32,000 bases of DNA from Alphaproteobacteria bacterium (GTDB taxonomy: Bacteria > Pseudomonadota > Alphaproteobacteria > Rs-D84). The notes below the pieces were generated by a model. The model did no database searches. It was not told the origin of the DNA and was given only the letters and a program-made list of their open reading frames with translations. This document shows, piece by piece, positions 1-32,000 of this stretch (the stretch's first letter is position 1; every line of letters begins with the position of its first letter). Location: NCBI GenBank assembly GCA_017475605.1, contig JAFVFD010000002.1:90001-122000 (forward strand), in the 5' to 3' direction. The position numbers and the translations under genes were made by a program.

Positions 1-1905
1 GACTTGGAATTGGAAATGTTGGAATCTGATTCCTATTCCAAAAACATTGAAAAATATTACGACGACGAAGATAGCGAAGAAGATCGCGATAAAACCCGCA
101 ATTTGTTGAATGCAGACGCGGAACAGGTTGATGTTAATGACGAAGACTATGAACATTTCGCCAAACAGTTGGAACGCAGCCAAACCGGTTCATTGGTTTT
201 GGGTGTCCAAGATTCTGTACAGTCATACCTTAAACAAATCGGTACGGTTCAATTGTTGACCGCCGCCGGCGAAGTCGCAATTGCCCAGCGTATCGAGGCC
301 GCATCGCGCCTTATGGTGTATGGTTTATGCGAAAGCCCGATGACTATTCGTGCGATGTTGGACTGGTACCAACAATTATTGAACGAAGATATTCGTTTGC
401 GCTATATCGTTAATTTGGAAGTTATGTATTCATCTGATTCCGAACAGAAATCTTTGGCCGCTTTGTCCGAAGCATTGAAATCCAAGGGGGTTGACGATGT
501 CGATAACCTGGACGATGATGATTTAGACGATTTGGAAGAATCGACTGCATCCGATGAAGAAGATGACGAAGACGAAGAAGATGAAGAAGAAGACGGAATC
601 AAGAAAGATGATACACCACGAGGAACATCGGGTGTTCCAATTCCTGTGATGGAAGAATCGTTAATGCCGATGGTTTTGGAACTTTTTGCCAAAATTAAAC
701 GCACGTTTAATAGCATGCAGAAATTACAGGCCAAACGTTTGGAAAACCTGCTTACTTCGTCAAAGCCAGACGATGCGTTGGAAAAGAAATATGCCAAAAT
801 GCGCCTGGAATTATTTGAAAATGTAAGCAAGATTCGTCTTAACGATGACCGTAATGCCGAAATTATGGAACAATTAACCAAGCGCAATAAACTTTTACAG
901 GGGCTTGAAGGTAAATTGTTGCGTTTGGCGATGGCTAATAAAATTAAACGCGACGACTTCTTGGCTGAATATGTTGGCAATGAAATAAATCGCAACTGGG
1001 TCAAGAAAATGGCAAAGTCCAAGAATCAAACGTGGGTTAACTTTGTCAAGAAACACGAAAAAGATATTTTAAAGATTCAGGAAGATATTACCGCAATTGC
1101 GATGGAAACAGGCCAGCCAACCGCCGAATATAAAAAGGTTGTTGAATTGGTAAGCCATGGTCAAAAAGAAGCCGCCAACGCAAAACGCGAAATGATAGAA
1201 GCGAACTTGCGTCTGGTTATTAAGTTTGCTAAAAAGTCCAGCAATCGTGGTTTGGGACTAGATTTTTCTGATTTGGTCCAGGACGGCAATATCGGTTTGA
1301 TGAAGGCTGTTGATAAATTTGATTACCGTTTGGGGAACAAGTTTTCAACATATGCGACAAACTGGATTCAGCAGGGCATTTCCCGCAGTATCGCGGATCA
1401 GGCGCGCACAATTCGTATCCCTGTGCATATGATTGACAATATACACAAGATTCAACGTGCATCGCGTCAGTTTATGCACAAATATGGCCGCAACCCGACC
1501 GCCGAAGAATTGTCCAAGATTATATACTTGCCTGTGGACAAGATACACAAGGCCATGAAGGTCAATCTGAAACCGATTTCATTAGAGGCACCAGTTGGCA
1601 CCGAAGACGACAGCAGCCGTATTGAAATTATTGCCGACGAAACCGCGAAAAATCCATTTACATCGGCGGCGCAAAAGAATTTGCGCAAGATTGTTACACA
1701 AATCTTGTCTGAATTGGATCCCAAGGAAGAAACTGTTTTGCGTCAACGTTTTGGTATGAGCACCAATAAAACCAGCACCCTGGAAGAGGTCGGTGAATAC
1801 ATCGGTGTTACCCGTGAACGTATCCGCCAGATTGAACAAAAGGCGTTGAATAAACTAAAACACCCAACGCGTGCGCGTAAACTGCGCAGTTTCTTGGAAG
1901 ATTAA
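1..1905 (+). CDS. rpoD: RNA polymerase primary sigma factor RpoD (5' end probably outside window)
   Basis: The frame is open to position 1, and the M at position 4 in the ORF track is a TTG. Region 1.2-like DSVQSYLKQIG is present, followed by a long acidic insert (DDDDLDDLEE..EEDDEDEEDEEED). Region 2 reads LRLVIKFAKK..NRG, DLVQDGNIGLMKAVDKFDY and STYATNWIQQGISRSIADQARTIRIPVHM. Region 4.2 reads TLEEVGEYIGVTRERIRQIEQKALNKLKHP. A hairpin terminator follows. Confidence 0.95.
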   Translation, partial: DLELEMLESDSYSKNIEKYYDDEDSEEDRDKTRNLLNADAEQVDVNDEDYEHFAKQLERSQTGSLVLGVQDSVQSYLKQIGTVQLLTAAGEVAIAQRIEAASRLMVYGLCESPMTIRAMLDWYQQLLNEDIRLRYIVNLEVMYSSDSEQKSLAALSEALKSKGVDDVDNLDDDDLDDLEESTASDEEDDEDEEDEEEDGIKKDDTPRGTSGVPIPVMEESLMPMVLELFAKIKRTFNSMQKLQAKRLENLLTSSKPDDALEKKYAKMRLELFENVSKIRLNDDRNAEIMEQLTKRNKLLQGLEGKLLRLAMANKIKRDDFLAEYVGNEINRNWVKKMAKSKNQTWVNFVKKHEKDILKIQEDITAIAMETGQPTAEYKKVVELVSHGQKEAANAKREMIEANLRLVIKFAKKSSNRGLGLDFSDLVQDGNIGLMKAVDKFDYRLGNKFSTYATNWIQQGISRSIADQARTIRIPVHMIDNIHKIQRASRQFMHKYGRNPTAEELSKIIYLPVDKIHKAMKVNLKPISLEAPVGTEDDSSRIEIIADETAKNPFTSAAQKNLRKIVTQILSELDPKEETVLRQRFGMSTNKTSTLEEVGEYIGVTRERIRQIEQKALNKLKHPTRARKLRSFLED

Positions 1906-1910
1906 CAATT

Positions 1911-1937
1911 GGCCCGCGGGTGTTGCGGGCCTTTTTT
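1911..1937 (+). terminator. Rho-independent terminator after rpoD
   Basis: The stem is GGCCCGC (1911-1917) paired with GCGGGCC (1925-1931), with a 7-nt loop, followed by TTTTTT (1932-1937). Confidence 0.7.
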
Positions 1938-1955
1938 AGTGAAAGGAAGTTATTT

Positions 1956-2633
1956 ATGATAATAGCAGTAGAAGGCGCAGATAAGGCCGGCAAACACACC
2001 CAGGTTATGAAACTGGTTGAATATTTGAACGGGCGGGGCATCGCAACCGAAACACTCGATTTTCCGCGATATAATTCATATTGGGGGCAATTTATTAAAC
2101 GTTATTTAAATGGCGAATTTGGCGAAACGCGTAATTTGCCCGCTGAATACACTATGTTGCCGTATGCCCTGGACAGATTGGCACATATACCACAAATCAA
2201 ACAATGGGTTGATATGGGAAAATGGGTTGTTTTTGATAGATACACATACAGTAACGCATTTTCAATTGCCAAATTGCCACGCGAACAATGGAATGCGAAA
2301 ATATCTCACCTGGAAGATATGGAATTTAACCAGATGGGTATAATTCGTCCAAATCATAATATATATCTGTATTTGCCGGCGCAAATATCGTATTCAATGC
2401 GAAACCAGGGGTTAAAGGCATATCAAAATGGCAAGCCCGATATTCACGAAAGCGATTTAAAATTGTTAACCGATGTGTCAAATGTCTATAAAACAATTGC
2501 TGCGCGCGATACAAAAAATTGGACGGTGGTGGACGAAATGAAGTTGGATGGTACACGAATGAATCCAGACGAGGTTTTTGCGTCCCTGCGGCCAATTATT
2601 GATAAAATGATAATTGGTTCCAAACAAAAATAA
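1956..2633 (+). CDS. Thymidylate (dTMP) kinase family protein, divergent
   Basis: The ATG at 1956 is preceded by GAAAGGAAG (1941-1949). The upstream ORF extension from 1920 overlaps the rpoD terminator and is rejected. The N-terminus MIIAVEGADKAGKHTQ is a P-loop, and DFPRY, ALDR and VFDRYTYSNAF match the Tmk-family layout. The Walker A is atypical (GKH instead of GKS/T). Confidence 0.6.
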   Translation: MIIAVEGADKAGKHTQVMKLVEYLNGRGIATETLDFPRYNSYWGQFIKRYLNGEFGETRNLPAEYTMLPYALDRLAHIPQIKQWVDMGKWVVFDRYTYSNAFSIAKLPREQWNAKISHLEDMEFNQMGIIRPNHNIYLYLPAQISYSMRNQGLKAYQNGKPDIHESDLKLLTDVSNVYKTIAARDTKNWTVVDEMKLDGTRMNPDEVFASLRPIIDKMIIGSKQK

Positions 2634-2662
2634 AACCCGCAACACGCGGGTTATTTTATTTT
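2634..2662. terminator. Bidirectional hairpin terminator between the tmk-like gene and the convergent GT2 gene
   Basis: AACCCGC (2634-2640) pairs with GCGGGTT (2646-2652). The hairpin is flanked by an A-run upstream and ATTTTATTTT downstream, so it is U-rich on both strands. Confidence 0.6.
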
Positions 2663-3768
2663 GTGCGTGCTAATAATTTGCTGCACATATATTTTAACTT
2701 ATATTGATATCCGCATTGGTTGCAATCGTGGTGGTTACATCCGTGGCGGCATTCTGTTGGAATAAATGTGTCCAGCATTGTATCGTATTCAGATTCGTAT
2801 GCCTCGCGTGAATATTTTTCAATATCCGCGGCGGTTTTGTTTGCGTATCTGTGCGCGGCAATATTATATATGCGGGAACTTATGCCAAAATGTGTTTCAC
2901 ATTCCTGTAATAAATAAGCATAGTATTCCAACCGTTTTTTTGTGCGTTCCAGCCGGCGCATGTCGCTTTCGGAATGGTTAGACAACTTGTGCATGGCGGA
3001 ATGCGGGCGGCTTCGATACAAATACCATGCTGGTGTATCGGTTGGTCTTAAAATATATGGGTATTTTTCTTCTATGGCACGAAAGGCATATTGCATAACA
3101 AAGTTCGCGTCTTCAAAGTACATCATATTAGGCACAAAACGCAGGTTCAAAGTGGGATTTGTTTTGTTTATAATGTCTGTGCGATAAAGGGTATTGCAAC
3201 TGCTTATGCGATAGTCTAGAAAGTCCAAACTTTTGTCGTATTTTGGATCGCCTTGCTTTTGTATTTGTTTTAATTGAGAGTTCAAATTATCAAACCGACG
3301 TGTCGGTATAAGTTCTTTGCCATTGCGGGTTACATAGTCCATAGAGCCCACAACCATGGCAGTATCAGGATTGGTCATAAGTGAATCATAAAAGTTTTCT
3401 AAATAATACCTGTCGGTCAGATGCAGGGCTTCTGGTCGGCCCCCGATTAAATCGTCGCCATCAACGAACATCACTGTTTGACCGGTTGCGTTGTCCAGGC
3501 CATAATTACGTGCTAATGATACACCACTGTTTTTAACGCCGTATTTGTTGCGTTTGTCCAGTATCGTTATAACATTAGGATTCTTTTTGGCATAGCGTTC
3601 CAGATGTTTTGTCGTTCCGTCGGTACAGCCATCATCAATACATAAAACCTGGCATCTGTCGATAATATTTTGTTCCATTATCGCATGTAAACAGGGCCGT
3701 ATATACGGTTCTATGTTATAGCATGGAATAATAATAGTCATCAGTTTTGATGCTTTTTGTGTCGACAT
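2656..3768 (-). CDS. Family 2 glycosyltransferase with a C-terminal extension
   Basis: The N-terminus MTIIIPCYNIEPYIRPCLHAIMEQ..CIDDGCTDGT..ARNYGL..FVDGDD is the classic GT2 (GT-A fold, DxD) signature. AAAGG lies about 10 nt upstream of the ATG at 3768. The last ~34 aa are Cys/His-rich. Confidence 0.8.
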   Translation of the reverse strand: MSTQKASKLMTIIIPCYNIEPYIRPCLHAIMEQNIIDRCQVLCIDDGCTDGTTKHLERYAKKNPNVITILDKRNKYGVKNSGVSLARNYGLDNATGQTVMFVDGDDLIGGRPEALHLTDRYYLENFYDSLMTNPDTAMVVGSMDYVTRNGKELIPTRRFDNLNSQLKQIQKQGDPKYDKSLDFLDYRISSCNTLYRTDIINKTNPTLNLRFVPNMMYFEDANFVMQYAFRAIEEKYPYILRPTDTPAWYLYRSRPHSAMHKLSNHSESDMRRLERTKKRLEYYAYLLQECETHFGISSRIYNIAAHRYANKTAADIEKYSREAYESEYDTMLDTFIPTECRHGCNHHDCNQCGYQYKLKYMCSKLLARTK

Positions 3769-3812
3769 TTGCTTATGCCTTTTTATTAATCATACACAAA
3801 AAGCATATTTTG

Positions 3813-5762
3813 TCAATTAATTTGTTCTTTCAGGACTGAATATATCTTTCCTAAATCTGTCTTGACCAGGGCAGCGGCCAATTTTTCTGGATTGTCGGCC
3901 GATTCTGCTGCTGTCATAATTTTATCAAAACTGCGTACGAATTGTGATGATTGCGACCGGAAAACAGTATCTTTCTTTAACATTTCGCGAATTTGCTTCT
4001 TGTCTGCGGCCGTCAACATCTTGGCCAGCCATTTGGAAAATATCGCCTTGTCCCCGTCGTGATATTTTTTCCAAACAGAATCGGGGATATCTACACCGGT
4101 TGCGCGTGTTAAATCTATGGACTGTTCGTGTAGTTTTTCAAACAGTTTTTCACTCTGTGCAACAAAATCAGATGTGCTTACGCGGCCATAGTGTGTGGCG
4201 GGGGCAGCCTTGATAGCGTCCATTGGGGCCGATGCGCGTGCCACCATCATTTGTTTATTAAGTGTCTGCATGGTATCAACAGCCTTGGCATAGTCGGACA
4301 TTAAATCAATCATTTGCTGACGTGAATCGCCGGCCAATTCGTCTAACTGGGTTGCAGATTTGGAAATAGCCTCGGTTGATTCGTTAACGGTCGATTGCAT
4401 CTTTTCTATGGTTGCATTTAATTCGGCAACAATCTTACCCAATGTGTCACCGGCCGCCATTGAATCGCGTGATAATCCGGGCAGAGCCGTATAATACTTT
4501 TCAATAAGTTCTGACAATGGCTGTAATTGTTCGGTTGTTTCGCGCGACATTTTGATAAGGTTTTCAGATTGGCCGGACAACTGTGTGTGTGCGGTGTTCA
4601 TTTCTATAAGTGTTTCGCGTACGCCCGTACCCATTGTCTTTACTGATTCAGAAAACGCGGTTGCGGCCGTTTTTGTGTTTTCCAATGTTATGTTTGCAAC
4701 ACCGGAAACCGTTTTTAATTCAGAAACAACACCTGTCGCGAAATCTGATATTTCGTGCTGGAATCTGTTGGTAAGGTGGGATAACTCTTCGGATACATTA
4801 CGTACAGATGATTCTGTCGTGGTTGCAGATGCAGTAAGCGCATCAATCGCATCAGACAATTTGCGTATTTGTTTTTCTATTGATGTTTCCGTAAGGCGAA
4901 CCTGACCTGCGACAACATTGGCGGTATTTGTGATAGTATTTGTTTGGCTGGCCAGTTGTTTTTTTGATTGTCTGGTAAAGGCATCCATTTTAGCAAGGTG
5001 GTTGTCCAACATTTCATTATTCTTGGCCATAATGTCGGAATATTCTGCCGATGTATTTTGGACATTTGTAAAACCATCTGCGGTCGATTGTGCCAGGCTG
5101 GTTAATGATTGTTGCAGGGTATTTGTTTTTTCAGTGATGTCCGACATCTGATTTGAATTTGAATCAAACTCTTCGTGTAACTTTTGACTTAATTCGTTAC
5201 CCGTTGCAACCCATGATTCTATTTGATTTTGTATCTGGGAAACGGCGGTTGTTGTATCTTGATTTGTTTTATCAATTCTTGATAATAATTCATTGACGGA
5301 TGCGGAAAATTTTTCGGATGCTGTTGTTGTATCTTCCCATGATTTTGAACTTACAACGGCATTCAGTCCGTCCAATGTGTTATCAAGCCGACCGGACATT
5401 TGAACCAATTTTTTTGTCGCATCATCTGCGGTAGATAACAGTTTTTCATTTTGGTCTGTTAATTGATTTTTTAATTCGTTTGCCTGGGCGATTTGACCGT
5501 TTAACGTATCGCACATTATTTTGAAATTGTGTTCAATTTTTGTAATTTCATCGGCCATTATTTTATTAAGTACGCGCACTGCATCACTTACATGTGCGCT
5601 TTCGGGACGCAGCATGATATCCAACATTGATTGCATAACGCGTTGAGATTTGCGTGAAACAAAAAACAGAACCCCAAGTGCTAGTATCAACAGTATGCCA
5701 ACGGCCCCTGTAAAATATAACCAAAAATTACTTGCTAATAATACTGTTCCTTGTCCTTCCAT
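3813..5762 (-). CDS. Membrane-anchored long coiled-coil protein, function unknown
   Basis: This is a 649-aa ORF. It has one N-terminal hydrophobic helix (FWLYFTGAVGILLILALGVLFFV), then ~500 aa rich in Q/T/S/E/N/L that look helical. A distinct C-terminal block reads DIPDSVWKKYHDGDKAIFSKWLAKML...FRSQSSQFVRSFDKIM. I recognise no catalytic motif. Confidence 0.7.
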   Translation of the reverse strand: MEGQGTVLLASNFWLYFTGAVGILLILALGVLFFVSRKSQRVMQSMLDIMLRPESAHVSDAVRVLNKIMADEITKIEHNFKIMCDTLNGQIAQANELKNQLTDQNEKLLSTADDATKKLVQMSGRLDNTLDGLNAVVSSKSWEDTTTASEKFSASVNELLSRIDKTNQDTTTAVSQIQNQIESWVATGNELSQKLHEEFDSNSNQMSDITEKTNTLQQSLTSLAQSTADGFTNVQNTSAEYSDIMAKNNEMLDNHLAKMDAFTRQSKKQLASQTNTITNTANVVAGQVRLTETSIEKQIRKLSDAIDALTASATTTESSVRNVSEELSHLTNRFQHEISDFATGVVSELKTVSGVANITLENTKTAATAFSESVKTMGTGVRETLIEMNTAHTQLSGQSENLIKMSRETTEQLQPLSELIEKYYTALPGLSRDSMAAGDTLGKIVAELNATIEKMQSTVNESTEAISKSATQLDELAGDSRQQMIDLMSDYAKAVDTMQTLNKQMMVARASAPMDAIKAAPATHYGRVSTSDFVAQSEKLFEKLHEQSIDLTRATGVDIPDSVWKKYHDGDKAIFSKWLAKMLTAADKKQIREMLKKDTVFRSQSSQFVRSFDKIMTAAESADNPEKLAAALVKTDLGKIYSVLKEQIN

Positions 5763-5805
5763 CTTTCAAATCCCCCCAAAATATAAACGATTGCCAATAT
5801 CGTTC

Positions 5806-5834
5806 TTGCAGTTCGTAATGATTTATACTAGAAT
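5806..5834 (+). promoter_or_regulatory. Candidate sigma70-type promoter for addA
   Basis: TTGCAG (5806-5811), a 17-nt spacer, then TAGAAT (5829-5834), about 25 nt upstream of the addA ATG. This is pattern match only. Confidence 0.3.
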
Positions 5835-5858
5835 ATTTACAATAAAGCAAGGGCATAA

Positions 5859-8519
5859 ATGAAAGAAAAACCACCACTTTCACCAGAACAAGATCGTGCG
5901 GCAAATCCGGCCAATAACATTTGGGTCCAGGCAAACGCAGGCACCGGTAAAACCAGCGTTTTGGTTGAACGGTTGTTGCGTATTTTGTTTCGAACCGATG
6001 ATATTGCGCATAATGGTATTTTGTGCCTTACCTATACCAAGGCGGGTGCCGGTGAAATGCGTAATCGTATTTTGAAATGGCTGCGTGAATGGGCGCTGGC
6101 ATCAGACGAAGAATTGGTAAAATTATTGCGTGATGTTGCGTTGCATAAACCCGCAACTGCCGCAGATATTGCCCATGCACGCGAGGTTTTCTTTTGGTAT
6201 ATTGATAATCCCGAAACACTTAAAATAAAAACCATTCACAGTTTTTGTGAAGAAATCTTACACCGATTTCCAATCGAGGCTGGCATTTCACCGGCATGGA
6301 CAATGGTTTTGGACGAAAACCAGCGTGTATTACAGTTAGAAGCTTTTGAACGGTTGTTAAGGGCCGGGGTGTTAGAGCCAGAAAAATACGGTCGCGTAGA
6401 AGGTGCGTTTGCGCGCCTTGTAAATGTATTAAGCGAGTATCGTTTGTCCGATTTTGTACGTGCTTTGGGTGGACAATACGAACATTTTTTCTTGGTTGAA
6501 GATGTGGAACGTTATCGCAAATACTTTGTTGATACGATTAAATATTTTCTAAATTTAAATACGGTTCCGCAATTAGAAAAACCGGCATCTGAACTTGAAG
6601 AAATTATTAAAAATACAGAAATCGAACAAAATAGCAGAAAAACACCGGCAGTGTACTTGTCTGATATAATAACATTAACCAAACAGTATATTGATAAAAC
6701 TATTGATTTTGATGAATATAAATATGCCTATTTATTAAAAACATCAGGAATGCCAAATGGCAAGTTGAAAAAACACGATTTTTTAATTGATGAAATGGAA
6801 CGTGTGTTTGCTGTTGACCAATACAATCAAAATATGGAGTTGTTTAATGATACAATGGCATTGTTTGATTTGTCGGCGGCATTTGCGACCATGTATCGTG
6901 GTATAAAACAACAGCGAAACTTGCTTGATTTTGAAGACTTGGTTTTATACACACGCAAATTATTTTCCAGGCCCGATGTTATGGGGTGGGTGCTGTCGCA
7001 ATTGGATGTATCGTTGTCGCATATCTTGGTTGATGAAGCCCAGGACACATCGCCACTGCATTGGGACGTTTTAACGATGATGCTGGGGGATTTCTTTGTG
7101 AACGGCGATACCAAATCTGATAAGCATTCTTTGTTTATTGTTGGTGATCCGAAACAAGCTATCTTTGGGTTCCAAGGTGCCGATTTCCATGCGTTTTCCA
7201 ACAGTTTTTCTGAAATTACACGACATATACAAAATAATTTACGCACGATTCAAGAAATCCCATTGGAACAAAGTTTTCGTTCGTTGTCGTCAATATTATA
7301 TGTGGTTGATGAATTCTTTAATGACGATGTTGTTAAACAAAAAACAGGTTTCCATAACAATTCCCATTTTTGCCATCGTAAAAAAGATGGTATGGGACTT
7401 GTTGAATTACACAGGTTGGTATCAAATGCCAGAACTGGGGCGACCGTTGATGGCTATATAGATATGATAGCCGATAAAATAAAATCAATGATAGATTCTG
7501 GCGAACGCAAGCCAAGTGATATTATGGTGCTGGTCCAACGAAGAAAACCATTGGCTAATTTATTGGTTACCGCGTTAAAGAAAAGGGACATAGATGTAGC
7601 AGGCAGCGATCGTATATATTTACCAATGTTTCCTGCGATACGCGATCTGATGAACCTGGTGCGATTTTGTATAAATACCGCCGACGATTATAGTTTGTGT
7701 TGTGTGTTAAAAAGTCCGATTTTCCGTTTGTCCGAAGCCGATATTTTTAATTTGTGTAAAATAAAAAACGATACAAATAATGCCAATAAAGACGGTCCAC
7801 AAATAACGGTTTTTGAGGTCTTGGGGAACACCCATCCGGATATCTATAATCGTTTAAAATCAATAACTGAAATGTCGTTGTTAGATGGTCCTTATACTTT
7901 CTTTTCAAGGATACTTGATTCGGGTGTGCGGCATGATTTTATATCGGCCCTGGGGCCCCAGGCAATTGATCCGTTGGAAGAGTTTATGACAATGTGTCTT
8001 TCTTACGAAAGAACCCAACCTGGTACCATGCGCCATTTTCTTAAATGGTTTGTTACGGGTGGTGCCGAAATAAAGCGCGATGTTGATGCGGCATCCGGGG
8101 TAAGAGTTGTTACCGCCCATGGAAGCAAGGGGCTTGAAGCACCAGTTGTGTTCCTTATTGATACAACAACACTGCCAAAACCAGAATCTGTTTTCCCAAT
8201 AACGCCGTCAATTATGCCGAAAAATGTGGCCGTTGACGAAAGTGTCCCAAGTCCCTGGATTTGGCAGGCGCACAAAACAACCAGCGAACAGGTCGGTGTT
8301 GCCAGCGATTTGCTTATGAATGATAAATTTGAAGAGTATTACCGGCTGTTATATGTTGCGATGACACGCGCACGTGATGAATTATATATTTATGGATACA
8401 GCAGATATAACGCAGCAAATGAAAAATCGTGGTATTCGTTATTGTGGGATAAATTAATAACAGTTGACGGCGCAACCGTCGTGGATGATGATACAATCAG
8501 GATAATACATGACAAATAA
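5859..8519 (+). CDS. addA: AddA-type UvrD/Rep superfamily-1 helicase (helicase portion of the double-strand-break repair helicase-nuclease AddA)
   Basis: AddA-type N-terminus QDRAANPANNIWVQANAGTGKTSVLVERLLRIL (Walker A). Motif II is VDEAQDTSP, motif III is VGDPKQAIFGFQGAD and motif IV is EQSFRS. Further motifs are VTAHGSKGLEAPVVFLID and RLLYVAMTRARDELYIYG. RBS AAGGG lies 7 nt upstream. The ORF ends at 8519 without a nuclease domain. Confidence 0.85.
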   Translation: MKEKPPLSPEQDRAANPANNIWVQANAGTGKTSVLVERLLRILFRTDDIAHNGILCLTYTKAGAGEMRNRILKWLREWALASDEELVKLLRDVALHKPATAADIAHAREVFFWYIDNPETLKIKTIHSFCEEILHRFPIEAGISPAWTMVLDENQRVLQLEAFERLLRAGVLEPEKYGRVEGAFARLVNVLSEYRLSDFVRALGGQYEHFFLVEDVERYRKYFVDTIKYFLNLNTVPQLEKPASELEEIIKNTEIEQNSRKTPAVYLSDIITLTKQYIDKTIDFDEYKYAYLLKTSGMPNGKLKKHDFLIDEMERVFAVDQYNQNMELFNDTMALFDLSAAFATMYRGIKQQRNLLDFEDLVLYTRKLFSRPDVMGWVLSQLDVSLSHILVDEAQDTSPLHWDVLTMMLGDFFVNGDTKSDKHSLFIVGDPKQAIFGFQGADFHAFSNSFSEITRHIQNNLRTIQEIPLEQSFRSLSSILYVVDEFFNDDVVKQKTGFHNNSHFCHRKKDGMGLVELHRLVSNARTGATVDGYIDMIADKIKSMIDSGERKPSDIMVLVQRRKPLANLLVTALKKRDIDVAGSDRIYLPMFPAIRDLMNLVRFCINTADDYSLCCVLKSPIFRLSEADIFNLCKIKNDTNNANKDGPQITVFEVLGNTHPDIYNRLKSITEMSLLDGPYTFFSRILDSGVRHDFISALGPQAIDPLEEFMTMCLSYERTQPGTMRHFLKWFVTGGAEIKRDVDAASGVRVVTAHGSKGLEAPVVFLIDTTTLPKPESVFPITPSIMPKNVAVDESVPSPWIWQAHKTTSEQVGVASDLLMNDKFEEYYRLLYVAMTRARDELYIYGYSRYNAANEKSWYSLLWDKLITVDGATVVDDDTIRIIHDK

Positions 8520-8952
8520 ATTACGCGAATTTTTAAGTGAATACGATGCGCAAAAACATGCAACTGATGTTGGTACACAAATGCACGAAATGTTGCGTCG
8601 TATTCGCACACTGGATGATTGTGATAAAGTTGATTCTGAATTAAAATCGCACTTAAAATCTGTACCGGGACTAGATGTATTCTTTACAGAGTCTGCCCGA
8701 ACGGAAGTACCAATTGCGGGAATTGTAAACGGTGCCTTTGTTAGTCGCAGAATCGACAGGTTAATAGTTGATGACGAACACAAGATTGTTCGAATATTGG
8801 ACTATAAAACCGACGTTGATAAAACTGTTTATCGCGATAAATACAATTATCAATTGTCTGAATATGTCAAATTAATACGACAAATATATCCAGACTATCG
8901 CATTGAAAGCAGTATTTTATGGCTACACGATTGGGTGCTGGAAAAACTATAA
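8509..8952 (+). CDS. PD-(D/E)XK (RecB-family) nuclease domain protein, corresponding to the C-terminal nuclease domain of AddA as a separate ORF
   Basis: Nuclease motifs are GTQMHEMLRRI, EVPIAG....SRRIDRLIVDD, VRILDYKTD and YNYQLSEYVKLIRQIYP (the D / D-x-K / Q..Y pattern of RecB-family nucleases). The ATG at 8509 overlaps the helicase ORF by 11 nt in the +1 frame. AGGA at 8499-8502 sits 6 nt upstream. Confidence 0.75.
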   Translation: MTNKLREFLSEYDAQKHATDVGTQMHEMLRRIRTLDDCDKVDSELKSHLKSVPGLDVFFTESARTEVPIAGIVNGAFVSRRIDRLIVDDEHKIVRILDYKTDVDKTVYRDKYNYQLSEYVKLIRQIYPDYRIESSILWLHDWVLEKL

Positions 8953-8994
8953 AAACCCTTGAATTGTGTGCGTCTGTTTGAGTATAATTTCGGC

Positions 8995-10644
8995 ATGTTA
9001 CGTGCGTTAAATATATCTAATATTGTATTGATTGAAAAACTGAATCTTGAATTCGGCGCGGGGCTTAATATTTTAACAGGGGAAACGGGCGCGGGGAAAA
9101 GTATTTTGTTGGATGCGCTATCGTTGGCCCTGGGGGCGCGGTCGGATGTGGGGTTGGTGCGGTCTGGGTGTGAAATGGCTTCTGTGGTGGCGGAATTTGA
9201 TTCCACACCAAGCGCTGTTCAATCTATTTTGGTTGAAAATGGTATTGATACGGGCGATGAATTGATTTTGCGCCGCACATTGTCCGCCGATGGCAAAAGT
9301 CGTGCATGGATAAACGATATTCCGGTTTCTGTACGCGTGTTACACGATGTTGGGGATGCATTGGTTGAAATTCATGGACAGTTTGCGAATCACCGTTTGT
9401 TGAACCAGGCGACGCATCGCGCGGCATTGGACGAATTTGCCATGGTTCATATTGATGGTTTTTCAGAATTACTTTCCGCCACACGCAACGCATATAATGA
9501 ATACCACGCCGTTGATTTAAAATTGCGCGATTTGCGTGAAACGGTTGCGCGTGCGGCTGACGAACGGGATTTTTTAGCGCATAATGTCGCGGAATTGCGC
9601 GCACTTGATGTACAGCCCGGGGAAGAGGCTGAATTGGCCGACAAACGTGCAACAATGATGAACGCGGAAAAGAACGCGGCAATTGTATCTGATGCGGCGA
9701 CCGCCATGGCACCGAATGGGAAATCATTGGATGCATTTGTGTTTGATGTCGCGCATATTCTGGAACGCATCAAGACGGAACCTAACCCATATGCCACGCA
9801 AATTGAACGGTTATACGAAGTGGCAGACAGTCTGGCGACTGTATCGGCGCAATTGAATCCCGATGATACAGATATATCAAGCATTGATGAAATAGAAGAA
9901 CGGCTTTTTGCGATACGTGCCGCCGCGCGCAAGCATCGTGTGCCTGCGGACGAATTGCCGCAAAAGCTGGAACAAATGGCGGCCCAATTGGATACGATTG
10001 ATAATTCGGATGCGTTGTTAAGCAAACTTACACAAGAGCAGGCCAATTTACGCAAAAATTTTGACGCGTGTGCGACAAAGTTAACAGCGGCGCGCATTGA
10101 TGCAGCCGATGTGTTAAGAACGCGCCTGCGGGCAGAATTGCCTGATTTAAAACTGGCTAATGCAGATTTTGTTGCAGAACGGGTGGAAACATCGCCGTCG
10201 GCGACGGGTGTTGACGATATAACATTTATGATTAAAACCAATCCGGGATCACCGTTTGCGCCATTACACAAATCTGCATCGGGTGGGGAATTGGCGCGTT
10301 TAATGCTGGCAATGCGGGTTGTGCTGATAAACGATAGCGATTCACATATATTTGTGTTTGATGAAATCGATACGGGAATCAGTGGTGCCACAGCATCGGC
10401 GGTTGGTGCCCGATTGAATCGACTGGCAACAACGTCGCAAACACTTGTTGTTACCCATTCCGCCCAGGTGGCCGGGTTTGCCGATCATCATTTCAAAATT
10501 GAAAAAAGTGTTGCGAATGATAAAACGACAACAACGGTTCGCGAAATAGTGGGCGATGAACGGGTAAACGAGGTTGCCCGAATAATAAGTGGCGCGGAAA
10601 TTACACCTGAATCAATTGCAACCGCTAAAACTCTGATAAAGTAA
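8995..10644 (+). CDS. recN: DNA repair protein RecN
   Basis: The start MLRALNISNIVLIEKLNLEFGAGLNILTGETGAGKSILLDAL (Walker A) is typical of RecN. A long central coiled coil follows. The C-terminal ABC signature and Walker B read ASGGELARLMLAM...IFVFDEIDTGISG, then TLVVTHSAQVA. The ATG at 8995 is preferred over the TTG at 8959. Confidence 0.95.
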   Translation: MLRALNISNIVLIEKLNLEFGAGLNILTGETGAGKSILLDALSLALGARSDVGLVRSGCEMASVVAEFDSTPSAVQSILVENGIDTGDELILRRTLSADGKSRAWINDIPVSVRVLHDVGDALVEIHGQFANHRLLNQATHRAALDEFAMVHIDGFSELLSATRNAYNEYHAVDLKLRDLRETVARAADERDFLAHNVAELRALDVQPGEEAELADKRATMMNAEKNAAIVSDAATAMAPNGKSLDAFVFDVAHILERIKTEPNPYATQIERLYEVADSLATVSAQLNPDDTDISSIDEIEERLFAIRAAARKHRVPADELPQKLEQMAAQLDTIDNSDALLSKLTQEQANLRKNFDACATKLTAARIDAADVLRTRLRAELPDLKLANADFVAERVETSPSATGVDDITFMIKTNPGSPFAPLHKSASGGELARLMLAMRVVLINDSDSHIFVFDEIDTGISGATASAVGARLNRLATTSQTLVVTHSAQVAGFADHHFKIEKSVANDKTTTTVREIVGDERVNEVARIISGAEITPESIATAKTLIK

Positions 10645-10646
10645 AA

Positions 10647-10674
10647 ATGTCCCGAACGGGACATTTATATTTTT
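10647..10674. terminator. Hairpin terminator between convergent recN and xseA
   Basis: ATGTCCC (10647-10653) pairs with GGGACAT (10658-10664), followed by a T-rich run. It abuts the xseA stop codon at 10665. Confidence 0.6.
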
Positions 10675-11897
10675 AATACACCGTCGGCAAATTCAATTGT
10701 CGCTGGTTTTCCGGCATCAACGCGGGTTATGATTTTATCTTTGCTGTCGCGAACAATCGCATATCCGCGCGCCAAGACGTTTTTGTAACTTAAACTGTTC
10801 AACATCTGGCCGATATGATTTACAGATTGATTCAAGGTCGCCAGGCGTGTCGTTAAAGTGTTTATAAAACCGTCTGTCATCATCATTTTTTGATGTGCGT
10901 TTTGAATTTTAGAATTGATAATAATATCCATTGTGTGCGATATATCATCAATTCGTTGCTGATGCTCCATAACGACCTGGCGCGGACTTTTAATATTTAT
11001 CGATTCAATGCGTTGTTTGGCGTGTTCAAGTCGCGTTACAAAAGCCCCTGATATTCTATGCCAAAAATTATCAATTTCCTGTCCTAGTGCCAGTTTGGTG
11101 GGTACAACCATTTCCGCCGCACCGGTGGGGGTTGGGGCGCGCACATCGGCGGCAAAGTCAATCAACATCCAGTCTGGTTCGTGTCCGACACCGGAAATAA
11201 GTGGTATATGGCTGGCCGCGGCGGCACGAACAACAATTTCTTCGGAAAACGGTAGTAAATCTTCCAGTGCGCCGCCACCACGCGCAACAATGATTACATC
11301 CACATTATTCATGCGGTTAAAATATTCAATGCCGGCGGCAACCTCGGCCGCGGCGGTTGTTCCCTGGACCGTTGCGGGATAAAGCAATACGCGCACCGGG
11401 AAACGTTCCCGCAAACGATTTTGAATGTCCTGGAATGCGGCACCGGTCGGGCTGGTTACAACCCCAATTGTTTGTGGCAGGCGCGGCAAAGGTTTCTTGC
11501 GCGATGTGTCAAACAATCCTTCGGCGGCAAGTTTTTGTTTGCGTTCTTCCAGCATTTTAAGAATTGCACCGACACCCGCCATTTCAATTTCACTTACCAC
11601 AATTTGATAATTACTGCGGGCGGGGTATGTCGTAAAACGGCCGGTAATAACAACCTCCATACCGTCTTCAAGTTTGAACGGAACGGGTGTACTGCGCCAA
11701 ATTATAACGGAAATTGCGGCACCGGAATCTTTTATTGTCATATAGATATGACCCGATGTCGCGCGTGTTATTTGCGACAGTTCGCCACGAATTTTTATGC
11801 GCGGAAATGCGGTTTCAACCACGCCTTTTAACAAGGCGGACGCGTCAGATACACTAAAAATTGTATCGGCATTAACGGCCGGTTCTGGTCTTTGCAT
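10665..11897 (-). CDS. xseA: Exodeoxyribonuclease VII large subunit
   Basis: The N-terminal OB-fold region reads FSVSDASALLKGVVETAFPRIKIRGELSQ....SGHIYMTIKD. The catalytic core reads IGVVTSPTGAAFQDI...VIIVARGGGALEDLLPFSEE, followed by PLISGVGHEPD. Length is 410 aa. Confidence 0.95.
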   Translation of the reverse strand: MQRPEPAVNADTIFSVSDASALLKGVVETAFPRIKIRGELSQITRATSGHIYMTIKDSGAAISVIIWRSTPVPFKLEDGMEVVITGRFTTYPARSNYQIVVSEIEMAGVGAILKMLEERKQKLAAEGLFDTSRKKPLPRLPQTIGVVTSPTGAAFQDIQNRLRERFPVRVLLYPATVQGTTAAAEVAAGIEYFNRMNNVDVIIVARGGGALEDLLPFSEEIVVRAAAASHIPLISGVGHEPDWMLIDFAADVRAPTPTGAAEMVVPTKLALGQEIDNFWHRISGAFVTRLEHAKQRIESINIKSPRQVVMEHQQRIDDISHTMDIIINSKIQNAHQKMMMTDGFINTLTTRLATLNQSVNHIGQMLNSLSYKNVLARGYAIVRDSKDKIITRVDAGKPATIEFADGVLKI

Positions 11898-11898
11898 C

Positions 11899-12390
11899 TT
11901 ATCGTTTTTCCAATTCTGTCATTATTTCCCTGATGAACATATTTTTATTCGGGGTTTTCATATCCTGGACACGTTTGTTTATCGGTGTTCCAATATCATA
12001 GGGAACAACCAACGGGTTGAACTGGTCGCCCGTTGGATCAAATGCGCGGTTGTGCATACGATCCCGCAGAAACACCACAGGCGCGTGTTCCCAAGTTCCA
12101 AGTTTTATCGCCGATGGTTCCCATACAGCATCACCACCATAAAGAGTATAAATACATATTGCCGACAGTGCGCAAAAACCCTTGGTATATGGGACAAAGC
12201 CATTAAACGGCATGTTGCCTACATATTTTTTGCGAAAAGATGGTTGTTTATATTTATCACGTAATACAGTTACAATACTGGTCAAAGAATACTGCATATC
12301 ATAAAGAGGCATAAAATCACGATCGATTTGTGCCGCCAATTCCAGTATGTTGCGTGTCGCCTTGTCATAAGAAGCAATATAATCAGTCAT
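11899..12390 (-). CDS. Hypothetical protein with a transglutaminase-like (Cys-His-Asp) motif arrangement
   Basis: This 163-aa ORF starts at the ATG at 12390. Its stop lies 1 nt before the xseA start, so the two are tightly coupled. GFCALSA ... WEHAPVVF ... AFDPTG resembles the G-x-C / H / DPT spacing of transglutaminase-core cysteine peptidase folds. The similarity was judged by eye only. Confidence 0.5.
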   Translation of the reverse strand: MTDYIASYDKATRNILELAAQIDRDFMPLYDMQYSLTSIVTVLRDKYKQPSFRKKYVGNMPFNGFVPYTKGFCALSAICIYTLYGGDAVWEPSAIKLGTWEHAPVVFLRDRMHNRAFDPTGDQFNPLVVPYDIGTPINKRVQDMKTPNKNMFIREIMTELEKR

Positions 12391-12428
12391 AATGATAATT
12401 ATATCATAAACGCACAAAAATTCAAGGT

Positions 12429-13565
12429 TTACAGTTCCGTCAACGGCCAGCGGGGGCGGGGGGCAACGGGTTCTGTTACCACTTTTCCGATTTTATAATT
12501 TTCTAAACCAGCCCACGCAATCATTGCGCCATTGTCGGTACAAAGATTCATAGGTGGTGCGGCAAAAACAATATTGTGCTTCTTGGCCAGGGCTTCCATG
12601 GCGGCGCGAATTGCGCTGTTTTTCGCAACACCGCCGGCAACAACCAGTGTTTTAGGTGATGCGTCCACAACGCGTGAATCAGAAAATGCGTGATTAAGGC
12701 GATTGATTATACAGTCCACAACGGCCGCCTGGAATGATGCGCAAAAATCATTGATAAATGCTTCATCGCGTGCGGTTTCATCTGTTCTGTCCAGGAACAC
12801 ACGCGCCGCGGTTTTTATACCACTAAAACTAAAATCACAGCCCGGCTTGTCGCACAATGGACGCGGGAAATCAAACGCATGTGGATTACCCAATTTTGCA
12901 CGATTATCAACTATTGGACCGCCAGGATACCCAAGACCCAACATTTTCGCAACCTTGTCAAAGGCTTCGCCGGCACTGTCGTCCAATGTTTGTCCAATCA
13001 ATTCATATTTGCCGACACCGCGCACCAATAAAATCTGACAATGACCACCCGATGCCAACATTAATAAATAGGGGAAATCAACCGATGTATTGCCGTCTGC
13101 GCCGGTGGCATTTGCCGCGTGCAAGCGCGGAACCAATGCGTGTCCTTCTAAATGATTCACCGCGACCAACGGTTTGCCTGTGGACTGGGCGATACCTGTG
13201 GCCGCCATCCAACCAACCAAGACCCCACCAATAAGGCCAGGACCCGCGGTTGCGGCAATAACATCAATGTCTGAAATGTTTTTGCCCGCACTGTTAAGGG
13301 TTTGTTTTATAACTTCGTCAATGGCAAGAATATGCGCACGCGCCGCCAGTTCGGGTACCACACCACCGTATTTTTGGTGTTCTGGTATTTGCGAATAAAT
13401 AATGTGCGATAAAATATTACGGTTTGAATCAACAATTGCGGCCGATGTTTCATCACAAGATGATTCTATGCCCAAACATAGTATTGGACGTTCGTTTTTG
13501 GCAACCGGCGCAAAACTGTCCAGTTTACCCATATCCATACGCATCAAGTTTTCTTCGTTGCTCAT
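12429..13565 (-). CDS. tsaD: tRNA N6-adenosine threonylcarbamoyltransferase TsaD
   Basis: Motifs are ILCLGIESSCDETSAAIV, GGVVPELAARAH, ATAGPGLIGGLLVG-like (ATAGPGLIGGVLVG), VNHLEGH, LMLASGGH and VVAGGVAKNS. The ATG overlaps the upstream gene's stop (ATGA at 13562-13565). Confidence 0.95.
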   Translation of the reverse strand: MSNEENLMRMDMGKLDSFAPVAKNERPILCLGIESSCDETSAAIVDSNRNILSHIIYSQIPEHQKYGGVVPELAARAHILAIDEVIKQTLNSAGKNISDIDVIAATAGPGLIGGVLVGWMAATGIAQSTGKPLVAVNHLEGHALVPRLHAANATGADGNTSVDFPYLLMLASGGHCQILLVRGVGKYELIGQTLDDSAGEAFDKVAKMLGLGYPGGPIVDNRAKLGNPHAFDFPRPLCDKPGCDFSFSGIKTAARVFLDRTDETARDEAFINDFCASFQAAVVDCIINRLNHAFSDSRVVDASPKTLVVAGGVAKNSAIRAAMEALAKKHNIVFAAPPMNLCTDNGAMIAWAGLENYKIGKVVTEPVAPRPRWPLTEL

Positions 13566-14260
13566 TTTTTTATTTCCAATAACATAATGCCTAAATTATT
13601 AGCCGTTTTTTGCCGTTTTGCAACATATTCATTAAAATTAACCTCAACAACGGCCCCCAGGCCCGACGAAGCATGCCGTAATATTTTTCCACCCGGCAAA
13701 AGAAAGCCCATGTGATGTACGGCTAGTTCTGTGCCTGTTTTGTTGATAAAATATGGATTGGCAGATAAAACGAACAAAACAATCAAAGGTTCATCGTTCT
13801 TTATTTCGCCCAAACTAGCATAAGGAATATATTTAAGTTTTACAGTTTTTGTTGGTGTTGTGTCGGATATATTATGAACCTTTTTCATCCACGCGGAACG
13901 ATTTATTGTTACGGTTCTTGTGGTTGTTTTACCATATTTATCGCTTACATTTTCAACCAAGTTCGCATTGTTCGGCACCCAATCTGTTTCAATAAAATGA
14001 TTGCGGTTTACAAAACCTATGACACCATTTTTATATCGTATGTGATTTAATTTTTCCTTATCACCATTTGCCAATGCGGTTTCAACAAATGTTGTACAGT
14101 CAAATGCATCAAATCGGATAAGGGGGTCTGTATCGGGTGCAACTTCTTCGCCAAGGGGGTCGCGCACATATTTCGCCCCGATGTACTGTTCGCCGATTGT
14201 TGTGTTGCGCGCACATGCGGTACAAACAAGAACAAAAAGCAGGGCGCAATATAATTTCAT
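13562..14260 (-). CDS. Putative lipoprotein, DUF1460-like (amidase-like fold family)
   Basis: The signal peptide has a lipobox-like end (MKLYCALLFVLVCTAC). YIGAKYVRDPLGEE....FDAFDCTTFVETALA resembles the conserved N-terminal block of DUF1460 proteins. The family call rests on memory of that motif only. Confidence 0.55.
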   Translation of the reverse strand: MKLYCALLFVLVCTACARNTTIGEQYIGAKYVRDPLGEEVAPDTDPLIRFDAFDCTTFVETALANGDKEKLNHIRYKNGVIGFVNRNHFIETDWVPNNANLVENVSDKYGKTTTRTVTINRSAWMKKVHNISDTTPTKTVKLKYIPYASLGEIKNDEPLIVLFVLSANPYFINKTGTELAVHHMGFLLPGGKILRHASSGLGAVVEVNFNEYVAKRQKTANNLGIMLLEIKK

Positions 14261-14263
14261 ACG

Positions 14264-14563
14264 TTAAATGTTTTCTTTCAATATTATGCCGGTATGGCAC
14301 AACGAAATCGCATCACGAACAACCATTTCGTGTGCATCAGGCAGGGTTGCCATTTTATTCACACATGCCACAATTAAATTAATATCTGCATCATCGCTGG
14401 CCACAATAACACGTGCGGTTGTTGTGCGTTGTTCCGTTGATGCCGACAACCAATTTTTCAGATTCCCGGCCGCCAGATCATTTGAATGTTGTGTGTTAAA
14501 AAATATAAAAAACGCCGTTAATAATACAGCAATACCTAATAAAAACTTTAGTACAAACTTCAT
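14264..14563 (-). CDS. Small membrane-anchored hypothetical protein (99 aa)
   Basis: The ATG at 14563 is preceded by a GGGGG RBS. The N-terminal hydrophobic helix is MKFVLKFLLGIAVLLTAFFIFF. The gene is packed 3 nt from the downstream gene. No family is recognised. Confidence 0.5.
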   Translation of the reverse strand: MKFVLKFLLGIAVLLTAFFIFFNTQHSNDLAAGNLKNWLSASTEQRTTTARVIVASDDADINLIVACVNKMATLPDAHEMVVRDAISLCHTGIILKENI

Positions 14564-14576
14564 ATCTGCCCCCAAA

Positions 14577-14933
14577 TTATTCGCAATTTACCAACCACAA
14601 ATCATAATCTGCGTTTTGCAGTGGATTTTCACCAGGTTCGTTTTTGTTCATCCACCCACCAAATATTTTCCCTTCGCTTGCGGTCGAGATTTCAATAAAC
14701 ATAAAAGCATTTTCTGCCATAAACGGGTCGGTCTGTTTACATGTGCGAACAATGAAATTAAGTTTTTCGTATTTTGCATCGTACCCAACAGGAATGGTGG
14801 TTGTGTGGGTCTTGCCCGATGTTTTATCCAATATAGTTATAACGGCATTTGGGCGGTCAACATATGCGTTCGCCGCCGGCATTATGCCAACAAAAAACAA
14901 TAATAAACTTAAAAGTGCTGTAATTTTTTTCAT
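14577..14933 (-). CDS. DUF2155-like secreted protein
   Basis: The signal peptide is MKKITALLSLLLFFVGIMPAANA. The pattern ILDKTSGKTHTTTIPVG...LNFIVRTC...AFMFIE....IFGGWMNKNEPGENPLQNADYDLWLVNC matches the DUF2155 layout (LDK.t, C, aF..i, GWMf, YD.w...C) common in Alphaproteobacteria. Confidence 0.65.
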   Translation of the reverse strand: MKKITALLSLLLFFVGIMPAANAYVDRPNAVITILDKTSGKTHTTTIPVGYDAKYEKLNFIVRTCKQTDPFMAENAFMFIEISTASEGKIFGGWMNKNEPGENPLQNADYDLWLVNCE

Positions 14934-14982
14934 GATTGTTATTTTACATTCAGCATCGCCCGATGTCAAACGCATAAATTAT

Positions 14983-15011
14983 AAAACAAAAAAGTCCCGC
15001 AGTTGCGGGAC
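14983..15011 (-). terminator. Rho-independent terminator after rplS
   Basis: On the minus strand, GTCCCGC / GCGGGAC (14994-15011) is followed by TTTTTTGTTTT. Confidence 0.7.
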
Positions 15012-15031
15012 CTTTATATCCGAAAAAAGAA

Positions 15032-15427
15032 TTAGTCTTTGTTCGCGGCTTTTTCAGCAGATGTCGCAGACAAGTCTTCGACAATACGTGCCTTTTTGCC
15101 AGACAACCCACGCAAGAAGAATAATTTTGCGCGACGAACACGGCCAATACGAACTTTTTCAATTTTTTCGATGGCTGGGCTGTACAATGGGAACTTGCGT
15201 TCTACACCAACACCGTATGATTCACGACGTACAGTGAAAGATGCGTTGTTAGTATTGCCGCCATCACGTGCGATAACGACACCTTCGAACATCTGAATGC
15301 GGAACTTGTCGCCATCTTTAATTTTTACATGAACTTTTACTGTATCCCCAGCCTTGAAATCTGGGATTTTCTTGTCGCCTGCAACCTTTGCGATGTTTGC
15401 GGCTTCGATTTTTTTCAAGATACTCAT
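15032..15427 (-). CDS. rplS: 50S ribosomal protein L19
   Basis: [66 protein letters not shown]-like is the canonical L19 sequence. The gene occupies the last position of the rpsP-rimM-trmD-rplS operon. Confidence 0.97.
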
Positions 15428-15428
15428 T

Positions 15429-16109
15429 TTACTTTTCCTTTATTAAGTCCGGACGACGTTGTTTCGTTATTTCGTCCGATTGTTGTTTCCGCCACCGTTC
15501 GATATTGCCATGGTGGCCGGACAGCAGGACTTCTGGGACACTTTGTCCACGCCATACTGACGGACGGGTATATAATGGCCATTCAAGCCCGCCGATTTCA
15601 AAACTTTCATTTGCGGTGGATTCAGCACCACCATGCAGCACATTATCCATCACGCGAACGCAACTGTCAACAAAAACCTGGGCTGCGATTTCGCCACCAG
15701 ATAAAATATAATCACCGATGGACAATTCCGTTATATTATACATATCAATAACGCGTTGGTCAATTCCTTCGTATCGACCGCAAAGCAGGGTGTATGTCGC
15801 ATCGGCATCTGCGGCAAATTCGCGCACCATTTTTTGCGTTAATGTTGGTCCGCGGGGCGAAAAATATATGATTTTTCCGGGGGTTTTAACGGAATCAATT
15901 GCATCGCCCAACGCGTCTGGGCGCATAACCATTCCCGCGCCACCGCCGAATTGTTCATCGTCAACCGACCCATAATTATTTATCGCAAAATCACGAATAT
16001 TGACAACATCATACGACCAAACACCATGTTCAAGGGCGCGACCAACCACGCCACCGCCCAGGGTGCCCGGAAACATTTCTGGAAAGATGGTCAGTATGTT
16101 AAAGTGCAT
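15429..16109 (-). CDS. trmD: tRNA (guanine37-N1)-methyltransferase TrmD
   Basis: The start [15 protein letters not shown] is the typical TrmD N-terminus. Other motifs are [43 protein letters not shown] and [13 protein letters not shown]. The ATG at 16109 is preferred over the upstream TTG. Confidence 0.95.
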
Positions 16110-16110
16110 T

Positions 16111-16260
16111 TTATTTCGTCTTTCCCAGGCATTTAGCAATTTTTGCTATAATATTTTGATCTTGGTGTACGATAATAACGCTGCTTTGTGGCAACATGCG
16201 ATGTGCCAACAGATTATTTATCGTTTCAGATTGTTTTTGTTTATACAAATTGTCTGTCAT
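16111..16260 (-). CDS. Candidate 49-aa small ORF between rimM and trmD
   Basis: My own translation of the minus strand gives MTDNLYKQKQSETINNLLAHRMLPQSSVIIVHQDQNIIAKIAKCLGKTK. Its ATG overlaps the rimM TGA (ATGA at 16257-16260), and its TAA ends 1 nt before the trmD ATG. It is below the ORF-track length cutoff. Coding status is unproven. Confidence 0.3.
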   Translation of the reverse strand: MTDNLYKQKQSETINNLLAHRMLPQSSVIIVHQDQNIIAKIAKCLGKTK

Positions 16261-16724
16261 AAATTAATTTCCTTTTTTACCATATCAACGGACGCGCCAA
16301 TGAATGAAACATAATCACCGTTATCCAATTCAATAATATCACCGGCACCAAAGTTCTGAAAGCCCGCAACAACACCAATTTTTTTACCATCACGCAGGAC
16401 GGTAAATCCAATTAAATCTGCCTGGTAATATTCGTCTGACGAAAGTTCGGGCAGGGTGTCGCGGTCAATATAAAGTTCGGTTCCACGTAATGTTTCCGCG
16501 GCATTACGATTATCGAAGCCGGCAATGTGTGCGATAATTACAGTTGAATTCGGCACCACACGAACAAACTTAAAATCCGTTTCTTTGAACTTTGAACTTT
16601 GAACTTTGAAATCTCGAAAATCCGCCGGGTTTTCGCTAAATGTCTGAACGCGAACATCGCCCCGGATTCCCTGGGGCGCGACAATTTTACCAACCAAAAT
16701 TTTATCGCATGTATTCACGGACAT
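16257..16724 (-). CDS. rimM: 16S rRNA processing protein RimM
   Basis: ILVGKIVAPQGIRGDVRVQTFSENP is the RimM N-terminal beta-barrel signature. LPELSSDEYYQADLIGFTV..DGKKIGVV matches the PRC barrel. The start is ambiguous: ATG 16724, GTG 16718 or TTG 16697. Confidence 0.9.
   Translation of the reverse strand: MSVNTCDKILVGKIVAPQGIRGDVRVQTFSENPADFRDFKVQSSKFKETDFKFVRVVPNSTVIIAHIAGFDNRNAAETLRGTELYIDRDTLPELSSDEYYQADLIGFTVLRDGKKIGVVAGFQNFGAGDIIELDNGDYVSFIGASVDMVKKEINL
16583..16610. repeat. Perfect tandem heptanucleotide repeat (CTTTGAA)x4 inside rimM
   Basis: Direct reading shows CTTTGAA at 16583, 16590, 16597 and 16604. On the coding strand this is (TTCAAAG)x4, encoding FKVQSSKFK. Confidence 0.9.
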
Positions 16725-16950
16725 TTTTTGCTTTTAACAGAATAGTTTTGATTTCTTTTATGTAATTGTCGACGTTTAAATTGTTTTCAACCGCATATTC
16801 AATCAGTGTGTCAATGTTTTGAACATAACTGTCATAGACAATATCGCGTTGCTCTTTTGTTAAAAATCGTAAATGTGCAAAAACTTCACGATTCAAGAGA
16901 CGAACGCAATATTGTCTGGTGTGTTTGACTCTGTTACTTTCAATAAACAT
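16702..16950 (-). CDS. Hypothetical 82-aa protein inserted between rpsP and rimM
   Basis: The ATG overlaps the rpsP stop (TAATG at 16948-16952), and the 3' end overlaps the ATG-defined rimM start by 23 nt. The sequence looks helical (..TKEQRDIVYDSYVQNIDTLIEYAVENNLNVDNYIKEIKTILLKAK..). It has no KH-type GxxG motif and no recognised family. Confidence 0.5.
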   Translation of the reverse strand: MFIESNRVKHTRQYCVRLLNREVFAHLRFLTKEQRDIVYDSYVQNIDTLIEYAVENNLNVDNYIKEIKTILLKAKNVREYMR

Positions 16951-17399
16951 TATTCTGCAACCGCTTCTGCTGGTGCTTCGGCGACAGGTTCTTCTGCTGG
17001 TGCTTCGGCTGCGGCCTTGGCGGCTGCTTCTGCAGCTGCTTTTTCTTCAGCAATCTTGGCTAATTTTGCTTCTTTGTCTTTGATTTTCTGTTGTGTTTTT
17101 TCAGACGGCTGATTTTTCTTGGTCTGATTTGGAATTGGCTTCGCAGTTGCCAAGCCTGCCTTGACCATAAATTTATAAACGCGATCTGATGGCTGTGCGC
17201 CCTTGGCCAACCAAGCCTTTAATTCATCAATTTTCAAGATAACGCGTTTGTCGCTGTCTTTTGGTTGCATTGGGTCGTATTTACCAACGACTTCCAAAAT
17301 ATTACCAGAATTACGCGCGTTGCGTGAATCGGTAACAACAACATGATAATACGGACGTTTTTTTGCGCCAAAACGTGCCAAACGAATAACAGTAGCCAT
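16950..17399 (-). CDS. rpsP: 30S ribosomal protein S16 with an Ala/Glu/Lys-rich C-terminal extension
   Basis: MATVIRLARFGAKKRPYYHVVVTDSRNARNSGNILEVVGKYDPM is canonical S16. The true start is the ATG at 17399, so the 43-aa upstream extension in the ORF track is spurious. The tail reads AKIAEEKAAAEAAAKAAAEAPAEEPVAEAPAEAVAE. Confidence 0.95.
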   Translation of the reverse strand: MATVIRLARFGAKKRPYYHVVVTDSRNARNSGNILEVVGKYDPMQPKDSDKRVILKIDELKAWLAKGAQPSDRVYKFMVKAGLATAKPIPNQTKKNQPSEKTQQKIKDKEAKLAKIAEEKAAAEAAAKAAAEAPAEEPVAEAPAEAVAE

Positions 17400-17548
17400 A
17401 TTTTTATCCTTTTTGTTTTTTGTGTTTATAAAAAACCTTTGCCCCAAAAGAAAACCGCCATCAAGAGCGAAAACTCGCCGGTTGATGTTCCACACGCATA
17501 CTGCGTACTGGGTTGATTTAAATGGCAATCTTTGGGATTTGCTGGGTA

Positions 17549-17577
17549 ATTATGTATTAAAAAATGCCGAAAGTCAA
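17549..17577 (-). promoter_or_regulatory. Candidate sigma70 promoter of the rpsP operon
   Basis: The minus strand reads TTGACT (17577-17572), a 17-nt spacer, then CATAAT (17554-17549). This leaves a leader of roughly 140 nt before the rpsP ATG. Confidence 0.45.
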
Positions 17578-17591
17578 ATAATTATTACTAT

Positions 17592-18191
17592 TTATCTGTG
17601 ATGCTGACGGTTTTTATAAAGCCATGGGTTCGGATTAAAGAAATTGAAGTGTCGTGGCCGATATCTCTTTTGCCCGTCTTGGTACGGACAGCACAGATTC
17701 AAATTTACACTGATGTTAAAGTTGTAATTCACACTATAAAGGATTTTATCGGCTTTCTTGTTATTACAAATTTTGTGTGCCGGTTGCATATTATCCAGTG
17801 TGCTTTGTCCGCCCAATGATTTAGGAAATTGGTGGTCCCAGGTAAACATATGTTTGGTCTGGGCATTGTCTTTCAATATTTGAGAATTAATTTGTATCGG
17901 TTGACCACACAATTTACAACATGGGTAAACTTCATAGTCCCCCATAAGCGCGAATATTTGTTTTACTTGTTTAGTAGACAATTTTTCATCTACATTATTG
18001 GCCTTGATTAGTTCATTTACTAATCGTTTAACAGTCTTTTTTATGTCTATATAAAGAAACAACGCACAGTCGTTTTTTGACTGTGCGTTGTTAGTTAGTA
18101 TCCCCAGCAGTTCTTTAAGATGTAACTTGTCCATTTTGTTAATCAGTTTAGATAGGTTGTGTAATGTTTGCCGAATTTCTAATTTCGTCAT
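17592..18191 (-). CDS. HNH endonuclease domain protein (HNH-1, 199 aa)
   Basis: The ATG at 18191 is preceded by a GGGGGAGA RBS. The HNH core (17754-17921) reads YPCCKLCGQPI...FTWDHQFPKSLGGQSTLDNMQPAHKICNNKKAD, giving CxxC, DH, N and H..CN..K. The N-terminal ~90 aa are helical and unassigned, and the C-terminal tail is basic/aromatic. Confidence 0.8.
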   Translation of the reverse strand: MTKLEIRQTLHNLSKLINKMDKLHLKELLGILTNNAQSKNDCALFLYIDIKKTVKRLVNELIKANNVDEKLSTKQVKQIFALMGDYEVYPCCKLCGQPIQINSQILKDNAQTKHMFTWDHQFPKSLGGQSTLDNMQPAHKICNNKKADKILYSVNYNFNISVNLNLCCPYQDGQKRYRPRHFNFFNPNPWLYKNRQHHR

Positions 18192-18238
18192 TATGAATTT
18201 CTCCCCCAAGTTAAATTGACAACAACTTCACAAAACCA

Positions 18239-18268
18239 ATTAGAGCAAAAAACACGTATCTGTGTCAA
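18239..18268 (-). promoter_or_regulatory. Candidate sigma70 promoter upstream of HNH-1
   Basis: The minus strand reads TTGACA (18268-18263), an 18-nt spacer, then TCTAAT (18244-18239). This is pattern match only. Confidence 0.35.
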
Positions 18269-18285
18269 TAGTGTTTTATATTGAA

Positions 18286-18846
18286 TCAGTATTGTTTATC
18301 CAGTTTGGTTATTATGTTTCGCGCATAATCAGACATATTTTGATTCATAAACTGTAAATATTGGTTGGCATTACCCGCGGCAACGGTTTTTGCGCGTTGT
18401 GTTGCGAAAAAACGCGAATTATACCCCAATTCCCATGCAAGTCTTGTGCGGTCTGCGTCCCACAGACATGCCGATACATAATCGGGCGCGACTAAATTAA
18501 ACGAATGGTTTTTGATTGCATACGCGATTGAATCACGGCTTTTTATATCAATATTGCCTATTTCGTCCATAACGCGCAAAGCCATTGGAACCGCGTTTGC
18601 GCCATGTTGTGTATCATCGCCATCGGTTACACGCGCCATATCATGAAATGCACATGCCAAAACAACATTTTTTGGTGATTTACCAAGGTTTAATGCGTAA
18701 TCAATTCCACGAAACACCACCGCAGCGGTATGCGTATAAAGCCCATGATAACCATATTTTTGTTGAATTGCGTTTTGTGAAACAATTGGCATTATATCCA
18801 TTAAATACCAATCAAATGTTGATGAAATTAAATTACTCTCTGCCAT
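18286..18846 (-). CDS. HD-domain metal-dependent phosphohydrolase family protein (186 aa)
   Basis: The start is at MAESNL (ATG 18846), 12 nt downstream of the tRNA-Gly 3' end. The H...HD...D pattern appears as LYTHTAAVVFRG....LACAFHDMARVTDGDDTQHGANA and LWDADRTRLAW. The first 24 aa of the track ORF (MVARQLPKLKTRVRFPSPAPRLKT) are the translated tRNA and are excluded. Confidence 0.75.
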   Translation of the reverse strand: MAESNLISSTFDWYLMDIMPIVSQNAIQQKYGYHGLYTHTAAVVFRGIDYALNLGKSPKNVVLACAFHDMARVTDGDDTQHGANAVPMALRVMDEIGNIDIKSRDSIAYAIKNHSFNLVAPDYVSACLWDADRTRLAWELGYNSRFFATQRAKTVAAGNANQYLQFMNQNMSDYARNIITKLDKQY

Positions 18847-18858
18847 CGTCTTCAATCT

Positions 18859-18932
18859 TGGTGCGGGCGAAGGGAATCGAACCCTCGTCTTCAGCTTGGG
18901 AAGCTGACGTGCTACCATTATACCACGCCCGC
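18859..18932 (-). tRNA. tRNA-Gly (anticodon CCC), CCA-encoded
   Basis: The minus strand reads GCGGGCGTGGTATAATGGTAGCACGTCAGCTTCCCAAGCTGAAGACGAGGGTTCGATTCCCTTCGCCCGCACCA. The 7-bp acceptor stem is GCGGGCG/CGCCCGC. The anticodon stem is TCAGC/GCTGA with loop TTCCCAA. The T arm is GAGGG-TTCGATT-CCCTT. It is 74 nt long and closely resembles the E. coli tRNA-Gly(CCC) sequence as I recall it. Confidence 0.93.
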
Positions 18933-18943
18933 AAAACCTTACG

Positions 18944-18972
18944 ATTCTATATCAGACCGCAATAAATGTCCA
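18944..18972 (-). promoter_or_regulatory. Candidate sigma70 promoter for tRNA-Gly
   Basis: The minus strand reads TGGACA (18972-18967), a 17-nt spacer, then TAGAAT (18949-18944). The tRNA 5' end is 11 nt downstream of the -10 element. The promoter lies in the 51-nt gap between the HNH-2 stop codon and the tRNA. Confidence 0.5.
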
Positions 18973-18983
18973 GTACAAAGATT

Positions 18984-19493
18984 TTATCTTGCCTTGCCCT
19001 GACGAACAATGGAATAGCGACACCCATGAAATTCATCAATGCGTTTACATTTGCGGTTCAAATCATCAACGTCGTGCCCATTGACACTTTCGTCGCGCAA
19101 CGGTCTTTTGTACGCGCGTCGTTTCTTTTGATTCTTTTTGGGCAACAATTGTGTTTCTGAATCCGGTTGATTTGGCATTGTACAACCTTTTTCAAAATTA
19201 CATTTCCCATGCATTGGTTGCAGATTTTTGATGTCGTCTGTGCCGCCCTTGGAACGCGGAATGGTATGATCGATAGTTAATTCATCCACGGTATAAATAG
19301 GTTTTTTACAAAATGGACATTCTGGATAAGCACCGGCCGATATCGCGATACTAAAGACTTTTCTTAATGTTTGAACGCCATAATATTCGACTTTTTTTAG
19401 ATATGTCAGTTGTTCGTATTGCGATTTACTCAACACACACTGACAATTGCGTTGTAAAAATCTGATAATATGCTTTACTCCTTTGTCATCCAT
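18984..19493 (-). CDS. HNH endonuclease domain protein (HNH-2, 169 aa)
   Basis: A GGGAGA RBS lies 8 nt upstream of the ATG at 19493. The HNH core (19188-19319) reads YPECPFCKKPI...LTIDHTIPRSKGGTDDIKNLQPMHGKCNFEKG. The C-terminal tail is basic (KKNQKKRRAYKRPLR). The core aligns with HNH-1 as YP.C..C..PI...DH..P.S.GG....N.QP.H..CN..K. Confidence 0.8.
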   Translation of the reverse strand: MDDKGVKHIIRFLQRNCQCVLSKSQYEQLTYLKKVEYYGVQTLRKVFSIAISAGAYPECPFCKKPIYTVDELTIDHTIPRSKGGTDDIKNLQPMHGKCNFEKGCTMPNQPDSETQLLPKKNQKKRRAYKRPLRDESVNGHDVDDLNRKCKRIDEFHGCRYSIVRQGKAR

Positions 19494-19516
19494 ATTATTA
19501 TCTCCCGTTTTTATAC

Positions 19517-20359
19517 CTAGTGTTGTTTCTCTTTGTTTTTTAATTGTTGTATTACTTCGCCTATGGGGCGGTTGTGTATTGCCGACCCGCGAACGTTATT
19601 AAGGCGCAAAACATCATTACTGTCAATCATAACACAATCGCCATAAACATCTGCTTTGCCGGTTAATTCAAACATCCCCAGTTTGTTGGCGCGCGCACGT
19701 CCCGTATTTGCCACGCTTTGTTTAAAGTTATAATACAGTGGGTACAAAGATTGTCCGTCGGTTAACAAAATAGAATCATCTTGTCTTGTGCGCGAATACG
19801 GACGAATACCATGGGTTAATAATGCGCTGTATAAATCATAAACCGCATGTGTTGAGTTTTTATGAATACCCTGGATTGTCAAAGCAAGACAAAAACCCAA
19901 TTCTGAATCGCGAACAACATCATTAATGATATTTGCAACTGCGCCTAAATTATTATGGAAACGGTCAACCGAAATATCCATCGCGATTAATTTGCCGGTA
20001 TTATACGCAACAGATTCTATATCATAAAAAATCTTGTCCTTTAATGCCTTGTCGTTGCCCCATATGCCGTTGGTTTTTAATATCGGCAACATATTTGCAT
20101 CAATGGCCATTTTAAGACATTCTGGAATATATTTTTGTTCGCCATGGTAATAGGGGGCCATCACTTCGCCACCAGTAAACACAAGCGAATCATATTTTTC
20201 AATCGGCAACGCATTAAATTCATCCAGATACTTTTTCATCTTGTCTAAACTCATCAATCGTGGCGACTGGCTTGGTCCAGAATTTTCACAACAATGCCGA
20301 CATTGTAGATTACACCAATTAGTGATTTTAAACGCAAGATTTGTTTTCGTACCGGACAT
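19517..20359 (-). CDS. Radical SAM enzyme (280 aa, single-cluster type, no SPASM/twitch motif seen)
   Basis: The motif CNLQCRHC (CX3CX2C, nt 20291-20314) lies at aa 16-23 after FKITNW. VFTGGEV is the GGE SAM-binding motif, with later KTNG and DISVD strands. There are only 7 Cys in total and no second Cys cluster. The start is 5 nt after the LysM gene stop, with no obvious SD. Confidence 0.85.
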   Translation of the reverse strand: MSGTKTNLAFKITNWCNLQCRHCCENSGPSQSPRLMSLDKMKKYLDEFNALPIEKYDSLVFTGGEVMAPYYHGEQKYIPECLKMAIDANMLPILKTNGIWGNDKALKDKIFYDIESVAYNTGKLIAMDISVDRFHNNLGAVANIINDVVRDSELGFCLALTIQGIHKNSTHAVYDLYSALLTHGIRPYSRTRQDDSILLTDGQSLYPLYYNFKQSVANTGRARANKLGMFELTGKADVYGDCVMIDSNDVLRLNNVRGSAIHNRPIGEVIQQLKNKEKQH

Positions 20360-20364
20360 TTGTG

Positions 20365-21504
20365 TTATTTACTGTTTACAGGAATCTGTAATTTCTGTTT
20401 CGGGAAAATTAAATCTGGATTTTCGATATTGTTTTTATCGGCGATAATGCTGAACAATATACCGCGACGCATAAAGTTTCGCGCAATAATCCACAAACAA
20501 TCGCCACGACGCACCGTATAAAATGTATCTTCGTCCCCGGTCATTTCAGGCATTGTAAATGTGTGATCTATGGACGAAACGGTTGTGCCATCGCCGTCGT
20601 GCAGGCGAACAGATAATTTATATTCTTTGCCACTTTCTAGTTTACCAATATCCGCACCCAAACCAAAATGGCGATAATCTGAAACATGTGCATAACCCAT
20701 ATATGTATCGTTTAACCATAACGATACACGCAAACGTGGCATCGCATCACCAGTTACAACGATGCGCCCATTGTCCAGGTAATCTATTTTTGACACATTT
20801 AAATCGCCTTCGCGTAATGTGGTTGGGGCCTGTAATAATGTGCTGCCTTTTTTAGTCATTAACAGTGATATGCTGTTTTCGTGTCCATGTTCAGAAATAT
20901 ATAAAAAAACTTTGTCTGATGATTTTGTGGATGTGTCCACGCCAATCAAAGACAAAGTATAATTACCGGCGGGTAATGGTTTCGTTGGGGCATACACAAA
21001 TTCACCATCGCCGTTTGTTTGTTCTGTCGCAACAACCTTGCCATTTATTGCGATGGATATTTTTTGGTTTGGTGCCCATCGTCCCGCGACAACTATATTT
21101 CCATCAGGCTGAATCCGCACGACATCAAATGATGGCGCATCCTTTTCGGACATAACCCGCGTAACCGAATCTGGCACAACCGGAACAATCACTATGCGTT
21201 GTGGTGTGCTGGTGCGTAGAAACATTACCCATATTGCAATCAAAAGGACGATTATTGCGCACAGAATAGGGAACCAAAACGCACGTAATATGCCATGCGA
21301 TTTTTTTTCTTGTTTCTTTTGTGCAACAACCGTTTTTGTTTCTTGCTTTTTTTCGGATGGGCGCGCAAATATATTAAGTGTTTTCAAAAATCGGCGCGCG
21401 TATGAACGGCGGTTTTCCAACCAATCGTTTTGTTGGGCAATTGCGTTATCAATCATGTCGTCTGTGGAACGTTTTGTTTTACCCATTGTGTTTTTGTTTG
21501 ACAT
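20365..21504 (-). CDS. LysM peptidoglycan-binding domain protein with an N-terminal membrane anchor
   Basis: The ATG at 21504 is preceded by AGGAG and is preferred over 21534. The TM helix is ILRAFWFPILCAIIVLLIAIWVMFL. Beta-rich repeats follow. The C-terminal LysM reads YTVRRGDCLWIIARNFMRRGILFSIIADKNNIENPDLIFPKQKLQIP. Confidence 0.85.
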   Translation of the reverse strand: MSNKNTMGKTKRSTDDMIDNAIAQQNDWLENRRSYARRFLKTLNIFARPSEKKQETKTVVAQKKQEKKSHGILRAFWFPILCAIIVLLIAIWVMFLRTSTPQRIVIVPVVPDSVTRVMSEKDAPSFDVVRIQPDGNIVVAGRWAPNQKISIAINGKVVATEQTNGDGEFVYAPTKPLPAGNYTLSLIGVDTSTKSSDKVFLYISEHGHENSISLLMTKKGSTLLQAPTTLREGDLNVSKIDYLDNGRIVVTGDAMPRLRVSLWLNDTYMGYAHVSDYRHFGLGADIGKLESGKEYKLSVRLHDGDGTTVSSIDHTFTMPEMTGDEDTFYTVRRGDCLWIIARNFMRRGILFSIIADKNNIENPDLIFPKQKLQIPVNSK

Positions 21505-21602
21505 AAAAAACTCCTGATACTGAACATTGGACAAAATACTACAAAAAGTTGTTCTTTGTCAATATATTTTATGATATAATATGGCGGAAAAGTGGGGAAA
21601 AT

Positions 21603-22682
21603 ATGAAAAAAATAGGGATTATGACAACGGGCGGCGATTGCAGCGGCCTTAACACCGCAATTCAGCGGGTAATGCGTGGCGCGCACCTGCGCGGATGGCG
21701 CGTATTTGGTATTTTGGATGGGACGGACGGGCTTTGTACCACACCACCAAATGTCGTTGAATTAACTGACAATTTATTACCGATTGAAAACGCACGTTTG
21801 TCGGGCAGTTTCCTGCACAATGGACAGCCCGGGGCATTAAACTTTGAAACCGCCGCAGCCGAGGGGTCATTGGACGATTTTAACAAGAAATTATACCGTT
21901 CTATTCGCGAATTGAAATTGGACGCGGTAATTTTGATTGGTGGCAATGGCTCGCTGTCGTTGGCATGGGCGCATCGTGAAATATATCGTGATGTTCAGTT
22001 AATATGTATTCCGAAAACAATAGATATGGATATTCCGCTTACCGACCGGACGATTGGCTTTGATACGGCGGTGGAACAATTAACACAATTCTGTGATCAG
22101 TTAATGCTTACCGCGCGCAGCCACCATCGCTGGTTCGTTGTTCAATCAATGGGGCGCGATTGTGGGCAATTGGCACTTAATGCCGGTGTTGCGGCGGGCG
22201 CAACCGCGATTTTGATTCCGGAAATAAAGTTTAATGTTAATGCGTTGATAAATCATATCATGAACGCGCCAACAGATTATGGCATTATCGTTGTATCCGA
22301 AGGAATATCCCTGCGGGGCCATTCGGGACGACCGGCGGATATGATTTCGCGCCAGCTGACCGCGGCGGGAATAACAAACCGTACCGCATTCCCGGAACAT
22401 ACCCAGCGCGCCGGCGACACAACCGCATCGGACAGATTACTGGCAACGGCCATGGCGGATGCCGCATTAAACGCGATTGATAACAATGAAACCTATGTTA
22501 TGACCGCACTACAAAACGGAACCGTTAAAACAATAGGGTTGGCGGACTTTGTTGCGGCCGGTGAATCGGTTGTGGACCCGAATATATCAGACCTGTGTAC
22601 ATCAAATGCGTATGTTGCGCCGGACGATCCGTTGCTGGACATCGCGCATGATATGGGAATCTATATTGGTGAAATAAAATAA
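21603..22682 (+). CDS. pfk: 6-phosphofructokinase family protein
   Basis: The start is MKKIGIMTTGGDCSGLNTAI. Other motifs are LIGGNGSLS, IPKTIDMDI, GFDTA, VQSMGRDCGQLAL and VVSEG. The ATG at 21603 has a GGGGA RBS. The usual GGDGS/GGDDS motif is GGNGS here. Confidence 0.88.
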   Translation: MKKIGIMTTGGDCSGLNTAIQRVMRGAHLRGWRVFGILDGTDGLCTTPPNVVELTDNLLPIENARLSGSFLHNGQPGALNFETAAAEGSLDDFNKKLYRSIRELKLDAVILIGGNGSLSLAWAHREIYRDVQLICIPKTIDMDIPLTDRTIGFDTAVEQLTQFCDQLMLTARSHHRWFVVQSMGRDCGQLALNAGVAAGATAILIPEIKFNVNALINHIMNAPTDYGIIVVSEGISLRGHSGRPADMISRQLTAAGITNRTAFPEHTQRAGDTTASDRLLATAMADAALNAIDNNETYVMTALQNGTVKTIGLADFVAAGESVVDPNISDLCTSNAYVAPDDPLLDIAHDMGIYIGEIK

Positions 22683-22685
22683 AAA

Positions 22686-22710
22686 CCGCCCAAACGGGCG
22701 GTTTTGTTTT
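22686..22710. terminator. Bidirectional hairpin terminator between convergent pfk and dnaK
   Basis: CCGCCC (22686-22691) pairs with GGGCGG (22696-22701). The hairpin is flanked by AAAAA upstream and TTTTGTTTT downstream. Confidence 0.7.
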
Positions 22711-22722
22711 GGTTTGTTACGA

Positions 22723-24621
22723 TTATTTCTTTTCAGAAAAATCAGCATCGGTTGCGCCATTGTCGGACTTGTTTCCCGATGCGCCGGATTGTGCGGCATT
22801 TTGCGCTTCCTGTTGTGCTTTATAAACCGCTTCGCCCAATTTCATGGCTTTTTCGGTTAGGCTATCCGTCTTTTCTTTCAAAGATTCCGCGGTTGCGTCC
22901 GATTTTGCCAATTCATCAGACAACGCCTTCTTGGCATCTTCGATTGCCTTTCTGTCCGCTTCGCTAATTTTATCGCCATGTTCCTTTAACGATTTTTCAA
23001 TGCTGAATACGGCGGCTTCGGCGTTATTGCGCGCTTCGGCTAATTCGCGTTTCTTTTTATCGGCATCTGCGTTCGCAGCGGCTTCGTCAACCATACGTTT
23101 GATTTCATCTTCGGACAAACCACCGTCTGATTTAATAGAAATCGCCTGTTCTTTGCCGGTGCCTTTATCCTTGGCCGACACATGAACAATACCGTTCGCG
23201 TCGATATCAAACGATACTTCGATTTGTGGCATACCACGCGGAGCAGGGGCGATTCCCTCTAAATTAAACTGACCCAGCAATTTATTGTCCGCCGCCATAT
23301 CACGTTCACCCTGGAATACGCGAATTGTAACGGCCGATTGGTTGTCTTCGGCGGTACTAAATATCTGCGATTTCTTGGTTGGGATTGTTGTGTTACGATC
23401 AATTAAACGCGTGAACACACCACCCAATGTTTCAATACCCAACGACAATGGTGTAACATCCAACAACAGAACGTCTTTGACATCGCCCTTTAAAACACCA
23501 CCCTGAATCGCGGCACCCATACCGACAACTTCGTCCGGGTTTACACCCTTGTGCGGTTCGCGGCCAAAGAATTCTTTAACAGTTTCAACAACCTTTGGCA
23601 TACGGGTTTGACCACCGACCAAGATAACTTCACTTATTTGTGATTTATCAATGCCTGCATCCGCCAGTGCCTTGCGGCAAGGTTCGATTGTCTTTTGAAT
23701 CAAATCATCAACCAACGATTCCAATTTAGCACGTGTCAATGTTGTATTAAAGTGCTTTGGACCCGTTGCGTCCGCCGTCAAATAAGGCAGGTTGATATCC
23801 GTTGATGTCTTGGACGACAATTCGATTTTTGCTTTTTCGGCGGCTTCTTTCAAACGTTGTAAGGCCAACTTGTCGCCAGACAAATCAATACCACTTTGTG
23901 CGCGGAATTCTTCGATTAAGTGTTTCAAAATACGCGCATCAAAATCGGAACCACCCAACGCGGTATCGCCATTAGTAGATTTTACTTCAAATACACCATC
24001 AACAATTTCCAAAATGGAAACATCAAATGTACCACCACCCAAGTCATATACGGCGATAATACCGTCTTTGTTTTTATCCAAACCATAGGCCAATGCCGCC
24101 GCGGTTGGTTCATTAACAATACGCAATACATTTAACCCCGCAATACGACCTGCGTCCTTGGTTGCCTGACGTTGAGAATCATTGAAATACGCAGGAACGG
24201 TAATAACCGCATCTGTAATTGTTTCGCCTAAATAATTTTCAGCATCTTTCTTTAACTTTGCCAAAATCATAGCAGATATTTGCGATGGGGCGTACTTTTT
24301 ACCTTCTATTTCAACCCATGCATCGCCATTGTCGCCGGCGACAATTTTATATGGTACACGCGCCGCAATTTCACGAACAGCCGGGCTGTCAAAGCGCAGA
24401 CCCATCAAACGTTTGATTTCATAAATAGTGTTTGTCGGGTTTGTAACGGCCTGGTTTTTCGCAGTAATGCCGACCAATTGTTCGCCGTTTGATGTAATAG
24501 CAACAACGGACGGTGTTGTGCGTTGACCTTCGCTGTTTTCGATAATTTTAGGGTCATTCCCATCCATGAAAGCCATGGCGGAATTGGTTGTTCCCAAATC
24601 AATACCTAATACTTTTGACAT
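22723..24621 (-). CDS. dnaK: Molecular chaperone DnaK (Hsp70)
   Basis: Motifs are [65 protein letters not shown] and [15 protein letters not shown]. The ORF is a full-length 632 aa. Confidence 0.98.
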
Positions 24622-24654
24622 ATTTTATACTCCTTACGAATTTTGCTTACCAGG

Positions 24655-24683
24655 TATATAGTTATGCAAATACCAATTTCAAG
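24655..24683 (-). promoter_or_regulatory. Candidate RpoH (sigma32)-type heat-shock promoter of dnaK
   Basis: The minus strand reads CTTGAAA (24683-24677), a 15-nt spacer, then CTATATA (24661-24655). This equals CTTG-N18-CTATAT, close to the alphaproteobacterial RpoH consensus as I recall it (CTTG-N17-CYTATNT). A TAAGGAG RBS follows. Confidence 0.45.
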
Positions 24684-24740
24684 TCCATAGGTAAAAAATA
24701 ATATATTAAAATAAGCCAATAGAAATGTGTACAACCACAT

Positions 24741-25637
24741 CTATTTTTGTAACGCCGTATGCACAGCCGGCAAAAAACGCAAAATAGCGTCATCATATAC
24801 TTCATTTTTATCATGCAAGATGAAATTATCCCGGTCAAACATTACAAGTGCTTTTGCCTTGCCTTCCCAGGCATCACCACGTGTTTTGCGCCGTTCATAT
24901 TCTTCCCATGATTTACAATAATAGTGATTTATTTGCGCAATTTTACGTGGTACATGATATGTCCAAAACGCAACGTTATGTTCGTGGCACCCCATTGAAA
25001 AAACCATACGAGGATTTACTATTGATTTATAAAGCCATGATTTTCGTGCACGCATAGTATAGTTTTCGATAACCAAACCCTGGGGCTTTTTCTTGTGCCC
25101 ACAAGAGCCAAATATTTCCCAATCAATTACGACCTGGCTTGCCCGTTTAGGCACATGATCTAATAATTCTGGTACGGTTTCATATTCCTTGGGGACAATA
25201 AATTCGTCCAAATCAATAAACGCAATCCATTTCGCATCATTTTTAAAGCGCGCAATACAGTCATTGTATGCGGGCAATTGGCGTTTTTCGCCGGGGAAAA
25301 ACGTATATTCAACCAAGCCCGACTTTATGTATGGTGCAAGAATCTTTTTTGTATCATCGGTGCTGTCGTTGTCATATAAATAAAATTTCCCTATACCGAC
25401 AGTACGATGGTATTCAATCCATTCCCGAAGATACGGACCTTCGTCCTTCATGATAGCACATATTGCCAGTTTATTGGGAAATACTTGATTGGTGTTGTCA
25501 TATCGTGATTTAAGTGATTTACAATCGCGCCACCACTTTGATATACCGTATGCCAGAATACGATTAAAATGGTGCGCATACACTTTGTCTGGAACGACCG
25601 TTGAAATAATGTGTTTTACTAATCTTCTGATTGACAT
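24741..25637 (-). CDS. Glycosyltransferase (GT-A fold, Glyco_tranf_2_4 / GT92-like motif)
   Basis: ICAIMKDEGPYLREWIEYHRTVGIGKFYLYDNDSTDDT...AFIDLDEFIVP matches the K-x-E..YL.EW..YH...G...F.iYDN.S.D..//D.DEF pattern. The ATG at 25637 (AAGGA 6 nt upstream) is chosen because upstream ORF codons overlap the rplY terminator. Confidence 0.65.
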   Translation of the reverse strand: MSIRRLVKHIISTVVPDKVYAHHFNRILAYGISKWWRDCKSLKSRYDNTNQVFPNKLAICAIMKDEGPYLREWIEYHRTVGIGKFYLYDNDSTDDTKKILAPYIKSGLVEYTFFPGEKRQLPAYNDCIARFKNDAKWIAFIDLDEFIVPKEYETVPELLDHVPKRASQVVIDWEIFGSCGHKKKPQGLVIENYTMRARKSWLYKSIVNPRMVFSMGCHEHNVAFWTYHVPRKIAQINHYYCKSWEEYERRKTRGDAWEGKAKALVMFDRDNFILHDKNEVYDDAILRFLPAVHTALQK

Positions 25638-25694
25638 ACACATTCCTTTTTCTTTGGTACAGGAATATTTTAACATATCGCTGTAACAAAATAC

Positions 25695-25721
25695 AATAAA
25701 AAACCCGCCCAAACGGGCGGG
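25695..25721 (-). terminator. Rho-independent terminator after rplY
   Basis: On the minus strand, CCCGCCC / GGGCGGG (25704-25721) is followed by TTTTTTATT. Confidence 0.7.
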
Positions 25722-25742
25722 GTACATAGAAACAATATTCCA

Positions 25743-26381
25743 TTATTTCTTGGCAGGCGCCGCAGCCGGCGCAGCAGCCGCAGCAGCGGCCGGCGCAGCC
25801 TGTTTATTATCTGCTTCTTCGGCCATTTTACCACCAATAGTAGCAAATGCTAATTCAGCCTGGTGCAAGCCCAATTCAATACCGTCTGGTAATACCAAAT
25901 CGGAACCATGGACTGTTTCGCCAATGCCCAAATTAGTCAAATCAATTGTGATTTTTTCTGGAATATTCTGAACCAAACCACGCAATGTAACTTTACGTAC
26001 TGCGAAGTTCAAAACACCACCAACCTTGATCCCGCGCGAAGTTTCAACATTGATAACTTCAACTGGAACAACCACGTTAACTGGTTCTTTGACATTGATG
26101 CGTTTAAAGTCTGCGTGAATAACAGCGTCGGACACCGGGTGATATTGAATATCCATCAACATCGCATCTTCGACACCGTTTGGTGTTTTAATGTTAAACA
26201 ATTTGGTCCGCAATGCAGGTGTTTTTAACAACATTTCAAATGCGCGACCGTTCAATTCAATTGCGACCGGTGCTTTCTTTTCGCCATAGATGACGGCAGG
26301 AATGTTGTTGCTTTTGCGGATGCTACGTGCGGCCCCCTTGCCAGCAACATTGCGAATTTCTGCGTTTATTTCAATAGCCAT
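25743..26381 (-). CDS. rplY: 50S ribosomal protein L25/general stress protein Ctc
   Basis: MAIEINAEIRNVAGKGAARSIRKSNNIPAVIYGEKKAPVAIEL...DIQYHPVSDAVIHADFKRI is the Ctc-form L25 signature. The gene encodes 212 aa with an Ala/Pro tail. Confidence 0.93.
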   Translation of the reverse strand: MAIEINAEIRNVAGKGAARSIRKSNNIPAVIYGEKKAPVAIELNGRAFEMLLKTPALRTKLFNIKTPNGVEDAMLMDIQYHPVSDAVIHADFKRINVKEPVNVVVPVEVINVETSRGIKVGGVLNFAVRKVTLRGLVQNIPEKITIDLTNLGIGETVHGSDLVLPDGIELGLHQAELAFATIGGKMAEEADNKQAAPAAAAAAAPAAAPAKK

Positions 26382-26445
26382 TTTATATCCTTTTATACGA
26401 CTTTGGTTAAATTAACACAGCCTCCAAGGGTGCTGTGCGGGGCAT

Positions 26446-26474
26446 ATTATTAACTAAAATTATTGAAAAATCAA
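26446..26474 (-). promoter_or_regulatory. Candidate sigma70 promoter for rplY with a structured leader
   Basis: The minus strand reads TTGATT (26474-26469), a 17-nt spacer, then AATAAT (26451-26446). The ~60-nt leader contains a CACAGC/GCTGTG hairpin with a 10-nt loop. Confidence 0.35.
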
Positions 26475-26485
26475 GGGATTTTTAG

Positions 26486-27043
26486 CTATATTTTTCGCAA
26501 AATATGGAAACGCGCCCGACCATAAACCTTGTCCCGCAATATTTCCCAGGTGTCCGTATTGGGTTCAACTGAACAAGATGCTTCTTGTTCCCAGATTAAA
26601 ATGGTGTCAACCTTTGCCACGCGTCCCAATTTATTCACAAATGCGCGCCCCAATTCCGCCGCATCATACGGGCAATCAACGAATACTAAATCAGATTGTT
26701 TGGCAAATTGTGATATCGCGGCAATGGCATCCGTTTGAATTATTTTAACGCGGTTTTCTGTACCAATCGATGCAATGTTTTTACGAATTGTGGCGACAGA
26801 TGTCGGGGAAACATCTGTAAAAACAACATCCGCATCATATCGTGAAATACATTCAATGCCAAACGCGCCCGAACCCGCGAAGACATCCCATACATTGATA
26901 GTTGTGTTTTTATCAATGATGCCTGATTCCAGCATATTAAACAACGCAATTCGTGCGCGGTTTTGTGTTGGTCGGGCATCGGGTGGCAATATTAACTTGC
27001 GACCGCGGTGTTTGCCTGAAATGATTTGCAATTTAGATTCCAT
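26486..27043 (-). CDS. rsmD: 16S rRNA (guanine966-N2)-methyltransferase RsmD
   Basis: LQIISGKHRGRKLILPPDARPTQNRARIALFNML is the RsmD N-terminal signature. DVFAGSGAFGIE is the SAM-binding motif I. VFVDCPY is the DPPY-type motif. Confidence 0.9.
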   Translation of the reverse strand: MESKLQIISGKHRGRKLILPPDARPTQNRARIALFNMLESGIIDKNTTINVWDVFAGSGAFGIECISRYDADVVFTDVSPTSVATIRKNIASIGTENRVKIIQTDAIAAISQFAKQSDLVFVDCPYDAAELGRAFVNKLGRVAKVDTILIWEQEASCSVEPNTDTWEILRDKVYGRARFHILRKI

Positions 27044-27060
27044 GCGTTAAAGTGTATAAC

Positions 27061-27513
27061 ATGAACTTTATGAAGCAAGCATTAATTTTAGCAACCCGCG
27101 CTTTTGCGCATGACGATGTGCCAATCGGCGCAGTAATTGTTCGTGATGGGAAAATTATTGCGCGTGGCGAAAACAGGGTTCAAAAAAATCACAACCCGAT
27201 GTTACATGCGGAAATCGTTGCAATAAATAATGCGTGTAAAAAACTTGGTACTAAATTTCTGGATGATTGCGATATTTATGTATCGCTGGAACCATGCGCC
27301 ATGTGCGCGACCGCAATTTCTTTTGCGCGCATTCGCCATATCTATTTTGCCGCATCGGACGAAAAGGGCGGTGGTATAACCGCAAATGCTCGTATTTTTG
27401 ATACAGACAAACACCTTTGGCACCCGGAAATAACACAGATACCGGAATATGCAGACGAAAGTGCGAAATTACTGCGCGAATTCTTTGCGTTGCGCCGTAA
27501 AAAATCAGAATAA
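27061..27513 (+). CDS. tadA: tRNA-specific adenosine deaminase TadA
   Basis: Motifs are VPIGAVIV, HAEIVAI (the HAE zinc and catalytic motif) and LEPCAMCATAI (PCxxC). The start is ambiguous (GTG 27052, ATG 27061 or ATG 27070) and none has a clear SD. Confidence 0.9.
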   Translation: MNFMKQALILATRAFAHDDVPIGAVIVRDGKIIARGENRVQKNHNPMLHAEIVAINNACKKLGTKFLDDCDIYVSLEPCAMCATAISFARIRHIYFAASDEKGGGITANARIFDTDKHLWHPEITQIPEYADESAKLLREFFALRRKKSE

Positions 27514-28977
27514 TGCTTTTCCCTTCATATCGGACGGTTGTGATATTCCCAAAATCTTTAGCATCGTTGGGGCAATATCTTTTAGCCCGCCATCGCGCAA
27601 CGGCTTTGCGTTCTTTGACACATAAATAAGGTTTACCGGATTCGTTGTGTGCGATGTACATGGTACATTGTGTGCCGTATCCCACATTTGTTCGGCATTA
27701 CCATGGTCGGCGGTTATTAACAATTCGCCCCCCAATTTCAGGACCGCCGGCACCAATCGTGCCAATTGCGCATCCAGACATTCCATCGCACGAACCGTCG
27801 CGCTTTCAACCCCGGTATGCCCAACCATATCGCCATTTGCGTAATTCAAAATCACAACATCGTATTTTGATAATTCAGGAATAAGTTTGTCTGTTATTTG
27901 TGGCGCACTCATTTCCGGTTTTAAATCAAAAGTAGCGACATCCGGGGATGGAACCAGAATCTTTTTTCCATGCGGGAAATCAATATTGCGTTCCGCATCC
28001 ATAAAATAGGTAACATGGTTATACTTTTCTGTTTCTGCGATACGCAACTGCGACAGCCCGTTTTGTGCCAACACATCACCCAATGTGTTCGGAACCGCCA
28101 TATCTTCTATCAGTGCGGGACAATGTTCATTTAGCCCTTCGCCATATTGGGAAAAACACAACATTTCGCAACCTGTATCCAGCATCGCGCGCACAATTTG
28201 ACGTGCGCGGTCCGAACGATAATTTCCAAATATAAAACCGTCCTTTTTCCGTATTGCGACATCACCATCTATAATTGTTGGTTTTATAAATTCGTCCGTT
28301 TCGCCACGCCCATAGGCATCTTTGATGGCGGCATCTATCGTTGTTGCGTGATATTTGGCACGCGCACGCGCAATGGCATTATATGCCAATTCGGTGCGGT
28401 CCATATTCTTGTTACGATCCATTGTATAATAGCGACCAGACACCGTACCCCAGAACACGTTGCCGCACTTGAATTCGCGTGATAGTGTGGTTTTAATTAC
28501 CCTGACATATTGTTGCGCGCTTTTCGGCGGTGTGTCGCGACCATCGGCAATAAAGTGGATACACACACGCAGGCCCGCATCAATTATTCGTCGCACAATT
28601 GTAATAATTTCCATCAAATCGGAATGTACATCGCCATCAGACATTAACCCCGCGACATGTACAATTCCATCTTTCTTTTTTACCACAGATATAAAATGAT
28701 TAAGGTTTTTATTGTTGTCAAAGTCTTCAAGTTCAAAACGACGCAAGAACTGATTTACAACACGCCCGGCGCCAATGGTTATGTGTCCAACCTCGGAATT
28801 GCCCATAATGCCTGCGGGTAATCCGACCGCCGTTCCGCTGGCTTTTAACCTGGAATGTGGGTATTTCGCCAACAAAGAATCAAAGAACGGCATATCCGCC
28901 AACGCAACCGCATTGTGCCGGCGGGCACGTGAAATACCAACCCCATCCATAATACATAAAACCAGTGGTTTTGACAT
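27505..28977 (-). CDS. gpmI: 2,3-bisphosphoglycerate-independent phosphoglycerate mutase
   Basis: Motifs are LVLCIMDGVGIS, GNSEVGHITIGAGR, HVAGLMSDGDVHS, FIADGRDTPP, NYANGDMVGHTG and ITADHGNAE. The 3' end overlaps the tadA 3' end by 9 nt (convergent). Confidence 0.95.
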   Translation of the reverse strand: MSKPLVLCIMDGVGISRARRHNAVALADMPFFDSLLAKYPHSRLKASGTAVGLPAGIMGNSEVGHITIGAGRVVNQFLRRFELEDFDNNKNLNHFISVVKKKDGIVHVAGLMSDGDVHSDLMEIITIVRRIIDAGLRVCIHFIADGRDTPPKSAQQYVRVIKTTLSREFKCGNVFWGTVSGRYYTMDRNKNMDRTELAYNAIARARAKYHATTIDAAIKDAYGRGETDEFIKPTIIDGDVAIRKKDGFIFGNYRSDRARQIVRAMLDTGCEMLCFSQYGEGLNEHCPALIEDMAVPNTLGDVLAQNGLSQLRIAETEKYNHVTYFMDAERNIDFPHGKKILVPSPDVATFDLKPEMSAPQITDKLIPELSKYDVVILNYANGDMVGHTGVESATVRAMECLDAQLARLVPAVLKLGGELLITADHGNAEQMWDTAHNVPCTSHTTNPVNLIYVSKNAKPLRDGGLKDIAPTMLKILGISQPSDMKGKALF

Positions 28978-29031
28978 ATAAACTTCCTTTCCTTATTTAT
29001 CGTTCAAAATGGTACCACATCTGTTTTTTGA

Positions 29032-29060
29032 TTGCAAAATAAAAAGAAAAATTGTATAAA
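29032..29060 (+). promoter_or_regulatory. Candidate sigma70 promoter for the XRE regulator
   Basis: TTGCAA (29032-29037), a 17-nt spacer, then TATAAA (29055-29060). An AAAGGAAAGGGG RBS precedes the ATG at 29088. Confidence 0.3.
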
Positions 29061-29087
29061 ATACATATATAAAAGGAAAGGGGCAAA

Positions 29088-29501
29088 ATGGCTGGGAAAT
29101 CATCTATATCTGCGATTGATGAACATATTGGACAACGTGTCCAGTTGCGCCGCGTTATGATGGGCCTGTCGCAAAAGGATTTGGCGCGCGTATGTGGCGT
29201 TACATTCCAACAGATTCAGAAATACGAAACCGCGGGCAATCGCATATCTGCTTCGCGCCTTTTTGAATTAAGTACGGCATTGGATACCCCGGTATCGTTT
29301 TTCTTTTTGGGGTTACCTGGTAATGTACCCGAAGAAACCCGCAGTGGCCGCCGCCCAACACATGTGTCCGACGGTGGCGCGAACGACCCATTGGGCAAAA
29401 ATGAATCTTTGGAAATAATCAAACTGTATTGGAAATTACCAAATGACGACCAACGAAAGATGGTAATGAAGATGTTAAAATCTTTGACCGGTACAGAATA
29501 G
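29088..29501 (+). CDS. XRE-family helix-turn-helix transcriptional regulator (PraR/PhrR-like)
   Basis: IGQRVQLRRVMMGLSQKDLARVCGVTFQQIQKYETAGNRISASRLFELSTALDTPVSFFF matches the conserved alphaproteobacterial ~135-aa HTH_XRE regulators (TFQQ.QKYE.G.NR..ASRL). Confidence 0.85.
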   Translation: MAGKSSISAIDEHIGQRVQLRRVMMGLSQKDLARVCGVTFQQIQKYETAGNRISASRLFELSTALDTPVSFFFLGLPGNVPEETRSGRRPTHVSDGGANDPLGKNESLEIIKLYWKLPNDDQRKMVMKMLKSLTGTE

Positions 29502-29545
29502 GAGATTTTTTAGGACGTTTTGACCCAATGTGAAAGAAGTGTTTA

Positions 29546-29575
29546 GCAAAAAACCGCCATTTCGGCGGTTTTTGT
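29546..29575. terminator. Bidirectional hairpin terminator between the XRE gene and the convergent Cys-rich gene
   Basis: AACCGCC (29551-29557) pairs with GGCGGTT (29563-29569). The hairpin is flanked by AAAAAA upstream and TTTTTG downstream. Confidence 0.65.
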
Positions 29576-29593
29576 TATTGATAATCTTACTTT

Positions 29594-30892
29594 TTAGTTT
29601 GCCCGCTTTTCTTCTAATTTCTTTTTCGCCGCGGCAGAGCCATTTTGAACACATTCTTTATAAAGGTCTAAATCGGTAAACGTCCAACACTGATCAGATA
29701 TTGAATCGCCGGCGCTGCCATTTATACCAAATTCCAAAACATTGGGCGAATACGCAACCGCGCGCGGGCAATAACCAGACGCAGCATCTTCCCCATCAAA
29801 CACTGTGCCAGCGGGGCACTTTATACAAACACCGTTATTCGCGATTCCAAAGCGTCCTGTTTCACCGGTACATTCTACACAGGAATGACTTGTGCTGCTG
29901 GCAAAACCCTTGTCGCCGACACAACGAAACTCGTAACAATTACCATTAATAACCTTTGTGTGTTGTGTTTGAACATAATCAGAATATCCAGAACATGCGT
30001 TTTGCACCGCACAACCTTTACTTAAAACAACACAATCCGTACCATTTGAATTAGGCGAATACCCATCCAAACACAACAAATGTTCTTTACCAACTTTTTT
30101 TAAGTGTGGAGCAGAATTATAATATTTATTACAACACGAACACCCAGTTTCTGTACTTGTATATGCCAACTTTGCCCGAACAACAACAGGAGAAACAAAT
30201 GCCCCATGTCCACCAGGAGCCCATTTTGTTACTGCCAAAATCATATCGTATTCTTCTTTGTTTTTTTCTTGGTTCATATGAAACATAGGCAACAAATCTT
30301 CTATGTTTTGTGCGGCTTTTGTTACCATTTTAAAACCACTGAATTGATTTTTGTTCATAGTTGTTGTGTTACAACTAGATGCTTGTGTACTATTGCGACA
30401 CTCTGTCCCAGAAAAGCCATCACGACACAACCAAAAACACTTTGAACCAGAAGCCGATTCAAAATATTCAGTACGGGCTTTTTCATCAACATCCTTATGA
30501 CAATTGAACCAAGCCCAATGTTGTTTATAATCATCATTACTGGCCTCTAGTTGTGTTACGCAGAATTCAGCCCCATTCGCATTCACCTTACGAGCCATTA
30601 AAACTAAAATTGCACCTGCATCTGTTTTTGTACCATGCTTTTTTGACAAATCACCAATCTTGTTATTTGTCCATACACCACAATCACTGAAACTGTCCCC
30701 TATACAAGCCACATCACTATTAGAATGTTCAATAGCAGTAATAGTATAATTCTTAACACCAAAAAAATCGCGAATTTCTTCACTAATTTGATTATTTGTT
30801 ATTGCACCGAAAGCGACATTCAATATGAATGTGTACACAAAGGCGAAAGAAAAGCCGCCCCGTATCAATCGGCTTTTTGATTTAAATAACAT
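29594..30892 (-). CDS. Secreted cysteine-rich protein (about 432 aa, 25 Cys), no family recognised
   Basis: The signal-peptide-like N-terminus is MLFKSKSRLIRGGFSFAFVYTFILNVAFGA (ATG 30892, alternative ATG 30907). I counted 25 Cys in the 437-aa ORF. It contains the EGF-like string CFWLCRDGFSGTEC and CxxC-containing modules (SCVECTGETGRFGIANNGVCIKCPAGTVFDG...YCP). It overlaps the upstream ORF by 28-43 nt. Confidence 0.65.
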   Translation of the reverse strand: MLFKSKSRLIRGGFSFAFVYTFILNVAFGAITNNQISEEIRDFFGVKNYTITAIEHSNSDVACIGDSFSDCGVWTNNKIGDLSKKHGTKTDAGAILVLMARKVNANGAEFCVTQLEASNDDYKQHWAWFNCHKDVDEKARTEYFESASGSKCFWLCRDGFSGTECRNSTQASSCNTTTMNKNQFSGFKMVTKAAQNIEDLLPMFHMNQEKNKEEYDMILAVTKWAPGGHGAFVSPVVVRAKLAYTSTETGCSCCNKYYNSAPHLKKVGKEHLLCLDGYSPNSNGTDCVVLSKGCAVQNACSGYSDYVQTQHTKVINGNCYEFRCVGDKGFASSTSHSCVECTGETGRFGIANNGVCIKCPAGTVFDGEDAASGYCPRAVAYSPNVLEFGINGSAGDSISDQCWTFTDLDLYKECVQNGSAAAKKKLEEKRAN

Positions 30893-32000
30893 GTGCCGTT
30901 CTCCCAATATCCACCAATGAAGTTACATCTGTTTTCATACCATTCAGTTGTAAAATTACATTTTTCGGTTTTTTCGTCATATTTGGCATAACCTTTACCA
31001 CCAGTTGCAACATCTTGTGCCTGGCATTGCATTTCAACTGTATTTTGAATACAGATTCCCCAATTTTCGGCTTTGTCTGTGTTGCCACCATATACGTTTC
31101 TATAAAAGCTGGATACATATGGAATATTAGTGCTATGGGTAACATCCTGTGCCATAGTTTTTGCCTCGTCAACTTTTTCCAACCACACCCCATCAAGCAA
31201 CTCACACTGTGTTGCAAGTTTTTGCGCCAAATCGATTTGAATATCATCAACCAATCTGTTTATAACTGTTGTTGTTTCTGCACCGGTCATGGTTGAATTA
31301 CAATATGTTTCGGACATCTTGTTAAGATTTGTTCTAAGTTCTGCTTCACTCATCAAACGGCAATTCCATGGATAGCCAATCGTACCTGATGTTGGTGTAC
31401 ATAATTCCTTGGCATAGTTTTCCATGGCAACTTCGCAACCTTCGTTAATACGAACAGTGTCAACACTGTCCACAAACTTGGTCAACGCGGTTAAACCACA
31501 GGCAGTTGCATTTTGCAATTTTCCATCATTACCAAAGTTACAAGATTCGCCATTCCCATATAACGCGGCGCATGCCGAAACCTTGTCCATGCACATTTGC
31601 TTTGCCGCATAGGCGGAAAGGGCACCGGTCATTTGTGCGGTTGTGGTATCAAAATCTTTCAATGCGGACGATTGTGTGTCATAGCATTCAGCCATGGTGC
31701 TTACGCAACTCATTTTGACTTCTTCTATCTTTTCATCTTGTGCCTGGGCAATTTCAATTAACGCTGTGCGTTTGAATTCTTCCCATACTATTTTTTGTAT
31801 ATCACGACAAGTGTCCAACGCGGTTGTTGCGAACATTTTGCGCGATTCCAAGAATCTGTTGAATTCTGGGTTTACGCCCAAAACATCCATACTGGTGTCG
31901 GAACCCGTATAACCCGGTAATGTAATAATATCTGTTAATTGGAATAAACGTGGCGAATAAATTGGTTCGCCGGTCGACTGATTAACATATGCACCCGTAT
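30865..32000 (-). CDS. Cysteine-rich protein, 5' end outside window
   Basis: My translation of the minus strand shows the frame stays open from 31890 to the window edge (..TGAYVNQSTGEPIYSPRLFQLTDIITLPGYTGSDTSMDVLG..). The track's M at 31890 is therefore probably internal. I counted 17 Cys in the last 341 aa. No catalytic motif is recognised, and the C-terminus reads CNFTTEWYENRCNFIGGYWENGTCY. Confidence 0.6.
   Translation of the reverse strand, partial: TGAYVNQSTGEPIYSPRLFQLTDIITLPGYTGSDTSMDVLGVNPEFNRFLESRKMFATTALDTCRDIQKIVWEEFKRTALIEIAQAQDEKIEEVKMSCVSTMAECYDTQSSALKDFDTTTAQMTGALSAYAAKQMCMDKVSACAALYGNGESCNFGNDGKLQNATACGLTALTKFVDSVDTVRINEGCEVAMENYAKELCTPTSGTIGYPWNCRLMSEAELRTNLNKMSETYCNSTMTGAETTTVINRLVDDIQIDLAQKLATQCELLDGVWLEKVDEAKTMAQDVTHSTNIPYVSSFYRNVYGGNTDKAENWGICIQNTVEMQCQAQDVATGGKGYAKYDEKTEKCNFTTEWYENRCNFIGGYWENGTCYLNQKAD

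Follow-up and report, generated by a model that had tools for sequence, protein, structure and literature searches.

A variable LysM-rpsP interval in Candidatus Enterousia holding four probably independent accessory genes, two of them HNH genes of probable selfish type

The window analysed here (the whole 32,000-nt stretch of DNA) is part of the genome, smaller than 1 Mb, of the gut alphaproteobacterium Candidatus Enterousia. Five consecutive minus-strand elements, namely a radical-SAM enzyme (rSAM), an HNH endonuclease (HNH1), tRNA-Gly(CCC), an HD-domain phosphohydrolase (HD) and a second HNH endonuclease (HNH2), were all found with the coordinates, sizes and spacings that the initial annotation had given, flanked by a LysM gene on one side and by rpsP (ribosomal protein S16) on the other (Table 1). 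The likely start of the LysM gene is the ATG at 21504, and the HNH2 reading frame extends beyond its ATG to a TTG at 18209. The rSAM gene starts 5 nt past the LysM stop codon without an intervening terminator and is followed by HNH1 after a gap of 23 nt, and HD starts 12 nt past the tRNA. Both HNH domains are intact (PF01844 scores of 45.9 bits for HNH1 and 34.6 bits for HNH2, cut-off 21.4), and there are matches to many PHROG HNH families.

Table 1. Features of the LysM-rpsP interval and its borders (positions within the window).
Feature	Position	Strand	Basis or remark
rpsP promoter (TTGACT-17-CATAAT, 17549-17577) and 5' leader of ~125 nt	17400..17577	-	leader conserved, structured; downstream anchor of the interval
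HNH2, free-standing HNH endonuclease, 199 aa from ATG	17592..18191	-	PF01844, E 2e-8
14-bp inverted repeat and T-run inside HNH2 coding sequence	18058..18092	-	core invariant among HNH2 homologues
Promoter-like site TTGACA-18-TCTAAT	18239..18268	-	part of HNH2 insertion
HD-domain phosphohydrolase, 186 aa	18286..18846	-	PF01966, 26.6 bits (cut-off 22)
tRNA-Gly(CCC), CCA encoded	18859..18932	-	ARAGORN; Rfam, 67.6 bits
tRNA-Gly promoter TGGACA-17-TAGAAT	18944..18972	-	conserved motif upstream of tRNA
HNH1, free-standing HNH endonuclease, 169 aa	18984..19493	-	PF01844, E 6e-12; phrog_9645, E 1e-15
rSAM, 280 aa, CNLQCRHC and FTGGE	19517..20359	-	PF04055, 30.0 bits (cut-off 29.5), N-terminal half only
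LysM-domain membrane protein gene	20365..21534	-	PF01476, E 9e-11

The four protein-coding elements are regarded as real genes because orthologues exist and because their dN/dS values of 0.06-0.24, calculated against a relative with 95-98% identity, indicate purifying selection, which in a genome below 1 Mb suggests some benefit to the host. The HNH genes had been described as richer in AT than the flanking genes; this holds only weakly, HNH2 having a GC content of 0.357 vs 0.423 for the window and HNH1 (0.396) equalling rSAM (0.393) and being near LysM (0.415). The GC3 of the four genes (0.33-0.39) is inside or slightly under the host range.

The locus was compared across about 80 related Candidatus Enterousia gut bacteria, which yielded 65 usable species-level loci. 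The LysM gene (54-99% identity) is the conserved upstream anchor in all related loci, and the distance from it to rpsP varies from 387 to 5,682 nt (62-65 species-level loci). The ancestral interval consists of LysM, a terminator, a promoter, tRNA-Gly(CCC) and rpsP, and nothing more. At empty sites the LysM stop codon is followed by a terminator hairpin and then by TGGACA-N17-TATAGAAT, while at occupied sites an accessory gene begins 0-37 nt past the LysM stop and the hairpin is absent. The tRNA is an ancestral resident of the interval and is found, in either orientation, in nearly all related loci. Since the same TGGACA motif lies upstream of it even in loci without any accessory gene (L058, L071 and L081), the site at 18944-18972, which the initial annotation had proposed as a candidate promoter, is assigned as the tRNA-Gly promoter, and HD is probably transcribed from it as well. 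The rSAM gene stands where the LysM terminator lies in empty sites and is therefore read through from LysM; neither rSAM nor HNH1, directly behind the LysM stop, has a conserved promoter of its own. The second candidate promoter (18239-18268) occurs only in HNH2-bearing loci and thus travels with that gene, although a consensus scan does not call it. With a conserved tRNA promoter, a promoter-like site belonging to HNH2, and rSAM and HNH1 placed behind LysM, there is no need for a single operon of all five elements, as had been suspected.

Each of the four genes is held to its own fixed slot, and their absences are clean at the loci examined, without gene remnants. Ten of the 16 possible presence/absence combinations were seen: all four genes (window); all but HNH2 (L013); all but HD (L106); rSAM with HNH1 (L007, L021); HNH1 with HD (L017, L018, L022); HNH1 with HNH2 (L102); HNH1 alone (L019, L024); HNH2 alone (L105); rSAM alone (L016); and none (L058, L071, L081). 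Over the 65 species-level loci the presence of rSAM and that of an HNH gene are independent (contingency table [[8,11],[20,26]]; odds ratio 0.95, p=1); each is also found alone, and both gene orders exist among the relatives. In the near clade HNH1 follows every rSAM at a constant 15-23 nt. Two genes absent from the window accompany rSAM in other species, the 'c4' gene (odds ratio 9.5 over the 65 loci) and a DPP III-like peptidase, 'c8' (7/19 rSAM loci vs 0/46 rSAM-less loci), and may be partners of rSAM, the values being inflated by phylogenetic non-independence.

These data bear on the proposal, made in the initial annotation, of a single restriction-modification-like or nucleotide-targeting module. 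In one form of it, rSAM and the adjacent HNH protein would be the two components of a module for defence or for modification/restriction of nucleic acid, with the Cys-rich c4 as the partner in other species. Self nucleic acid would be modified, or a nucleotide analogue produced, by rSAM, non-self would be the target of the nuclease, and HD and HNH2 would be optional. Tight packing (23 nt here, 2-15 nt elsewhere), an HNH or c4 neighbour at 14/19 rSAM loci (odds ratio 3.3, p=0.056), fast evolution of rSAM (35-65% identity where LysM has 54-88%), a patchy distribution typical of defence genes and weak matches of the rSAM core to prokaryotic viperin (pVip) models would all agree with such a module. 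We nevertheless judge it very unlikely, given the independent assortment described above and the fact that 8 near-clade lineages have lost rSAM but kept HNH1. Moreover, the interval holds no methyltransferase or other self-protection gene, the PADLOC systems match none of it, HD occurs in unrelated contexts, the rSAM is epimerase-like, resembling EpeE much better than viperin in both sequence and fold, and viral contigs yielded no member of its family.

The rSAM protein is a stand-alone enzyme of a small orphan EpeE/YydG-like family that, among the loci examined, is located only in Enterousia-like genomes. All 24 family members in the alignment carry C16, C20 and C23 together with G63-G64-E65, and the three cysteines of the radical-SAM cluster are the only invariant ones; a C-terminal Cys motif is absent also from wider relatives of 316-336 aa, which stand alone amid housekeeping genes. 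C243, in a GDC(V/L)xID motif, is present in 20/24 members, whereas the others have Ser or Val at this position; it may or may not correspond to Cys223, the catalytic H-atom donor of EpeE. Identity between rSAM proteins is at or below that of their LysM proteins in all 406 locus pairs. The gene is dispensable and was lost repeatedly, at least 4 times in the near clade; pseudogene pieces (L074) and tandem paralogues (L036) also occur. The enzyme would probably act by hydrogen-atom abstraction on a peptide or protein whose gene lies elsewhere.

A dedicated role of rSAM with the LysM protein or the cell envelope, such as epimerising residues of LysM or of a peptidoglycan-related peptide, would explain its position behind the LysM stop codon. 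The gene begins 0-15 nt past that stop in 21 of 29 distinct loci with both genes and is on the LysM strand in all 29; a single HNH gene intervenes in 7, and in L087, where rSAM is displaced further downstream, a duplicated 3' fragment of LysM lies just upstream of it. EpeE, to which rSAM is closest, works on the C-alpha atoms of peptides (PMC13012085). Against such a partnership, LysM occurs without rSAM in 46/65 species, the wider rSAM relatives do not adjoin LysM genes, and no LysM residue tracks rSAM (the best column, 14/28 vs 3/49, is a clade effect). That position is also taken by HNH genes and may thus provide no more than free transcription, and we hold a LysM partnership to be quite unlikely.

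The HD protein belongs to a broad family of at least 199 clusters in which the H, HD and D residues are invariant; H34, H39, H68-D69, H81, H114 and D132 are unchanged in 37 sequences. Its AF2 model (pLDDT 95.2) is all-helical, with 2pq7 as the best fold match and HD hydrolases as the top matches. Family members are also found at unrelated loci in other genomes, without HNH, rSAM or tRNA. We take HD to be a small phosphohydrolase, probably acting as a nucleotide (pyro)phosphohydrolase.

The HNH proteins form three slot-specific clades in a tree, with HNH1 and HNH2 apart. HNH1 occupies the slot between LysM/rSAM and the tRNA promoter, and its clade is present in all 13 near-clade lineages; HNH1 and HNHa are always located right behind the LysM stop or behind rSAM. 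HNH2 homologues with 59-96% identity always occupy one slot directly upstream of the rpsP promoter, those of 59-85% identity having differing neighbours, and the boundary of the HNH2 insertion coincides exactly with the -35 box of that promoter. No HNH2 orthologue was found in 80 species-representative loci. The homologues all share one DNA sequence in the core of the inverted repeat inside the gene.

The rpsP promoter itself exists in variants linked to HNH2. The form AATAAnTATTTGACTTT...TACATAAT was present in 5/5 distinct HNH2-bearing loci, one of them a near-duplicate of the window (96% identical), vs 0/7 near-clade loci lacking HNH2, of which six have CGGGTAATAAT and L007 has another variant, GGTAAATAAT; the division does not follow host relatedness. 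A fixed slot combined with a distinct linked promoter variant fits homing-type behaviour, and one alternative promoter shared by 6/7 HNH2-less lineages is more readily explained by allele exchange than by deletions that arose independently. Frameshifted HNH copies were found in L028 and L076. Homing endonuclease genes classically show this pattern of insertion at a specific slot beside invariant sequence, accompanied by degenerate copies. HNH1 and HNH2 thus appear to behave like resident homing-type selfish elements, with putative cleavage and homing activity. Divergence comparisons detected no recent transfer of the HNH genes, their divergence tracking that of the host. Long vertical residence with many losses is possible because the HNH1 tree resembles host relatedness, the dN of HNH2 tracks that of LysM, and its dS, which is saturated beyond the closest pair, equals that of the flanking core genes.

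The same observations could be read without any selfish behaviour: all four would be normal host genes specific to the lineage, the nucleases having been domesticated, and would be inherited strictly vertically and lost at differing rates as the genome shrinks. The divergence of all four scales with the host, no pair being closer than its LysM; in addition to the HNH1 tree, the dN/dS values and the host-like GC3 agree with this, as does the reduction that Enterousia genomes, smaller than 1 Mb, are undergoing (PMC12306168). Strict vertical descent, however, requires that each of the 80 species representatives examined and no fewer than 7 near-clade lineages have lost HNH2, and must accommodate clean absences, the same alternative rpsP variant in 6/7 HNH2-less near-clade lineages and the homing pattern of the HNH genes. 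We regard it as unlikely. Vertical conservation at this locus, which the initial annotation had named as evidence against a cassette, was found in part: each gene tracks the host, but none is universally present.

Free-standing selfish HNH genes beside an unrelated rSAM and HD, one of the alternatives in the initial annotation, fit the data best, and the region is likely a variable interval with four independent accessory genes, not one system, in which the HNH genes are of selfish type. Four accessory genes would have settled in the LysM-rpsP interval, each in its own slot; HNH1, lying between LysM/rSAM and the tRNA promoter, would have gone to fixation in the near clade, and HNH2 would have inserted exactly at the -35 box of the rpsP promoter, bringing a promoter-like site along.

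Among known systems, prokaryotic viperins (NF038283, PADLOC PDLC02903/4) share with rSAM a similar size, radical-SAM chemistry and a lack of the SPASM domain, and match its N-terminal core only (E 1e-6 to 7e-6). An assignment as viperin was rejected: NF038283 scores 25.4 bits against a cut-off of 180 and covers residues 9-106 only, the fold match (E 5e-6 vs 4e-11 for EpeE) is ~100,000-fold weaker, and a kinase or nucleotide-binding context is absent around rSAM. A restriction-modification-like module is likewise not supported, given the missing methyltransferase and the independent presence of rSAM and HNH. The multi-gene system models of PADLOC-DB 2.0 matched none of the window proteins, with hits only to generic HNH, REase_II, Cas9-HNH and pVip-core models, and the other interval genes of the relatives gave one marginal match, PtuB to HNHa (E 0.003).

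The closest relative of rSAM is EpeE/YydG from Bacillus subtilis (TIGR04078, PDB 8ai1-8ai6), by profile (E 1e-13, residues 16-177) and by structure (Foldseek E 4e-11, TM 0.55). Both have the CX3CX2C cluster and GGE as well as the non-generic motifs NGxWG and (I/L)SxDE(F/Y)H. They differ in length (280 aa vs 319-344 aa) and share 18-20% identity, and TIGR04078 scores 42.6 bits against a cut-off of 300 over residues 10-148 only. In EpeE a C-terminal T-SPASM/twitch domain holds an auxiliary [4Fe-4S] cluster (PMC13012085); rSAM, without conserved C-terminal cysteines, lacks this cluster. The precursor peptide, protease and ABC transporter of the EpeE operon were not found near rSAM in the window or the related loci, and the gaps contain no small ORF.

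HD resembles small stand-alone HD proteins, i.e., the uncharacterised 2pq7, E. coli YedJ (3gw7), B. subtilis YpgQ (5dqv) and YqeK (8wmy), in being all-helical, ~190 aa long and invariant in H...HD...H...D, with a best fold TM of 0.45-0.62; none of these matches is strong (E of 3e-3 at best by Foldseek and 5e-3 by profile), and an NCBIfam equivalog search gave no match.

HNH1 and HNH2 differ from the free-standing HNH homing genes of phages (PHROG 9645, 338 and 5718) in being chromosomal, in a reduced bacterial genome and outside any phage or intron, in a divergence that tracks the host and, for HNH1, in fixation within a clade. They are like these phage genes in being small and single-domain with an intact CxxC...DH...N...H...C motif, in sitting at fixed intergenic positions directly against host sequence that does not vary, in having degenerate copies in relatives and, for HNH2, in combining a patchy distribution with a linked variant of the flanking sequence.

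The five minus-strand elements between the LysM gene and rpsP were all confirmed at the positions proposed by the initial annotation, and the four proteins are real genes (dN/dS against L011, a relative of 95-98% identity: radical SAM enzyme (rSAM) 0.24, first HNH nuclease (HNH1) 0.06, HD phosphohydrolase (HD) 0.08, second HNH nuclease (HNH2) 0.12). The cassette is probably a set of independent genes lying side by side in a variable interval that is anchored by the tRNA. A scan with an alignment of LysM orthologues covered one genome for each GTDB species and gave 218 relatives, of which the best 80 were kept; about one third of these 80 were labelled Candidatus Enterousia and the others were gut MAGs of unclassified Alphaproteobacteria or Rickettsiales. 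Enterousia is placed in Rs-D84, an order without cultured members, and has genomes of ~0.75-1.0 Mb from animal guts (PMC12306168). LysM, rSAM, HNH, HD, tRNA and S16 were mapped across 105 related loci (L-numbers), including 13 lineages of the near clade and loci of more distant species.

Features of the LysM-to-rpsP interval and its flanks in the window and in related loci
Locus	Feature	Position	Strand	Remarks
Window	rSAM	19517-20359	minus	280 aa; CNLQCRHC, FTGGE; Pfam 30.0 bits vs 29.5, N-terminal half only
Window	HNH1	18984-19493	minus	23 nt downstream of rSAM; domain backed by Pfam
Window	tRNA-Gly(CCC)	18859-18932	minus	
Window	HD	18286-18846	minus	12 nt after tRNA; domain backed by Pfam
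Window	HNH2	17592-18191	minus	domain backed by Pfam
Window	inverted repeat within HNH2 CDS	18058-18092	minus	14 bp, perfect, then TTTCTTT
Window	rpsP promoter region	17400-17577	minus	TTGACT-17-CATAAT, then ~125-nt 5' leader
Window	82-aa ORF (orf82)	16702-16950	minus	between rpsP and rimM; begins at rpsP stop
Window	flanks			LysM-domain membrane protein on one side; rpsP-orf82-rimM-trmD-rplS on the other
L074	rSAM pseudogene pieces	8951-9438		
L036	tandem rSAM paralogues	7131-8797		
L028, L076	frameshifted HNH genes	~7200-7460		
L087	duplicated LysM 3'-end fragment	8785-8897		two pieces; identity 60-78% across 18-20 aa
L007	repeat protein (also in L021)	9634-13101		~1,150 aa
L002	free-standing GIY-YIG protein	11012-11260		small, 82 aa; adjoins tRNA-Gly(CCC)
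L002	c4	8849-9418		
L075	c4	7970-8596		
L087	c4	9839-11017		
L075	c8	8601-10343		
L030	c8	8010-9740		

The interval ranged from 387 to 5,682 nt (median 2,273 nt, n=62). In its minimal form (L058, L071, L081, L064, L029, L089) a GC-rich hairpin with a T-run stands directly 3' of the LysM stop and is followed by TGGACA-N17-TATAGAAT, tRNA-Gly(CCC) and the rpsP promoter; the candidate promoter at 18944-18972 could thereby be identified as the conserved tRNA promoter, the motif of which is also present in empty loci. Ten of the 16 possible combinations of the four genes were observed, rSAM and HNH presence was independent among 65 usable species-level loci ([[8,11],[20,26]], odds ratio 0.95, p=1), and where both were present rSAM preceded HNH in the near clade and followed it in seven species further away. 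Because of these three observations an obligate multi-gene system is excluded. The proposals of a single module, either a modification-nuclease or a nucleotide-targeting one, were therefore unsupported, the genes assorting independently, and the third proposal, selfish HNH genes with rSAM and HD unrelated, fitted best.

Observed combinations of the four protein-coding genes
rSAM	HNH1	HD	HNH2	Loci
+	+	+	+	window, L011
+	+	+	-	L013
+	+	-	+	L106
+	+	-	-	L007, L021
-	+	+	-	L017, L018, L022
-	+	-	+	L102
-	+	-	-	L019, L024
-	-	-	+	L105
+	-	-	-	L016
-	-	-	-	L058 and others

The orientation of tRNA-Gly(CCC) relative to LysM and rpsP differs among species (L025, L029, L033 and many others versus the window) and housekeeping genes (gdhA, phosphoglucomutase, a PEMT-like methyltransferase) have entered the interval of relatives, so that it is a rearrangement hot spot. 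In L087 the duplicated LysM fragment lies directly upstream of an rSAM gene displaced ~1.9 kb from LysM and looks like a recombination scar at the LysM stop. The tRNA-rpsP slot of two lineages (L007, L021) is filled by a protein of repeated 'DLDFS..V..L.L...DL.NV.SIKLNP' units, which matches no family and looks to be of a leucine-rich or pentapeptide-like type. In L002, from a different species, the variable region houses a further gene of selfish type, the GIY-YIG gene, with a HipA/HipB-like pair downstream. On the rpsP side, the 5' leader is nearly invariant in 10 Enterousia loci (RNAalifold: 30 pairs, seven with compensatory changes), had no Rfam match at the gathering threshold and may represent a so far undescribed leader or attenuator of the S16 operon. 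The 82-aa ORF is conserved in related loci (33-98% identity) whether or not they contain rSAM and had no family in Pfam, NCBIfam or PHROGs.

The rSAM gene starts 0-15 nt past the LysM stop, or 2-15 nt past an intervening HNH gene, and is most likely read through from LysM, since the LysM terminator of empty sites is absent at rSAM-occupied sites. HNH1 has LysM/rSAM on one side of its slot and the tRNA promoter on the other. HNH2 and a TTGACA-18-TCTAAT site make up an insertion of ~720 nt. At its downstream edge this insertion meets the -35 region of the rpsP promoter, ATTTGACTTT, which is invariant, and HNH2 homologues of 59-85% identity are found in precisely this slot with differing neighbours. 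A neighbour-joining tree of 37 HNH proteins contained three clades matching the slots of HNH2, HNH1 and HNHa, the LysM-proximal HNH of distant species.

Both HNH proteins have intact HNH motifs and phage 'HNH endonuclease' PHROGs as top matches. Several observations speak for homing-type behaviour. Each gene is specific to a single slot adjoining invariant host sequence, sites without HNH were clean, with no remnants, and HNH copies with frameshifts are present in L028 and L076. Further support came from HNH2, which was absent from all of the best 80 of 218 species representatives and present in four metagenomic lineages spanning 60-99% LysM identity. It also showed strict linkage to one particular variant of the neighbouring rpsP promoter, AATAAnTATTTGACTTT...TACATAAT, a variant similar to alleles of the distant clade; six of seven HNH2-less near-clade lineages had the variant CGGGTAATAAT and the seventh, L007, had another, GGTAAATAAT. 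Independent deletions are unlikely to recreate the same alternative allele, and whole-allele exchange, as in co-conversion, would be the simpler explanation. Counting against homing, the HNH1 tree is similar to that of the hosts, HNH1 has gone to fixation across the 13 near-clade lineages, HNH2 dN tracks LysM dN (dS being saturated), and both genes are under purifying selection. Selfish persistence would be the mechanism we favour. Recent transfer was also considered, for which dS of HNH2, HNH1 and rSAM against flanking core genes was uninformative, being saturated beyond the closest pair. The impression that the HNH genes are AT-rich held for HNH2 (GC 0.357 against 0.423 for the window) but not for HNH1 (0.396, on a level with 0.393 for rSAM); GC3 of all four genes was inside or slightly under the host range. 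Within HNH2, the inverted-repeat core AACGCACAG...CTGTGCGTT and its T-run are invariant in DNA across homologues of 59-96% protein identity, the synonymous sites being otherwise saturated, and could serve for attenuation or termination within the gene or for recognition.

In the window, L013 and L017, 12-13 nt separate the 3' end of the tRNA from the start of HD, a spacing which suggests a possible tRNA-HD co-transcript. As a unit the pair was rejected, since HD homologues occur at other sites without an adjoining tRNA. The family (at least 199 clusters, 45-100% identity) is found elsewhere behind lpxD or flanked by a resolvase and gdhA-dnaK, with no HNH, rSAM or tRNA near these other sites. 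The H...HD...H...D residues are invariant, and the model (pLDDT 95) has its closest, though weak, resemblance to uncharacterised small HD hydrolases, YedJ, YpgQ and YqeK. In all likelihood HD is a nucleotide (pyro)phosphohydrolase of an ordinary kind, present in this interval by chance in one subclade.

Clustering of 5.8 billion proteins at 90% identity gave just 25 clusters for the small rSAM family, which, among the loci examined, was seen solely in Enterousia-like genomes. An exhaustive profile search retrieved ~20 full-length representatives before a sharp score drop to relatives of 316-336 aa, which stand alone amid housekeeping genes (tadA-like, infC, gpsA, parB); their neighbourhoods held no conserved partner or RiPP cluster. 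In every locus pair rSAM identity was below LysM identity, with no excess similarity (Spearman 0.55; rSAM/LysM 95/99, 65/88, 54/79 and 35-42/54-66%). Judged from these sequences, the pattern fits fast vertical evolution with repeated loss, and at least four losses were counted in the near clade. L088 and L077 have LysM proteins 93% identical and rSAM proteins just 54% identical, a mismatch that suggests paralogue sorting. The duplication in L036 and the decay in L074 and in L028/L076 point to accessory genes that duplicate and decay. LysM as the rSAM substrate was rejected after a column-by-column association in which no LysM residue tracked rSAM presence. Our best guess is that rSAM is a dispensable stand-alone hydrogen-abstracting enzyme with a peptide or protein substrate encoded elsewhere.

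Two further families, both absent from the window, accompany rSAM in relatives. The first, c4 (three loci in the table and 16 others; 189-460 aa), stands 2-9 nt behind rSAM in 11 species and combines a variable number of N-terminal RxxYYxxNxE-type repeats with a conserved C-terminal four-Cys domain (CPxF...C...CPIC...CP); its only matches were weak ones to PHROGs of unknown function. Its association with rSAM in distant species (odds ratio 9.5, p=0.001) comes from phylogenetically clustered loci. The second, c8 (two loci in the table and five others; 573-580 aa, conserved HENMH motif), was in the interval only with rSAM or an rSAM pseudogene (7/19 versus 0/46, loci again phylogenetically clustered). 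Since c8 is related to DPP III (M49) peptidases (PDB 6eom, E 3e-24), a role as RiPP protease was rejected and it is probably housekeeping.

That a real rSAM-centred system is concealed here we consider very unlikely. In such a system, so far undescribed and kept by Enterousia where the LysM operon ends, the orphan EpeE-like rSAM would be the core, in either of two roles: it might form a new nucleic-acid-targeting or defence module with the protein next to it, a nuclease or a zinc-finger-type protein (HNH1 in the window, c4 in other species), or it might be a cluster-less epimerase acting at the cell envelope on a protein or peptidoglycan peptide. If this were true, repeated loss and fast evolution would mean an arms race, not decay. 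A PADLOC run covering the four proteins and, in relatives, the remaining genes of the interval returned generic HNH or rSAM-core matches only and no known defence system. A phage origin was rejected as well: tblastn against 50,697 phage records gave HNH-core matches only for HNH2 (46% over 63 aa) and a single weak rSAM-core match for rSAM, and IMG/VR viral contigs scanned with the rSAM alignment contained no family member.

The result is mainly corrective, a suggestive radical-SAM/nuclease/HD run being a coincidence of neighbours and not a new defence system. What remains new is an orphan rSAM family resembling EpeE, together with HNH genes that are slot-specific in a reduced genome: in bacterial genomes of <1 Mb, site-specific free-standing HNH genes are retained under purifying selection, and they may represent homing-type elements on a chromosome that is reduced and symbiont-like. 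In Candidatus Enterousia the interval could be used to tell strains or species apart and could be a hot spot of recombination.

The nearest characterised relative of rSAM is the RiPP epimerase YydG/EpeE (profile E 1e-13, residues 16-177), and its AF2 model (pLDDT 87.5) matched EpeE in Foldseek at E 4e-11 and TM 0.55 (viperin 5e-6). Membership of the YydG/EpeE family itself was rejected (TIGR04078 score 42.6 against a cutoff of 300). EpeE has a second cluster in its T-SPASM domain and Cys223 as hydrogen donor (PMC13012085). In the rSAM family the three rSAM-cluster cysteines are the only invariant ones, C-terminal cysteine motifs are likewise absent from the 316-336 aa relatives, and the locus leaves no space for a precursor gene. 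The family differs from EpeE, which has both an auxiliary cluster and a RiPP context, and shares with YydG/EpeE the NGxWG and ISxDExH motifs.
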